From a bacterium (lineage in GTDB: Bacteria > Zixibacteria > MSB-5A5 > GN15 > FEB-12): a stretch of 64,000 bases of DNA. Location: contig JBDRNJ010000057.1 of assembly GCA_043811375.1 (NCBI GenBank), positions 12,452 through 76,451 of the forward strand, given 5' to 3'. Position 1 is the first letter of the stretch. Every line of letters begins with the position of its first letter. The notes under the pieces are model-generated. The model made no database searches, was not told the origin of the DNA, and saw nothing but the letters and a program-made list of their open reading frames with translations. A program made the position numbers and the translations under genes. Positions 1 through 64,000 of this stretch are shown here, one piece after another.

Positions 1-654
1 CAGGGTGTTGGGGTTGGTCATCATGATGCCGGCGACGTCTTCATCCATGACCTCGGCCACCGCCGATGGTGAAATAACGCCCTGCTCGTTGGAAGCGATC
101 TGGATAGTGCTGAAACCTACCGACGCTACCGATGCCGGGTTGGTGCCATGGGCCGAATCGGGGATAATGATATTACTCCGCGGTTGACCCCGGTCAATGT
201 GACAGGCCCTCATGATCAGCAAACCGGCAAACTCGCCGTGGGCGCCGGCTACCGGTTGCAGTGAGATACCGGCAAAGCCTGAAATTTCCGACAGGAACTC
301 CTGTAGTTCCCACATCAATTGCAGCAACCCCGGAGCCGAGCTGCATGGCGCCAGCGGGTGGTGACTGCGAAAGCCCGCCAGTGCCGCCGCGGCCTCGTTG
401 GCCCGGGGGTTGTACTTCATGGTGCACGACCCTAGCGGATAGAAACCCTTATCTATGTGATGGTTCTTGACCGACAACCCGATGAAGTGACGCATCGCTT
501 CACCTTCCGTCACTTCCGGTAGCGCCGCCGGCTGCGAGCGCCGGTGTACCGCCGGAATAGCCGCCAGTATCTCCGATTCAGTTTTCATCGTTGACGGCAG
601 TGTGTACCCGGTGCGACCACTTACCGACTTGTCGTATATCAATATCTTCTGCAT
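1..654 (-). CDS. gcvPB: Glycine dehydrogenase (decarboxylating) subunit 2, 5' part; runs off the window start
   Basis: Missing from the ORF track. Manual translation from ATG at 654 gives MQKILIYDKS...LPEVTEGEAMRHF...FYPLGSCTMKYNP...MMTNPNTL, diagnostic GcvPB motifs. The frame is open to position 1. Confidence 0.93.
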   Translation of the reverse strand, partial: MQKILIYDKSVSGRTGYTLPSTMKTESEILAAIPAVHRRSQPAALPEVTEGEAMRHFIGLSVKNHHIDKGFYPLGSCTMKYNPRANEAAAALAGFRSHHPLAPCSSAPGLLQLMWELQEFLSEISGFAGISLQPVAGAHGEFAGLLIMRACHIDRGQPRSNIIIPDSAHGTNPASVASVGFSTIQIASNEQGVISPSAVAEVMDEDVAGIMMTNPNTL

Positions 655-688
655 TTCGTGCCTTGTTGCTGCCGGTGACGGCGACCGG

Positions 689-1552
689 CTACTTCTCCGC
701 CTCGATTTCTCCCTTTAGTCCGGCTATCTGTTTCTGAGCGTACTCGACGTCTTCGGATTCAGGGTAGTGCTTTACGAACTGCTCGAAGGTCTCGATGGCC
801 GCAGCGGTATCTCCCATCTGGCGGTAGACTATAGCTTTCCAGACTTCGGCGTTTTCAGCAAACATGGAGCCCTCAAAATCAGTCATGACGGTAGTGAAAG
901 TCTTAAGGGCGGCATCGTACTCTTTGTTGCGACGATGCACATCGGCTATGGCCAGAAGGCATTCACCGGACAGTGAATCATGTGGGTCACCGGCAGAAAT
1001 AACTTTGTTATACCAGGCCGTCGCCTTCTCGGTGCCGCCGCGGTAGTGATACTTCTCTGCTATCCGGTATGCCAGAGAGCGATCATTGTTGGTCTCAGCC
1101 TGAGCCAGCAAGTCGACCAGAGTACCGATCCCGTTCTTGTAATTGGTCAGTTCAATCAGCAGTGAATCGGGCGGCATATAACCGACCACCCGATCTACCT
1201 CGGCGCCCTGCGGATCAACCAGAACCAGTGTGGGGTAGCCCATGATATGGTAGGCGGCGGCCAGGGAGGTGTCCTGTTTGCCGTCTATTTTGGCCATAAC
1301 CATTTCATTGGTGAAGAAGTCAATGACTTTCTGATCAGTCAACACGACCGTGTTGATCGTATCACACCACCTTCACGTCGGCGAATAAAAGTAGACTACG
1401 GCGTGCCGGTCATCGGCGGCCGCCTTGCTGATGGCCAGATTGGCGTCAGTTACGTATGGTGCCCTGGCGATGTCGTCCGTTACCCCGGCAGTAATTGTGA
1501 CGGTAGCCGTCAGTACTACCACCATCATGACAATAAGATGAACTTTGCTCAT
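689..1552 (-). CDS. Probable selenoprotein: signal peptide + thioredoxin-like domain (UxxC) + TPR repeats, 287 aa if TGA is read as Sec
   Basis: ATG at 1552 encodes a hydrophobic N-terminus (MSKVHLIVMMVVVLTATVTITAG). It reads VVYFYSPT-TGA(1375-1373)-RWC in frame into the tracked ORF 689..1345, which has a cis-Pro loop (GYPTLVLVD) and TPR/YfiO-like repeats. Confidence 0.8.
1332..1364 (-). promoter_or_regulatory. Candidate bacterial SECIS element
   Basis: Minus-strand hairpin TCAACAC-GGTC-GTGTTGA (1356-1339) with a G-first apical loop starting 23 nt after the UGA. Extra TGAT/ATCA pairing lies below it. Confidence 0.7.
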
Positions 1553-1576
1553 AACTGTTCCCTGTATACGTATTTT

Positions 1577-1969
1577 TTATAGTCCGTTACTTTCTTCCGG
1601 TTGAATCAACTCGTCACCCAGGACGGCTTCGAGAATCAATGCCGCCGCTTCGCGGTACTCACGGGGCACCATGATGATATTCCCGCCACCCGAGAGAGCG
1701 GCCAGGCCCAAATGATTATCGATTCCGCGGCCATAGGCGGAGAAACTCGAGGAGAGTATTACCGACGGGATATTGTTTGAGTCCAGCGAACCGCGTGCGA
1801 TGTCGGACTTCATGTCACCGGCGACCTGACCCACTATTGCCCATGAATCGTCCGGTGTCATCGCGGCAGTACCGGTTTCGGGAAGCCGGTCGACGAGTTC
1901 TTCGTCGCAGTCGGGGCAAACCCTGATGCCCGTTTCATATTCATATCGACAGGCGGGACAGAAGGACAC
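1577..1969 (-). CDS. Zn-ribbon + DUF2007-like (putative signal-transducing) protein
   Basis: N-terminal CPAC...CPDC, then ARGSLDSNNIPSVI...IMVPREYREAAALIL. Paralog of the next gene. Confidence 0.7.
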   Translation of the reverse strand: MSFCPACRYEYETGIRVCPDCDEELVDRLPETGTAAMTPDDSWAIVGQVAGDMKSDIARGSLDSNNIPSVILSSSFSAYGRGIDNHLGLAALSGGGNIIMVPREYREAAALILEAVLGDELIQPEESNGL

Positions 1970-2317
1970 TCAGTTTTCCTTTCTTCGCCACTTATCACCC
2001 ACGGTCATATCCAGCACTTCGCAGGCTTCTTCGTGGAGGGCAGCCGGCACCAGTATTTCAAAAGGTGCTTCATCACCCCGGTAAAATGGCCGCAGCGGTA
2101 AACCGATATTGCCGAAAAAGCCGTTTTTGCATCGAAGCATCGCCGGGATGTTTGAGGAGACCAAGGCTTCGCGGGCCATGTCGGCGAATACTTTGTTTTC
2201 CAGTGTACCCAGCACGATCCACTCGTCTGTCGCAGCGTCGGGCAGTTTGTAGCCGCAGATGCAGCATTCACCGGAATCCCCCGGCAACTCATGTTTGCAT
2301 TTGGGACAGAGTGCCAC
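1970..2317 (-). CDS. Zn-ribbon + DUF2007-like protein
   Basis: CPKC...CCICG, then AREALVSSNIPAML...ILVPAALHEEACEVL. Its stop abuts the next start. Confidence 0.7.
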   Translation of the reverse strand: MALCPKCKHELPGDSGECCICGYKLPDAATDEWIVLGTLENKVFADMAREALVSSNIPAMLRCKNGFFGNIGLPLRPFYRGDEAPFEILVPAALHEEACEVLDMTVGDKWRRKEN

Positions 2318-3650
2318 CGGCTATTAACTCCCTGAGACCGTCGACCAAATCGCCGATCTCCTGTTCGGTTCGTTTCTCGGTGAGAGCCACAATCAGACAA
2401 TCGTCCATGCCCGGATACCAGCGGCCGGCAGCGATGCCCGGCAGAACCCGGCGTTGAACCATGGTGCGGATCAGTTCCCGCGCCGATACCGGTATCCGCA
2501 GCGCAAACTCGCGGACAAACGGTTGGTCGAAATAAAGCCGGCAGCCCTCAAGTTCTTCAAGTGCTTTAGCTGCCTGCTGCGCCTTTTCGGCCGACAGCAG
2601 GGCTACCTGTCTGAGACCACTCCTGCCCAGTAGCGTCAGGTATACTGACGCTGCGGTTGCACACAGGGCCTGATTGGTGCAGATATTGGAGGTTGCTTTT
2701 TCACGCCGTATATGTTGTTCCCGCGTTTGCAACACCAGGACAAACCCGGTTTTGCCGTCGACATCGGTGGTCCGTCCGGCGATGCGTCCGGGCAGGCTGC
2801 GAACCAGTTCCCGGCGAGCGGCAAAGAAGCCCAGCAGCGGGCCGCCGAAGGAGAGCGGCAGACCCAGCGGTTGCCCTTCGCCGACCACGATGTCGGCTCC
2901 GTACTCGGCGGGAGTTTTCAGCAGAGCCCCAGCGATCGGGTCAATGGACACGATCAATTTGCCGCCGACGTTGTGAATGATCTCGGACGCCGCCGCCATA
3001 TCTTCCAGGCAGCCGAAGAAGTTCGGTTGACTCATCAACAGACAGGCCGTCCGGTCATCCACGGCCGCCTGCAGGCGATCCAAATCACACAGTCCCTCAT
3101 CCATGGGAATTGTAATCAATGAAGCATCGCGACCGGAAAGATAGGTTGTAATCACCTCACGATAAAGGGGGCTGACTGTCTCGGCGACGATCACGTTGGG
3201 ACGGCGCGTGCTCCTGGTTGCGATTACAGCCGCCTCGGCGGCGGCGGTGGCTCCGTCGTACATGGAAGCGTTGGCCACGTCCATGCCGGTAAGACGGCAG
3301 ATGTGTGTTTGAAACTCGTAGATAACCTGCAACGTTCCCTGCGACACCTCCGGTTGATAAGGCGTGTAGGCTGTCATAAACTCCGGGCGGCTGATAACCG
3401 ATCCGACAGCTGCCGGGATATAGTGATCGTAGACGCCGCCCCCGGCAAAACAGGCCAGGCCGCTCAGGTTGTTCTGCGACAGCTTTTCCGCTTCGCGCAA
3501 CACTTCCATCTCGGAGTGTGCCGGTATATCCAGCGGGCGTTGCAGCCGCAACTCGGTGGGTATGGAAGACAGCAGTTGTTCGATATCCGCCGCACCGATC
3601 TTTTGCAGCATGGTCAGGCGGTCGTTGTCGGTGTGGGGAACGTATGGCAT
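2289..3650 (-). CDS. gcvPA: Glycine dehydrogenase (decarboxylating) subunit 1
   Basis: TAYTPYQPEVSQG, NASMYDGATA and QTREQHIRREKATSNICTNQAL motifs. Confidence 0.97.
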   Translation of the reverse strand: MPYVPHTDNDRLTMLQKIGAADIEQLLSSIPTELRLQRPLDIPAHSEMEVLREAEKLSQNNLSGLACFAGGGVYDHYIPAAVGSVISRPEFMTAYTPYQPEVSQGTLQVIYEFQTHICRLTGMDVANASMYDGATAAAEAAVIATRSTRRPNVIVAETVSPLYREVITTYLSGRDASLITIPMDEGLCDLDRLQAAVDDRTACLLMSQPNFFGCLEDMAAASEIIHNVGGKLIVSIDPIAGALLKTPAEYGADIVVGEGQPLGLPLSFGGPLLGFFAARRELVRSLPGRIAGRTTDVDGKTGFVLVLQTREQHIRREKATSNICTNQALCATAASVYLTLLGRSGLRQVALLSAEKAQQAAKALEELEGCRLYFDQPFVREFALRIPVSARELIRTMVQRRVLPGIAAGRWYPGMDDCLIVALTEKRTEQEIGDLVDGLRELIAGGTLSQMQT

Positions 3651-3703
3651 GACGTAATAACGGGTCCTTTTCGGCCTGCACCGCCGGGGCAGATCGAGGG
3701 GTG

Positions 3704-4084
3704 CTACTGCCCGATTATGCCCCTGTAGCCGGCGGCGTCGAGCAGTTCGTCGAGCTGGGACAGATCAGACATGTCAATCTTAATCATCCAGCCGTCGCCA
3801 TACGGATCATGATTGATGATCATGGGGTCATCCTCCAGTGCCGAGTTGACTGCGAAGACTTTTCCGCTCAGCGGCGAAAACATTTCCGAGACGGCTTTAA
3901 CCGCTTCAATAGTCCCAAAAGCTTCCATTCTGGTCACCCGGTCGCTCTCGCCGGGCAGTTCCACGAAGACGATATCGCCGAGTTCACTCTGTGCATAGTC
4001 GGTGATACCGACTGTTGCGATATTGTCCTCAACCCTGACCCATTCGTGTTCTTCGGTATACTTCAGATCAGCCGGTACATTCAC
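3704..4084 (-). CDS. gcvH: Glycine cleavage system H protein
   Basis: YTEEHEW, VGITDYAQ and lipoyl-Lys motif EAVKAVSE. Start moved to the GTG at 4084, which follows a GGAGG RBS (ORF track starts at 4099). Confidence 0.96.
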   Translation of the reverse strand: MNVPADLKYTEEHEWVRVEDNIATVGITDYAQSELGDIVFVELPGESDRVTRMEAFGTIEAVKAVSEMFSPLSGKVFAVNSALEDDPMIINHDPYGDGWMIKIDMSDLSQLDELLDAAGYRGIIGQ

Positions 4085-4099
4085 CTGCAACCTCCACAT

Positions 4100-5563
4100 T
4101 TACTCCTGACCGCTCTTTGCGGGTACGGCTTTTGCAACTCTATCCACAGTGTGTTCTTTTTCAGTTGTTTCACGATCCCTCTTGAGCACCAGGGTGGCCT
4201 TTGGCTGCGGGGCGGCGGGGGTGCCGCCAAAATGTTTCTCCACGAAAGCCAGGTCGTATTTCCCGGCCACGAAATCGGGGTGCCGGAAAATCTCCTGATG
4301 AAAAGGAATGGTCGTGGGTACGCCTTCGACGATGAATTCGTCAAGGCTTTGTCGCATCCGTACGACAGCTTCCTGTCGCGTCCGGCCTTTGACCACCAGC
4401 TTGCCGATCATGGAATCGTAGTAAGGGGGGATGACATAGCCGGTGTAGACGGCGCGGTCAACTCGTACCCCCGGTCCGCCCGGTATGTGCAGGCCGGTAA
4501 TAGTGCCCGGCGTGGGGCGAAAATCCCTGGTTACATCTTCTGCGTTTATGCGACACTCAATAGCCGCCCACCGTGGTTGCAGTTCTTCCTGCCGGTAGGT
4601 CAGCTTCTCGCCGAGAGCAACCTGCAACTGGTCCTTGACCAGATCAACCTCATAGGCTTCCTCGGTCACCGGGTGTTCCACCTGGATGCGAGTGTTCATT
4701 TCCATGAAATAATAATCAAGGTTGTTATCGACCAGAAATTCAATGGTCCCCACGCCGCGATAGTTAACCATTCGGGCGCCGCGGATAGCCGTCTCTCCCA
4801 TCGTTCGACGCAGTTCGGGGGTCACCACGGGCGAGGGTGTTTCCTCAATGAGCTTCTGGTGTCGACGCTGAATGGAGCAGTCGCGCTCACCATAGTGAAA
4901 GAAATTACCCTGCTGGTCACCAACCAACTGAATCTCCACATGGTGGGGGTTGATGATGACTTTTTCCAGATAGAGATCGGGATTGCCAAATGCATTGCCG
5001 GCTTCGGCTGAAGCGATATGAAAACCGCGTTCCAGTTCGGCCAGATCACGACAGAGGCGCATCCCCTTACCGCCGCCACCGGACACGGCCTTGAGCATCA
5101 CCGGGTAGCCAATTTCCTGTGCCAGCTGACCGGCTTCTCGAAAGGATGAAACTACACTTTCAGAACCGGGAATGACCGGCACTCCGGCCTCTTTCATCAG
5201 GTGCTTGGCTGAGATCTTGTCTCCCATGCGACGAATCTGGTCCGGCGTGGGGCCGATAAAGACCAGCCCGCAGGATTCACAGACTTCAGCAAAGTCGGCG
5301 TTCTCGGCCAGGAAACCATAGCCGGGGTGTATGGCATCGGCGTTGGTAACTTCGGCGGCGGCTATGATGCGCTTGAAATCCAGGTACGATTCGCCGGGCG
5401 GTGCCGGGCCGATGCAGACATCTTCGTCGGCAAAGCGGACATGCAGCGCATCACGGTCGGCCTGCGAGTATACCGCCACCGTTTTCAAGTCCAGTTCGTG
5501 ACAGGCGCGTATGATTCGCAGAGCTATTTCGCCACGGTTGGCTATCAGGACTTTGTTAAACAA
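4100..5563 (-). CDS. accC: Acetyl-CoA carboxylase, biotin carboxylase subunit
   Basis: KVLIANRGEIA, HPGYGFLAEN, GGGGKGMR, RDCSIQRRHQK, EMNTRIQVEHPVTE, YYDSMIGK. Confidence 0.97.
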   Translation of the reverse strand: MFNKVLIANRGEIALRIIRACHELDLKTVAVYSQADRDALHVRFADEDVCIGPAPPGESYLDFKRIIAAAEVTNADAIHPGYGFLAENADFAEVCESCGLVFIGPTPDQIRRMGDKISAKHLMKEAGVPVIPGSESVVSSFREAGQLAQEIGYPVMLKAVSGGGGKGMRLCRDLAELERGFHIASAEAGNAFGNPDLYLEKVIINPHHVEIQLVGDQQGNFFHYGERDCSIQRRHQKLIEETPSPVVTPELRRTMGETAIRGARMVNYRGVGTIEFLVDNNLDYYFMEMNTRIQVEHPVTEEAYEVDLVKDQLQVALGEKLTYRQEELQPRWAAIECRINAEDVTRDFRPTPGTITGLHIPGGPGVRVDRAVYTGYVIPPYYDSMIGKLVVKGRTRQEAVVRMRQSLDEFIVEGVPTTIPFHQEIFRHPDFVAGKYDLAFVEKHFGGTPAAPQPKATLVLKRDRETTEKEHTVDRVAKAVPAKSGQE

Positions 5564-5680
5564 CTATCATCCTTTCAGTGAGCCGGTATCCGAACACAAT
5601 ATTCGGTTCCGGGAAGTCTCACAAACAGTCCGGTAATATACAAGAAACAGCCGCCTATGACAACCCCAAAGACAACGCAC

Positions 5681-5714
5681 ATAAGAAAGTCGGAACCACA
5701 GGGGTTCCGACTTT
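5681..5714 (-). terminator. Probable intrinsic terminator between the pilT-like gene and accC
   Basis: 12-bp perfect stem AAAGTCGGAACC/GGTTCCGACTTT with a 5-nt loop and a T-rich 3' side on the minus strand. Confidence 0.6.
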
Positions 5715-5725
5715 AGACTTGTTTT

Positions 5726-5865
5726 CGACGGAGATATGCCTTGTCGTTACGCGGTTAAAGGCGGTTTGCCACCCGGCCACAGGGGCTTTTATGACAAGTT
5801 CCGTTGATCATTTCTCCTGGCAGAGACAAGCCCTGCCACTACGCGGTTAAATGCGGCTTGCCGCC
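5726..5865. repeat. Two ~48-bp imperfect direct repeat units with REP-like (GTAG/GTAA + hairpin) character
   Basis: TACGCGGTTAAAGGCGGTTTGCCACC (5748-5773) vs TACGCGGTTAAATGCGGCTTGCCGCC (5840-5865). On the minus strand each continues into GTAR plus a short hairpin, e.g. GTAG-TGGCAG...CTGCCA. Confidence 0.5.
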
Positions 5866-5889
5866 AGTTGCGCCCGGGGACGGTCTTAT

Positions 5890-7041
5890 TCAGAATTTCG
5901 CAAGATCACCGGAAGCGTCCGATGGCTCCTGGTTGTCGGATTGGGTTGATTCGTCCTGCCACCTCTCCGAGCTGCCGGTAATACCTTTGGTGCGCAGGTC
6001 GAAATCATCCGGGTTGCTGGCGTTTTCCATCGCCTCCTCGAACGAGATCATGCCCTGTTTATGCAGTTTCATGATGGCTTGATCGAATGTCTGCATACCG
6101 TACTGAACGCCGCCCTGTTCCATCAACTCGATGATATCAATCGTTTTATCCGGGTCCATGATGCACTCTTTGACGGCCCCGGAGCTGACCATAATTTCCA
6201 GCGCCGGCACTCGTCCGGGCATATCGCAGCGGGCCAGCAGTCGCTGGCAGACAATAGCTTTCAGTGTCCCGGCCAGCAACAGACGGATCTGCTGGTGCTG
6301 GTGCGGAGGGAAGAAGGAGATAATGCGGGTGACTGTCTCCACGACATTGAGAGTGTGCAGAGTGGTCAGCACCAAATGACCGGTGTCGGCCGCTGTCAAC
6401 GCTATCGACATCGTTTCCAGGTCACGCACTTCACCGATGAGAATTACATCGGGATCCTGTCGGAAGGCGTGACGCAACGCCGAGGCAAACGTCTCCGTAT
6501 CGCCGCCCACCTCGCGCTGGGTGATTATCGATTTCTTGTCACGGTAGATATATTCGATGGGGTCTTCGACGGTAAGTATATTGTCCTGGCGGGTGGAGTT
6601 CAACTGCTCAATCATCGCCGCCAGTGTGGTCGATTTGCCGGATCCGGTTGTGCCGGTGATGACAACCAGGCCCCGGCGGGTTTTAGCCAGTTGCTGGATG
6701 GTGTCGGGCAGATTCAGTTCCTTAAACGATGGTACCGTGGTGTTGACGGCGCGGATAGCGATACCCGAGGTTCCGCGCTGCCGGAAAAGATTGATACGGA
6801 AACGTCCCAGTTTGGCTACTGAAAGAGCCAGATCCATTTCGTTCTTGCGGAAAAAGCGTTCCCGCTGTTTTTCATTGAGTATCTGGGAGACAACCTGTTC
6901 CATGCGGTCAATTGTCATGGGATCGGTGGCGATCTGTTCCAACTGGCCGTTTACCCTCAAGTGTGGTCGTACGCCGACACGGATGTGCAAGTCTGAGGCC
7001 TTGCGGTCAAGCATCTCAACCAGCATTTGCTTCAGATTCAT
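5890..7041 (-). CDS. Type IV pilus retraction ATPase, PilT/PilU family
   Basis: ASDLHI, GRFRINLFRQRG, Walker A GTTGSGKSTT, EDPIE, RQDPDVILIGEVRD, TGHLVLTTLHT, GMQTFDQ. The canonical AIRNLIRE motif is replaced by AVKECIMD. Confidence 0.93.
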   Translation of the reverse strand: MNLKQMLVEMLDRKASDLHIRVGVRPHLRVNGQLEQIATDPMTIDRMEQVVSQILNEKQRERFFRKNEMDLALSVAKLGRFRINLFRQRGTSGIAIRAVNTTVPSFKELNLPDTIQQLAKTRRGLVVITGTTGSGKSTTLAAMIEQLNSTRQDNILTVEDPIEYIYRDKKSIITQREVGGDTETFASALRHAFRQDPDVILIGEVRDLETMSIALTAADTGHLVLTTLHTLNVVETVTRIISFFPPHQHQQIRLLLAGTLKAIVCQRLLARCDMPGRVPALEIMVSSGAVKECIMDPDKTIDIIELMEQGGVQYGMQTFDQAIMKLHKQGMISFEEAMENASNPDDFDLRTKGITGSSERWQDESTQSDNQEPSDASGDLAKF

Positions 7042-7065
7042 TCAATTCCCTTTCCCGGCTTGGGG

Positions 7066-7551
7066 TTATTCAGGATCAATCAAAAAGATGGTCTGTCCAA
7101 ACTCCACCGGCTCCGCGTTGCCGACGCAAATCTTCGCCACCCGGCCACTGACTTCCGATTCAATCTCGTTCATCAATTTCATGGCTTCCACGATGCAGAC
7201 GACCTGACCGACGGAAATCTTCTGGTTGAGCGAGACGTACGAATCGGCATCCGGCGCCGGGGCTGAGTAGAAGGTACCTACCATGGGTGATTTGATTTCA
7301 ACCAGTCGGTCGGTCTCTTCGGCTGCGGCAGCCTCGACAGTGGATGTCGTTTGTCCAGCCGGCAGTGGCTGGACCGGTGCCGGGGGAGTAGAGCCCCGCG
7401 AAACAACTGTCGGCTGATCGCTGTGGCCGTTGGATGAGGTCGCAACGGGCTGCGTGATCTTGATCCGACGCCGCCAGGTGGAAATTTCCAGCGATTCTAT
7501 TTTGGACTCTTCCACCAGCCGTATAAGTTGCCTGATATATTTTTCGTTCAT
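7066..7551 (-). CDS. accB: Acetyl-CoA carboxylase biotin carboxyl carrier protein
   Basis: SPMVGTFY and biotinylation motif EAMKLMNEI, with a Pro/Ala-rich linker. Confidence 0.97.
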   Translation of the reverse strand: MNEKYIRQLIRLVEESKIESLEISTWRRRIKITQPVATSSNGHSDQPTVVSRGSTPPAPVQPLPAGQTTSTVEAAAAEETDRLVEIKSPMVGTFYSAPAPDADSYVSLNQKISVGQVVCIVEAMKLMNEIESEVSGRVAKICVGNAEPVEFGQTIFLIDPE

Positions 7552-7641
7552 GTTACTACCTCAGCGGCAATGCGTTCACCATTGAAAGACAGAAAACCCG
7601 CCTGCAGCCATGTCCTCTGAAAACAGTATACAGAAATCGGA

Positions 7642-8715
7642 TTACAGCACCAACAAGTTTTTTGGAGTCCTGTTGAGTACCTTACAGCTGTTGCGAGTGA
7701 CAACTACGTCATCCTCTATCCGGACCCCGCCCCAGCCGGAAAGGTAGATGCCCGGCTCAATTGTTATGACATTGTTGATCTTCAGTTTATCCTCGGAGGC
7801 AGTCGATAGCCGTGGTCCCACGTGGATGAAAAACCCTATTCCATGACCGGTACCGTGGCCGAAGTTCTTGCCATACCCGGCCCTCTCAATAATATTCCGG
7901 GCGGCGGCATCGACTGCTTTGCCGCTGACACCGGCCTTGACCTTTCTAATGGCCGCTTTATGGGCTCTCAGAACAATCTGGTAGATTTTTTTCTGTTTTG
8001 ATGTCGGTTTCCCGACAACGATAGTGCGCGTCATGTCTGAGACATAACCATCGACGGTGGCTCCGAAGTCAAAGGTGATGAATTCTCCCTTTTTTACTTT
8101 TTTGGCCGAGGCCGCTCCATGTGGCAACGCCGAACGGTAGCCGGAGGCCACAATGGTTTCAAAAGCCGGTTTCTCAGCGCCCAGCATCATCATCTGGTAC
8201 TCGAGTTCCGCTGCCAGCTCTCTTTCCCGAACGCCCGGAGCTACCAGATTCAGGACTCGCTCGAAGGCCAGGTCCGAGACAGACACCGCTTTTTTAATGC
8301 TGGCGATCTCGCTTTTCTCCTTTACCCAGCCAAGATCAGCCATGAGCTTGTCCGCCGGTACCATTATGGCGTCAGGAAGAGCCTGGCCCAGTCTGTTTAG
8401 CCTGGCAACGGTCAGGTATTCGCTGTTGTACCCATAACGGCATCGTCGAGCGTTGAGTCGCGGGAAATCCATCAGGCTGTCGACAGGATCTCGTTTGATG
8501 ATCGACACTTTAGCTCCCTTTACCTGTTGTCGGGCCTGGTCGGCGTAACGGAAATCAGTGAAAAAATCGGTTCCACCCGGACCTGTCACCAGCAGACCGG
8601 CCGTGCCGGTGAAACCGGTCAGATAACGGACATGGTCGAGATGGGAGACGATCATTCCGTCAAGATTGTCGGATTTGAGTTTCTTTTTCAGGTTATTGAT
8701 TCTCAGAGTCGACAT
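7642..8715 (-). CDS. Xaa-Pro peptidase (M24B family)
   Basis: YLTGFTG, DFGATVDGYVSDMTRT, HGTGHGIG, TIEPGIY and RIEDDV metal-ligand motifs. Confidence 0.93.
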   Translation of the reverse strand: MSTLRINNLKKKLKSDNLDGMIVSHLDHVRYLTGFTGTAGLLVTGPGGTDFFTDFRYADQARQQVKGAKVSIIKRDPVDSLMDFPRLNARRCRYGYNSEYLTVARLNRLGQALPDAIMVPADKLMADLGWVKEKSEIASIKKAVSVSDLAFERVLNLVAPGVRERELAAELEYQMMMLGAEKPAFETIVASGYRSALPHGAASAKKVKKGEFITFDFGATVDGYVSDMTRTIVVGKPTSKQKKIYQIVLRAHKAAIRKVKAGVSGKAVDAAARNIIERAGYGKNFGHGTGHGIGFFIHVGPRLSTASEDKLKINNVITIEPGIYLSGWGGVRIEDDVVVTRNSCKVLNRTPKNLLVL

Positions 8716-9352
8716 GGCTAAGTTCCTTATTCTTGATTTTGCTTTCAGCTAAGGCGAGTTTTTCGCTCAGTCGGGGGGCATTGTTCTCGGCGCACACAAC
8801 GCGGTAAACCTCTGCTGCCAGCCGGGCGTGCCCCTGTGCCAGGTAGAGGTCCCCAATGGTCTCGGTAAAAAAGGGAATCCTGTTTGGCCGGACAGGAACT
8901 TCGTTTTCAACGGGGGCTGCCGTCAACCGTGCCGGCGCAATTGTCTTCCGGGCGGTTCGGGTTGACCGTTTCACATCCGACTTCAGACCGCGACAGTGAG
9001 CGTCGATTTCGAGAATGCGGCTGTAATTGGCCAGGGCGCTGACCTGGTCGCCGCCGGCAAACCTGATATCACCGAGATACTTCAATGCCACCAGGTTATC
9101 GGGATCGATCGCCAGCACCCGGTAGTACTGCTCGGTCGCGGTTTCAATCTGTCCCGCCCGATGTAGAGCCAGGGCGTAGATGAGCCGACCGGAAACCGAA
9201 TGCGGGTGCTGCCCCAGGTGCTCTTTGCAGCTTTCAACCGAGCCTGAGTACTTGCCCTCGTCGAGCAACCGGGCTGCCTGTGCCGGAAGGTAACCCTGGG
9301 ACGACAATTCAGCGGTCAGATCTATCGGTCGCTTGTCAATCAATCGGAACAT
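8693..9352 (-). CDS. Tetratricopeptide repeat protein
   Basis: TPR-like helices (YYRVLAIDPDNLVALKYLG; TETIGDLYLAQGH). Start placed at the ATG at 9352 because the tracked 5' extension overlaps the rpsA terminator. Confidence 0.75.
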   Translation of the reverse strand: MFRLIDKRPIDLTAELSSQGYLPAQAARLLDEGKYSGSVESCKEHLGQHPHSVSGRLIYALALHRAGQIETATEQYYRVLAIDPDNLVALKYLGDIRFAGGDQVSALANYSRILEIDAHCRGLKSDVKRSTRTARKTIAPARLTAAPVENEVPVRPNRIPFFTETIGDLYLAQGHARLAAEVYRVVCAENNAPRLSEKLALAESKIKNKELSHVDSENQ

Positions 9353-9432
9353 CAAGGCATAAATAAGGACGTCGGTGCCGAAAGGCAAGAACTCTTGCGC
9401 CGGTGCAGTCCGGGGTTTCACTGTATGGCATG

Positions 9433-9469
9433 AAAAAACCGGTCGGCCACGGGGCACGGGGCCGACCGG
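9433..9469 (-). terminator. Intrinsic terminator of rpsA
   Basis: GC-rich stem CCGGTCGGCC...GGCCGACCGG followed by TTTTTT on the minus strand, ~55 nt after the rpsA stop. Confidence 0.8.
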
Positions 9470-9523
9470 CGAAAACCGGATTGCTTACCGGTAGTACTTT
9501 CAGTCAGAGAGGGTGAGCCTTCT

Positions 9524-11683
9524 CTACTCCATCTTCGGTTCGTCCTCAGCCGGGGTATCCGGGGCAGGCGTTTCCTCCGGCGGGGACGTTTCACCAGCGT
9601 CAGCTTCGGATGCCGGTGCCGCCTCGGCTTCAGTCTCGGGTGGGACTTCGGCGGTTGGCGTTGCGGCTGCGGGAGCCTCAGGGTTCGGACTCTCGACCGG
9701 TTCCGCCGGCTGATCGGCTGCGGTTGTCTCCTGCTTGAGCTCCTCCGGCATCACGTCAGCCATTGATTGTGTGGTCTCTGACGGATGACTCTGAAGGAAC
9801 TGATCAAGCTCGGTCCGTTCCCGTTTTTTATAATAGGCTGCCACCGAAAGCACGATCTTGTGCTGGTTACGATCAAACTCAATCACCTGCAGTGGCAGTT
9901 GGTCATTCTCCTTAAAGATGCCGGTGGGATCAGTAAGGTCCTTATGGCCCAGTTGTGAAACCGGGACAAACCCTTCCACGTCACCGTCGAGACTGACCAC
10001 CACACCACGATCCAGGACCTTACACACGCTCCCCAGGCATTCCGTTCCGTTCGAGTATTTCTTGGCTATCTGGGGCCAGGGGTCTTCCTGGAGCTGCTTA
10101 TAGCCAAGAGAGATGCGGCGGTTGTCGTGGTCGATCTTGATGATTTTAACGTCGACCCGGTCACCCTTCTTCAGTACCTCGGAAGGGTGCTGAATACGTT
10201 TGGTCCAGGACATATCCGAAATATGAACCAGACCATCAATTCCTTCTTCCAGTTCCACGAAGGCGCCAAAGGCAGTCAGATTACGGACTTTTCCGGTGAC
10301 CACCATATTGACCGGATACTTTTCTTCGATGGTCAACCAGGGATCGGGTTCCATCTGCTTTATTCCCAGCGAGATCTTCTCGTTTTCCTTATCTACCGAC
10401 AGAACCACCGCTTCCACCCGATCGTCGACACTCATGATCTTCGACGGATGTTTTATGTGCTGGGTCCAGGACATTTCGGAGATGTGAATGAGTCCTTCAA
10501 CACCCTTTTCCAGTTCCACGAAAGAGCCGTAGTCGGTGATGGAAACAACCCGGCCGGTTATTTTCTTGCCCAGTGGGTACTTTTGCTCGATGTTTTCCCA
10601 GGGGTAGGGAGTCATCTGTTTCAGGCCGAGGGAGATGCGGGAAGTCTTTTCGTCAAAGTCGAGAATTTTCACGTCGATCTTTTCGCTGAGAGAGGCCATT
10701 TCGGAGGGATGACGGATACGCCCCCAGGACATATCGGTGATGTGCAGGAGTCCGTCAACACCGCCAAGGTCGATGAAGACACCGAAGTCGGTGATGTTCT
10801 TGACGACACCCTCGCGTACCTGGCCGACGGATATCTCGTTCAGCAGCGTATCGCGCATCTTCGACCGCTCTTCCTCCAGCACGATTCGTCGTGATACCAC
10901 GATGTTGCGTCGATTCTTGTTGAGCTTGATGATGCGTACATCCATTGCCTGCGAGATGAGGGCATCGAAATCCGGTACCTGGCGGAGCGCCACCTGCGAT
11001 CCCGGCAGGAAGGCATCGACGCCCATGATATCCACCACCAGGCCACCCTTGATGCGGCGCACTACCTTGCCTTCAATGGTTCCTCCGGAGTCGTGCACCT
11101 CGCGGATCTTTTCCCAGACCCGCATGAAATCGGCTTTCTGCTTGGATAGAATCAATTGACCGTGGGAGTCTTCGATCTGTTCCAGGTAGACTTCCAGTTC
11201 GTCGCCGATCTTGACATTGAGCGGCGTGCCGAATTCATCGATGTCGACAATCCCCTCCGACTTGAAGCCGACATCCACCAGCACATCGTTGCGGGTGACA
11301 CCGACCACGTGGCCGGCAACGACTTCACCTTCCTTAATGTCCCGGATGGTGGAGTCGTACATATCGACCATGGCCTGGTACTCTTCGGGATCGTAGACGA
11401 CACCGGCGACGTCGGTAATGCGTACTTTTCCGACGTCTTGTATAATTGGCTCGGGGACGCGGGTATCCCTGGTCAGGGCTTTCTCGGCGACACGTTTATG
11501 GCGGGTGGTAGTCACCCGTTCGCGTTGCAGTTGTTGGGGCTTTGCGGCCTCTTTTACTGCTGCTTCAGTCGCTGCCGATGAGGTAATCTTGGTTTTTACC
11601 TTTTTGGTTTTTCTGGCGGATGTCGCCTTGCGTTTGGAAAATGTTGTGGTTGGCCCGGTGGCCGTCTTTTTGGCTTCTGCCAT
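9524..11683 (-). CDS. rpsA: 30S ribosomal protein S1 with N- and C-terminal low-complexity extensions
   Basis: Six S1 domains (DVGFKSEG, AFLPGSQV, GLLHITDMSW, GLIHISEMSW, GLVHISDMSW, GFVPVSQL). Canonical cmk-plsC-rpsA neighbourhood. Confidence 0.97.
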   Translation of the reverse strand: MAEAKKTATGPTTTFSKRKATSARKTKKVKTKITSSAATEAAVKEAAKPQQLQRERVTTTRHKRVAEKALTRDTRVPEPIIQDVGKVRITDVAGVVYDPEEYQAMVDMYDSTIRDIKEGEVVAGHVVGVTRNDVLVDVGFKSEGIVDIDEFGTPLNVKIGDELEVYLEQIEDSHGQLILSKQKADFMRVWEKIREVHDSGGTIEGKVVRRIKGGLVVDIMGVDAFLPGSQVALRQVPDFDALISQAMDVRIIKLNKNRRNIVVSRRIVLEEERSKMRDTLLNEISVGQVREGVVKNITDFGVFIDLGGVDGLLHITDMSWGRIRHPSEMASLSEKIDVKILDFDEKTSRISLGLKQMTPYPWENIEQKYPLGKKITGRVVSITDYGSFVELEKGVEGLIHISEMSWTQHIKHPSKIMSVDDRVEAVVLSVDKENEKISLGIKQMEPDPWLTIEEKYPVNMVVTGKVRNLTAFGAFVELEEGIDGLVHISDMSWTKRIQHPSEVLKKGDRVDVKIIKIDHDNRRISLGYKQLQEDPWPQIAKKYSNGTECLGSVCKVLDRGVVVSLDGDVEGFVPVSQLGHKDLTDPTGIFKENDQLPLQVIEFDRNQHKIVLSVAAYYKKRERTELDQFLQSHPSETTQSMADVMPEELKQETTAADQPAEPVESPNPEAPAAATPTAEVPPETEAEAAPASEADAGETSPPEETPAPDTPAEDEPKME

Positions 11684-11848
11684 TAGGTTTTGAGAACCTC
11701 CTTATATAATCAATCCAATGGTTTGGATTTTTCCCGGTGGGAAACCATCAGATGCTTGCCGCCAAAAACCCCTCGGGGATTCAGCGGCGAATTTTATATA
11801 TACAATATTGTCGGAAATTGGCAAGCGAATTTTGCCCCCGGAGGAGCG

Positions 11849-12502
11849 TTATTTCAACGGTCTGCCGCCGGCCATGTCTGATTGTCGTTCGGCCATAATT
11901 GCTTCTTTCAGGCGAGCAATCTCGGTCATGATGCCTCGGGCGATTCCCTGGTAGCCGTCTTTGCTGATCGGAAACGACTTTACCCATTGCGTCGGCAGCG
12001 GTTTGCCATATATCAAACGGAGTCGCTGACGACCTTGTAAGCAGCGGCGAAGTTGGTCAGTCCCAGAAAGATAGGCGGGTACAATGGGGCACTCGGCCTG
12101 TCTGGCGATGATACCCACACCCGGTTTTGGGTTGAGCAGTTCCCCCCGGCGAGATCGGGTTCCTTCGGGGAAAACTGTCAGTCCGTTGCCCTCTTTGATG
12201 GTAGCGACAGCAGCCTTGAGAGCCCGACGGTCAATGGTGCCCCGACGCACCGGCAGTGCGTTTACCCGCTGCAAAAGGGCGGAGAAAACATGGTTTTCAA
12301 ACAGTTCTTCCTTGGCAAAAAAATATATGTCACGCGGCACCCAGCAGCCGACAAAGAGGGGATCATAGTAGGCTACGTGGTTGCTGGCCAGTATGAAACC
12401 ACCGGTCGGGGGAAGGTTTTCCCGACCCGAAACGCGAGCTCGCAATATCATTCCGGACAGGATACGTGATGCTTTCCAGCCAATATAGTAGGGGACGTTC
12501 AT
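11849..12502 (-). CDS. plsC: 1-acyl-sn-glycerol-3-phosphate acyltransferase
   Basis: NHxxxxD (SNHVAYYD), FFAKEELF, FPEGTRS. Confidence 0.9.
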   Translation of the reverse strand: MNVPYYIGWKASRILSGMILRARVSGRENLPPTGGFILASNHVAYYDPLFVGCWVPRDIYFFAKEELFENHVFSALLQRVNALPVRRGTIDRRALKAAVATIKEGNGLTVFPEGTRSRRGELLNPKPGVGIIARQAECPIVPAYLSGTDQLRRCLQGRQRLRLIYGKPLPTQWVKSFPISKDGYQGIARGIMTEIARLKEAIMAERQSDMAGGRPLK

Positions 12503-13206
12503 CGATCCCCGGCTGCTGCCTGTGCCAGTGATACGATTTTGTCGACCTGCTGTTCGATGGTGAGATCGGTTGTATCCAGCAAATGGGCATCTTCGGCCCT
12601 GGTCAACGGGGAATGGGCTCTATTGGAATCAAACCCATCCCGTCGCCGGATTTCCGCAACCTGTTGCTCCAGCGTGCTTTCTATACCCAGTTCGGTAAGG
12701 TCGCTCAGGCGCCGGCGGGCACGTTCGCTGATCGAGGCCTGCAGGAAGATTTTGACTTGAGCCCCGGGGAACACAACGGTGGTCGTGTCTCGCCCTTCGG
12801 TTACCAGGGAACCGTCTTTTCCCAATTGTTGCTGCCTGGCCACCATTGCCCGGCGCACCAGCCGGTGCGCTGATACTTCCGAAACATGGGCCGTTACCTC
12901 AGGGGTGCGAATTTGCCGGGAGATGTCAACGCCGTCAATCAAGACGTGGTTGTTGCCCTGGCGGTTGTCGAAATCGAGCTTCAACTCCGAAACAGCGGCC
13001 GCCAGGCGGCGCTCGTCGGTCGGGTCGATACCGTTGCTGAGGGCGTAGTATGTCAGAGCTCGATACATGGCGCCGGTGTCCAGATACCGGTAACCAAGCC
13101 GCCGGGCCACCAATAGGGCAGTTGTTGATTTGCCGGATCCGGCCGGTCCATCGATGGCGATAATCATCCCGGTCGGAAAGGTGTGATTATTTCTGTCGGC
13201 GGTCAT
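12499..13206 (-). CDS. cmk: Cytidylate kinase
   Basis: AIDGPAGSGKST, DTGAMYRA, EGRDTTTVVFP. Start uncertain (13242, 13206 or further downstream). Confidence 0.95.
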   Translation of the reverse strand: MTADRNNHTFPTGMIIAIDGPAGSGKSTTALLVARRLGYRYLDTGAMYRALTYYALSNGIDPTDERRLAAAVSELKLDFDNRQGNNHVLIDGVDISRQIRTPEVTAHVSEVSAHRLVRRAMVARQQQLGKDGSLVTEGRDTTTVVFPGAQVKIFLQASISERARRRLSDLTELGIESTLEQQVAEIRRRDGFDSNRAHSPLTRAEDAHLLDTTDLTIEQQVDKIVSLAQAAAGDR

Positions 13207-13286
13207 GCCAACGATACTACTCCATGCCGGGGCTGAAGGCAATCGGAAAATATCGGTCGCTGTCGGTTAGCCGGTAGCCTGCCGAG

Positions 13287-14090
13287 TCAGGGAGAACCGA
13301 CAGAATCAGCGGTAACCGGTCTGGAAGGCGGAGAGCCAAACCACCGAGTATAGATACTGTCGAAGCGCCCGCTGTCTTTGATTTCTTTTAGTGCCTGGTT
13401 TATTTTCTGAAGTTTCTCTGTGTCGCCCTTGCGAACTGCCAGGCCGTACTGCTCCTCGGACATTATCTCTCCGACGATTTTGGCGGTGCCGAGCTGCTGG
13501 ACCAGAGCCTTGGTGGTCGGAAAATCGTTCAGAACAACATCGAGATTGCCGGCGGCCAGATCGTCAAATGCCTGGCCGATGTTGTCATAGGAGTACACGT
13601 GCAGACCTTCCATATCTTGTGCCATCATCTCGCCGGTAGTGCCGAGCTGAACCCCCACTTTCTTTCCTGTCAGGTCCTGCGCGCCGCTGATGCTGCTGTC
13701 TTCCAGAGGCACTGCGATTGACTGACCGGCCGTAAAATAGGCGTCGCTAAAATCAACCAGTGCCGCCCGCTTCTGAGTGATGGTCATAGCCGAGATGATG
13801 ATGTCGAAGTCACCGGCTTTCAGACCGTCCACGATCTTGTCAAACGGCGTTATTACAAACTCTATTTGCCAGTCGTTAAGTCGGCTGATTTCTTTTATGA
13901 GGTCGACATCGAAACCGGCCGGCTGATTGGTGGCCGGATTGATGCTCTCAAACGGCGGGTAAGTGGCGTCGGTACCCACTTGTACAACTGAGGCTGATGT
14001 CCGGGTCTGTGATTCTTGCTCTCCCGCGCAGGCGGCCAACAGCAGCACCGTCAACAGTGCTAACGGCAGAAATCGCATTGCTCTTATCAT
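13287..14090 (-). CDS. Polar amino-acid ABC transporter substrate-binding lipoprotein (SBP family 3)
   Basis: Lipobox LAAC, GTDATYPPFE, GFDVDL, GVQLGTTG. ATG at 14090 follows a GGGGAG RBS. No cognate permease is adjacent. Confidence 0.9.
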   Translation of the reverse strand: MIRAMRFLPLALLTVLLLAACAGEQESQTRTSASVVQVGTDATYPPFESINPATNQPAGFDVDLIKEISRLNDWQIEFVITPFDKIVDGLKAGDFDIIISAMTITQKRAALVDFSDAYFTAGQSIAVPLEDSSISGAQDLTGKKVGVQLGTTGEMMAQDMEGLHVYSYDNIGQAFDDLAAGNLDVVLNDFPTTKALVQQLGTAKIVGEIMSEEQYGLAVRKGDTEKLQKINQALKEIKDSGRFDSIYTRWFGSPPSRPVTADSVGSP

Positions 14091-14185
14091 AATCTCCCCA
14101 TGACTGATCTGTATGTTGCTTTCTGCTTTCAAGGAAACCGGATCGGTACGGCTTGTCAACTTGTTTGTCGGACGCAACCACAATG

Positions 14186-14209
14186 AAAACGGGCGGCAGA
14201 AGCCGCCCG
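14186..14209 (-). terminator. Intrinsic terminator after the pspC/LiaF-like pair
   Basis: CGGGCGGC-TTCT-GCCGCCCG followed by TTTT on the minus strand. Confidence 0.75.
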
Positions 14210-14236
14210 CTTTGGAATTGTCCGCAAAATCCGCAT

Positions 14237-15136
14237 TCAGAAAAAGTCGATTGAAAGCGATCCCAGCCGATCATCAAGGTTGATTTCTATGTGATTGCCG
14301 GCGGAATCAAAACCGCTGGTCATAAAGCCATCATCATCGCTAACCAGTCCAATACGACTGAGATAGGAGCGGTAGTCCTGCCCCAGTACCTTCAGACCAA
14401 CGCCGTGGGGTACGCGCAGCCGCAAGTTGGAATCTTCGCCGGCAATATCGATTTTCACATATGGCTCGAGATCACCCAGTTTGAGGTATACCCGAGCGTC
14501 ATCAGCCATCAGTTTCAGTTTCTGCAGGGGGGTCGTTGAGAGGTTGAGGTGCAAATCAGCCCCATTGCCGGTACATTCCAGATTCAACGGAATCTTTTCC
14601 GGGAACCGCAGGTACCAATCCTGGGTGTCATCGGTGTTGATTACTATCGCCCCGCCCAGAAGACTTTGAGAACGACTGATGAAAGTAACCGTAGCTTCAT
14701 TGTCTCGAACTCGGTAAGTGATTTTGGGTTTACGAGTGAAACGATCAAATCGGGCATAGAGCCCGTCCTCACCGGAGTCACGGATAGTCAGGTCGGTTTC
14801 GTCCAGTTCCAATACGGCGTGCAGAGTTTCAACGGAGGGATCAAACTCCTGTTGGTAGGTCGATGCCGAGAAAAAGTTGCCTTCGGATCCGTTCAGACTG
14901 CCGGAAGCTGCAATGAACAAACCGCCCAGGAATAATCCGACCGATGTCAGATAGGAAATGAATCGGACTCTGGTTTTGGCGAAGATTTTCTCAATACCGA
15001 CGGCTATCAGCACTACCGGGAACCAGATCAGCAGGTCGGGCCAGAAGTTGTCATTAAAAACGTTGGTATTACGCAGCAGCAGCAAAACTCCCAGCAGGAT
15101 TAAAAACATTCCCCATCGAAAGCGCGCCGGAGTCAT
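14237..15136 (-). CDS. Membrane protein with LiaF/DUF5668-like N-terminus and beta-rich C-terminal domain
   Basis: WGMFLILLGVLLLL...WFPVVLIAVGI transmembrane motif. Overlaps the pspC-domain gene. Confidence 0.7.
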   Translation of the reverse strand: MTPARFRWGMFLILLGVLLLLRNTNVFNDNFWPDLLIWFPVVLIAVGIEKIFAKTRVRFISYLTSVGLFLGGLFIAASGSLNGSEGNFFSASTYQQEFDPSVETLHAVLELDETDLTIRDSGEDGLYARFDRFTRKPKITYRVRDNEATVTFISRSQSLLGGAIVINTDDTQDWYLRFPEKIPLNLECTGNGADLHLNLSTTPLQKLKLMADDARVYLKLGDLEPYVKIDIAGEDSNLRLRVPHGVGLKVLGQDYRSYLSRIGLVSDDDGFMTSGFDSAGNHIEINLDDRLGSLSIDFF

Positions 15137-15582
15137 GATACACCACCGTTCTGAGTGTTATTCGGCTGCCGGCAGACATCTATGGCCGGTTCCGACTCTG
15201 TTTCAGGTCGGTGGCTACGCCGGAATATCAACAGCAGTCCCACGACAACCAGGATTACCGGCCAGAACTCATCCCAGTTGAACCAGAACCAGTTTTCGCG
15301 TACCAGCAGGATGACGCCGATAGCCATGAGGATGATTCCCGGCAGGTACTTGTTCCAGGGTGTGTACTCGCGGTCGATGGGAACCGGCGCCACTTCGGGT
15401 GGCCGCATGGGGATGATAATCCAGGCGATAATGTAAGCCAGAATCCCAAAACCGGTAGCCAGGAATAACAGGACGGTTATGACTCGTACCAGGACGGGGT
15501 CGACGTCGAAATACTCGCCCAGTCCGCCACAGACGCCGCCGATGATCTTGCTGGTGGTGGATCGGTATAGTCGTTTATGCAT
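15133..15582 (-). CDS. PspC-domain membrane protein fused to a DUF5668-like segment
   Basis: KRLYRS...IGGVCGGLGEYFDVDPVLVR...YIIAWIIIP is the PspC signature. Confidence 0.88.
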   Translation of the reverse strand: MHKRLYRSTTSKIIGGVCGGLGEYFDVDPVLVRVITVLLFLATGFGILAYIIAWIIIPMRPPEVAPVPIDREYTPWNKYLPGIILMAIGVILLVRENWFWFNWDEFWPVILVVVGLLLIFRRSHRPETESEPAIDVCRQPNNTQNGGVS

Positions 15583-15674
15583 ACCAACTCCTTGCAGGTG
15601 GCTATTAGTCTTCTGGAGAAAATATACGGTTTAGCCGGGCAAAAGTTGTTTCAAAAATTCCGGCGCAGGTAGTC

Positions 15675-15706
15675 GACGGCTAAAAAAGCAGACGGCTAAA
15701 AAAGCA
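15675..15706 (+). repeat. Perfect 16-bp tandem duplication
   Basis: GACGGCTAAAAAAGCA occurs at 15675-15690 and 15691-15706, directly before the tRNA -35 box. Confidence 0.9.
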
Positions 15707-15734
15707 TTGACAGTCACCTGAAAACAGATATACT
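15707..15734 (+). promoter_or_regulatory. Sigma70-type promoter of tRNA-Asn
   Basis: TTGACA (15707-15712), 16-bp spacer, TATACT (15729-15734), with A-tracts upstream. Confidence 0.8.
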
Positions 15735-15765
15735 GAAAGTTGTTTTTTAGAGGTTTCGACTGTAC

Positions 15766-15838
15766 TCCCGTGTAGCTCAGTTGGTAGAGCAGCTGACTGT
15801 TAATCAGCGGGTCGCTGGTTCAAGTCCAGCCGCGGGAG
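15766..15838 (+). tRNA. tRNA-Asn (GTT)
   Basis: Cloverleaf: acceptor stem TCCCGTG/CGCGGGA, D arm GCTC-AGTTGGTA-GAGC, anticodon arm GCTGA-CTGTTAA-TCAGC (GTT at 15799-15801), T arm GCTGG-TTCAAGT-CCAGC. CCA is not encoded. Confidence 0.97.
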
Positions 15839-16129
15839 CTATTTGATACTCTTTTCGAACTCCATTACCCAAGAACATATATCAGCGACTGGGACTCATC
15901 CCGATCCAGCCATGTAACCCGCCTTTTGGTTGCAGGTTAGCGGAGCGCCGCTTGACCCGACAAGTGGCCTGCATCCCTGGTCCTCGTCGCGTACTGGCCA
16001 CGAACCGGTGGAAACCGCGCCTAAATGGCCAATGATCTCGATTCCTGTGACTTAGATCAAGATCTCAGAACGGACCCGAATGCGGTTGCTCTGCCTACCG
16101 TGCCTCAACAAAGTGGAATCAGGTCGCTG

Positions 16130-16182
16130 AAGTGTGACTTAACTTAAGCCACCCCACTGTCCACTTTGTTTGAAGACGTACA
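16130..16182 (+). mobile_element. Isolated right end (IRR) of an IS3-family element
   Basis: AAGTGTGACTTAACTTAAG...TGTCCACTTTGTTTGAAGACGTACA matches the reverse complement of the IS ends at 47513 and 63799. Confidence 0.7.
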
Positions 16183-16320
16183 GTCAAACAACAATCGTCG
16201 TCCATTTGCCAGGTTCACAAGACACGTATCCGCGTTACCGAGTGGATAGAATGTCATTTTATGCATAAGATTCCTCCTCAGAAATGAAGGACGTTTGCCT
16301 GATGAGGAAATGCGGTCTAA

Positions 16321-19300
16321 TCATTGCAGCTTGAACCCATCCTTCAGGTCTTCCAATAGCTTATTGATTTCTTTAGTCGCCTCTTCGGGCGGTACTTCCT
16401 TGCCGTCGCCAAATGTGATTTGAACCCGGAATTGCAGCGGTATATTGCTCTTGGTCTTGATCTCAAGCAGTTGCGGGATGATATCGCCTAAATCCTGAAT
16501 CTGGGACGGTTCAAGCTCCGCAGCTGCCACAAGGCTCTTGGAGGGCACGCCCGCTCTTCCAACACCGCCGGTGCCCCCGGCTCCTGCGCCGGCACCGGCT
16601 GCTACTTGGAGCTTAACGGATTGGGCGTTTGCGTAGTCACATGGCCATTCTGTGGAACCGTCGCCCAACTCTATCCAACGAGCGTTAATCGAAGCGGATA
16701 TGACGTCCTTCACAGTCTTCCAGGGCAGATTCTGGCCAATCTTCTGAGACACGGCTGTCGCGATGGAGAACGCTGTTGCTTTATTGTCCTTCCATCCGCC
16801 AGGTAAATTTTCAGGAAGGATTTCCGCGGCAGGGGGCGGACTTGGCGGCATATGGAGCTTGGCTTCCGCAGTCAGAATTCCAGACGGAATCTCTTCGGCG
16901 AGAATGCTCGCTGGTCCGTTTAGTAGCCACAGGCTTCCAGCTTCTACTGCCGCGCTCACAGCCGATTCCACTGCCTCCTGGCTTGCTTTGGGAATGTGCA
17001 TAGGCTCTTGGTAGCCATTACGCTGAACTTGAACCATATTCGAGCCACCAAAATAGTCTGTAACATCTCTAACTTGTATTTCATCAGTAGGCCAAAGGCC
17101 GGGCAGTTTATCCTTAATCAAAAGATATGAAGGTACATCTGCCAATTCAGCTGCCTCAGAGAGAACCAGCTCCAATGCCGGATCGGACAGCGCATTCTCG
17201 TCTGGTCGTACAAACCACCACGTCCGGAATGATCCATCGGGGCGTGTTAGTCTCAAGACAAACGAACCCTGCTCACACCCGTCTACAAGCGTGTCGAGGA
17301 TTGCTCGGGCTTGTAGCATCTTGGGAAGGTGGGGCAACTGTGCAAAGGCTCCGGAGAGATCCTTTACGCGCCGTGATGTTTCACCTTCCCGCCAGAGATC
17401 ATATGGTCCATCCGGCAGTAAGGCTTCGGCGGTGATTGCGGAATCTTGCACTCGTGATCGTTGGTCGTTCTTGACGATAGAGAAGTGAAGTTCCTCTGTC
17501 ACATTGATCTTGAATGCTTGGGTTTCATCCTTCTCCGAAACGGTTACAACAATGCAATACGCTTGTTTGATCGATTCCGGAACGCGGCCCTTTGCCTTCT
17601 GGATGTTTATCGTGAGGGACTGCATTCGCGCCGGATCAAGATCACCTTCCTTCTCCTGCTCTTTCAGCTCACCGTACACCTGCTCCCATGCCAAGTGCTC
17701 TCGGACCCTTAAAGAGGCAACATCAACGCCATCATGTGATGGTGTCAGAAGTAGCACTGCATTTCTGTAGACCCTCGGCTTGTCCGAACCGGTTGTTTCA
17801 TCGAGGAATCGCTTTGCTTCTGGACTTGGTTTACCGGAGTCAGAAGCGGCGCTCGGCCCCAGTACAGCGTAATGAAAGTGTCCGTCATCTTCAATGTCGC
17901 GGGGGCGGGCGGGCAGATTGTGAACCTTCACACCGGCGGCTGAGGCACCCGATACGAGTGACTTTGCCTTGCCGATTTCATCGAGCAGTCTCGCACGCAC
18001 GATGTCGTCAGAAATACGACTCGCGGCAACGTTGTGCATTTGCACTAGGTTTGGGCGATTACCAAGGCGCCAGGTGTTTGGAAGCTCATTCTCATTGACC
18101 CCTGTGTATCGATCATCAAGCCAATGGCTAACCTGTGCCCACCGTTTCAATCCTTTTTCCAACTCTATTTTATCCGGACGTGTCGGCCCGAGCAACAGGA
18201 CAAGATCCCGCGTGCGCACACTCTGACCAATCGGCTGTGAGTGCAAAAAGGTCGCCATGACCGCCTGTTCGATCTCACGGAAGGGAAGACCTACGGCTTC
18301 CTTTTGGATGTCTCTGGCTCTTAATAATTCGCCCTCAATAATTCCCGTCCACGCCTGCTTCTTGCCTTCATGTCCTTCTGTATCTGCAATCGTAACCAGC
18401 TCGCGAGTCGCCTCGGCAATACCTTCTCTGTCCGGTGCGTTCAGGAACACAGCGGGACCAACTATCGGACTCTGGTCCCACTTCTCTGCTCCCCTGAGTG
18501 CAAGGGCGAATGTGCGTAAAACACCGCGTGCCCGCTGGAACCGATCAAGCTGGGTCCACTTGGTGTAGAAAACTTCGGTAAGGTCAGGGTGGAATGGGTA
18601 GCTCTTTACGAATCTCTCTTCGGCCTCAGCACCCTGTTTAGCGGTCTGCTCGTCAACTGCAAATATGCCCTTGAGCGCTGCCTGCACGTGCTGCCGAAAT
18701 ACTTCTTTGTCTTTCAACGATTCCGGAGTGAAGAACCGTCTTCTGAGCAGTTCCGCGACATCTTCCTTTACAACGGGTTCAACAGCTTCCTCGCGCTGTC
18801 TTTGGAATATGTCGTATAGATCACCCTGCAGCTGACGCCCAAAAGCATCTGCTTTCTTTGGATCACTCGCTAGAAGTGATGCCACTATGCAGCAACGGTC
18901 AACTTTCGCCGCTGCCTGGGTCAGGTACTGGAAAAAGTTGACTATGCGGTCTTGCCACTGCCTGTCCATCCCGGCCTTTTCACGAACATAAACCAGAACT
19001 TCGTCGATCAAGATCAAAACGCCAAGGCCATCCTTGGTGGGTATTTCGAGAAGTTCCAACAGCAGATTCTCAGCAGGCGCGCTTTCACGTTCCTCAGCCT
19101 TCTCTTCCGGATGAAGGAGCTTCAGGCCGTCATCGCCGGCTAGCTGATAAGCCAAAATACTCCACGGGTGTTTTAGCGTGCGAACCTTACCGTCCGAGCC
19201 TACAACAGACATACCCTTTTCAACATCCAGCTTATCAAAGCAGAGCGCGACCACCCTGGCCTTTGGAAGGGGCTGGCCAATCGCCTCTTTGAATTCAGCA

Positions 19301-19644
19301 ACCGATGGCAAATCTGGAAGGTTGTCCGGATCGTGCACAAGATGGCGAAGTGTGATAAGAGTATGAGTCTTACCACCGCCGTAAGTCAATTCGAGCTGGC
19401 GAATGGCTTTGTCGTTCTTGCCGGCTACCCGAAGAACAACATCTCGTACAAGCTGACGCAGATTATAAGTCGGGTATGTGAGGGCAAAGAACTCTTTTGG
19501 ATCCTCATAGACCTTCCGCTTGCCACTCTGCATCATGACCTCGTAGAGATCAGCGGCAAACATATTCAGCGTGAGCTTGCCTGATCTCAGCTCATCCCGC
19601 AGCTTTACTACTTCGTGCCAACTTTTCCAAGGTAACTTTGCCAT
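16321..19644 (-). CDS. DUF499-family AAA+ ATPase of a restriction-like (BREX-related) system
   Basis: N-terminal FAADL...FFALTYPT, Walker A YGGGKTH, Walker B LILIDE, SYPFHP, FQRARGVLR, YRNAVLLL. Confidence 0.88.
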   Translation of the reverse strand: MAKLPWKSWHEVVKLRDELRSGKLTLNMFAADLYEVMMQSGKRKVYEDPKEFFALTYPTYNLRQLVRDVVLRVAGKNDKAIRQLELTYGGGKTHTLITLRHLVHDPDNLPDLPSVAEFKEAIGQPLPKARVVALCFDKLDVEKGMSVVGSDGKVRTLKHPWSILAYQLAGDDGLKLLHPEEKAEERESAPAENLLLELLEIPTKDGLGVLILIDEVLVYVREKAGMDRQWQDRIVNFFQYLTQAAAKVDRCCIVASLLASDPKKADAFGRQLQGDLYDIFQRQREEAVEPVVKEDVAELLRRRFFTPESLKDKEVFRQHVQAALKGIFAVDEQTAKQGAEAEERFVKSYPFHPDLTEVFYTKWTQLDRFQRARGVLRTFALALRGAEKWDQSPIVGPAVFLNAPDREGIAEATRELVTIADTEGHEGKKQAWTGIIEGELLRARDIQKEAVGLPFREIEQAVMATFLHSQPIGQSVRTRDLVLLLGPTRPDKIELEKGLKRWAQVSHWLDDRYTGVNENELPNTWRLGNRPNLVQMHNVAASRISDDIVRARLLDEIGKAKSLVSGASAAGVKVHNLPARPRDIEDDGHFHYAVLGPSAASDSGKPSPEAKRFLDETTGSDKPRVYRNAVLLLTPSHDGVDVASLRVREHLAWEQVYGELKEQEKEGDLDPARMQSLTINIQKAKGRVPESIKQAYCIVVTVSEKDETQAFKINVTEELHFSIVKNDQRSRVQDSAITAEALLPDGPYDLWREGETSRRVKDLSGAFAQLPHLPKMLQARAILDTLVDGCEQGSFVLRLTRPDGSFRTWWFVRPDENALSDPALELVLSEAAELADVPSYLLIKDKLPGLWPTDEIQVRDVTDYFGGSNMVQVQRNGYQEPMHIPKASQEAVESAVSAAVEAGSLWLLNGPASILAEEIPSGILTAEAKLHMPPSPPPAAEILPENLPGGWKDNKATAFSIATAVSQKIGQNLPWKTVKDVISASINARWIELGDGSTEWPCDYANAQSVKLQVAAGAGAGAGGTGGVGRAGVPSKSLVAAAELEPSQIQDLGDIIPQLLEIKTKSNIPLQFRVQITFGDGKEVPPEEATKEINKLLEDLKDGFKLQ

Positions 19645-19645
19645 A

Positions 19646-22600
19646 TCAATTATCTCCTAAACCCATTGGGTAATGAATGTCTTTCGGTGCACCTTTTGCC
19701 TGAACATGGTTACTGAGGCTTTCCAGTATCGAGCGTTCCGAAGAGCCTTCCGGTGAAAGTTCGATAAACGATTGGAGTAGTCGCTTGAAAAGCTCTTGCC
19801 TTCGAAGTCCATTGTCATCAATGTAGTCATCTACTTTCTGAACATCCCCCGCCTTCCAAAGGTGCATGAGACGATGTATCCGATCTATTAGGGGCACAGG
19901 CTTCCCAGCGGGGGCCTCGTATCCCATTGTACGCCCCTTTCGATGTGCCCAAGTCTTCAGCTTTACAGTGCTTCCTGATCCGGATTCCGAATCAGACTCC
20001 GCATCGGGATCACTGTTCTCTTCATCATCATTGGATGACGCTTTGCCACCAGTTCGTGCAAGTAAATCCCAAGTCGTTTCAAGATCGCGATCGGATAGTC
20101 CACAAGAGACTGCGTATAAGATACAGGTTCCGGATGGCGCCTCTTCCATACCAAAATCATGCCGATGCAAGAGATAATATGCAGTTGGTTCATCGAGTCT
20201 ATCCACCGCGGCCATATCCGCCCCCTGGCTATCGCCAGCCAAAACTTGCCCGACGACAAAATCAACTACCATCCGGCGCACGTGATTTAAGAACTCGCCA
20301 ACAGTCATTACCTCACCTGGTGAATTTGCTTTCTTAACAATGGGATGCTTACTATAAGCCTCCATCGCAGGCCCTGTTGCAGCCCAAACGAAGTCCGGGC
20401 CTCTGATTCCGGCATCCCAAAATTCACGGAGATTCTCAGTAATGTTGTATCGCATTTCCTCAAGCACTTTATTGTCCCAACCTGGTTTTGCCTCAATGGG
20501 TCTCTTTTTGCAGACAAGCCAAACCGACGATGCAAGGGATGCTGTGGTAATTGCATTGGTCCTCACTCCACGCTCAGTCTGAATTGGCCAGCTTCCATTG
20601 ACTACGAATCCCGCCTTGATAATTGACCCTGCCAACGCCTCCCACGCGTCAGGCTGCTTATGCGCAAACACGACAACCATTCTGCCATGTGCAGACAGAG
20701 CATTATTACAGACATTAAACGCTTTGGCCATTCCTTCTTCATAGGCTCGTTTAGATTGCTTGCGATTGCCTTCATAAGCACCAGGATCGTCGATCAACTC
20801 TCCATCTGCTTCTGATGCATCCCAATTGGGACTTAGTTCAATATTGTTCTCAGATTCTGAATCATTGTCCCTGTGAGACGTCCGTTTCATCCAGACGTAA
20901 AAGAAATCCATCAAATCAGCGTATGGTATGGCGTCGTAATAGGGTGGATCAGTGAATACGAAGTCGGCTTGTTTTTGATTACGATATTTTAGCACCGATC
21001 TACAATCGACATTACAAACTGAAGATTGTTTGGTTGCCTCGAGGATATTTGATAATGCCATTACGGTCCATTCAAGAGCTCCCAAGAAACATCCAGCAGA
21101 GTTACCGATGGGGTTTGTTTCACAGAAATCCCAAGTCCATGAAAATGCAAACCTCGCAAATGTTCCTCGAATGGCTTCGAGACCAAGTATCCAAGTCGCC
21201 AAAGCACTTCCGTAGTCAGCTGTTTTGTCAATAATTAGAGTAAGGTATTTTTCTATTGCTTCGTTCCAGTCTTTCGAATAACCGCAATCGCTTCTTTCAT
21301 TTTGTGAATCCCGGACGCTTTTCAATAGGGCAGCCAAAGCAAGAAGTTGCCGATTTGTAAATAGCTCTCGCCAAGTCTTAAGCCCGTAACCAGGTAATTG
21401 TGAACCTACCGCCCTATGTCGGTCTGCGCTTGGGAGCGGTTCGTCCGGGACTCCATACGGAATATGAGAGTAGGCATTTTCAATGTGCTGGTCACTTACA
21501 ACAGCAACATCTATCTCGTGCTCCGTGAACCGCCGATACTCCTTCCCATTATTACCATTCACAACTACCGCAAGGGGGATTGTACCCATAGCTTTGTTCC
21601 GACCAATTACCTTCATATCCTGAGTTGTCATGATCGTGCCGCAGCAAGGACACTTAGTACCAGATCGCGACATTGTCCCCGACCCTATTCGCTTGTCATG
21701 TTCTCGCTTCTGAGCAGCATTACCGCCCTTTATTGGCACATTCTGATTGATGCTAAAGGTGACACCGGTGTTATCGTTGTTACGCTGCATTTCAAGCAAT
21801 ACCCGTTTCCTGTCCTTCTTGCAAAGCCAGAGTGTTTTGAGGAGTGGGATTTCTGCGCGACAGTTCTTACACGTCACTGTTCGAGCCCAAAGATACGCCA
21901 CTGGCGGCTTAGACACCCATCTGGGATTTTTCTTATCCTCCAAGTACTTTTTGTCAAATCGTTCATTCAACGAGTCTATATCAGTCGTACCATCATCCTT
22001 TAGTGGGACCAGCTTCATGGACTGCTTTTCGTAGGGTTTGGCTTTCTTCTTATCCAACGGCTCGAAATCCGCATATGTCGGGTAATACTCTACGAGTTCC
22101 TGGCGCGCCTGGGACAACACCCAATGTCCCCATGCCCTCACATGCCAAGCCAAATCAGCCTTTGGTACACGTCCCGAATCTGGTCTGTCGAATAGACCAG
22201 GCTTGTTTTTTTCATTCTCGATCTGCTTTTTTGTCTTTCTTGTTCGATCTCGCAGGTGAGGATGAGCCCTGTAAAAGGCCTCCATAAAGTCATCATCTTC
22301 GAGGATGAAGACCGGTAAAGGGTGTGTTCTTCCGGCCAGTTTCTGGGGATATTCCAGAGTACACTTCAGGATGAACCACGCCACCGGATTTATATCTACA
22401 GCGGTCGCTTCGCACCCCAACCTCATCGCCTCAAGCGGAATCGCCCCACCACCAGCAAAGGGATCGAGCACCTTTGGTGCTCTGCCGTCATATGCTTCGC
22501 GTATCTTCTGCCTAAACCAAGCCAGATCCTCAGCATTCTCGGTCTCACGCTTCCAGTGAAGGATGCCGCCTTCGGTTTCTTCCTTGATCCTCTCAACGAC

Positions 22601-22867
22601 ACGCCCATTTGGCATGCGTTTCTTTTCGACCTTCTTAACGACTTTACCACCGATCTTCTCACACAACTTCTGCCGTTCCTCTGGCGTTCCAGGATCAGGC
22701 AACAACGTAGCAATCAGAGCCGCCCGGCAAGCTGCCAATGGGCGGCGCGCAGGCCAGATATGAAGGGTTGATATGTGTCCGTGACGAACATTCTTTTCAT
22801 GCACCGAATCAAGTGATGCCTGCTTCAGCGGAAAGGCATGCTCAATTAACCTTGGCTTATCTTCCAT
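19646..22867 (-). CDS. DUF1156-domain DNA adenine methyltransferase
   Basis: LHIWPARRPLAACRA (DUF1156), SAM motif DPFAGGGAIP, YLWARTVTC, catalytic DPPYYD. Confidence 0.9.
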   Translation of the reverse strand: MEDKPRLIEHAFPLKQASLDSVHEKNVRHGHISTLHIWPARRPLAACRAALIATLLPDPGTPEERQKLCEKIGGKVVKKVEKKRMPNGRVVERIKEETEGGILHWKRETENAEDLAWFRQKIREAYDGRAPKVLDPFAGGGAIPLEAMRLGCEATAVDINPVAWFILKCTLEYPQKLAGRTHPLPVFILEDDDFMEAFYRAHPHLRDRTRKTKKQIENEKNKPGLFDRPDSGRVPKADLAWHVRAWGHWVLSQARQELVEYYPTYADFEPLDKKKAKPYEKQSMKLVPLKDDGTTDIDSLNERFDKKYLEDKKNPRWVSKPPVAYLWARTVTCKNCRAEIPLLKTLWLCKKDRKRVLLEMQRNNDNTGVTFSINQNVPIKGGNAAQKREHDKRIGSGTMSRSGTKCPCCGTIMTTQDMKVIGRNKAMGTIPLAVVVNGNNGKEYRRFTEHEIDVAVVSDQHIENAYSHIPYGVPDEPLPSADRHRAVGSQLPGYGLKTWRELFTNRQLLALAALLKSVRDSQNERSDCGYSKDWNEAIEKYLTLIIDKTADYGSALATWILGLEAIRGTFARFAFSWTWDFCETNPIGNSAGCFLGALEWTVMALSNILEATKQSSVCNVDCRSVLKYRNQKQADFVFTDPPYYDAIPYADLMDFFYVWMKRTSHRDNDSESENNIELSPNWDASEADGELIDDPGAYEGNRKQSKRAYEEGMAKAFNVCNNALSAHGRMVVVFAHKQPDAWEALAGSIIKAGFVVNGSWPIQTERGVRTNAITTASLASSVWLVCKKRPIEAKPGWDNKVLEEMRYNITENLREFWDAGIRGPDFVWAATGPAMEAYSKHPIVKKANSPGEVMTVGEFLNHVRRMVVDFVVGQVLAGDSQGADMAAVDRLDEPTAYYLLHRHDFGMEEAPSGTCILYAVSCGLSDRDLETTWDLLARTGGKASSNDDEENSDPDAESDSESGSGSTVKLKTWAHRKGRTMGYEAPAGKPVPLIDRIHRLMHLWKAGDVQKVDDYIDDNGLRRQELFKRLLQSFIELSPEGSSERSILESLSNHVQAKGAPKDIHYPMGLGDN

Positions 22868-22883
22868 CTATAGTCTCCAGTTC

Positions 22884-25800
22884 CTATGATATTTCGCTTT
22901 CAGAAGCTTCCACAATCTGCTTTGCTCCGATCAACATGCTTCCTTTGTTTTTGGCAAGTAGTCGATCAAAGGGGTCCTGCACCCGAAGAAGACGCGGATT
23001 GGAGGTTGCACAATCGTAAACGACATAGAGCCAGTAGTTCTCTTTAAGATTGCAGGCTTTAGCCCACTCATTTGCCTTCATTTCGATCTCTCCCGAAGCC
23101 AAACGCCCTTTTACCTCCACAGCGATCTTGTCACCTGCAGGCGGTATCAGTAAGAGGTCAAATCCCGGGTGCGCGGGAAGACCGCCAGCTAGCGCGAGGT
23201 CTGGGGTGTGAACATCTACGACCGTTGCACCGGACGCTTCGGCATAGGCCCATGCCAACTGCATGGCAACTTTCTCTGTATTTGTATCAGACTGCTCGAT
23301 GTCCCTCGGATCACTGGAAGGCACTACCAGAGCATGTGCGATGAACTCGAGATCACCGTGCATTATCAATTCTGGTTCGCGTCTGAGTACAGTAATGGCA
23401 TTCTCTCGTCGCGACGACAGCTCTCTTTGTCGATCCTTGATCCGCGCGAGTTCTGTTGCGGCCGCCCGACTGCCACCTCGCGCTTTTTGGGACATTTTGG
23501 CTCTGGTGGTGGCAAGCTCCGACTCCTGGAAGTCAAAACCGCGAGCCATAAAGGCCTCGCGCTCGGGCAGTGATTCCAGCAACTTGTTTCGGTGTTCTAC
23601 TGCCATACTTCGGCCAACCCGTTCGGCAAGATATGCCTGTGCTTGTTCTTTGAATTTCTCGGCCGTTGCCGCTAAACGCTGCCCTTCCGCAGGTAACCCG
23701 TTGCCACCTTTGAGAATCATAAGGTGTTCGACAGGGCAGAGAGTTATCTCCGAGCCTTCCGACTGTTTGACTCCGACAAGGCGGCATTCAATAGTCTCGA
23801 GCTGTGAAAGTTCGGCAAGATCAGGATCGGCTTGTCGAATGACACTGAGCCTGGCTAGATGAAAGAGATACGGCTTGATTGTCGTCGGATCGACGAATAC
23901 CGCACCCCTGCTTGCATCCGAGCCAAGTTTCGCGTTCACAACTGTCCGAAACTGTTCAAACATTGGTTCGCCAGGATGCATCCAGATGCTTGACTTGCGA
24001 TCCTTCGGACGAACGACAGTAAGACGATCTCTCTGTGACTCTGAATAAGCTTCTAATGCTGGCATGAGAGGATCAACGGCACCATGTTGAGCTGGACCTA
24101 GCGTAAAGGTTTTCGCTAGGTCTCCTTCTACTTCCATATTGACTAGTGGCGCCGCAGATTGAATGAAGTTCCTGACGTAGCCGGGAAGCAATCTGTACAG
24201 AGTTTCCTGTCCCAAGTCCTCTCTCAGCCGGGGCAATTCCTTCTTTACATCACCACCGTCACCGTATATCTGCTTTTCCTTAAACGCCAACGCTATGACC
24301 TGTTCTTTAGTCAAACGGCCTTCGAGTTCCTCAGCAATACTATCAGCATCGCCAACCATAGCTCGTTCCATGTACTTCTTGATCGATATGTCCGAAAAAA
24401 CCCGACCGATGCTGTCGAACACCTTGTCTGACTTTAGTTCTTTCCTAATCTTCTCCAGCTTATCCAAGAGCGTCTTGAGTACCTTACCCTCACGGGTCGA
24501 CGGCGCGACGAGGTTCAAGATAATGACCGGATCGTGATCTTGACCATATCTGTGGATGCGTCCCATACGCTGTTCCAGGCGTGCTGGATTCCACGGCACA
24601 TCATAATTGATCATGATCCAGCAGAACTGGAGGTTGATACCTTCACCAGCCGCATCCGTGCAGACCAGGAATCGGGCGCCACCCTCTTCCAGCGATGAGC
24701 GGAAACGCTCAACTTGTTCTTCGCGCTCTGCGTAATGCATGCCCCCATGAATTTGGGCTATCTGGCCAGTGTAGCCAAGGCCTTCGAGGCGACGCACAAG
24801 AAACTGAAGCGTATCTCTATGCTCAGTAAAAACGATCAGTTTCTCTTCACGGAATTTCTTGTCAGTAATGACCTCGCGTAGCCGATCAAACTTTGACTCC
24901 TGGCCTGCGTCGTACACTTGCTGAGCGAGATCACGCAGCCGTTCTACTTCTTCTCTTTCAGCTTCCAGGTCTGCGAGAGATGCCGCCACCACTCCTCTCA
25001 GTAGTTTGTCCTCGGCAATCTCGTTTTCTTCCCGATCTTGATCCGTAGATTCATCGTCTGCCGTCTTGGATTCGAAAATGTCATCCGAATCTGACAACGC
25101 TCTTTGCATTTTAAGAAGCTCTTCAAAGGAGAACTTGCCCTGCTGAACATCACTAATGATGTTTTCAAGTTTCTCTTTTCTTCTTTCAAAGGAGCAGAGG
25201 AGCGCAAATGTAGAACTAGCCAATCGACGCTGGAAGACACCCATCGCTAGCTGAGCTGCTGACTGGTTTAACATCTGCGCGCGGTTGTATACATTGCGTA
25301 AGTACTCTGTAGTTTCATCATATAGCCGCTGCTCACTTACCTCACCCTGTGTTAGGTCGAACCCGAGTGTATCGGATATCCTCTTTGGATAAAGCGGCTT
25401 CCCATCTAGATGAACCATCTCCTCCTTCGTGCGACGAATGAAGTATATCTGCCTCCTATCAGGAGGAAATCGATCGAAAGCATCCATTGTGCCTAGTATG
25501 TCCGGCTCCAGGAGACGCCATAGGGCATAGTAGGGATACTCTTTACCCATATGGGGGGTGGCGGTCAGCAATAACAGGTGATGCGTATGCCAATGTAGCC
25601 GCCAATCAGGATCAGCGGTTTCAACGCCGGCAATGGCTTCGGCTAGTCTGTAGCGATCAGTTTTAGTAACACGAAGATCCTTACCTCGGCTGCTGGACAA
25701 CTTATGGGCCTCGTCAAAAACGACCAAATCGTAGGGCTGGGTATTGGATTCTTGCAATCGGGCAAAGACACGGTTACTGGTCATCGTGTCCACGCTGACG

Positions 25801-26453
25801 ATCAGCCTCTCACTGCCATTGCCCATGAATGGGTTGGCTTTTGCTGCATCCGAACCACTAATAATATTGAAATCCAGATTGAAGAGAGTGGAAAGCTCGC
25901 GCCGCCAGTTTCCAACTAAGCCGGCTGGTGGCACAATCAGTATCCGGCGTAAAAGGCGTCGAGTGAGCATCTCTCTGATGTACAAACCGGACATGATCGT
26001 CTTACCTGCGCCAGCGTCATCAGCAAGCAGAAAACGGAGGCGTGCCTGGTGCAACATGTGGTCATAGACGGCGATTCGCTGATGCGGCAAAGGATCTATA
26101 TTTGCAATCTCAGTGGCAAAGGCAGGGTTGACCAAATGACCGAATGACAATCGTTCCCCCTCCACATACGCTTGAACCGCGTCAGGCTTCGCGGTAAAGT
26201 CTAGCCGGTCTTGAGCCTCTTGCGAATGGGGCTCTTCTATATACGGAGCTTCATCTTCTCCGCGTTCGTCGGCGAGCTTGAGTAGCTGACTCCAGGAAAG
26301 CTGCGAAGGGCGAGATTTGCCATTCTCCCATCTATTGATCGTTGGGAAAGACACCCCAAGCTCTTCGGCCAGTGCCACCTGGGTGAAACCGAGCTTGGCC
26401 CGAATTTGCTTGACCTTGGTTGGATAATCATCTCCTGGCAAAACTTCCGGCAT
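22884..26453 (-). CDS. XRE-HTH + SNF2 helicase + C-terminal DUF3883 (PD-(D/E)XK-like) nuclease
   Basis: N-terminal TQVALAEELGVSFPTINRWENG (HTH), LLADDAGAGKT, DEAH, TATPH, EGINLQ, QRMGRIHR, and C-terminal GFD...EVKGR...NEW...YWLYVV. Confidence 0.9.
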   Translation of the reverse strand: MPEVLPGDDYPTKVKQIRAKLGFTQVALAEELGVSFPTINRWENGKSRPSQLSWSQLLKLADERGEDEAPYIEEPHSQEAQDRLDFTAKPDAVQAYVEGERLSFGHLVNPAFATEIANIDPLPHQRIAVYDHMLHQARLRFLLADDAGAGKTIMSGLYIREMLTRRLLRRILIVPPAGLVGNWRRELSTLFNLDFNIISGSDAAKANPFMGNGSERLIVSVDTMTSNRVFARLQESNTQPYDLVVFDEAHKLSSSRGKDLRVTKTDRYRLAEAIAGVETADPDWRLHWHTHHLLLLTATPHMGKEYPYYALWRLLEPDILGTMDAFDRFPPDRRQIYFIRRTKEEMVHLDGKPLYPKRISDTLGFDLTQGEVSEQRLYDETTEYLRNVYNRAQMLNQSAAQLAMGVFQRRLASSTFALLCSFERRKEKLENIISDVQQGKFSFEELLKMQRALSDSDDIFESKTADDESTDQDREENEIAEDKLLRGVVAASLADLEAEREEVERLRDLAQQVYDAGQESKFDRLREVITDKKFREEKLIVFTEHRDTLQFLVRRLEGLGYTGQIAQIHGGMHYAEREEQVERFRSSLEEGGARFLVCTDAAGEGINLQFCWIMINYDVPWNPARLEQRMGRIHRYGQDHDPVIILNLVAPSTREGKVLKTLLDKLEKIRKELKSDKVFDSIGRVFSDISIKKYMERAMVGDADSIAEELEGRLTKEQVIALAFKEKQIYGDGGDVKKELPRLREDLGQETLYRLLPGYVRNFIQSAAPLVNMEVEGDLAKTFTLGPAQHGAVDPLMPALEAYSESQRDRLTVVRPKDRKSSIWMHPGEPMFEQFRTVVNAKLGSDASRGAVFVDPTTIKPYLFHLARLSVIRQADPDLAELSQLETIECRLVGVKQSEGSEITLCPVEHLMILKGGNGLPAEGQRLAATAEKFKEQAQAYLAERVGRSMAVEHRNKLLESLPEREAFMARGFDFQESELATTRAKMSQKARGGSRAAATELARIKDRQRELSSRRENAITVLRREPELIMHGDLEFIAHALVVPSSDPRDIEQSDTNTEKVAMQLAWAYAEASGATVVDVHTPDLALAGGLPAHPGFDLLLIPPAGDKIAVEVKGRLASGEIEMKANEWAKACNLKENYWLYVVYDCATSNPRLLRVQDPFDRLLAKNKGSMLIGAKQIVEASESEIS

Positions 26454-26512
26454 CCATATCTCCTAGGTTTATTTTTTCTTCTTATGACACATCGCGTGCT
26501 CATTTTGTTTTC

Positions 26513-26541
26513 AGTATATCATATGATATATTGGACGTAAA
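26513..26541 (-). promoter_or_regulatory. Promoter of the defence operon overlapped by a 16-bp perfect palindrome (candidate operator)
   Basis: Minus strand: TTTACG, 17 bp, TATACT, preceded by TGn (extended -10). Palindrome TATATCATATGATATA at 26515-26530. Confidence 0.7.
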
Positions 26542-26811
26542 GCGCTTTTTTCGAGTTTCTGTCGTTTCCTGAGCTGAAATGCGAATGGATCACAAAGTGC
26601 GTCGTAAGGCATTGATATGTTATTACTTAACGACATCCAGGTGGCCTGCCCCCCGAATATCGATCCAGTTTGAGAGGTAGTATGTTGGGCTGGATCGAGG
26701 AAGGAGGCGGTGACGGGTCGGAAGCGTTACACCGTAGAATCTATTGTTTGGATGCTTCATGACGTCAGTGTAGCTTTGGCATGGCAGTAAGGTTAACTGA
26801 AGTGGAGCGGG

Positions 26812-27579
26812 ATGTTACACTATCGAGACAGTCATGTGAGAGATAAACTGGTCGAGAGGGGAAGCACCCTTTTCAAGGCACCTAAGCGACCCATACAGTT
26901 TACAAAGGTCGTTCCAGCCGATGAGCTTCTAAACGACTTAGTGAAGTTCCCTCATGCGTTCGTACTGGCCTGTATAATGGATCAGCAGGTCAAGGCGGAG
27001 AGGGCTTGGCTGGTTCCTTACAAGATCTCTTCACAACTTGGGGGCTTCACTTTGGACCTTCTGCGTCCACTTGATGAACCTGACATAAATAGGCTCATGC
27101 GAAAGCCGGAGATATTGCATCGGTTCGTTGACAGGATGAGTAGGTTCTTCTACTTAGCGATTCGCAGGATTGACTACCAATATGGAGGAGATGCTTCACA
27201 AGTCTGGAGCAGCAATCCGTCAAGCGCGGAAGTGGTCTATCGGTTCCTGCAATTTGATGGTGTAGGGCCGAAAATCGCTTGCATGGCAGCCAATATCCTC
27301 GCGCGAGAAATGAAAGTCCCTATGCACGACTACTTCTCTATTGATATTTCAGCGGACATACACGTCCGAAGGGTGTTCTCACGACTTGGGCTGTGTCCTT
27401 CTGATTCGTCAGTAGAGCAGGTCATCTATAAGGCTCGATCATTGTACCCTGAATTCCCGGGAATAATGGATCTGCCGAGTTGGGAGATCGGTCGGAATTG
27501 GTGCAAGTCCCGCCAGCCGCGTTGTGATGAATGTTATATGAGTGACATGTGCCCGACGGCAAACTCTGTACAGGCCTGA
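26812..27579 (+). CDS. HhH-GPD DNA glycosylase (endonuclease III-like) with C-terminal 4Fe-4S motif
   Basis: HhH FDGVGPKIA, catalytic Asp in ADIHVRRVFSRLG, and C-X6-C-X2-C-X5-C (CKSRQPRCDECYMSDMC). Confidence 0.87.
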   Translation: MLHYRDSHVRDKLVERGSTLFKAPKRPIQFTKVVPADELLNDLVKFPHAFVLACIMDQQVKAERAWLVPYKISSQLGGFTLDLLRPLDEPDINRLMRKPEILHRFVDRMSRFFYLAIRRIDYQYGGDASQVWSSNPSSAEVVYRFLQFDGVGPKIACMAANILAREMKVPMHDYFSIDISADIHVRRVFSRLGLCPSDSSVEQVIYKARSLYPEFPGIMDLPSWEIGRNWCKSRQPRCDECYMSDMCPTANSVQA

Positions 27580-28237
27580 GACGGTGTGCTGAGGTGGGAG
27601 TCTACTCATCTGGTCTGATGACCATAGAACTGTGGGAACATCACCAATGTGAAACCATCAAACCTCTCAACGCCGAACACACGGACTTTCGCAGTCCGGT
27701 CTCGGTGGAACGACTAATCGTCCTCCCTTGGTTGCGTAATAACAAGTACTTCGGATTTACGGCGAACTCTTCTGCTGACGATTCGGACGATCCACTATTG
27801 ATTCATCAGCACAGGCAGTTTGATATAACCGGATTAATGGTGCACAAAACCGCCACCGCACCGCCAAGAACGTTATGCATTGTTGGCACTCCGCCCCGCG
27901 GTTTCCCTGGCTCGTTTCTCAGTGTCCCGACAAATGCACCGGGAAAGATTCCAGTGGTGTTGGGGGATGTTATTGTGATATAGCACCTTACGCAACAAAT
28001 CCGACTATTCGGTAGATTGCACTTTTAATACTTGCCAATGAGTATTCTGAGTACCATTATAGGTAAATGTTGGAGTTCTTGCATACTTCCGGCGGACTCG
28101 ATTGCTGTCTTAGTCCGATCGGAAACGAGCGAGTATGCCTTGGAGAAACGCTCCCAACGTCTCTAGTGGCTGCTATGAGGAGTGGGGAGGCGTGCCCCAA
28201 GCTGCCGTGCAATGGAGCATTACAGGAGCCATAATGC

Positions 28238-29965
28238 ATGAAGCGTAGGAATTCGGATGGCGAGAAGCTGTGCACCAACCAGATCAAGGCGTTACAGGCA
28301 GTCGAATCCACTTATGGAAAATGGCTTAGCAGTCTCGGACGAACTTACCGGAATAAGCTTGAGACAGCCCTGGCTACGGCGCAGGAACGGATCATGGATC
28401 GGGTGTTTCGATCAACGACCCGACCGGGCGAGAGAATCGACTATGTTCACTTCTCTTATCGCTCGCTTGTTCTGGGTCATCGCTGGTACGATACCCATTA
28501 TGCGGCCGCTCGGGATCCTGAGGAAGGCAGCCAAGTGAGTAAGGTCATCACAGTGTCGAACGGCGACAAAGTTGATAGAGCCTGTCTAAGTGAGTTCGCC
28601 CAAGAAGTGTACATGTATGAAGAGGCGTACGAAATCCTGCCACCGATCGACTGTGAATTCTGTGCTGTCATGCTATGCACCGACACGCCATCGAAAGAAG
28701 AGTCCAGAGGGCTAATGAACGTGGGTGTATATCCGCTCAGCCGCCTGGCCGTTGATTACGTAGTGAATCTCCTTATTAAATGCCAGCAGTGCCCATGGCG
28801 AATTCCAAGAGAGGCACTGATCGGCCACACGAAGGAATTCATGCGGCTCGAAAGAAACCTAGTCTCAGACTGGGAGCGGATCAGAAAGAACACCAGGCGC
28901 AGAAGGATTCTGCCTTCAGCCGATCATGTCTTCGAGTTCATTTTGAAGTCGTCGATTATTACTTTGAATCTCCTCTCCGATCGATTGTTCGAAGAAACGG
29001 TGAAATACCGCGTGACCAAGGACCAACGGTCGTGGGAGCCGGGTATGCGAGTAAGTAAGCTGACCACACGGTCAGAGCTTCGCACTCTGCGGAAAAAAGC
29101 GCTCCAGGGGTTACCTCGCGGCGACCACCCGAGCTTGCGACGCTGCCTCTACTTCCTGCCCGTCAGACTAACCGCTGATCAGCGAGTTGTGGGACTTCTG
29201 GCCTTGGGCAGTGCCGATGCCCTTTCTTACGAGATCGTTCCGTCTCTGGCCGTGGTGGAACGAGCGGCCTTTCTGATGTGTCGTGAATTCGAACTGACGT
29301 TGATCCAGAACCACCTCACAAGCGCCTTAGTGGAGTCGGAAGTCCAACGGTCCTTTGCCAAGCTCATGGCTCACGAACTATCCCATCCATTAATGCGCAT
29401 CGACAATCTCGTTACGAGCGTTGGCGATGCCATTTCGACCGGACAAAGGACCCTGGAAGCCTTTACTCAAGGGATGTTTACTGAGTTGCTGGCCAAACCG
29501 GTCGACCTGCGGGCGGTCCTGCGCGATATAGAACGGCGCCACCAACCGTTTACTGATGGTAAGGCGGCGATGTCGTTGGAGATCGACGTCTACCGGAAGA
29601 CACTGGTCAGAGTCAACCGGCAAGTGCTGGAATACACGCTAGGAATTCTGGTGGGTAATGCTCTCGAGTACGGCTCGTCTCCTGCAAATCTCAGAGCGGA
29701 AGTTGATGAGGGACACAAGCAGGTCACCGTTTCGGTGAAAAACCCGGGTCCCCCTTTACCCAAACCAATCAGGAAAAGCCTTACTGTCAACGGCGCCTCG
29801 GGATCTGCGCGAGGCAGGCAACGGCGTGGGCAGGGTTTTGGCCGTGGACTGAAGTTGGTTACAGAGATATGTCGTCTGAACAGATGGGAACTGACCTATG
29901 AAGAAAGTGCCTTAAGCGAAATGGAAGTGTTGCACCGTTTCGATCTGGTGCTGCCAGGTGCATAG
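28238..29965 (+). CDS. Soluble sensor histidine kinase (unknown N-terminus, GAF-like segment, HisKA, HATPase)
   Basis: H-box AHELSHPL, N-box ILVGNALEYG, G1-like NPGPP, G2 GQGFGRGL. GAF-like FLPVRL...VVGLLALG. No transmembrane segment is evident. Confidence 0.78.
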   Translation: MKRRNSDGEKLCTNQIKALQAVESTYGKWLSSLGRTYRNKLETALATAQERIMDRVFRSTTRPGERIDYVHFSYRSLVLGHRWYDTHYAAARDPEEGSQVSKVITVSNGDKVDRACLSEFAQEVYMYEEAYEILPPIDCEFCAVMLCTDTPSKEESRGLMNVGVYPLSRLAVDYVVNLLIKCQQCPWRIPREALIGHTKEFMRLERNLVSDWERIRKNTRRRRILPSADHVFEFILKSSIITLNLLSDRLFEETVKYRVTKDQRSWEPGMRVSKLTTRSELRTLRKKALQGLPRGDHPSLRRCLYFLPVRLTADQRVVGLLALGSADALSYEIVPSLAVVERAAFLMCREFELTLIQNHLTSALVESEVQRSFAKLMAHELSHPLMRIDNLVTSVGDAISTGQRTLEAFTQGMFTELLAKPVDLRAVLRDIERRHQPFTDGKAAMSLEIDVYRKTLVRVNRQVLEYTLGILVGNALEYGSSPANLRAEVDEGHKQVTVSVKNPGPPLPKPIRKSLTVNGASGSARGRQRRGQGFGRGLKLVTEICRLNRWELTYEESALSEMEVLHRFDLVLPGA

Positions 29966-29998
29966 AGCTGGGATTTTGTTGAGAAAGGGGCCATAGAA

Positions 29999-30409
29999 AT
30001 GACAAAGAACGATTCGCGGATGATAATCATCGTGGTGGACGATACGGAGGCGTCATTCTCAAGAGTTAAGAAACTCCTTAAAGACTGCATCCCACATCTA
30101 TATCTGAACCATATCAAATCTGCCCACGAGCTCGACGGACTACTTCGAACTTGCCAAAAACAAGGCGTAGTACCGCACGCATACATAGTTGACATAAGTT
30201 TGAGTGAGGACGCCGATGGTATCGACGTAATAAGGAAGATCCGGGCGCAGTATCCCCAAAGCTTGATAGTTGCTAACACGAAGTTCGCCGAATACCGTGA
30301 CGAAGCGATCAAGGCGGGGGCGGACAATTTTGTCGAGAAATTCACGCAAGACAACAGACTGGTGGAGATTCTAGTTGAAAACCTGTCAAGCGGTGAGGAT
30401 TCAGTATGA
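29999..30409 (+). CDS. Stand-alone response regulator receiver (CheY-like)
   Basis: IIVVDD, phosphoacceptor YIVD, DGIDVIRKI, ANT, FVEK. Confidence 0.85.
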   Translation: MTKNDSRMIIIVVDDTEASFSRVKKLLKDCIPHLYLNHIKSAHELDGLLRTCQKQGVVPHAYIVDISLSEDADGIDVIRKIRAQYPQSLIVANTKFAEYRDEAIKAGADNFVEKFTQDNRLVEILVENLSSGEDSV

Positions 30410-30825
30410 ACGAAAAACAAGCAAGGGGTTCAGGGTACAACATCGCTGTTATGGTTGAGGATACCGATGCCTCATACGACCTGGTTCGGAGGTTGCTGAG
30501 CGAAGTCGCCCCCCCGGTGTACGTCAATCGGGCAAAGAATGTGGAGGCACTTGACTTACTCCTTGAGAAGCTGAAGTCGCACGGGACAACACCTTCTGTG
30601 TTTATCGTAGACGTGTCCATTAATGAAGACACCGATGGCATCGTTCTGATTGATCGACTGCATACGAATTACCCGGAGGTGCCCATAATCGCCTATTCCA
30701 AGTTTCCGCAATACGAAAACGAGACGCTGGCGTCTGGTGCAGGATGGTTTGTGCATAAGTTCACAGAGAAAGCCCCAAGCAGGTTGGCAGAGATCGTCCA
30801 GAAGATTGTGCGGGAGGATAGTTGA
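30406..30825 (+). CDS. Stand-alone response regulator receiver, paralog of the upstream gene
   Basis: VMVED, FIVD, DGIVLI, IAYS, FVHK. ATGA overlap with the preceding gene. Confidence 0.85.
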   Translation: MNEKQARGSGYNIAVMVEDTDASYDLVRRLLSEVAPPVYVNRAKNVEALDLLLEKLKSHGTTPSVFIVDVSINEDTDGIVLIDRLHTNYPEVPIIAYSKFPQYENETLASGAGWFVHKFTEKAPSRLAEIVQKIVREDS

Positions 30826-31889
30826 GTATGGAAGGCAGCACGCAAAACCCAAGGAAGAGTAAAAAGAGGGAGCGAATCATTGAGTACTTGTGGTTCAAAG
30901 CGACCAAGAAAAGGACTCTGCTTGTTTATTGGCACCCGTCGCTGTGCTGGAGCCTTCTGCTGAACGCCCTAAAAATCCCAATCAGATGGTACCAGGAATA
31001 CTATTATGCACCTTTCAATCTTACTGGGACCTTTTACTTGCACACTGCTAGGAGAATCACCCAACTGATGTTCATAGTAATGTGCTACCTGACCTATCGG
31101 TATGGTTTGGGCGTTGGGTTTCTCTGGGTCGTCGGGCTGTTTTTTGTCCTTGTGCTAGTCGACTGTGTCGTGGCTCAGTGGACCGGGCTTCTGACGTTAT
31201 CCTATGTGACCGATTCAACGCTGTTGGCGATCATTGCGTCAAACTACAGGAATCTCAGGTCACTACGTAGCTTAAGGGATATAGTTGCTAACAACCTTCT
31301 TGGTGACCACCCCGCTATGAATACACCCGAGGGAATGGTGCAAGAAGATCAGGGTTTCAAGGAGGGTGTTGCCGAGATCTCTGAGGAGATTCTCATACGC
31401 CCGAATAAACAAAGAGTAGAAGTATTCAAGTTGGCCCTGCTTCCCCTGGGTCATGTGTTCAGTCTGCTGGTGTTCTGGGCGTTCATGGTGATTGCCATGC
31501 AAGCGGCGTGGGGCGGCTATGCCTTCAGGGGACTTCACCTGGCGAATGAGGATACCAGGTCGGTCAAGTCCTTTGGTCTCGATATGATCGACTGTGCCTA
31601 CTTTTCTGCCGTCACGGTATCTACCATAGGCTACGGCCTGATCTTACCGGATGCTGCACCCGACGAGAAGGTGCGGACGGATTGTACACAGCGGATGCCC
31701 CAGACCACGTGGGTGCGATTCATAACTCTCGGCGTAATGTTGGTTGTGATTATTACGATTATTGGCACCTTCAACCTGACCTTTCAATCGGTGCAAGCGG
31801 TAACGCAGGCTCTCGGGGATTCAGATCGTGTCCAGCGAGTAGTGAGGCTCTATGCGATAGATGAAATCAAGTACCCGTTGGTGAGATAA
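30822..31889 (+). CDS. Membrane protein with a potassium-channel (Ion_trans_2-like) pore loop
   Basis: Several transmembrane segments, plus pore helix and filter AYFSAVTVSTIGYGL. Confidence 0.78.
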   Translation: MSMEGSTQNPRKSKKRERIIEYLWFKATKKRTLLVYWHPSLCWSLLLNALKIPIRWYQEYYYAPFNLTGTFYLHTARRITQLMFIVMCYLTYRYGLGVGFLWVVGLFFVLVLVDCVVAQWTGLLTLSYVTDSTLLAIIASNYRNLRSLRSLRDIVANNLLGDHPAMNTPEGMVQEDQGFKEGVAEISEEILIRPNKQRVEVFKLALLPLGHVFSLLVFWAFMVIAMQAAWGGYAFRGLHLANEDTRSVKSFGLDMIDCAYFSAVTVSTIGYGLILPDAAPDEKVRTDCTQRMPQTTWVRFITLGVMLVVIITIIGTFNLTFQSVQAVTQALGDSDRVQRVVRLYAIDEIKYPLVR

Positions 31890-31897
31890 CCAACATC

Positions 31898-33097
31898 ATG
31901 GAGGATTTGAAAATGTATTGTCGAATCAAAGCTATGTGGGTCCTCGTGGGGCTGGTGGCCGTTGTGGTCATGCTGGCCGGCTGCTCCAAGGAGGCCGGCA
32001 GGCAACAGGAGTATAAGATTGCAGCCATTCTCCCGATCAGCGGTCCTAACGCCGCACAGGGAATAGGAATGATGAACTCGTGCAAGGCAGCCATTGACGA
32101 GTTGAAGCGTACCGGCAAGCTAAAGGACATACAGTTGAAACTGATGGAGCTTGACGACGAGTCTAAGCCGGAGGCAGCGGTGCGAGCCGCCGAACGTGCG
32201 GCTCAAGATCCGAAAGTTGTGGCCGTTACTGCCCATTGGAACAGTGGCTGCGCTTTGGCGACCAATCCGGTGTTTCACAGCCATGGTCTGGCCAATCTGG
32301 TACCTGCCGCGATCAATTCGAAGATCACCCTTGAGCAGGAGGGTGATGAGATATTTCGCATCGATCCCCATGACCTGATCATCGTGGAGTACGCAGCCCG
32401 ATTCGCCGTCACGAGAGAAGACTGGAAGCGGGTCTACGTCATCGATGACAACACTTTTTATGGCAAAGAGCTGGCGCGCAAGTTCCGCGGATTCTATGAA
32501 CAGGATGGCCGAACTGTGATTGGCCAGGACGCCGTCAACGTAGGGGAGCAGGACTTCACCGCACTGCTGACGCGGATCGACGGATCCTCGCCCGACGTAA
32601 TCTTCTTCGGGGGCGTGGTGGCCGAGGCAGCCCTGATTCGTCGACAAATGAAGACAGTGGGTATGGAAGCTGATTTCATCAGCCTCACCGGGATATTCAC
32701 GGAGTCGTTCATAAAGGCCGCCGGTCCCGCCGCGGAGGGTGCATTCTCGGTTACGGTGGTGCCACCGATCGATCTGCTCCCGGGATCGGATGAGTTTCTT
32801 GCCGCCTATGAGCGCGGCAAATACAGTCATCCCCATGAGGCGTGGGGTGTCTATGCATACGCATCTATTCAAGTCTTGGCGGAGGCCATTAGTCGATCGC
32901 TGCCAAACCCGGACCGCCGTACCGTTATCGATCAGCTAAAGACAGGCGAGTTTGAGACTGTGCTGGGCGATATGCGCTTTGATAGCGACGGGCAAACGAC
33001 TCTCGTCACTCTGTTCATATACGAAGTCACAGATGGTCAATGGGTACCCAGATACTATGTTGCGGGATCTGGTGAGTTGGCTCCATTTGAGAGTTAG
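31898..33097 (+). CDS. Liv-type ABC transporter substrate-binding lipoprotein
   Basis: Lipobox LAGC, ILPISGPNA, LDDESKP, DDNTFYG, GEQDFTALL. Confidence 0.92.
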   Translation: MEDLKMYCRIKAMWVLVGLVAVVVMLAGCSKEAGRQQEYKIAAILPISGPNAAQGIGMMNSCKAAIDELKRTGKLKDIQLKLMELDDESKPEAAVRAAERAAQDPKVVAVTAHWNSGCALATNPVFHSHGLANLVPAAINSKITLEQEGDEIFRIDPHDLIIVEYAARFAVTREDWKRVYVIDDNTFYGKELARKFRGFYEQDGRTVIGQDAVNVGEQDFTALLTRIDGSSPDVIFFGGVVAEAALIRRQMKTVGMEADFISLTGIFTESFIKAAGPAAEGAFSVTVVPPIDLLPGSDEFLAAYERGKYSHPHEAWGVYAYASIQVLAEAISRSLPNPDRRTVIDQLKTGEFETVLGDMRFDSDGQTTLVTLFIYEVTDGQWVPRYYVAGSGELAPFES

Positions 33098-34009
33098 ATG
33101 GAACTTCAACAACTGTTAAACTTTCTCACTCTGGGATGCGTCTATACCACCGTGGCCCTGGGTTTTACTCTGTACTTCGGAACCGTAAACCTGATAAACT
33201 TCGCTCACGGTGAGTTGTGTATGCTGGCCGCCTTCGGAGCCCTGATGGCCACTCGGCTTTTCGATCTGCATCTCGGCCAAATCGGCTGGGGCTGGATTCT
33301 GGTGACTACCGCCGCAGGTATGCTGTTGACCATTGGTGTCGGCTGGCTGTCGTATTGGTCCATCTTCCGGAGAATCAGGGGGCGTCCGCTGATCGAAGGG
33401 CTCCTTGTATCCATCGCGCTTTCAATGCTGCTCCGTGAACTGATACTGCACCTGTATCCGAACGGGGGAAATCCGCAGCCGTTTCCGGACCCCTTTCACC
33501 TGGAGTATCTACAGATCGGTGATATTACGATCTCCTACATGCGGTTGACCGCGCTTCTCATTTGTGGTGGTTTGACGGTGCTATTCTACTTCTTGGTCCT
33601 GCGAACGGATGTGGGCCGCGTCATGAGGGCCATTTCCCAGGACCCCGAAGCGGCCGTGATGATGGGTCTACCCGTCGAACGAATCATCGGCTGGTCATTC
33701 GTGATTGGGTCCGCTCTAGCCGGCATTGCCGGCATCATGACAGGAGCTCTTTACGGCAGCGTGAAATTCGATATGGGAATAATGCTGGGCGTAAAAGGTT
33801 TTGTGGCCGCCGTCGTCGGAGGGCTCGACAACCCTAGGGGGGCGCTTATGGGGGGACTGATGGTTGCCGGCCTTGAGGTCTTTGTGGTGGGATCGTTTGC
33901 CGGTGGTTCGGCATATCGTGATATAGTGGTCTTCGCCGTCTTGATCGGATTGATCCTGATTCGCCCCCAGGGGCTTCTGGGAAGGAAAGTGGCCCTTGGC
34001 AGCAGCTAG
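33098..34009 (+). CDS. livH: Liv-type ABC transporter permease (LivH-like)
   Basis: INFAHGE, GRVMRAISQD, KGFVAAVVGG, RPQGLLG. Confidence 0.9.
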   Translation: MELQQLLNFLTLGCVYTTVALGFTLYFGTVNLINFAHGELCMLAAFGALMATRLFDLHLGQIGWGWILVTTAAGMLLTIGVGWLSYWSIFRRIRGRPLIEGLLVSIALSMLLRELILHLYPNGGNPQPFPDPFHLEYLQIGDITISYMRLTALLICGGLTVLFYFLVLRTDVGRVMRAISQDPEAAVMMGLPVERIIGWSFVIGSALAGIAGIMTGALYGSVKFDMGIMLGVKGFVAAVVGGLDNPRGALMGGLMVAGLEVFVVGSFAGGSAYRDIVVFAVLIGLILIRPQGLLGRKVALGSS

Positions 34010-35144
34010 GACTATTGCGGTCAACGTGATCGGCGCGGCCGTCCTGGTGGGTGCGCTGGCCGTTATAATGGCCACCAAGGATACGTACGTTGGGTACGGC
34101 CTGATTGCCGTCGCTGTATTCCTGCTGGCTTCTTACCGACTTCGCCTCAAGACCGCAAGTGGTCAGAAGTCGATCTTACGGGTTAATCCCCGTTCTTCGG
34201 GGTTCGTCATTGCATTGGTGGCATCGCTGGCATTACTGCCGTTGCTGCAGGTTGATCAAACCTATTCCCTCTACATTGAAACCAGGATGTTGGTCTTGGC
34301 GGTCAGCCTGCTCGCCTTTTCGGCCACCCTCGGCATGACGGGAATGGTGGATATCGGAATCGGTGCCTACTTGGGTACCGGGGCATACATATCTGCCCGC
34401 TTGAGCATGAGCCTTGGCCTGCCCGTACCGGTTGCGGTCACCGTCGCCATACTAGCTTCTCTTCTGCTTGGTCTTCTACTGGGGCTGATAGTGGTGCGAT
34501 CCCGCGGACACTATTTCGCCCTGGTCACTCTTGGGCTGGGACTAGTCTTCTATCATGTATTCGTTCAGGCTGAGGCGGTTACCCTGGGCGTGGATGGAAT
34601 AGCGAATGTCCCCCGCTTCTCATCATCAATCTTCCAAGCGATCGACGCTGCGGACTCAACCCAGCTGATCCGGCGCGATTACGCCCTCGACTTCTACACT
34701 GCCCTGGTCATCTTTGCATTGGTTCTCGTGTTTATCCTTCGGCTTGATGCCAGTCAGTTGGGACGAGATTTGAGAGCGACCAAAGATGATGAAACAGCAG
34801 CCACGAGCGTTGGATTGGATGTTTTGCGCCTTCGCGTTTTGGCCTACGCCGTCAGTGCGGGGATTGCCGGCCTAGCTGGGGCTATGCATGCCCATACCGT
34901 GGGTTACATTGCACCCGGCGATTTTGGCTTCAAACAGTCGGTCTTTCTGATCGCGATTGCAGTCCTCGGTGGTTCGGGCAGTCCGATGGCATCGGTTGGT
35001 GCCGCCTTTGGAATACTGATACTCGAGGAGAAGCTGAGGGGATTCGGCGATTTGCGTATTATTCTGATCGCCTGTTCCATCCTGGCTATCATTCTATACC
35101 GAGCGAGGATTCGCTCCGCAGGTCGATATGAAACCCAAAGCTGA
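33996..35144 (+). CDS. livM: Liv-type ABC transporter permease (LivM-like)
   Basis: RSRGHYFALVTLG, GRDLRATKDDE, AGLAGAM, VLGGSGS. Confidence 0.88.
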   Translation: MAAARTIAVNVIGAAVLVGALAVIMATKDTYVGYGLIAVAVFLLASYRLRLKTASGQKSILRVNPRSSGFVIALVASLALLPLLQVDQTYSLYIETRMLVLAVSLLAFSATLGMTGMVDIGIGAYLGTGAYISARLSMSLGLPVPVAVTVAILASLLLGLLLGLIVVRSRGHYFALVTLGLGLVFYHVFVQAEAVTLGVDGIANVPRFSSSIFQAIDAADSTQLIRRDYALDFYTALVIFALVLVFILRLDASQLGRDLRATKDDETAATSVGLDVLRLRVLAYAVSAGIAGLAGAMHAHTVGYIAPGDFGFKQSVFLIAIAVLGGSGSPMASVGAAFGILILEEKLRGFGDLRIILIACSILAIILYRARIRSAGRYETQS

Positions 35145-35934
35145 CCAGCCTATGTTGTTGCGGGTATCGGGACTGGGAAAGTCCTTTGGCGGACTGATGG
35201 CTCTGAGGGACTTTCATCTGTCTGTTCCCCAGGGTGAGATCTGCGGTATCATGGGTCCCAACGGTTCGGGGAAAACGGTTTTTTTCGATCTTGTTTCCGG
35301 ATTCATCACCCCCGATACGGGACGGATTTTCTTCGGCGAGGCGAACCGGGACATCACGAGATTGCCGTCCCACGCCCGAACCACCCAGGGGATCGCCAGG
35401 ACCTTTCAACACCAACGGTTGTTCAGCAGTCTGACTACCGAAGAGAACGTAATAGCCGGTCTCGGATCTCGATCGGCCTGGGAAAACCTGAAGGAGATAC
35501 TGCTGCCTCCAAACGCCAGGGCGTTGAGAGCAGTTCGAAGATCGAAGGCGGAAAGGATCATGCGCCGTTTTCCGGACCGCCTGATGCCACGTCGTCACGA
35601 GTCCTGCCTTGCCCTGTCATATGCCAATCGCCGGCGCTTGGAGATTGCGCGAGCCTTAGTCGGGCATCCGAGGCTGGTGCTTCTGGACGAGCCTACGGCG
35701 GGGATGAACCCTCGAGATACTTACGAACTGCAAACCCTGATTCACCACATGAAATCCGAAGGTGTTACCTTTGTGATTATCGAACACAAGCTGTTCTTCT
35801 TTGAGGACCTCGCCGATCGCATAGTCGTGCTGGATCAGGGCACCAAGATCGCTGAGGGACGAATACAGGACATCCGTCGTAACGCTGACGTTAGCGCAGC
35901 CTACCTGGGAGTGACCAATGCTTCTGACAGTTGA
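35128..35934 (+). CDS. livG: Liv-type ABC transporter ATP-binding protein (LivG-like)
   Basis: GPNGSGKT, ARTFQ, LDEPTAG, IEH. Confidence 0.9.
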   Translation: MKPKADQPMLLRVSGLGKSFGGLMALRDFHLSVPQGEICGIMGPNGSGKTVFFDLVSGFITPDTGRIFFGEANRDITRLPSHARTTQGIARTFQHQRLFSSLTTEENVIAGLGSRSAWENLKEILLPPNARALRAVRRSKAERIMRRFPDRLMPRRHESCLALSYANRRRLEIARALVGHPRLVLLDEPTAGMNPRDTYELQTLIHHMKSEGVTFVIIEHKLFFFEDLADRIVVLDQGTKIAEGRIQDIRRNADVSAAYLGVTNASDS

Positions 35935-36637
35935 GGGACTATCGGTCAGTGTTGGTGGCTTTCCGGTCCTCAAGGAGGTCGACCTGGAAGTGGCCCAGGG
36001 CGAAATAGTAGCCCTGTTGGGGGCCAACGCATCAGGTAAGACCACGACCTTGAAGTCAATCTTGGGGATGTACAATCCGACGGCGGGGCGCATCCTATTC
36101 AACGGTGCCGTCATCACGCACCTTAGTACGAAGGAACGAGTTGGATTGGGAATAGCCATCGTGCCTGAAAACAGGCGTCTGTTTCCGGCATTGACCGTAC
36201 AGGAGAACCTCAGCCTGACTCGCCGGTACCTGCCGGACTCCCGGCGTGACGAGGTTGAGTCGTTCTGCCGCGATCGGTTTCCGTTATTTCAGACCGAACG
36301 GAGAATGAGTCAATTGGCCGGAACGCTCAGCGGTGGCGAACAGCAACAGGTAGCCATGGCCCGAGCGCTCATGCTCAATCCGCGCCTGTTGCTGTTGGAT
36401 GAACCGTCGATGGGGATGTCCGTGAAATTGGTGCATGAAAACTTCGCGATTCTTCAAGATGTGGCCGCCATGGGGATCGGCGTGCTGTTGGTCGAACAGA
36501 ATGTGAGCATGTCTTTGAACATTTCAACGCGGGCTTACGTTCTCAGAGATGGTGCCGTGATACTTAGAGGCGCCTCTGGTAATCTGTTGAGTGATAGAAT
36601 GATACAACGGTCATTCATGGGTGATTTCGTTTCGTGA
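35918..36637 (+). CDS. livF: Liv-type ABC transporter ATP-binding protein (LivF-like)
   Basis: GANASGKTT, LSGGEQQ, LDEPSMG, VEQN. Confidence 0.9.
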   Translation: MLLTVEGLSVSVGGFPVLKEVDLEVAQGEIVALLGANASGKTTTLKSILGMYNPTAGRILFNGAVITHLSTKERVGLGIAIVPENRRLFPALTVQENLSLTRRYLPDSRRDEVESFCRDRFPLFQTERRMSQLAGTLSGGEQQQVAMARALMLNPRLLLLDEPSMGMSVKLVHENFAILQDVAAMGIGVLLVEQNVSMSLNISTRAYVLRDGAVILRGASGNLLSDRMIQRSFMGDFVS

Positions 36638-36697
36638 AGTGGTATATTCAAGTTTTCCCCGGCCTTGACCGAAACAACATACAGAGGTGTATCAGTT

Positions 36698-37513
36698 ATG
36701 AGAGTTGATGCGAGTAGACAGTATGACCAGGAGACAGCCGTGATGAAACCCATTCGCAGGGAAGAGCATCGACTACCATTGTTCTCGTGCCGAGGCTTGG
36801 CCACATACCGGGTTCATGATTTGGACATACGTCTTCAAATGACTCCTGATAATGTGTTCCCACCGAGTGAGACGAGCCTTGTTCTTGCAGAGATCGTGGC
36901 ACAAACGCCGGTCGAATCGGCGTTGGACATCGGTACCGGATGCGGCGTCCTGGCGATTTCTCTGGCGTTGACAGGATGCCGCCAAGTGACGGCGATTGAC
37001 TGCAACAGTACGGCCATAGCGTGCGCCAGAGAAAACGCCCGTTTAAACGGCTTGGAGAACCGGATTGAGTTCCTTGCCGAGGACGCTTATGCCTATCAGC
37101 CCGAATCTAGGTTTGATCTGGTTGTCACAAACCCTCCGTTTTTGCCGATTATTCCGGGTCGTCGGTTTAGGTCAGACAAGATCATGCAGGCCATAGATGG
37201 AGGGGCTGTGGGTGCCGACCATATCGTCGGATTTGCCCGGCGTGCAAAAGATCTTCTCGCACCCACCGGCAAATTCGTTGTAGCCGTTCCTCACTTCGTG
37301 TCGTTGGACCTGGTCTTAAGCAAATTGAAGGAACTGTACAGCCTTCGACTCCTAAGGCAGGAGCCGATCCGATTCTGGCTGGCCGAGTATGACCCTGACT
37401 ATCGAAATCACATAATCGCTTTGGTAGCCAAGGGAGTGTCCGAAGCCTCGGAGTCACGTGAAGGTCTTGTGATGAGTAAGCTCTCCGTATTCGAGTGTTC
37501 ACCTTATTCGTAG
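36698..37513 (+). CDS. Class I SAM-dependent methyltransferase, HemK/PrmC-like (NPPF)
   Basis: VFPPSETS, LDIGTGCG, VTNPPF, IDGG. ATG at 36698 follows GAGG (ORF track starts at a TTG at 36665). Confidence 0.85.
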   Translation: MRVDASRQYDQETAVMKPIRREEHRLPLFSCRGLATYRVHDLDIRLQMTPDNVFPPSETSLVLAEIVAQTPVESALDIGTGCGVLAISLALTGCRQVTAIDCNSTAIACARENARLNGLENRIEFLAEDAYAYQPESRFDLVVTNPPFLPIIPGRRFRSDKIMQAIDGGAVGADHIVGFARRAKDLLAPTGKFVVAVPHFVSLDLVLSKLKELYSLRLLRQEPIRFWLAEYDPDYRNHIIALVAKGVSEASESREGLVMSKLSVFECSPYS

Positions 37514-37893
37514 ACAGTCATGACACTAGGGACGAACATACCGTGTAACGGTGTGCGTCACAGAATCGTCACAGGTTTCTTTGAGACCCTTTCAACCCCT
37601 TGACGGAGTGAATATTGTCGGATGCATGCTTGTGCCGTGAATTCGAGTCACGTTTTTCATCGACTGCGGTACACTTCGTCAAGAGATTGACGGTAGGTTC
37701 GTACGTTGGGAAACCCCGCTCAGGACTGGCGATTTCGGGTCCGATCGATTAATGCGAACAAGAGGTGATGCGTATTTTGATCGACTTCGAGACTCGTGGT
37801 GGGAGTTCGCGTCCGCTGTCATAGATCGCTGTGACAGATTTGTGACACTCCGGGGTTGATAAGACTCGAACCCCCGCGAACCACAGACTTCAC

Positions 37894-39480
37894 TCAATTG
37901 GGCATACTAGCGTCTTTTACGCGAAAGGTCAGTACCACCTCCCTGCGCTCAGGATCATAGGAAATCGATTCGAGCAACTCACGTATCATTTTGGTCTTCT
38001 CGCGCTCTACCAGCACTTCCCACAACGATCCAAACCGCGCCAGGGCATCGATCAAGTGATCCTTGTCGACAGTCTCTGATGCAACTTGATCACGTTCCAT
38101 GTCGATTTCGTTGATCCTGTGATCCAAACGGCCCAGGAGTTTTTCTGACTCTTTCAACCGTTCCCCAACCGTTGTAAGGGGCGTGTCGGAAGAGGCAATG
38201 GCCGCGACCAGACGTTCAATCTTCTCCTCGAGTCGGCACTTCTGCTCGGAGAGCCGCTCGCGATCCTGCTTCAGCTTTGTGGCATGGCGTTCTCTTCGCT
38301 TCACAGCTTCGGCAAACGCTTGCTCCCTTAGACCCGGATCTTCTCCGATACGTCCGATCATTGCCACCACATGGTTCTCGATCTCCTGTGCAGGCAGTGG
38401 CCGGGTATCACAGACTTCCCGACCTCGCTTCTGCTTTGTTGTGCAGAGGTAATAACGATAGAGCCTGTTCTGCTTCTTGGCATACGTGTGGGCCATAGCA
38501 GCACCGCAGTTTCCGCACTTCATTAGCCCCTTCAACAGTCCCATATGCGGGTAACGGGTGGCTTTCTTACCGGCATGCGTGTTCTTCCGGATCAGTGCTT
38601 GGACTTGATCGAAAACGGACATGTCAATGATAGCCGAGTGTTCGCCCGGCAATATCTGACTCTTGTGGTTTACCTGACCGTTATAGGTCACATTAGTCAG
38701 GATTCGTTGGAGTCGGGCCTTGTCGAAAGGCACCCCCTTGCGCAGGGTACCTTTCTTGGTGAGATGAGATTTTGTCTTCCAGCCTCGACGATTAGCCTCT
38801 TGGGCCACTTTCAGCATCGATTTCTTCTCTAAGTACAGGTCAAACAGACCCCGCACTATCTTGACCTCCTCCGGGTTGAGCACCAGTCGCTTGCGGTCAC
38901 GGTCGATGTCATATCCGAGCACCGGCGGCCCCCCCAGCCACTTCCCCTTGCGCCGCGCGGCACACATTTTGTCCGACGTCCTCTCCGATATTATTTCCCG
39001 CTCAAATTGAGCAAAGGACAGAAGGACGTTAAGAACCAGTCTCCCCATCGACGTTGCGGTATTGAACTGTTGTGTGATCGAGACAAACGAAACCTGGTTG
39101 ACCTCGAAGACTTCCATCAATCGGGCGAAGTCCAGAAGCGACCGGGAAAGGCGGTCTACCTTGTAGACTAGAACGCAGTCGATCCGGCCGCTCTGAATAT
39201 CAGCAAGCAATCTCAGGAGAGCCGGCCGGTCAGTATTACCACCCGTGAAGCCGCCATCATCGTACTGGTCCGACAATGGCAGCCATCCCTGTGACCGCTG
39301 GCTCTTGATGAACGCCTCACAGGCTTCTCGTTGGGCATCAAGCGTGGAGAAGTCGGAGTCCAACCCTTCGGTGGTCGACTTGCGAGTGTAGATGGCACAG
39401 CGAATTGTCTTCGCCGAAGTGAAGAGCCTCTCGATTTGCCCTCTGCCGTTATCGTGGCGTTGACTGGCAAGTGGGGTCAA
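37894..39480 (-). CDS. Large serine recombinase (resolvase + recombinase + Zn-ribbon + coiled coil)
   Basis: Catalytic YTRKST, YKVDRLSRS, FAQFEREIISER, CGNCG...YYLC...C. Confidence 0.93.
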   Translation of the reverse strand: MTPLASQRHDNGRGQIERLFTSAKTIRCAIYTRKSTTEGLDSDFSTLDAQREACEAFIKSQRSQGWLPLSDQYDDGGFTGGNTDRPALLRLLADIQSGRIDCVLVYKVDRLSRSLLDFARLMEVFEVNQVSFVSITQQFNTATSMGRLVLNVLLSFAQFEREIISERTSDKMCAARRKGKWLGGPPVLGYDIDRDRKRLVLNPEEVKIVRGLFDLYLEKKSMLKVAQEANRRGWKTKSHLTKKGTLRKGVPFDKARLQRILTNVTYNGQVNHKSQILPGEHSAIIDMSVFDQVQALIRKNTHAGKKATRYPHMGLLKGLMKCGNCGAAMAHTYAKKQNRLYRYYLCTTKQKRGREVCDTRPLPAQEIENHVVAMIGRIGEDPGLREQAFAEAVKRRERHATKLKQDRERLSEQKCRLEEKIERLVAAIASSDTPLTTVGERLKESEKLLGRLDHRINEIDMERDQVASETVDKDHLIDALARFGSLWEVLVEREKTKMIRELLESISYDPERREVVLTFRVKDASMPN

Positions 39481-39482
39481 CG

Positions 39483-39995
39483 CTACTTACTCCCTCTCTT
39501 TGTCAGTCCAAAGAACAGAAACCCATTCCAGATTGAGCCGGTGATATGTCTGGCCAGAGCCGACAGCGACCGGAACTGTTGACCGGCGTATTCAAATCCG
39601 TTCTCAAGGACCCGCACGTTGATTTTCTTGCCCTTATAAGTCTTGGTAATGGTGGTCCCGACCTTGGGCAGTCGGGGATCGGTGGCACCCAAAGGGCGAG
39701 ATTGTCGCTTCCTGGGCTGCTTCGCACTGCCTTTGGCCTTCGTGGAATTACGCACCAGCCGCTTGCGCTTCGGATTGAACTTAGATGTCAGCGCCGAGTC
39801 GGATGACCCTTTTGACTCCGCCTGCCCGCTGGCCGCCTGTAGTTTTTTGGCTATGGCAGCGTAGAGATATTTACGGCTGCGAGATTTTGACTCCTTTCCG
39901 AAGATTTTGGCGTATTCTTCCCTCAATTCTTTCAGCCCCATCTTTTGCAGAGCAGAGATGCGCTGCCAATTCTGGTTCGTCTGGTCGTCCTTCAT
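39483..39995 (-). CDS. DUF2924-family protein
   Basis: LKELREEYAKIFG...DPRLPKVGT...KTYKG...GFEYAG...SLSALARHITGSIWNGFLFFGL. ATG at 39995 follows AAGGAG. Typical partner of large serine recombinases. Confidence 0.85.
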   Translation of the reverse strand: MKDDQTNQNWQRISALQKMGLKELREEYAKIFGKESKSRSRKYLYAAIAKKLQAASGQAESKGSSDSALTSKFNPKRKRLVRNSTKAKGSAKQPRKRQSRPLGATDPRLPKVGTTITKTYKGKKINVRVLENGFEYAGQQFRSLSALARHITGSIWNGFLFFGLTKRGSK

Positions 39996-40290
39996 GCGAT
40001 AACTCCTTGTTATAAAGTCAGTTAAGTGTTGCTTGGACACCGTACTGAATCGCTGAGAATGAGGAGAAGTCAAGCGGAAAGATGGCCGATCGAGTACTTT
40101 CTGGACGCCAGAAACGGCACGTAATCCGTTGTTTATCAGGAACATGGGGCAGTCCTTGAGTGCTCGCATGTCACTAAACCAGACGGCGCCTGACCATCAG
40201 GCGGCAGGCGAACTTATACTATGTGGCAGGGAGGACTGCCGCCCGCAGGAGGTAGCAGGGACCGATCTCTATCCCGTCAAAAAAAAGCGC

Positions 40291-40319
40291 TTGACAAACG
40301 TTTTTACATTTTGTATTGT
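40291..40319 (+). promoter_or_regulatory. Sigma70-type promoter for the 40356-43379 genes
   Basis: TTGACA (40291-40296), 17 bp, TATTGT (40314-40319). Confidence 0.65.
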
Positions 40320-40355
40320 ATCCAACAGACAATTTACAAACGGAGCCCATGTATT

Positions 40356-40847
40356 ATGGATAACCTGAACAAGATTCGCGAACTCATCGATCAGATCGAT
40401 GATGCCAAGCTGGTCGATCTCATCTCTTCCCAGCGGAAACGACTTCAGCTGGCCAGGCAGGAGGTGAAGGAGGCCAAGGCGGAACTGGACTTTCTGGAGC
40501 AAGTGTTCCAGTTCAGACATGCCCGCCGGGCCGGAGACCCCATCGTGAGAATCACTGATCCCAAGGATCCTTTGCAGAAGATCGAGGCTACCGAGTTCAA
40601 GCGTGACAACATGGTCACGGCCGTCGAGAGAATCCTGACTAAGGGAAACCGCACTCTAACTGTGGACGAGATCGTGCACTGCCTGAGATTGGGCGGTTTC
40701 CCCTTCCGGGTCAAGGATCCCGCCACTTCTGTGGAAGTCGTCCTCAATCGCAATAAGGACAAATTCTTCCGAGAAGAGCCACATGTTTTCAGGCTCAGGG
40801 ATGATGGTAAGAGGGGCGAATCCACACCGGCGTCCCCTGATGAGTAG
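40356..40847 (+). CDS. Coiled-coil + winged-helix-like DNA-binding protein
   Basis: ATG at 40356 lies downstream of the promoter. N-terminal heptads are followed by AVERILTKGNRTLTVDEIVHCL...FFREEPHVFRL (wHTH-like). Confidence 0.55.
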   Translation: MDNLNKIRELIDQIDDAKLVDLISSQRKRLQLARQEVKEAKAELDFLEQVFQFRHARRAGDPIVRITDPKDPLQKIEATEFKRDNMVTAVERILTKGNRTLTVDEIVHCLRLGGFPFRVKDPATSVEVVLNRNKDKFFREEPHVFRLRDDGKRGESTPASPDE

Positions 40848-40900
40848 GGGAGCAGGCATGTGGCAGACAGTGACATTGAAAACCAAGGAAGGATTTAACA

Positions 40901-42235
40901 ATGAAAAACAGTGCAAATGACGGCGCGGCATCAGGGCGGGGCCGAAACCGCCCCAAGAAAGGTGGCCAGGAACCCGACCGAGCCCAGAACCCTGGTCTTT
41001 TCAAGGTCGAGCTGATACCGATCCAGCAACTCCGCCCTAATCCAACTAATCCGCGGCACAATGATCACGCCGTAGATGCCGTGGCCAGATCCATTCAGGC
41101 GTTCGGGTGGAACTGTCCCATCATTACGGATGCCGATTTGAATATCGCGGCTGGCCACACCCGGCTCAAGGCGGCCAAAAAACTCGGTTTCACAAAAGTC
41201 CCCGTGATTCGGGTGCCGGGGCTGGTCGGAGCGAAGCTGATCGGCTATGGCATCGCCGAAAACAAGGTCGCGGAAATAGCAGACTGGGACGAGGAGTCTC
41301 TCCAGCAGCTAATTGCTGAACTCAATGAGGACGTAGATTTTGACCTGAACGCCCTTGGTTATGATGATAACGAACTGACTAGGCTGCTGGACCAGGGATT
41401 CCCGGGCAGTTTAGAGAAGGAGGATGAAGCACCTCCTTTACCGGAGCAACCCATCACCAAAACCGGTGACCTCTGGCTGCTGGGACAACATCGATTGCTC
41501 TGCCGCGATGCTACGAAGATTGAGGATGTCCGGCAGTTAACAGATGGACAGCGCGTTGACTGCCTTCTGACCGATCCGCCATATGGTGTCAATTACAGCA
41601 GCCGAGGCCGAAAGAAACAAGCCTGGGGCGGAATCCAAAACGATAACTTGGATCCGGACCATCTGGAGAAATTCCTGGTGACAGCCTTCAAAAACGCGGC
41701 TGCAGTAAGCCGGCCGGGTGCGACTGGTTATGTTTTTCACGGAATAAGTAAGGCCGGCATTCGGATAGCCTTCGAGCGGGCCTTCCTCGGTGCCGGGTTT
41801 CAACTGGGATCGACGATCATCTGGGTGAAGCCGTCAGCGTCCATGGGCTGGGGAGACTACCGTGAGCAGCACGAACCGATTCTATATGGCTGGCTGGGCA
41901 AAGATCATCGGAGGATCAAGGACCGTACCCAGACCACCGTTTGGCAAATCGGTCGGGATGGAGATTACCGTCATCCAACTCAGAAACCGGTGGCGCTAAT
42001 ATCTCGAGCTTTGAGAAACTCCACCATCCGTGGAGAAGTAGTACTTGACCCTTTTGTAGGCTCGGGCACCACCATCATAGCCTGCGAGCAGCTAGGCCGC
42101 CGCTGTTTTGCCATGGAGGTTGACCCTCGGTATTGCGATGTCGCGGTTCAACGGTGGGAATGTTGTATGGGGAGGAAGGCTAACATGATTAGCCCCAGCA
42201 CAAAATCAGACACGGAGAACGGTAATCATGAATAA
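40901..42235 (+). CDS. ParB N-terminal domain + N4/N6 DNA methyltransferase (phage-type)
   Basis: NPRHN...AGHTRLKAA (ParB/Srx), TDPPY, HPTQKP, DPFVGSGTT. Confidence 0.9.
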   Translation: MKNSANDGAASGRGRNRPKKGGQEPDRAQNPGLFKVELIPIQQLRPNPTNPRHNDHAVDAVARSIQAFGWNCPIITDADLNIAAGHTRLKAAKKLGFTKVPVIRVPGLVGAKLIGYGIAENKVAEIADWDEESLQQLIAELNEDVDFDLNALGYDDNELTRLLDQGFPGSLEKEDEAPPLPEQPITKTGDLWLLGQHRLLCRDATKIEDVRQLTDGQRVDCLLTDPPYGVNYSSRGRKKQAWGGIQNDNLDPDHLEKFLVTAFKNAAAVSRPGATGYVFHGISKAGIRIAFERAFLGAGFQLGSTIIWVKPSASMGWGDYREQHEPILYGWLGKDHRRIKDRTQTTVWQIGRDGDYRHPTQKPVALISRALRNSTIRGEVVLDPFVGSGTTIIACEQLGRRCFAMEVDPRYCDVAVQRWECCMGRKANMISPSTKSDTENGNHE

Positions 42236-42653
42236 TCAGAATCGTTATGTGAATGAAACTGAACAGCAGAAGCAGGCCTTTGAACTCTACTACCGCCTGG
42301 GCCTGAAGCGGAAATATGCCACGGTAGGGGAGAAGTTCGGCAAATCGATCAGCACCATCAAGAACTGGTCGCGTGCCTTTAACTGGCGGCAAAGGATCGA
42401 AGAGCGCGAAGCCGAACGGATGCGAGTGGTGGGGGAATCGCCCGGCTCGGATAAGCTCCAGCTTGCGAAACGGTTGCTGGCCTTCGTACAGGGGGCCCAA
42501 GGCAGCACAATGAGGGATCTGGCTGAGGGTAAGACTAAGCCTGCCGGCAGCATGTTCTGTGATGCCCTGGAGGAGAGGATAGCTCTCGAGCCGGGTTTTG
42601 ATGAAAACAATCCTCTGCCTGTCTTCCCGATCATATACGACCCTGGCAAGTAA
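42228..42653 (+). CDS. Terminase-small-subunit-like HTH protein
   Basis: ETEQQKQAFELYY...STIKNWSRAFNWRQR. Follows a ParB-methyltransferase as in phage packaging modules. Confidence 0.55.
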   Translation: MNNQNRYVNETEQQKQAFELYYRLGLKRKYATVGEKFGKSISTIKNWSRAFNWRQRIEEREAERMRVVGESPGSDKLQLAKRLLAFVQGAQGSTMRDLAEGKTKPAGSMFCDALEERIALEPGFDENNPLPVFPIIYDPGK

Positions 42654-42746
42654 GCGAGTCATCCAATTATATTGCGCCGCTGGCCACTGGATCATCGTTG
42701 CGCGGCGCACGGCATGTGAACAACAGCGTAGCTGGCGGGAAAACCA

Positions 42747-43379
42747 ATGAATGACAACCGACCGACAGATGACTTCGGCCTCGCTGAAGGAGAGTCGAGT
42801 AGACGGGGCAGACAGCCAACCGGCAGGGTCGAGCTCAGTCACCATAAGCGAGCCTTTCAGTTCTACTGTGGCATGGGATCAAGACGGTCCTATCGAGCTG
42901 TGGCCCACAAGCTTGCAGTGTCGCACAGCACTATCAAGAACTGGTCGCGGTGGTTCCGATGGCGAGACCGCCTCCAGGAATGGGAAGCCGTGCAGACCCG
43001 GCAGATGATAGAGCAGACTGATCAACATGCACAGGACAGCCTCGATGCTAAACGAAAACTCCTCGATAGGCGGCTGGCCTGGCTGGTCAAGTGCCTGACG
43101 GAGGGCAAAATCCGCTTCTCAGCTAGCAATTTGAGGCGACTGCAATCCCTTGCGAAGCAACTGCAGCCATTGGTTGACCACTTAGAGAATCCGAGTCTAC
43201 ACGGGACAGTTATCACGTTCGCCTTAATTCCTGACAACAAGCGCGACCCAAGTATAACGCCCATACCGGAATCGCAACTCGATGACTTTAAAGCCAGTGT
43301 CCTGAGAGATCCCACGCTTTATTATGATTACAATGCCAAAAAGTGGAAAACAACGTGGAGAAGAAAGCGAGAAGAGTAA
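42747..43379 (+). CDS. Second terminase-small-subunit-like HTH protein (paralog)
   Basis: HKRAFQFY...STIKNWSRWFRWRDR. Shares the nucleotide motif AGCACYATCAAGAACTGGTCGCG with the previous gene. Confidence 0.55.
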   Translation: MNDNRPTDDFGLAEGESSRRGRQPTGRVELSHHKRAFQFYCGMGSRRSYRAVAHKLAVSHSTIKNWSRWFRWRDRLQEWEAVQTRQMIEQTDQHAQDSLDAKRKLLDRRLAWLVKCLTEGKIRFSASNLRRLQSLAKQLQPLVDHLENPSLHGTVITFALIPDNKRDPSITPIPESQLDDFKASVLRDPTLYYDYNAKKWKTTWRRKREE

Positions 43380-43390
43380 GCCGCCCGGCT

Positions 43391-43752
43391 TCACCGCCGT
43401 TTACGCTTTTCAGCCAGCGCGTTCTCATACAAGTGCAACGTCCTCAGGGTATCGTCAATGAAGTAGTGCTGCTGGCCGCGAAACTGTGAAGCGATTTCGG
43501 ACATTAGATCCGGAAACCTCCAGATAACAATGCCGGCTTCCTTAGCCTCTTTGAACACGCCATCTTCATATCCCCATGTCACTATGACCTTCTGGTAGTT
43601 CTTTCCCTTAAAGCCGTACTCCGCGAGTGTCAGGAGGACCTCGGGAGCACCGAACTTCCGGTCGGCAAAATAGCCCAGCGTATGTTGGGAATAGTCGCCC
43701 ATTTCCTGACATATCGAACGTAGGCTTCAACTATCTTTTCGGTGGTTTCCAT
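43391..43752 (-). pseudogene. Frameshifted or internally deleted gene, possibly restriction-endonuclease-like
   Basis: AGGAG RBS + ATG at 43752 gives METTEKIVEAYVRYVRKWATIPNIR, which runs to an early stop. A different frame carries TLGYFADRKFG...KVIVTWG...DDTLRTL to the stop at 43391. Confidence 0.55.
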
Positions 43753-43890
43753 ATAATCCGTTTCTCCTGTCGTATCAGATCTATGATATGCCGTATCCCG
43801 TGATCCTGGTCGTTAGCTATTATAGCGTCCTTAGTAGAGCTTCGTAAGGGGTTTTTCCATGTTCCGATTGTCGGCGTCTCGGCTGACCTT

Positions 43891-44047
43891 GAGCCCTTCC
43901 AGCACAATGCGAATCTTCTCGGAAGAGTATTCCCGCCTTGTGTGCCGACGAATCTCCTTGACCACTGACTCCGCTTTATGTATTTCTACATATATAGAGG
44001 CAAAACTAAAACGAAATAGTCGCTGTTGACTTTGGCAGGGGCGTATA
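43891..44047 (-). mobile_element. IS3-family 5' remnant (degenerate left IR + orfA fragment)
   Basis: Minus strand encodes AESVVKEIRRHTRREYSSEKIRIVLEGL, an IS3 OrfA N-terminus. Upstream TATACGCCCCTGCCAAAGTCAACA (44047-44024) resembles the IRR. Confidence 0.72.
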
Positions 44048-44226
44048 CGCTATCTGCTGTCCTGTGAATCTCTTCTTCTTCGCTGCGCTGTCCTCCTTCC
44101 AGGAACTGCCTACAGTGAGATCCTTAAGCTCATATCGGTCGAGTTTTCTGGAAAGTAGTCTCCAGTTTCAGAGTATATACGTGTCGTCACAAAACCTACA
44201 GCAGCGATGCCCTCTCTCCGTCCTCT

Positions 44227-47200
44227 CTATTTTGCCGGGAATTCACCCGACTTATCGAGATTCCACGCGTCATTCCCTGAACTAACAGGAAAGGCCGAAC
44301 CGTTCACTTTAAGAAAGCCTACGTCATAGTCAACGACAGATGTCCCATCCATCTCATTGCTTTCATGTATCCACAGCTCGAGGATTTCAGCTATCGTAGG
44401 TGCAACATCAATGATGCGCACGTTGTCCACAACGTAGTGGCTCTTGAGTAGGTGGCTGAACAGCACAAAAGTGTTGCGTGTCGTATAGAGAAATCCGTGG
44501 TGGCCAGCTTGCGGGTGAGCTTGGTTAAAGGGCTGCGGCAAATTGATCTCGGGAAGTTCAAAGAATGGTATATAGTCGACCCATTCTGGAAAGTAGTCAC
44601 CGACATCGATTGGATAGGAATCCGGCTTTGGGGGACTTCCGAATTTCTCTTTGCCGTCTGCGGACGCAACCAGCAGAACGTCGGGAAACGATTCACTGTC
44701 TACGGCACCCTTGACGAGCATGCCCAGTCTCTTGTCGGGCACAGCGAGAGCATCCTGTACGACCGCATTGCCCCATTTGTCCAGCGTAATCAGTGAGACA
44801 TTGGTTGTTTTCACCCATTTGTCCTGAACTGTGACCCACTCACGACGCAATGCGAAGAGAATTCTGCCCTCGGCATACTCCATCAGACGCTCGACTGTTT
44901 CCTGTGAATACCACCCGTACAGGCACGCCGTCCCGCCGTCACGCTCCTGTCTGTAGTACGGCGAGCCTGTGAATCTCTCGAATTCAGCTCGTACTTGCGT
45001 CGGACTAGCTTCACTTACGTCTAACCCGAAATGCTGAGAGGGAAACCACACTTTGAATTGGTCGATTTTGTCTTGCCCCCCCAGGTACTGGCCCAAGTCC
45101 TCGAGCATCCTGTCGGGCCAGCCGGCCCATTCCCAAATGTAGTCCCACTCTATATAGTTGCCGTCGGAGTAGGCTGCGGCATTACTGCCGGGATCAATCT
45201 CTGTCAGAGAGTGGTCGGATACAACCAGGACGTTCAATCGTCTCCGGACGGATTCTGGGATCGCAAGGTATAGATCGTGAAGATCAGAGTCTATCTTGTT
45301 CAGGATGTCCCAGGGATTTACGTAGTTCCCGTGTTCACCGGAGGGGCCGCCGAGATGTGCTGCTGCGTCGATGGCAGAACAGTAGATTGTCATCAGGTTT
45401 GGAAGGCCTACCCCCTCTTTCCTCCATTCCCATATATCGGATTTGGCATTACTGAACGCCACTTCATCTAAGTGTTTGTAGTAGACAGCGGGGTTGTTGT
45501 TTCCGCCCACCAGCCTATAAGCGTAGTCGTCGATAGCCGGGACCGTCCATCCGTCGTACAGATCGTTGCTTGACCAGAATTCCTCGGGGTAGTCCGGTCC
45601 GGGGTGTCTTGCTCCGATACTGAAAAAGTGATTGTAGACATGGCTGCTCTTACGGTTGTTCAGAACGTGTTGGTAGATCGTCTTGACATCTCTCTTATGA
45701 AGGTAGTGGTCCAGCGTACCGCTACCGGAACATATGTGTTGAGTGCCATTGATTGCACCGAACCACGGCGCTCCGTCGTCAAAGTGATCCCAGAATCCCA
45801 TGATACCCAGCATTATTGCGGGATCGGCCCAATTGCGCGCTACCAGACCCGTATTATCTCCCACCTTAGGCCATTCATAGTACCGGGTCGAGATGATTCC
45901 GGTACGATCCTGCCACATGCCAGTGACGAGACTGGCCATGTTGGAAATTGTGTGGGAGGGGAAGACTCCCTGAGAGTTTCTTGCAACGATACGACCTCGT
46001 CCCTCGGACACGAGCCAGAAGCCACTTTTGTTGTTGTTCTGGTGTTTATCCAGATACTCCATGAAGTGGTCGGGATGCAGGCCGTCTATTATCAGCAATA
46101 AGAGGTATTCCTGGTGGCACACCCGTACCTCCAGTGCTTCCGCACCGAGACACCCGTTCAGGGATTGAGCGATGGTCAGAACGTCACCATTATTCAAGGA
46201 CCGGATCAACCCCACTTCTGGAGGCCAATAGGCACCAAGCAGTTCGCCACCCTCGTCGCGGACTATGATCCTTGCACCGGGAACTGACTTTGTGATGAAG
46301 ATACGGTAGTCGCCCGGTTCGGGAAGCATGATCTCAGGCGCCTTCATCTCCGAGCAATCCAGGGTCGTGAAGGTCAATGGGGGACCAGTGCTCCCGGGGC
46401 ACAGCATCTGGTCAAGCTCGTAACTGCCTGTGACAAGGTCTGTGTTAGGGAACGTAAACCATGATTCGGTGGTTGACATTTGTGCCTTACTCACGAATTC
46501 GAGCTGTCCCGTCCCCGGATCGGCTCTCTTCAACGTGACCACTGCGCCGGGAACGAGACCAGATAGTCTTACCGCCGCCTGGCCCTCGTACACCTCTTCG
46601 TGTTCGAGAACTGGTTCCGGCAACTTGGGATACGGGTATGGCACTATGTCGGCCCACTCCGTCTCCGGACCAGGGTCGCCGCATATCGTCGTGCGCACCT
46701 GAGAGCGCATCCCGAGTTGGTAGGACCAATACACCTCATCGAACGGCGTCGACCAGGATTCGTTCCAATAGTGGACGTCCTGCTGGATAGTCTGCCTGTT
46801 TTCCTCGAAGTCCCCGTAATCGTCATGGGTCGCTTTCAGCCACCACTCGCGATCCGCATTGGGTGAACAGTTCTTGATTCTTGCAGCTTGACCGCATTCA
46901 TAGAGTGGGTACTCGAACCTGGGCGTTGGGCGACCGTTTGGGTAGACTTCGGAAGTTGTGTTAACCTTCCCCCAATTCGACGTGAAGTTACCCGATTCAA
47001 TCTGTACTTCCGCTCGAATCCACTGGCCCGGCACCAGCGGAGGAACCTCCAACCGGTGAAAACGCTGATACTGTACATCCGGTAGGGAGGACAAAATATC
47101 AAAAGCTGAACCATCTGGAGGTGGACTCTCACTGGTGGAAGAACTGCGCTGTACGAATACATCGGCACCAGGGATGGCACCTGAGACCAACACGTACCTC

Positions 47201-47460
47201 TGGCACTCCATCAAAGGTCCTATACGCACCGACGGTTCTGATGTGAACGTCAAATCGTCCCGGAAGTCGTCGGGAAGTGGAATGGTGCGGATGAATTCCC
47301 CTTCAGGTTCACTGTTGGATGGGTCTTGTCCGTAGCAATCAAACCATGGAAAGGCGGCGGCCACAATGGCAACTGCCAGCAGAAGCCCTCGGCCTCGCAG
47401 GCGGATTGCGGACACTTGAATAGGATCAGACAGACACTTGGAATGCACTTGGGATATCAT
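44227..47460 (-). CDS. Secreted alkaline-phosphatase-superfamily (NPP/phosphodiesterase-like) enzyme with N-terminal Ig-like repeats
   Basis: Signal-like GLLLAVAIVAAAF, LIIDGL, nucleophile Thr in FPSHT, DAAAH, SDH, GHHG, IDVAPTI. ATG at 47460 follows GGAGG. Confidence 0.78.
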   Translation of the reverse strand: MISQVHSKCLSDPIQVSAIRLRGRGLLLAVAIVAAAFPWFDCYGQDPSNSEPEGEFIRTIPLPDDFRDDLTFTSEPSVRIGPLMECQRYVLVSGAIPGADVFVQRSSSTSESPPPDGSAFDILSSLPDVQYQRFHRLEVPPLVPGQWIRAEVQIESGNFTSNWGKVNTTSEVYPNGRPTPRFEYPLYECGQAARIKNCSPNADREWWLKATHDDYGDFEENRQTIQQDVHYWNESWSTPFDEVYWSYQLGMRSQVRTTICGDPGPETEWADIVPYPYPKLPEPVLEHEEVYEGQAAVRLSGLVPGAVVTLKRADPGTGQLEFVSKAQMSTTESWFTFPNTDLVTGSYELDQMLCPGSTGPPLTFTTLDCSEMKAPEIMLPEPGDYRIFITKSVPGARIIVRDEGGELLGAYWPPEVGLIRSLNNGDVLTIAQSLNGCLGAEALEVRVCHQEYLLLLIIDGLHPDHFMEYLDKHQNNNKSGFWLVSEGRGRIVARNSQGVFPSHTISNMASLVTGMWQDRTGIISTRYYEWPKVGDNTGLVARNWADPAIMLGIMGFWDHFDDGAPWFGAINGTQHICSGSGTLDHYLHKRDVKTIYQHVLNNRKSSHVYNHFFSIGARHPGPDYPEEFWSSNDLYDGWTVPAIDDYAYRLVGGNNNPAVYYKHLDEVAFSNAKSDIWEWRKEGVGLPNLMTIYCSAIDAAAHLGGPSGEHGNYVNPWDILNKIDSDLHDLYLAIPESVRRRLNVLVVSDHSLTEIDPGSNAAAYSDGNYIEWDYIWEWAGWPDRMLEDLGQYLGGQDKIDQFKVWFPSQHFGLDVSEASPTQVRAEFERFTGSPYYRQERDGGTACLYGWYSQETVERLMEYAEGRILFALRREWVTVQDKWVKTTNVSLITLDKWGNAVVQDALAVPDKRLGMLVKGAVDSESFPDVLLVASADGKEKFGSPPKPDSYPIDVGDYFPEWVDYIPFFELPEINLPQPFNQAHPQAGHHGFLYTTRNTFVLFSHLLKSHYVVDNVRIIDVAPTIAEILELWIHESNEMDGTSVVDYDVGFLKVNGSAFPVSSGNDAWNLDKSGEFPAK

Positions 47461-47512
47461 CTCTTCCTCCTCCAATTTGAGAGTACAATCTCTTAGGCTG
47501 AAATGACCTCAT

Positions 47513-47640
47513 TGTACGTCTTCAAACAATCCGGACAATTGTAGCTAGAATCTAAGACACAGTTTGTCTGATGGCAAGGGCCTTTTTGTAGTCTCGTTTC
47601 CTCATTTTCATAGTTCATACTTTGATTCGATTTCTTTCTT
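47513..47640 (-). mobile_element. IS3-family 3' remnant (IRR + decayed end of orfB)
   Basis: TGTACGTCTTCAAACAATCCGGACA...CTAAGACACAGTTTG aligns with 63799 onward. Minus strand reads ERNRIKV*TMKMRKRDYKKALAIRQTVS*, vs QRERIKTETIRKRRESYRKAIAMRQSVS* in the 63799 copy. Confidence 0.78.
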
Positions 47641-48322
47641 GAAGTATCCGCGCAGCAGTTGACCAATGTGGTAGATTGGTGTAGACATCACTGACAGTTT
47701 CTGTCAGTGACGCGCATATCTGATCTTGTTGACGCCACTGTCCCATAATGGCTTTTTCTCTTCCAGTATCAGGGTGAGGGTCTCAGTGAACATCGGAGGG
47801 CAAGTACCCGTTCGCCCCATGCATATTGTGGCGATGAGTCAAGTCTAACGCCCCCGCCAAGGGAAATCGAGCCGAAATATTGGGCCGGATCTATCTGAAA
47901 TCACGACTACATAGATGCCCTTTGTTAGGGAAGATACGGCAGCGGGTGACAACGGAGAGGAGATCTGATTCCATTCGTATCTGATGTCGGCGATTACTTT
48001 TGCAGTATTCGGGAATATCGTGATCCAGATTGTGCTTGACACACGCCGGGCAATGAAGTAGACTCCCTTAACTGTCATCATTGCACGACTTCTAGCAGGA
48101 AACACATGCAACCGGGGACCGAAGCAATCGCATAGTTGTGGGCGCGCGGTGCCTACGAGGAGTGGGAAAGGCTGCTATCCAAAACGATGCCAGGTCGCCT
48201 CAGACCTTGCATGGGGCAAGGCATGGCGCGCAGAGTGTACTCTATTTGAGGAGGGACTATTGTGGAGTCAGGATTATTCAGGGATAACCCTATTTTGACA
48301 GATCAATCTGCAGGGAGAACGT

Positions 48323-51300
48323 ATGGTGTGTAGTCTACCAAAGTTCGCAAATAGGTGTTCGATAGTGCCTATATGTACGGTGCTTCTGTTCCTTATTCTC
48401 TCGATATCTATAGCCTTCGCTGTTACTTCCGGGCCGGATGATCCGAACATACAATCGATATCTGCTGTGGATGTCGACCAGTATGTGGACCTGTACACTG
48501 GTGATCTGAACTACAAAATCCCTCTGTTTGATTTGCAGGGCCCAAATGGAAATTACCCCTTTGTGCTTACGTACAGTTCAAACATAACCATGGACCAGGA
48601 AGCTAGTTGGGTGGGTCTCGGCTGGAGCCTTAGTGCAGGTGCTATCAGCCGACAGATGCGTGGGCTTGCTGATGACTGGAATGGGGCACGAGTTAGGAAA
48701 GTGCGCGACGTCAAGCCCAACTACACGTGGGGCGTATCAGCGGGGGGGAGTCTAGAGTTAATCGGTGCGGACAACAAGAAAGGAGGCAAACTCTCGGGCA
48801 GTGCCGGCATCACGGCTTACTACAACAACTACAAGGGTTGGGGGCAGAGCAGGGACATTGGATTCGGTTACAAAAATGTGGGAGGAACCTCGCTCACTGC
48901 GGGATTGGGGCTGAAGCTGGACACACAGGGCGGCTTGACTCTAAGCCCATCGTTGGGACTCGGCTGGTCACTGGAGCGCAAGGAATCTGAGTTCCAGGTC
49001 GGTGCAAGTGCCTCAGCTGCCTTCAATTCCCGACAAGGGTTGTCTTCTCTCTCTCTTGGCTACTCGGGGAAAGTCGTCAAGACAAAGCCAACAGGTGACC
49101 AAGGTAAACGCAGTCCAACTGACATTATGGGCCTTGCTGGACAAAGTACGCTTTCGTTTGCCCGATCCGCATATGTGCCGTACTACGAAATGCCCATGAC
49201 TGGATGGAATGTATCGGCGACGTTCAAATTGGGAGGCGAATTTCTCGGTGTTCACCCTAACCTCTACATCCGAGGATTCTACAACCGCCAGTGGCTGAAA
49301 AACCGAGCTAAGGTGACGGCCAAGAGCGCATTTGGCTATCTGCATCTTGAGGGTTTCGGCACCTCTGAAACCAGTGGCAGAATCATGGATATCAATCGCG
49401 AGCACGATGGGATGATACGTAAGGAGTCCCCCAACCTGCCGATACCCTCTCTCACACACGACATTTACACCGTAACCGGAACAGGAATGAGCGGGGCTTT
49501 TCGACCGTACCGCAGAGAGATCGGAGTGGTCTATGACCCGGAAGTGAAGTCAAGCATAACCGGTGGCGGCCTAGGTGTGGAAATCGGTGGTGGAAATGCG
49601 GTTCACGTAGGGATTGACGGAAGCCTGAATCACTCGGTGTCAGAAAGTAAGCCCTGGCTGGATCCCACACTCAGCGAAATATACAAGTTCAAAGGGGCAA
49701 TGGGCGAGAGTGCCCAATTCAAACCCTATTACTTCCGATTCCTCGGGGAGCACACGGCACAGGATACATCCGTTCTATCCCACGTAGGGGGAGAACGCGC
49801 GGTTCGTGCCGAGTTGGCCACGAGCGGTCTGAGCGAAATCGTTGATGAAGCAGTCGACCTTGACTTTGAACTCTTTTCCCCTACTGGACAGCTGACTGAC
49901 GCTTACGGCATTGCCACACCAGCAGCCCAGACAGAGTCTGACGCAGCTGAACCGAGGTCACGGCTCATTCAGAGTTTCTCAAATGCGGACCTCATAGATG
50001 CTGATGCCTTCACCAACCAGCACCTGCACGTCACATTCTACGACGTCAACGAAGACGCGCATGTTCTCGAACGATCTGGGAGAGACCATGATGATATTGC
50101 TGCTTTTGTCATTACGGGCACCGACGGTGTGCGTTATATCTATGCACTTCCGGTGTACAATAATGAACATGTGGAATACGTGTTTAGTGTCGAAGCTACC
50201 GGCCACGAATGTGAACCGACCTATCCACTCTCGCAACTCGGCGGATCACCTGGCTCCGAGTATTATAAGGTCAGCAACTCGGAGGAGTATTACCGCCGCA
50301 CAGAACTTCCTCCGTACGTGTACTCCTACCTTCTGACTGCAATAGTCGGACCAGACTATGTCGACGCTGATAATATTCCCGGGGCATCGGCAGGCGACTT
50401 CGGTCATTGGGTGAAATTCACATACACGAAGTGGGAAGAGGACTACAAATGGCGGGCACCGTTTGTGGACGCGAACTTCAATCCGGGGATGCAAACGCCG
50501 CGCGATGATAAAGCATCGTTTATGTATGGAAGCCGACAAGTATACTGTCTTCGAACAGCAGAAACAAAGACCCAGATCGCGCAGTTTTTTGTGAGCGAAC
50601 GTCGAGACGCCCGAGGTGCGGTCGATTCAATGCAAACTGCTAATAGTAGCAGTTGTTTAGGGGCATCGTTGTTTCAGCTTGACAAGGTATCCCTCTTTTC
50701 GCGAAATAGTCGGCTCATTCACTCAAGTGAAGATGAGGTCAATGAACTACCACTGAAAACAGTCCATTTTCGCTATAGAAATGAGTTGTGTCGCGAATTG
50801 CCAAATGGTCAGCCGTCGAGTGGATACACCCAGGTGGATGACACAGTCTCGGGAAAGCTGACTCTCAAGAGGCTCTGGTTCACTCATGAAAGAAGCACGA
50901 GGGGGAGCTTATCGCCATATGTCTTTGACTACGATTATGCAGATCCAGACAGGAATCCCAGGTACGAAAGTCATCACCAAGATGCATGGGGCAGCTATAA
51001 ACCATGCCTTGACAACTACAAATGTTGGCAGATGGACGTCGCATCGCCGCATCAGATTGATGGCTCAGGCAGTTTTGATCTAGGGGCACTAAACGCTCAT
51101 GCCACGGCGTGGCGTCTTCGTGCGATTCATCTTCCGTCGGGTGGATCGCTCCATATCGACTACGAGTCGGATACTTACTCTCATGTGCAGAATAAGCCTG
51201 CAACGTATATGGCACGGATTATTGACCCTGACGGCAACGGAAAGATCGGGAGTTTTGAGGATTGGCAGGTAGTATTTCCTCTGGTTCAGCCAATTTCAAA

Positions 51301-54300
51301 ATCTACCTCTCAGGAAGCACTCGCCGAGCTTCTGCAAAGATACGCACGGAAACATGAACAGGTGTACTTCAAGGCACACATGTATCTCAAGGATCACTCA
51401 CAATCAATATCGGATATCGTAGCCGGGTTTGCTCGAGTGGATAATGTAGATGTTCTGGATGCACCCGGGCCTGGCCCGTACACGCATGGTGTTATTACGG
51501 TTAGATCTGATAATGGAAAGCGAGATCACCACCCGATAACGGAGGCTGCGCTCCAACATCTATTACTGAACCGCCCTGAAGATATCTACACTCCACTGTC
51601 TTTTGATCCTGATGCAGGATGGGATGATCACGCCCTGATGATCCCTTCGCTGGTCGGTTATGCACTAAGCGAGATCGTCAGCGCAATTGACGGGTACTAT
51701 GACAACGCAACAAGAAAAGGCTGGGGTCAGGAGTTCGACCAGGATCGTTCCTGGATTAGACTGAGGTATCCCTACGGACGCAAATTCGGCGGTGGTTGTC
51801 GTGTTAGTCGATTGACGCTGGTGGACAATTGGGGTGCTGCAACGGATAGCTCGGAGCCATCCTCCGAGTATGGCTTTGCTTACCTATACGATAACGAGGA
51901 TGGTAGCAGCAGCGGCGTTACCACATTTGAGCCGATGGTAATGCATGAAGAAAACCCACTGCGCATGGCCAAAACCTACACCCAGTCAGTCCCGCTTGGT
52001 TCAGATTATAATCTGTTCTTCCCGTATCCAATCAATACAGGCTACATGCCTGGCCCGATGGTAGGCTATCAAAAGGTGAGGGTACGCTCCCTTGCAACAC
52101 AAGGGGTAGTCGATGGGAGGATTCCGGCGAGTGTTCGCACTACGGGTGAGACGCGCCACCGCTTTTTCACATCGAGGGATTTCCCGGTACAGACGGAAGA
52201 GACAGCGATCCAGAAGAAATTCTTCGATCTGTGGGTGCCGTTATTGTTCTTCGGTGAAATTACGATCCACAATATGACAGCGAGTCAGGGGTATGCAATA
52301 ACTCTCAATGATATGGCTGGCAAACTAAAGGAACTGTCACACTTTGGAGTGGACACTTCCGGTCAGGTAGAAACAAACGCAACAAGCTGGACCAGGTACA
52401 ACTACAATGCTCGCCCGATTCGCCTCAAGAACAACGTAGTTATGTACCAGGTTGAGGATGCCCTGAACGTCTTCGATTCTATCGGTCCATCCTCAGAGAA
52501 GCGTGTTGGCTTAGACTATGAGTTCTTCTTGGATATGAGACATAGCAGGAGCGAGGCCATTCAGGGGGGTGTCAACCTCAACCTGGATTTTGGCATGGCT
52601 GGGCCAATCCCCATCGTTCTTGTTGGACCCTTCGCTAATATCGGGTGGTCTTTGAATCAGATGCAGACGGTAGTAGCCAACAAGATAATCCACAAAGCCG
52701 GTGTTTTGACTGGTGTTGAATCCTTCGATGGACAGACACTCAGCCGCACCGATTACCACGCGTTTGATGCTATCACCGGTCAACCTCTGCTCACGTCGAG
52801 GAGCAACCGTTTTGGTGATCCAGTCTACAGTCTCACTATTCCTGCACATTGGCCGTATGCGGGTATGGGAAACCCAAATCGAAAGATAGATCTCCGATTT
52901 GAGGCTGATCTCGGGCCATGTAACGGTGAGGGCGAGTACTGTTTTGATCCACCTGCTGGCCTTGATCTTCTTGGAACCGGCGACGAGCTGATGGTAAGGG
53001 GCCAAGACGCGAGTGCCAGAGCAACAGTAGTGCAAGATGGAGATATACTGAAGGTAGTCAGTGGCTCAGGTGAGGCACCAACGGGCCGGGTTACAATCAT
53101 CATGCTAAGGCCTGCAGAAAGAAACATGTTGTCCGCCAATGCTGGTGTGATTGAGGCTCTGGAAAATCCCGAAGTCGCTTTGAGACAGGGACGACAAGAT
53201 ATCTGCAGGGAGACAATCTATTATATGTGCGACTCCTGTGAAGTCTCACATTGGGTGCCATTTGTAACCCCTTGTGCCCACGCTGTTGTCAGACTGTTGG
53301 ATAGTCTGTGCCGCACTGAAGCCGGCGGTAGAAGAGATCTGCGGCGCACCTTGGTAAACGATCCACTGGTGTCCATAAACGAGCTGTGCGGAAGACAAAT
53401 CCAGGATATTCCCTGGGAGTACTGTGTTCCCTACAATCGCTCGACCTTGAGCGACACTGCAGTGCACTTATTCGTGCGGGGTGACGAACTCGAAAAATGC
53501 GGTGTAACTTTCTTAAGTGCCAGCGGAGACCCTATTGCGATCCGGAGTATTGTGTCAGTTAGCAACCCGACATACTTGGAGCAGCATCCGGCAAAAATCC
53601 AATGCGATAACCGAACTGGCTATGACTTTGCCAATATCTCTGTAGATATCTGGCAAAAAGGTCAATACAAACCTGCCATTGCGTATCTCTTCTCCTCCTG
53701 TGGCTTCTGGACGGCGGAGTGTTTGAGCACTGAGTGGGTTTACCAAGAGTGCCGTTGGGATACAAGTTATGTTCTCCAGCTGTTTGACAAGGTCTTGAAC
53801 ATGAGTGCAACGACCTACAACCAATCATGGCTGCATGATATGGCGAACGTCAGATTTCCCGGATCGGCCGAGTATGCAGAGGAAACGTGGAACCGACTAT
53901 TGGGTCTCCACCCATACTACCGCGGGGACCTGGGTATATGGCGGCCCGCCGCCTCATACGAATTCCTGGAAGAACGTAAACAGAGCTTCTCCGATCCCAA
54001 TCTCAGGGTCGACGGTACTGTCGACAACGCGGTTATGTTCCAGTGGAACAACGCGGCCTTCTTGGATTGTGCGCCACAGTGGCTACGTGTCGATACGACA
54101 ACACAATATAGCCCATGCAACTTTGCTATTGAGAGCCGTGACATTCTGGATATCCCGTCGTCGGCTCTGTTTGGCCACAACAATTCACTGCTCACAGCCC
54201 TTGCTGTCGATGCTGAGTCCGAGGAAATACTCTCAGAATCGTTTGAAGAATATTATGCTGGTGACTCGGTAACTCCCTGGACAACCAGCGGCGGCAATTT

Positions 54301-55255
54301 CGATTTCTGCACCAAGAGCGTATGGGTGTTCAATTGGCCGCGCGATCTGGTCTGGAGCGGAAGATTGGAGGATCGTCGTTTTGGAGTAATCGACCAACCT
54401 GTGCTAATGACGGCTGATCGATCAGTAGAAGTGTTTTTCCCGGAAGGGTATGGGATGGCCAGCTCCACACAGTCAGGGATGTACAGCGTTCGTGTACATG
54501 GCACTATCGATGACGGAGCAAGCGTTTTGATGTTTGAGGACATCGATGCCCCACTTCATCCTTCTGTGCCGATCGATGTTCGGACTCCAGTTGCTGATCA
54601 GGTGCACTATGTTGTCGAGCCGGTGCGTCATTCAAAGACCCGTTCGGCTATCACGAAGAGGTATGCGCACACTGGGGTCCGTAGTCTGCTGATTGGTGAC
54701 ACCATATCATTCGAGCAGAATCGACTGCAACTGAAGCCTGACAAAGCTTACGTGTTGACGGCGTGGATGCGCAAAGCCGATGACGACGTTCACACGTACA
54801 AAACAGATCACTCTGATTCCGAGCACAACCCGGGCATCCGCATCCGGTACCTTGACGGGAGTGATCACGAGCTATCCGTGACTGGACCGCTCGCCGAGCC
54901 TTCCGGTCCGATTATCGAGGGCTGGCAAAGGGTGGAAGCTATATTTGTTATGCCGGACGATGCGGCGGGTATCGTACTGCAGTTCCAGCCAGGCGTTCCC
55001 AAGCCGGCGGCGTATTTTGATGATATCCGCCTCATGCCCTTTGCAAGCAATCTTGAATGCTATGTCTATGATGTCGATAACCTCAGGCTTGTTGCTAAAC
55101 TGGACAGGAATCACTTTGCGACATTCTTCGATTATGCGGAGGACGGGTCGCTGTATCTCGTCAGGAAAGAGACAGTCCAAGGAATCCAGTCCGTGCAGGA
55201 ATCGCGGTTCCATCTGCGGGAGCGAGCAGCAGAGCAGGATGCGGGGGGGATGTAA
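48323..55255 (+). CDS. Giant secreted YD-shell protein with SpvB/TcB-like N-terminus and CBM-like C-terminal domain, 2310 aa
   Basis: Signal peptide; VDLYTGDLNYKIPL...LTYSS...WVGLGWSL...ISR; YD-like segments (YHAFDAITGQPLL, VYDVDNLRL, FFDYAEDGSL); AHTG...AYVLTAW...GWQRVE...FDDIRL. Confidence 0.7.
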   Translation: MVCSLPKFANRCSIVPICTVLLFLILSISIAFAVTSGPDDPNIQSISAVDVDQYVDLYTGDLNYKIPLFDLQGPNGNYPFVLTYSSNITMDQEASWVGLGWSLSAGAISRQMRGLADDWNGARVRKVRDVKPNYTWGVSAGGSLELIGADNKKGGKLSGSAGITAYYNNYKGWGQSRDIGFGYKNVGGTSLTAGLGLKLDTQGGLTLSPSLGLGWSLERKESEFQVGASASAAFNSRQGLSSLSLGYSGKVVKTKPTGDQGKRSPTDIMGLAGQSTLSFARSAYVPYYEMPMTGWNVSATFKLGGEFLGVHPNLYIRGFYNRQWLKNRAKVTAKSAFGYLHLEGFGTSETSGRIMDINREHDGMIRKESPNLPIPSLTHDIYTVTGTGMSGAFRPYRREIGVVYDPEVKSSITGGGLGVEIGGGNAVHVGIDGSLNHSVSESKPWLDPTLSEIYKFKGAMGESAQFKPYYFRFLGEHTAQDTSVLSHVGGERAVRAELATSGLSEIVDEAVDLDFELFSPTGQLTDAYGIATPAAQTESDAAEPRSRLIQSFSNADLIDADAFTNQHLHVTFYDVNEDAHVLERSGRDHDDIAAFVITGTDGVRYIYALPVYNNEHVEYVFSVEATGHECEPTYPLSQLGGSPGSEYYKVSNSEEYYRRTELPPYVYSYLLTAIVGPDYVDADNIPGASAGDFGHWVKFTYTKWEEDYKWRAPFVDANFNPGMQTPRDDKASFMYGSRQVYCLRTAETKTQIAQFFVSERRDARGAVDSMQTANSSSCLGASLFQLDKVSLFSRNSRLIHSSEDEVNELPLKTVHFRYRNELCRELPNGQPSSGYTQVDDTVSGKLTLKRLWFTHERSTRGSLSPYVFDYDYADPDRNPRYESHHQDAWGSYKPCLDNYKCWQMDVASPHQIDGSGSFDLGALNAHATAWRLRAIHLPSGGSLHIDYESDTYSHVQNKPATYMARIIDPDGNGKIGSFEDWQVVFPLVQPISKSTSQEALAELLQRYARKHEQVYFKAHMYLKDHSQSISDIVAGFARVDNVDVLDAPGPGPYTHGVITVRSDNGKRDHHPITEAALQHLLLNRPEDIYTPLSFDPDAGWDDHALMIPSLVGYALSEIVSAIDGYYDNATRKGWGQEFDQDRSWIRLRYPYGRKFGGGCRVSRLTLVDNWGAATDSSEPSSEYGFAYLYDNEDGSSSGVTTFEPMVMHEENPLRMAKTYTQSVPLGSDYNLFFPYPINTGYMPGPMVGYQKVRVRSLATQGVVDGRIPASVRTTGETRHRFFTSRDFPVQTEETAIQKKFFDLWVPLLFFGEITIHNMTASQGYAITLNDMAGKLKELSHFGVDTSGQVETNATSWTRYNYNARPIRLKNNVVMYQVEDALNVFDSIGPSSEKRVGLDYEFFLDMRHSRSEAIQGGVNLNLDFGMAGPIPIVLVGPFANIGWSLNQMQTVVANKIIHKAGVLTGVESFDGQTLSRTDYHAFDAITGQPLLTSRSNRFGDPVYSLTIPAHWPYAGMGNPNRKIDLRFEADLGPCNGEGEYCFDPPAGLDLLGTGDELMVRGQDASARATVVQDGDILKVVSGSGEAPTGRVTIIMLRPAERNMLSANAGVIEALENPEVALRQGRQDICRETIYYMCDSCEVSHWVPFVTPCAHAVVRLLDSLCRTEAGGRRDLRRTLVNDPLVSINELCGRQIQDIPWEYCVPYNRSTLSDTAVHLFVRGDELEKCGVTFLSASGDPIAIRSIVSVSNPTYLEQHPAKIQCDNRTGYDFANISVDIWQKGQYKPAIAYLFSSCGFWTAECLSTEWVYQECRWDTSYVLQLFDKVLNMSATTYNQSWLHDMANVRFPGSAEYAEETWNRLLGLHPYYRGDLGIWRPAASYEFLEERKQSFSDPNLRVDGTVDNAVMFQWNNAAFLDCAPQWLRVDTTTQYSPCNFAIESRDILDIPSSALFGHNNSLLTALAVDAESEEILSESFEEYYAGDSVTPWTTSGGNFDFCTKSVWVFNWPRDLVWSGRLEDRRFGVIDQPVLMTADRSVEVFFPEGYGMASSTQSGMYSVRVHGTIDDGASVLMFEDIDAPLHPSVPIDVRTPVADQVHYVVEPVRHSKTRSAITKRYAHTGVRSLLIGDTISFEQNRLQLKPDKAYVLTAWMRKADDDVHTYKTDHSDSEHNPGIRIRYLDGSDHELSVTGPLAEPSGPIIEGWQRVEAIFVMPDDAAGIVLQFQPGVPKPAAYFDDIRLMPFASNLECYVYDVDNLRLVAKLDRNHFATFFDYAEDGSLYLVRKETVQGIQSVQESRFHLRERAAEQDAGGM

Positions 55256-55971
55256 TGAATGTTGTTCTTGCATTCTGTATGACAAGTGTGGTTCTCTGCA
55301 TGTCAATTGCTGGTTCCGCACGCGGGCAGGACTTTGCGTTGGATATCGCGAGAGTGAGTGAGCTACTCCAGGAATCAGATAGTCTGTACGTTACATTTGA
55401 GGTGGAAGTCTACGGCGGCGCTGATGGCAGTCAGTTAGTTCTGATACAGAAAGCGTCTTACTGCAAACACTATCAAACGGTTCTGTATAGTCTGGGCCCG
55501 GTCACGATGTTCTGCACCGAAGGGGCCTCACTGGTGATCAATCACTCTGCCAAGACAATGCTGTTGAGTCATATCGACACCAGAACCGCACCGCCGGCGA
55601 GCCCCGTCGATCAGATTTCAGCAAGACTGGACAGCATACTTGGTGAAGGAGTTCGAATCGAGTATCTTGGTCATTCTGAGGGCGCTAAGCGTTATCGCCT
55701 GCGAAACAGTGAAGGTCCTATTCGTGTTGCTGATATTGTCATTGACTCGAGTACCTCAAGCATAAAATCGCTGCGATACCAATATGATCAGTCAATTGCA
55801 GGGTTTCCGATGACCGCAGCAGTGCTGTTTTCTTATCCAGATAATCCGTACATCTTTGGTTCTCCGGCCCTCAAACTTCAACACTATGTCACAACAGAAG
55901 GAGATTCGGCATACATCAGTCAGAGATTCGCAGATTATGAGCTCTCCTGTGTGGAGGATAACAATGACTAA
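55255..55971 (+). CDS. Secreted protein, possibly LolA-like fold
   Basis: Signal peptide and beta-rich pattern (SLVINHSAKTMLL; IVIDSSTSSIKSLRYQY). Translationally coupled on both sides. Confidence 0.5.
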   Translation: MNVVLAFCMTSVVLCMSIAGSARGQDFALDIARVSELLQESDSLYVTFEVEVYGGADGSQLVLIQKASYCKHYQTVLYSLGPVTMFCTEGASLVINHSAKTMLLSHIDTRTAPPASPVDQISARLDSILGEGVRIEYLGHSEGAKRYRLRNSEGPIRVADIVIDSSTSSIKSLRYQYDQSIAGFPMTAAVLFSYPDNPYIFGSPALKLQHYVTTEGDSAYISQRFADYELSCVEDNND

Positions 55972-58900
55972 GCCAGCAGTATGCGTGACTGTATTACTCA
56001 GTTTCTATGCCTCGATTATTGAATCAGGACTCACGCGTGAGGTCATTCACTGTGATACAATCTCAGGACGCAGCCAAATAGAGTTGACTGACGTTGTTGT
56101 GAACATCCCGTCCGATGTCGAAAGGTTCACCGCTGAAGTGACACTCGAGTATGACGCTGGCCCTTCGATTCTCCTTACTGAGGATTGGCACTATACGGTA
56201 CATGTGAATATCACGGGTGAAGTAGCAGAGGGTATTACTAGCCTTCAAGATGAGTTGACTCTTAGAAACTCTAGGTCGATTAGAACGTTCCAGACCGCCA
56301 GTCGGCATGAGTTGTTGTATGGCCAGATGACTTTAACCGTGGCCCCGGTAGAGGTATCCGGTGCAATACCAGAGAATATCGATCTCGTATTGTTGCTGCA
56401 TCATGAACCGAAATGGGATCCGGGGAATGCTCGCCCACCTAAACCTCGACTGTCCGGACGGGATACGCTGGTATGGCAGCCGGTGGATGGGTGTCAGTAC
56501 TACGAGGTTGAAAGTGCGTTTATTGATGACCTGGCGGGATATACTGGAAGGATCAACCCATTTACCGCGAAGGTGCCGGTGCGTGTGTCTACTGCTGATA
56601 CACTTCATGTTCTTGACTTGCAGCTAACAAGCGGCACAGTCGCAGTGCGCTATCGTGCAGTGGGTACTTTTGGAAGAGGGGGGCTCGATTTCGGAGAGAC
56701 GCGTCGCTACAGTAAATGGTCCGAGACTCTGAGTATGCAGATCTCGAAATCGGCATCTCCGAGTACAGATTTGACCGAATTCGAGCCGAATCTTAATTGG
56801 CAGTCCGCATCGACCTTTGCTGAGCAAGGCCGTCGCTTGAGAACCCTAACCTATTTCGATGGTAGCCTGCGCCGAAGGCAGACGGCACAGAGTTGGTCCC
56901 GGGATGACCTGACACTTGTTACAGACGTCAAGTATGACCACGAAGGTCGCTCTCCCATCAGCATCTTGCCTACCCCAACGAAATGTAGTGATCTGGGATT
57001 TCGAGCGCTGTTTCATCTCAGTTCCTCAGGTACGGCCTACGGCGCCGTGGATGTCGATACCTGGCCGGATATGCCGCTCGCGGCAACTTCGGGTGCCGGC
57101 CAGTATTACCGTGAATTCCTGGACGGCTTTGGGTACTTGCACAGATACACGCCTCGTTCCGATGGCTACCCATTCTCACTTGTCAGGTTCGTGCGCGATA
57201 ATTCGGGCAGAGTAGAGTACTCTTCCGGTATAGGTGAGCACCTGAGAGTAGATGGCGATAACTCATCACAGTTCGTTTATGGTACAGCTACTCAAAGCGA
57301 CTTATTCAGGCTGTTTGGGAGTAATTCTGGCGTGGCTTCCGCTGTCAAGAGAGATCTAGTTATCGATCCAAATGCACAGGGGCTCATTGCATTCAAGGAC
57401 GGTCAGGATCGAGTGATTGCGACTGCTCTTACGGGGGCTAATCCTCCGTCCTTGGATAGACTTCCCGGCATTGCGGTAGACACTGTTAGGTTTTCTCTTG
57501 CTGGTAATAATACAATCAGTATTGAGAGGGGGATTAGCAGGTCTGTAAGTCGGATTCCAAACCGCGCTGGTGCTTATTGCGACTTCACTTATTCACTTTC
57601 AGGCGTCCAGTATGAACCGGATTTGGGTGAGGACTTTCCTTCACTGCCTTGCCGCGAGTGTACCTATGAACTGACCATTCAAATCATTTCCCCGACCGGT
57701 AGGCAGATCAAGATCTTCTGGGACGAGCTCCAGGATTCAGTGGAGACGATCGTAGACACTGTGTTCCCCGAGCCAGGTGTACCATGCGTCGACGGTTCTT
57801 ACACGTGGCCAGACATTCACTTCCGCGCGTTTTTCGCGCGCGCAGGCTCTTATAGTGTTATCAAGACACTTCGTCAGCTCTCGGGCGCATTGGATAGTAC
57901 TCTTGCGTTTTGGGAAACTGAACCCGAAGCTGCAGAACTGTACACGCCTGCTTTCTTCATTGCGCAACAGCTGGCCATGACTGATACAAGCCTCTGCAAC
58001 TTGACATGTGTTCAGCATTGCCGAGAGATGCTCCAAAAGGACAATCAGGCTCATTACGACACGACCGGAGAGTGGCTATATACAGACGAACAGCTGCCTG
58101 AGGCAGTATCGCTTTGTTGTGACGGATTCATTACTAACCATGCCATTGACCGCGTGACAGCGCTTGAGTGTTCATCGTTATTTGAAATGATGAAACAAGA
58201 CGTCAGCCCGGGTGGTTGGCTGTTCGATAGTACGGGATGGTTGGAGGAACAAATAGGGAATACGGGCTTGGCCGGCACAGTGTGTTCTGACAACTTGGAC
58301 GACCAGGAAATCAGAGAGTGCCTGCTAGACCATTGGGACGTTACCGTTGCAACAATGCTCCTACCTGAACATCCAGAGTGGTGTCACGTTGAGAAGTGCT
58401 GGAACGATTCAGCTAGCGCCGCATATGACCGGCGTATGGATGCTATAGAGCACCCTGTCATAGCACTCGTGCGCGGATATTACAATCCTGCAGACATGGA
58501 CGGTGCACCGGGATTGCCATCAGGATACTGCGAGCCTGATCCTTTTCTGAGTTATGCACGCCGCAAGGAAATGATGAAAGACATGTTGCAGGTGTTCTAC
58601 ATCGATAGCTTTGAGATCATCGGTGTCGATACGGTATTTGATACGTTAACGATCTGGGAGTATGTCAGCAATGGCAAATACTACCATGGTCCGCTTGATG
58701 CCTACGATGAGAATTCTGCGAGTATTTGGACAACTTTCCGAAGCCTTTACCAAGGTTTGAAAGACGAGATTCGGGACCAGGAAAGTTCGGAGGACCTGGG
58801 TTGTCCTTACATGGAGTACTCACGCGCATTAGTGAAAAGACCACTTGTACGTGTTGATAGTAGCACAGCTACTGACAGCCGCGATTCGCTTCTCACGTCA

Positions 58901-61900
58901 TATTGTGAGCAATTAGCGGAAACCAGGGCCGAGTTCTTAATTCAGGAGCTCAAGGACAGCTGTGACTTGCCCCCGTCACTTGCGCTACATACTAAGGAAG
59001 TCCTGGCACAGTACCTGCTCGAGACATGTGGGCTCAAGGATCCATTGGGTCTGATTACACGTGATGAGCTAATTGCAGGTCACCTACTGCTTGAGTATGT
59101 TGAATCAAAGCTTCCACCGAATTGTTCCCTGAAACAGATTGCTGTTGAGGACCCCTACACATACGACACTATCTGTAACCTCATCTGTGATACGCTGTTT
59201 CATGACGATTGTGTAGAAATGCTGCTTGAACTTGTGAACGAGCGCCTGCCCGCACAGATTCCTGATACGATTCCCCTCTACTCTCCGGTGTACTCCGAGT
59301 TTGCAGATGATTGCGCTCCATTCGATTCTCTGTTAATCATCTACGATACTGTTTTGGTGTTTCAGGGCGTAAGTGAAGACGAACAGTGCCGGCTTGCTTT
59401 CTATTATTCCAAGGGTGATCTGGTCAGTTTCTCTCAGGTTGAGAAGTTGCATTCCCCGCAATATGAATGGTCGTTTCCATCTGACATACAAGCTTCGCCC
59501 GATCTGTTTAAGAACCTGACTGTTCAAGTTGTTGCTGGCCATGGAGAAGCAGATCGTACTGCGTACTTGTTCAGCGACTGTCCTCTCGACTGGCCTGCTG
59601 ACCCGCAGATTGTATGCGATACACTTGTTAGGCCTTCAGCGTGCGCTGAAGAAGCATTTCGTTTGCTCAATGCGTACTGGCCTCGTCCGCTGAACAAGCT
59701 CATTACATTCGACGAAGATGACAACCCTGAATGCTATTTGGCAGTATTCGCTAACAAGGAGTTGGTTACTTTCATTATTCCTGCTGATTATCTGGAAGGA
59801 CTCAAGAGGAAAGTACCGATCGACAGCTGTCGCATTGTCTTTTATGATCGAAATGGAAACCACATCAGTCTGAGTGACGCAGACGGATTTGTAAATCTGA
59901 GATGTGTTGCAGAAGTTCCGGGACCGTTTGAAGTTGACCCTGCGTATGACCTGCCTTTTGCCGAACTTGCAGTGGACATACTAATGCGAAACCGTGATAG
60001 CTTGACTGGATACATTTTTACTGATTGTGATGTCGCTGCAACAAAGGACTGCGAGATTTTCGTTAAGGATCTCGATTGGCCAGAGACGAAACCGCTAGCA
60101 CCAGATGACTGGAGAAAAGACTGTCTGGAATTGCAGCGAGCCGAAGCCGAGTATGAAGGCAGGCGAATGTATGACGACTATATGTTTAGACTGGCTACAG
60201 AATACCGCGACGTGTATGCCAACAAGTGTTTTGATCCTCCATTTCTTGAGACCTTTACAGGTGTAGCGTATACCAGTGGTGACTATCAGTTCACGTTATA
60301 CTACTGGGACGCTGCGGATAATCTTATACAGACAGTGCCTCCAGCCGGAGTGGATACACTACCTAGTTCTACAGTCTTTGAGTTTCTCACGGGAGCGGCG
60401 GCTGCGGGAGACAATCCTCAGCATGGATTGAAGTCGCGTTTCAAGTATAACACACGTAATCAGGTGATATGGCAGCATACGCCTGACGGTGGCGAGATCA
60501 GGATCTGGTATGATCGCAAGGGCCAGGCACGCTTCTCGCAGGACGAGAAGCAGGCTCAATCAGAGTCATACTCCTATACACACTATGATAGGCAGGGCCG
60601 GGTAATTGAGGTCGGTCAGATCACCGGGCCGAATGTCAATGTCATCTCACTTCATGTTGACTCGTCTTGGTATCCTTCACATACGGACACCAGCCGGTAC
60701 AGTTTGTCTGAGATAACCCGGACCTACTATGATACAGATCGTTACCTGGATTTCAAACCGCCTGGCTTTGAGGCCGAGAACCTTCGTGGCCGAGTGGCTT
60801 CAGTCACATACCAAAAGACTCTGGAAGACTCCCCGGTGGCCTCATTCTACAGCTACGATGCCCATGGGAACATCAGGAGCTTTGTTCAGCACATTGCTGA
60901 GCTGGGGAGTAAGCGGATGGATTATACATACGATCTGATAAGCGGCAACGTAACACGTATAGCTTACCAGGAGGGATACCCCGATCAGATGTTTCATCGG
61001 TACGAATATGATATCCAGGATCGGTTAAGCAATGTCTTTACATCGATCGATGGAGTCTTCTGGGACCGGGATGCTCAATACGAATACTACGCTCATGGTC
61101 CCTTGGCTCGAGAGGAACTGGGGCATGACCGCGTGCAGGGCTTGGATTACGTGTACACTCTTCAGGGCTGGACCAAAGGAGTCAATTCAAACACACTGGC
61201 TGTTACTCGTGATCCTGGAGTCGATGGCGACAGAGATCTGGCTAACAATCCCAACCATGATGTCGCACCCGACGTCATCGGATACTCTTTGGGGTATTTT
61301 CGGGAAGACTATGTACCGGTTGATGTTAACCTGACGTCGAACAATCTCTTTGTGGCGGACCACGCTGGTTCCAACTTTGGCCAGAAATTGAGAGGACTTT
61401 ATGACGGCAAGATAAGCCATATGGTCACTGCTATGCATGGATTGGGCTCCGAGGAGCCTGTAGTCCAGGCGAGTGCCTATGGATATGACCAACTGTATCG
61501 TCTCACTCGAATGGAGACGGACACCAATCTTGACCGCACAGCAAACGTCTGGCGTGGCACGGTGGATGACAACACCAATTACAGTACAGAGTACACTTAT
61601 GATGCAAACGGCAATATCCGGACACTAACACGCAACGGTAAGCTCACACAGCCACCCGCAGGTCAGAACCTTAAGATGGATGAACTAACGTATTTCTATG
61701 ACGAAGCGGCTGGTGGTAGCCTGTTGTCCAACCGGCTCCTGCATATCAAGGACGCCGTAAGTGCTGATGCCTACGGACATGATCTGGATGATCAGGATAA
61801 TCCCAGTATTGGATCGTTTGACCCTGATAATGCTCGGACGCACAATTATGCCTATGATGAGATCGGCAACCTTGTTCGAGACCGAGCTTCGGGCATAGAA

Positions 61901-63295
61901 ATGATAGAATGGAATTCGTACGGTCGCGTAACAAGTGTCATAAAGGATACTGATGGTGGCCCGGACCTGGAGTTCACTTATGATGGTGAACAGAATCGCA
62001 TGTCCAAGATCGTCAAACCTCACGGTAGTGATGCAACACAGTGGACCTACATCTATTATGTTCGTGATCCCCAGGGCGAGGTTATGGCAACATATCGAAG
62101 GACAACCTCGCCTGACCCATCCGGAACAACAGATCATTATGTCGACAGTGTTTTCCTAACCGATCATTCGCTCTATGGCTGGCGGCGTCTTGGGCTTCGC
62201 CACGCCAATAAACTAATCCAAACCCATTCGTATTCGGCTGCTACGGATACGATTGACGGCAGCCTGGAGATTGGCTCATCAGGTTATGATGCAAACTCAG
62301 TGACATTCAACAATGCAACAGCTGAACGTATCACCGGGCAAAAACAATATGAGCTTGTCAACCATCTCGGCAATGTGCTGGCCACAGTGTCCGACTTGAC
62401 GGATAGGGTAGATGAAAATGATGATGACGTGGCAGATCTATCACGTGCTAGAATTCTCTCCTTAACCGGGTACTATCCATATGGAATGCGCATGCCGGGA
62501 AGAGCTGTGGGTGACACCGCTTATCGGTTTGGTTTCAATGGAATGGAGAGAGACATTGGGTGGGTTGACAACTCGAATATCTATTGTACGCTCTACCGTA
62601 TTTATGACGCGCGAGTTGGGCGATGGCTGTCAGTCGACCCTCGTGTAGATGACCTTGCTGCGCATTCCTCATACATGTCAATGACCGGGAACCCCATATC
62701 CATAACTGATCCTCTTGGGGATAAGGGTTTAGATGACAAGAGGATAGACGTTCTAGACTATTACGGAGTTCTGTTTATACCTGGCTATGCCGAAGAGATG
62801 ACGGAGGACGAACTCCATGATTATATGCAGAACAGAATTGCGCACAATGCCGGCTTTCTTGCAGCATTCATGAGTGTTGCTGGTGTATCCGCGGTGGCTG
62901 GACTTGAGTACTTGGCATCCAGAACTGCTCCAGCTCCCACAGGGCGACCAGGGGACGTCGGTGACATAGGACCAACAGCGGAGCCTGGCGCTGACAAGCA
63001 ACGGAAGAAAACGCATGGTAATAAGCTTGATGACAAACCTGCGGAAGGTTATACATTACAGGATAGAGATACCGGCGAGATAAAGAAGTATGGAGAAACC
63101 ACCTGGGGTGAAGACGCATTCGGCCGAGGTAAACAGAAAAGGTACACTAAGAAGTACCTGAAGAAGCAAAACGTTGACTATGTCAAGGAGAAATCAGGGA
63201 CAAAAAAGGAAATGCACCAGTGGCAACATAAGAAGATCCTCCAGCATAAGAAGGAACATGGAAAGAGACCAGATCTCAATAAGAGCGATTACTAG
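55964..63295 (+). CDS. Rhs-repeat-associated-core polymorphic toxin (~2443 aa) with URI/GIY-YIG-like C-terminal nuclease
   Basis: ATG at 55964 follows GGAGG. FN3-like N-terminus, DUF6443-like TYFDGSLRRRQT, many YD repeats, core NHLGNV...YYPYG...YRFGFNGME...RIYDARVGRWLSVDP...NPISITDPLG, and tip HGN...YTLQD..TGEIKKYGET...RY...RPDLN. Confidence 0.88.
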   Translation: MTKPAVCVTVLLSFYASIIESGLTREVIHCDTISGRSQIELTDVVVNIPSDVERFTAEVTLEYDAGPSILLTEDWHYTVHVNITGEVAEGITSLQDELTLRNSRSIRTFQTASRHELLYGQMTLTVAPVEVSGAIPENIDLVLLLHHEPKWDPGNARPPKPRLSGRDTLVWQPVDGCQYYEVESAFIDDLAGYTGRINPFTAKVPVRVSTADTLHVLDLQLTSGTVAVRYRAVGTFGRGGLDFGETRRYSKWSETLSMQISKSASPSTDLTEFEPNLNWQSASTFAEQGRRLRTLTYFDGSLRRRQTAQSWSRDDLTLVTDVKYDHEGRSPISILPTPTKCSDLGFRALFHLSSSGTAYGAVDVDTWPDMPLAATSGAGQYYREFLDGFGYLHRYTPRSDGYPFSLVRFVRDNSGRVEYSSGIGEHLRVDGDNSSQFVYGTATQSDLFRLFGSNSGVASAVKRDLVIDPNAQGLIAFKDGQDRVIATALTGANPPSLDRLPGIAVDTVRFSLAGNNTISIERGISRSVSRIPNRAGAYCDFTYSLSGVQYEPDLGEDFPSLPCRECTYELTIQIISPTGRQIKIFWDELQDSVETIVDTVFPEPGVPCVDGSYTWPDIHFRAFFARAGSYSVIKTLRQLSGALDSTLAFWETEPEAAELYTPAFFIAQQLAMTDTSLCNLTCVQHCREMLQKDNQAHYDTTGEWLYTDEQLPEAVSLCCDGFITNHAIDRVTALECSSLFEMMKQDVSPGGWLFDSTGWLEEQIGNTGLAGTVCSDNLDDQEIRECLLDHWDVTVATMLLPEHPEWCHVEKCWNDSASAAYDRRMDAIEHPVIALVRGYYNPADMDGAPGLPSGYCEPDPFLSYARRKEMMKDMLQVFYIDSFEIIGVDTVFDTLTIWEYVSNGKYYHGPLDAYDENSASIWTTFRSLYQGLKDEIRDQESSEDLGCPYMEYSRALVKRPLVRVDSSTATDSRDSLLTSYCEQLAETRAEFLIQELKDSCDLPPSLALHTKEVLAQYLLETCGLKDPLGLITRDELIAGHLLLEYVESKLPPNCSLKQIAVEDPYTYDTICNLICDTLFHDDCVEMLLELVNERLPAQIPDTIPLYSPVYSEFADDCAPFDSLLIIYDTVLVFQGVSEDEQCRLAFYYSKGDLVSFSQVEKLHSPQYEWSFPSDIQASPDLFKNLTVQVVAGHGEADRTAYLFSDCPLDWPADPQIVCDTLVRPSACAEEAFRLLNAYWPRPLNKLITFDEDDNPECYLAVFANKELVTFIIPADYLEGLKRKVPIDSCRIVFYDRNGNHISLSDADGFVNLRCVAEVPGPFEVDPAYDLPFAELAVDILMRNRDSLTGYIFTDCDVAATKDCEIFVKDLDWPETKPLAPDDWRKDCLELQRAEAEYEGRRMYDDYMFRLATEYRDVYANKCFDPPFLETFTGVAYTSGDYQFTLYYWDAADNLIQTVPPAGVDTLPSSTVFEFLTGAAAAGDNPQHGLKSRFKYNTRNQVIWQHTPDGGEIRIWYDRKGQARFSQDEKQAQSESYSYTHYDRQGRVIEVGQITGPNVNVISLHVDSSWYPSHTDTSRYSLSEITRTYYDTDRYLDFKPPGFEAENLRGRVASVTYQKTLEDSPVASFYSYDAHGNIRSFVQHIAELGSKRMDYTYDLISGNVTRIAYQEGYPDQMFHRYEYDIQDRLSNVFTSIDGVFWDRDAQYEYYAHGPLAREELGHDRVQGLDYVYTLQGWTKGVNSNTLAVTRDPGVDGDRDLANNPNHDVAPDVIGYSLGYFREDYVPVDVNLTSNNLFVADHAGSNFGQKLRGLYDGKISHMVTAMHGLGSEEPVVQASAYGYDQLYRLTRMETDTNLDRTANVWRGTVDDNTNYSTEYTYDANGNIRTLTRNGKLTQPPAGQNLKMDELTYFYDEAAGGSLLSNRLLHIKDAVSADAYGHDLDDQDNPSIGSFDPDNARTHNYAYDEIGNLVRDRASGIEMIEWNSYGRVTSVIKDTDGGPDLEFTYDGEQNRMSKIVKPHGSDATQWTYIYYVRDPQGEVMATYRRTTSPDPSGTTDHYVDSVFLTDHSLYGWRRLGLRHANKLIQTHSYSAATDTIDGSLEIGSSGYDANSVTFNNATAERITGQKQYELVNHLGNVLATVSDLTDRVDENDDDVADLSRARILSLTGYYPYGMRMPGRAVGDTAYRFGFNGMERDIGWVDNSNIYCTLYRIYDARVGRWLSVDPRVDDLAAHSSYMSMTGNPISITDPLGDKGLDDKRIDVLDYYGVLFIPGYAEEMTEDELHDYMQNRIAHNAGFLAAFMSVAGVSAVAGLEYLASRTAPAPTGRPGDVGDIGPTAEPGADKQRKKTHGNKLDDKPAEGYTLQDRDTGEIKKYGETTWGEDAFGRGKQKRYTKKYLKKQNVDYVKEKSGTKKEMHQWQHKKILQHKKEHGKRPDLNKSDY

Positions 63296-63304
63296 GAGTC
63301 TGCA

Positions 63305-63703
63305 GTGAAGCTCTGGATCGGGGGAGAAATTCAGGCTGATGTCGCGGATGCGTTTCGAGAAGCACGTTCATTTGTCGAGCGGACCGTGAATAAGAAGATT
63401 GAGAGTAGGCACTACGATACTGCATTTGATGATTGGGATGTCATAGCGATCCTCCGGGACGATGATGCATTTGAGGAGCTCACTCGGCTATCTAAGAAGA
63501 AAAGAGACATGGACTTTCGCCTGAGGCTTGGTTATAGGGAATTCAAGTACGGAGACGCGAATGAGCGCCGTTCGATGATCTTCAAGATGCTCTGTAGAAG
63601 CATAGAGCTATTGGCGACAAAGGTCGCGGATCGTCGTGGATTGGAGTCCCTACTCACTGACCTGATCAAAATCGGTCAAGAACACGGTTGGAAAGCAACC
63701 TAG
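63305..63703 (+). CDS. Immunity protein, Imm44-like
   Basis: Directly downstream of the toxin, with its own AGGAG RBS. WIGGEI...FREAR..VE...DFRLRLGYREF pattern. Confidence 0.7.
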   Translation: MKLWIGGEIQADVADAFREARSFVERTVNKKIESRHYDTAFDDWDVIAILRDDDAFEELTRLSKKKRDMDFRLRLGYREFKYGDANERRSMIFKMLCRSIELLATKVADRRGLESLLTDLIKIGQEHGWKAT

Positions 63704-63798
63704 TCATGGGAAGCACGGAATGGCTGGCTGCAAATAGCGGTTGTTCGCCAGGAGTTATATCTTTGCTTGATGCTAGATCTTCAGGTACATGTAGCGGC

Positions 63799-64000
63799 TG
63801 TATGTCGTCAAACAAGTCGGACACGTTGCTCCTTAAGCTAAGACACACTTTGCCTCATCGCAATGGCTTTTCGGTATGATTCTCTCCGTTTCCTGATTGT
63901 TTCTGTCTTGATTCGTTCCCGCTGCTCCAATATCTCCGCTGCCCGCCCATGATAAACGTCTGCCGGGGTCACGTTGGACAGTGATTCGTGGTACCGCCGA
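63799..64000 (-). mobile_element. IS3-family element, right end with the C-terminus of the OrfB transposase (63838..>64000)
   Basis: Minus strand reads RRYHESLSNVTPADVYHGRAAEILEQRERIK...SVS*. The terminal IR ends in CA on the minus strand (TGTATGTCGTCAAACAAGTCGGACA on plus). Confidence 0.88.

Follow-up and report, generated by a model that had tools for sequence, protein, structure and literature searches.

A predicted selenocysteine-containing thioredoxin-TPR protein, probably exported, encoded between glycine-cleavage genes in Zixibacteria

Comparison with homologous genes indicates that the single in-frame TGA of a gene in the window (the whole 64,000-nucleotide stretch of Zixibacteria DNA analysed here) almost certainly specifies selenocysteine, placed in the active site of a thioredoxin domain. 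The preferred reading, to which we give a probability of roughly 0.7, is that of a 287-aa thioredoxin-TPR selenoprotein serving as an extracytoplasmic disulfide reductase or isomerase. The open reading frame as listed has 218 aa and starts at GTG 1345, the first base of the 3' arm of a hairpin discussed below; an earlier note, made from the letters of the DNA, had proposed that an upstream ATG at 1552 supplies the missing N-terminus. Translation of the window bears this out, with the minus strand from 1552 to 689 giving 287 aa and only one internal TGA, in the context VVYFYSPT-U-RWC (codon 60, 1375-1373), and with the terminal TAG ending at 689. The gene and its presumed parts are as follows.

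689..1552, minus strand: full gene; signal-like peptide, UxxC thioredoxin domain and TPR domain, 287 aa
1559..1563, minus strand: Shine-Dalgarno-like AGGGA, 6 nt 5' of ATG 1552; read from the sequence, its function presumed
1487..1552, minus strand: predicted signal peptide, residues about 1-22, from hydropathy; cleavage site predicted; no lipobox in this copy
1373..1375, minus strand: codon 60, an in-frame TGA predicted to place selenocysteine at the attacking position of UxxC, from the alignment of homologues
1364..1366, minus strand: Cys63, predicted resolving cysteine, invariant in the alignment of database homologues
1339..1356, minus strand: SECIS-type hairpin inside the coding sequence; 7-bp stem, loop GGTC (1349-1346)
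1133..1465, minus strand: thioredoxin domain, residues about 30-140, from Pfam, the structure model and fold matches to DsbD-gamma, DsbH, 2lst and 2kuc
716..1120, minus strand: TPR-like helical domain, residues about 145-279, from Pfam TPR; closest folds BamD and YbgF/CpoB

Pfam Thioredoxin_2 is matched at residues 45-132 (46 bits vs. a cut-off of 27), and the Pfam TPR matches span residues 161 to 276. In the AlphaFold model (pLDDT 91.9), a loose, low-confidence helix (residues 4-17) precedes the thioredoxin domain (about 30-140), after which eight helices occupy 145-279; within the thioredoxin domain, a strand at 50-56 is followed by a helix at 61-70 that bears the UxxC at its start. Pro107, which we take to be the cis-Pro position of the thioredoxin fold, is invariant in the alignment of database homologues. 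The fold, the conserved proline and the UxxC that opens the active-site helix are thus those of the UxxC thioredoxin-fold proteins (PF13098/PF00085). A second thioredoxin-like protein of the same genome (L174; G000:C39:26778-27332, plus strand) has a signal-like N-terminus and the motif WCGWC, in the Cys form, and by its length no TPR part.

The state of codon 60 was read in 64 homologous genes, these being the matches that cover it in 61 related genomes, every one of which gave a match: it is TGA in 38, TGC or TGT in 26, and nothing else. Family f1 contributes 25 TGA genes (one of them a distant paralogue) and 15 Cys genes, f2 four and one, f3 nine and one, and f4 none and nine, while Cys60 is invariant in 41 full-length database homologues. 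The in-frame UGA is thus aligned to a conserved cysteine. The earlier note had placed it exactly at the attacking cysteine of CxxC, and had named a different residue at this position in homologues as evidence against its proposal; no such residue was found in any of the 64. At E 1e-25 a profile search finds a homologue in 275 of 285 genomes of the phylum, nearly always a single one, the Sec/Cys counts resting on the 64 extracted genes and not on all 275 genomes. The named relatives belong mostly to Candidatus Zixiibacteriota. A single-protein search of genome contigs gave no matches, but an alignment-based search did; as one of the two patterns used in the latter demands Cys, that search was left out of the Sec/Cys counts, and its named loci were not pooled, since they may duplicate genomes already counted. 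Nearly all of the distant homologues are in the Cys state. One match, in G100, contains a TAG; its codon 60 is Cys.

The selenocysteine machinery, for which the earlier note had suggested a search, is all present in the genome, which is 95% complete: selA (E 5.8e-123) and selB are adjacent on contig C68, selD, itself carrying one in-frame TGA, is on C27, and a tRNA-Sec (selC) with a TCA anticodon is on C9. A selA match was obtained in 58 of the 61 genomes searched, this one included. Two of the three genomes with no selA match hold the TGA form of the gene, G026 (56% complete) and G054 (93%); searches of these two for selB and tRNA-Sec also gave no match, and both have a selD with one TGA. Gaps in the assemblies are the likely cause, though the TGA form in G054, at 93% completeness, counts against the preferred reading.

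It is scarcely conceivable that the TGA stands for Cys, Trp or Gly, by way of another code or general read-through, or that it is a sequencing error. Reading as Cys would yield an ordinary CxxC protein such as those of the 26 homologues, but a tRNA-Sec with the TCA anticodon is present, and long ORFs in this genome end in TGA more often than in any other stop (446 of 1064), so the genetic code has not been reassigned. Since the TGA is common to 38 homologous genes it is not a sequencing error, a doubt that the earlier note had itself raised, and the independent contigs of two public runs that cover codon 60 (at a depth under 5) have no change giving Cys or Trp, one public-run contig spanning the whole gene having been left out of this reading.

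Among the 396 candidates of a genome-wide TGA scan, mostly noise, only the thioredoxin-TPR gene, selD and a HesB-like gene were recognised. The selD TGA (L007:1531-1580, plus strand; G000:C27:74163) lies in the context G-U-ASK, with a 7-bp hairpin of loop GTT 20 nt downstream whose sequence differs from that of the thioredoxin-TPR hairpin. The HesB/IscA-like gene (L172:155-490, plus strand; G000:C72 near 221768) has an in-frame TGA (GFG-U-GGP) and a 6-bp hairpin, and its best NCBIfam match is IscA_HesB_Se, below the cut-off; it is likely a second selenoprotein, of a known family. A search for GrdA gave no match anywhere, controls included, and so does not indicate its absence.

The hairpin downstream of the TGA, TCAACAC/GGTC/GTGTTGA, has seven Watson-Crick pairs and a 4-nt loop with G first. 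This is the hairpin that the earlier note had described as lying 23 nt downstream, a figure that can now be made more precise: it is the loop that begins 23 nt after the TGA, the distance to the stem being 16 nt. The bSECIS criteria are a loop of 3-9 nt, a stem of 4-16 bp, a G in the first two loop positions, a spacing of 16-37 nt and an MFE of at most -7.5 (PMC13188914); with its loop GGTC, 7 bp, spacing of 23 and -11.8 kcal/mol for 1365-1330, the hairpin falls within all of them. Across this genome, a hairpin as good as this, with at least seven Watson-Crick pairs, G within the first two positions of the loop and a distance of 16-37 nt, is found after 4 of the 445 TGA codons that end long ORFs and after 36 of the 6861 codons for Cys. 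The folding energy is ordinary when set against shuffles (z -0.70 and -1.64), so that the evidence lies in conservation rather than in stability. All 24 Sec orthologues of f1 keep the hairpin, with ACG in 24/24, GTC in 24/24 and GTG in 23/24, vs. three or four codons at each of the control four-fold sites of these genes (Pro107, Thr108, Gly141, Gly143 and Thr144). Pairing in the f1 Sec hairpins reaches 99.4% of 168 cells, and slid controls pair at 27-52%; two compensatory pairs are seen, one between G-C (13) and C-G (10) and another from C-G to U-A; and 0 of 500 shuffles match the observed pairing or covariation score, the covariation figures being inflated by the relatedness of the sequences. 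The loop GGTC is kept in only 3 of the 15 f1 Cys genes, in contrast to the frozen synonymous sites of the TGA genes. Judged by these patterns, the hairpin is under selection in the Sec genes, and by the established bacterial mechanism there is very little room for doubt that SelB would bind it and deliver Sec-tRNA to the UGA.

The same patterns bear on the proposition that the TGA simply terminates translation, with the gene split or broken or with the 218-aa product of the internal GTG as the real protein. An in-frame GTG does exist at 1345 and is used by gene callers, and the lack of selA, selB and tRNA-Sec matches in G054 would agree with a stop there. Against this, in all 38 interrupted genes, which span three families, the interruption is a TGA and falls on one and the same catalytic codon; the 59 codons upstream of it preserve a signal peptide and the first strand; only in the TGA genes are the hairpin's synonymous sites frozen; and a split would, in the model, sever the thioredoxin fold right at the active site. 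A true stop is thus extremely unlikely, and the preferred reading as a selenoprotein is retained in what follows.

The hairpins occupy the same site but are of at least four family-specific types. The nine Sec genes of f3 share TCGATAC/CGTGAC/GTATCGA, with all seven codons identical in 9/9; ATGGAC/8 nt/GTTCAT, whose loop does not begin with G, is found in three of the four f2 genes and in the one f19 gene examined; and five Sec genes of f14 have a stem of 9 bp or longer with the loop GGA, while of three f14 Cys genes one keeps the hairpin and two show mismatches (the f14 and f19 data come from 10 further genomes picked by hand, which are not a sample). In a tree built with the active site and hairpin masked, f1 to f4 each form one group with full support. 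At least 14 changes between Sec and Cys are counted among 39 f1 rows, and 19 in 85 rows, counts in which gain and loss are not distinguishable and which are inflated by weak branches. Reversion from Sec to Cys is suggested because remnant hairpins persist in Cys genes, an argument also used in PMC1794560. The differing hairpins, together with the presence of Cys in nearly all distant homologues, suggest that Sec may have originated several times in this family, although a single origin with turnover of the hairpin may also account for them. According to a 2026 review, Sec-to-Cys changes are rare in bacteria and concern mainly FdhA and SelD (PMC13188914); the thioredoxin-TPR family looks like a further case.

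Several loci hold two copies or lie apart from the rest. In G015 (L042) and G017 (L137), Sec and Cys copies, sisters in a quick tree, stand in tandem in opposite orders, the Cys copies being possibly selenium-independent backups. The second copy in G036 (L160) is a distant paralogue with TGA at codon 60; its N-terminus is lipoprotein-like, it has a hairpin of its own, and no gcv genes adjoin it. Outside the phylum, a record of 1921 bases titled Planctomycetales (L110) has a TGA and a Cys homologue in tandem, with differing downstream sequence, and an independent gain of Sec is possible there.

The gene lies between the two genes for the P protein of the glycine-cleavage system, with the following neighbours in the window.

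1577..2317, minus strand: a pair of small zinc-ribbon genes directly 5' of the gene; one matches DUF2007 weakly
2289..3650, minus strand: gcvPA, upstream; NCBIfam PRK00451 above the cut-off
1..654, minus strand: start of gcvPB, 35 nt past the stop of the gene and running off the window; best NCBIfam match PRK04366, scored on the 218-aa part within the window (full ORF on contig C57)

The zinc-ribbon genes (1577-1969 and 1970-2317, minus strand) are paralogous, with a CxxC-CxxC pattern and weak DUF2007 and zinc-ribbon matches; such genes accompany the orthologues in zero to two copies, and at least one stands beside most of them. The order kept is gcvH, gcvPA, zero to two zinc-ribbon genes, the thioredoxin-TPR gene and gcvPB, the cluster also including accB, accC, pilT and pyr genes. 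Promoter and terminator scans gave results at chance level. Either gcvPA or gcvPB or both adjoin 63 of the 64 homologues, on the same strand and with short gaps, the exception being the paralogue. This linkage establishes orthology, and the fixed place between two cytoplasmic gcvP genes is a point against the preferred reading, being unexplained by a periplasmic role. It could mean that the protein serves the glycine-cleavage system, for example through redox exchange with GcvH by way of its lipoyl arm, in the cytoplasm or at the inner membrane face. The predicted signal peptides and lipoboxes point outward, however; the genome encodes its own lipoamide dehydrogenase elsewhere; most of the distant homologues outside the phylum (in Ignavibacteria, Armatimonadota and Planctomycetota records) have no gcv neighbours; and accB, accC, pilT and the pyr genes in the cluster fit a conserved gene order. 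We therefore consider such a role very improbable; the linkage is unlikely to reflect shared function, and the gcv position most likely represents conserved gene order, not shared chemistry.

Export is indicated by our own hydropathy and lipobox heuristics, applied with no cytoplasmic control set. The N-terminal hydropathy of the window copy is 2.79 over 12 residues and is at least 2.0 in 61 of the 64 homologues, 24 of which have a lipobox-like motif. The two types of signal swap within one family, which favours export. On these sequence features the N-terminal peptide very likely exports the protein, which would be free in the periplasm in this organism and held by a lipid anchor in the lipobox-bearing relatives. 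Of the earlier note's exported selenoprotein, the export is supported by these heuristics and the insertion of selenocysteine stays a prediction. In the envelope, Sec60 as the selenolate would attack a disulfide of an envelope protein, Cys63 would resolve the intermediate, DsbD would re-reduce the Se-S bond and the TPR domain would bind clients, a scheme whose steps, taken jointly, have slightly better than even odds. A full-length DsbD of 644 aa is encoded on contig C4.

The main rival is a redox-coupled holdase, a periplasmic counterpart of CnoX/YbbN that would shield the cysteines of its clients while the TPR repeats hold unfolded envelope proteins. The top Foldseek matches are indeed YbbN of E. 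coli and Salmonella, with the same domain order; the TPR part is nearest to the envelope proteins BamD and CpoB; and YbbN proteins can show reductase activity, holdase activity or both (PMC10998233). But the YbbN matches have a TM-score of 0.31, an rmsd of 21-22 and 13-16% identity, so that only the separate domains and their order correspond, and there is no YbbN structure among the 60 profile matches listed. The holdase is accordingly the less likely role, at perhaps one chance in five, and the preferred reading remains that of a reductase or isomerase. No stronger is a wider speculation in which the envelope selenoprotein is the phylum-wide periplasmic CnoX counterpart with a BamD/CpoB-like client domain, Sec has been gained several times and lost many, and the UGA, lying just 5' of gcvPB, could through polarity tie glycine cleavage to the supply of selenium. 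If it were true, each family would have built its own SECIS from the same few codons, and the losses would have left the remnant hairpins and the tandem Sec/Cys backups.

Databases carry the selenium form of the protein cut short. As the earlier note had expected, automatic annotation truncates the gene: the database entry for the window's protein is a fragment of 222 aa (77% coverage), and the short database forms, where named, are nearly all called "tetratricopeptide repeat protein". Neither the Sec form nor either of two Cys forms scores above the cut-off of any NCBIfam model. A literature search found no description of a thioredoxin-TPR selenoprotein family, though the supplements of large selenoprotein surveys could list it. 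In the accessible text of PMC13188914, the table of 119 families lists no TPR fusion, although the review counts different architectures as separate subfamilies, and the terms "TPR" and "tetratricopeptide" have 0 occurrences; PMC8318568, in its accessible text, mentions Zixibacteria merely as a bin. Exported bacterial selenoproteins as such are already known, among them a TonB-dependent receptor and ABC substrate-binding proteins (PMC13188914, table). The finding thus widens the bacterial selenoproteome by a thioredoxin-TPR architecture and sets right a systematic fault of annotation, since of the best 120 database homologues 79 are short and lack the CxxC, while 41 are full length and have it. 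Its wider value lies in the evolution of the gene, which at a single locus takes the Sec or the Cys form across a phylum, with family-specific hairpins. The natural Sec/Cys pairs, even in tandem, are suited to testing the benefit of Sec in the periplasm, and also the mutual constraint of a coding SECIS and its protein.

Compared with known systems, the protein represents a new architecture among the known UxxC thioredoxin-fold selenoproteins, with which it shares the fold (both Pfam models being above their cut-offs), the UxxC and the UGA with a downstream hairpin, and from which it differs in the fused C-terminal TPR domain; the comparison with the catalogue's PF13098 UxxC / "Thiol:disulfide interchange protein" family covers the description of that family. 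Identity with CnoX, DsbH or DsbD was considered and rejected by the structure, NCBIfam and signal-peptide tests. With CnoX/YbbN it has in common a similar length and the linkage of a thioredoxin domain to a following TPR domain, but the chain cannot be superposed as a whole, whole-chain homology is lacking, and it has Sec and a signal-like peptide (by the heuristic), whereas CnoX is cytoplasmic, without a signal peptide, and works with GroEL. The thioredoxin part (residues 30-140) is closest to DsbD-gamma, DsbH and the Thioredoxin_2/7-type proteins 2lst and 2kuc (Z about 15, rmsd 1.9-2.9), but those structures have no TPR domain, and the NCBIfam cut-offs for DsbH and DsbD are not reached (33 of 190 and 37 of 330 bits). 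The helical part (residues 150-280) is closest to BamD and the TPR domains of YbgF/CpoB (Z 16-17), but it scores 47 of 81 and 48 of 90 bits against their NCBIfam cut-offs, and helical repeats match each other so readily that this likeness does not imply function.
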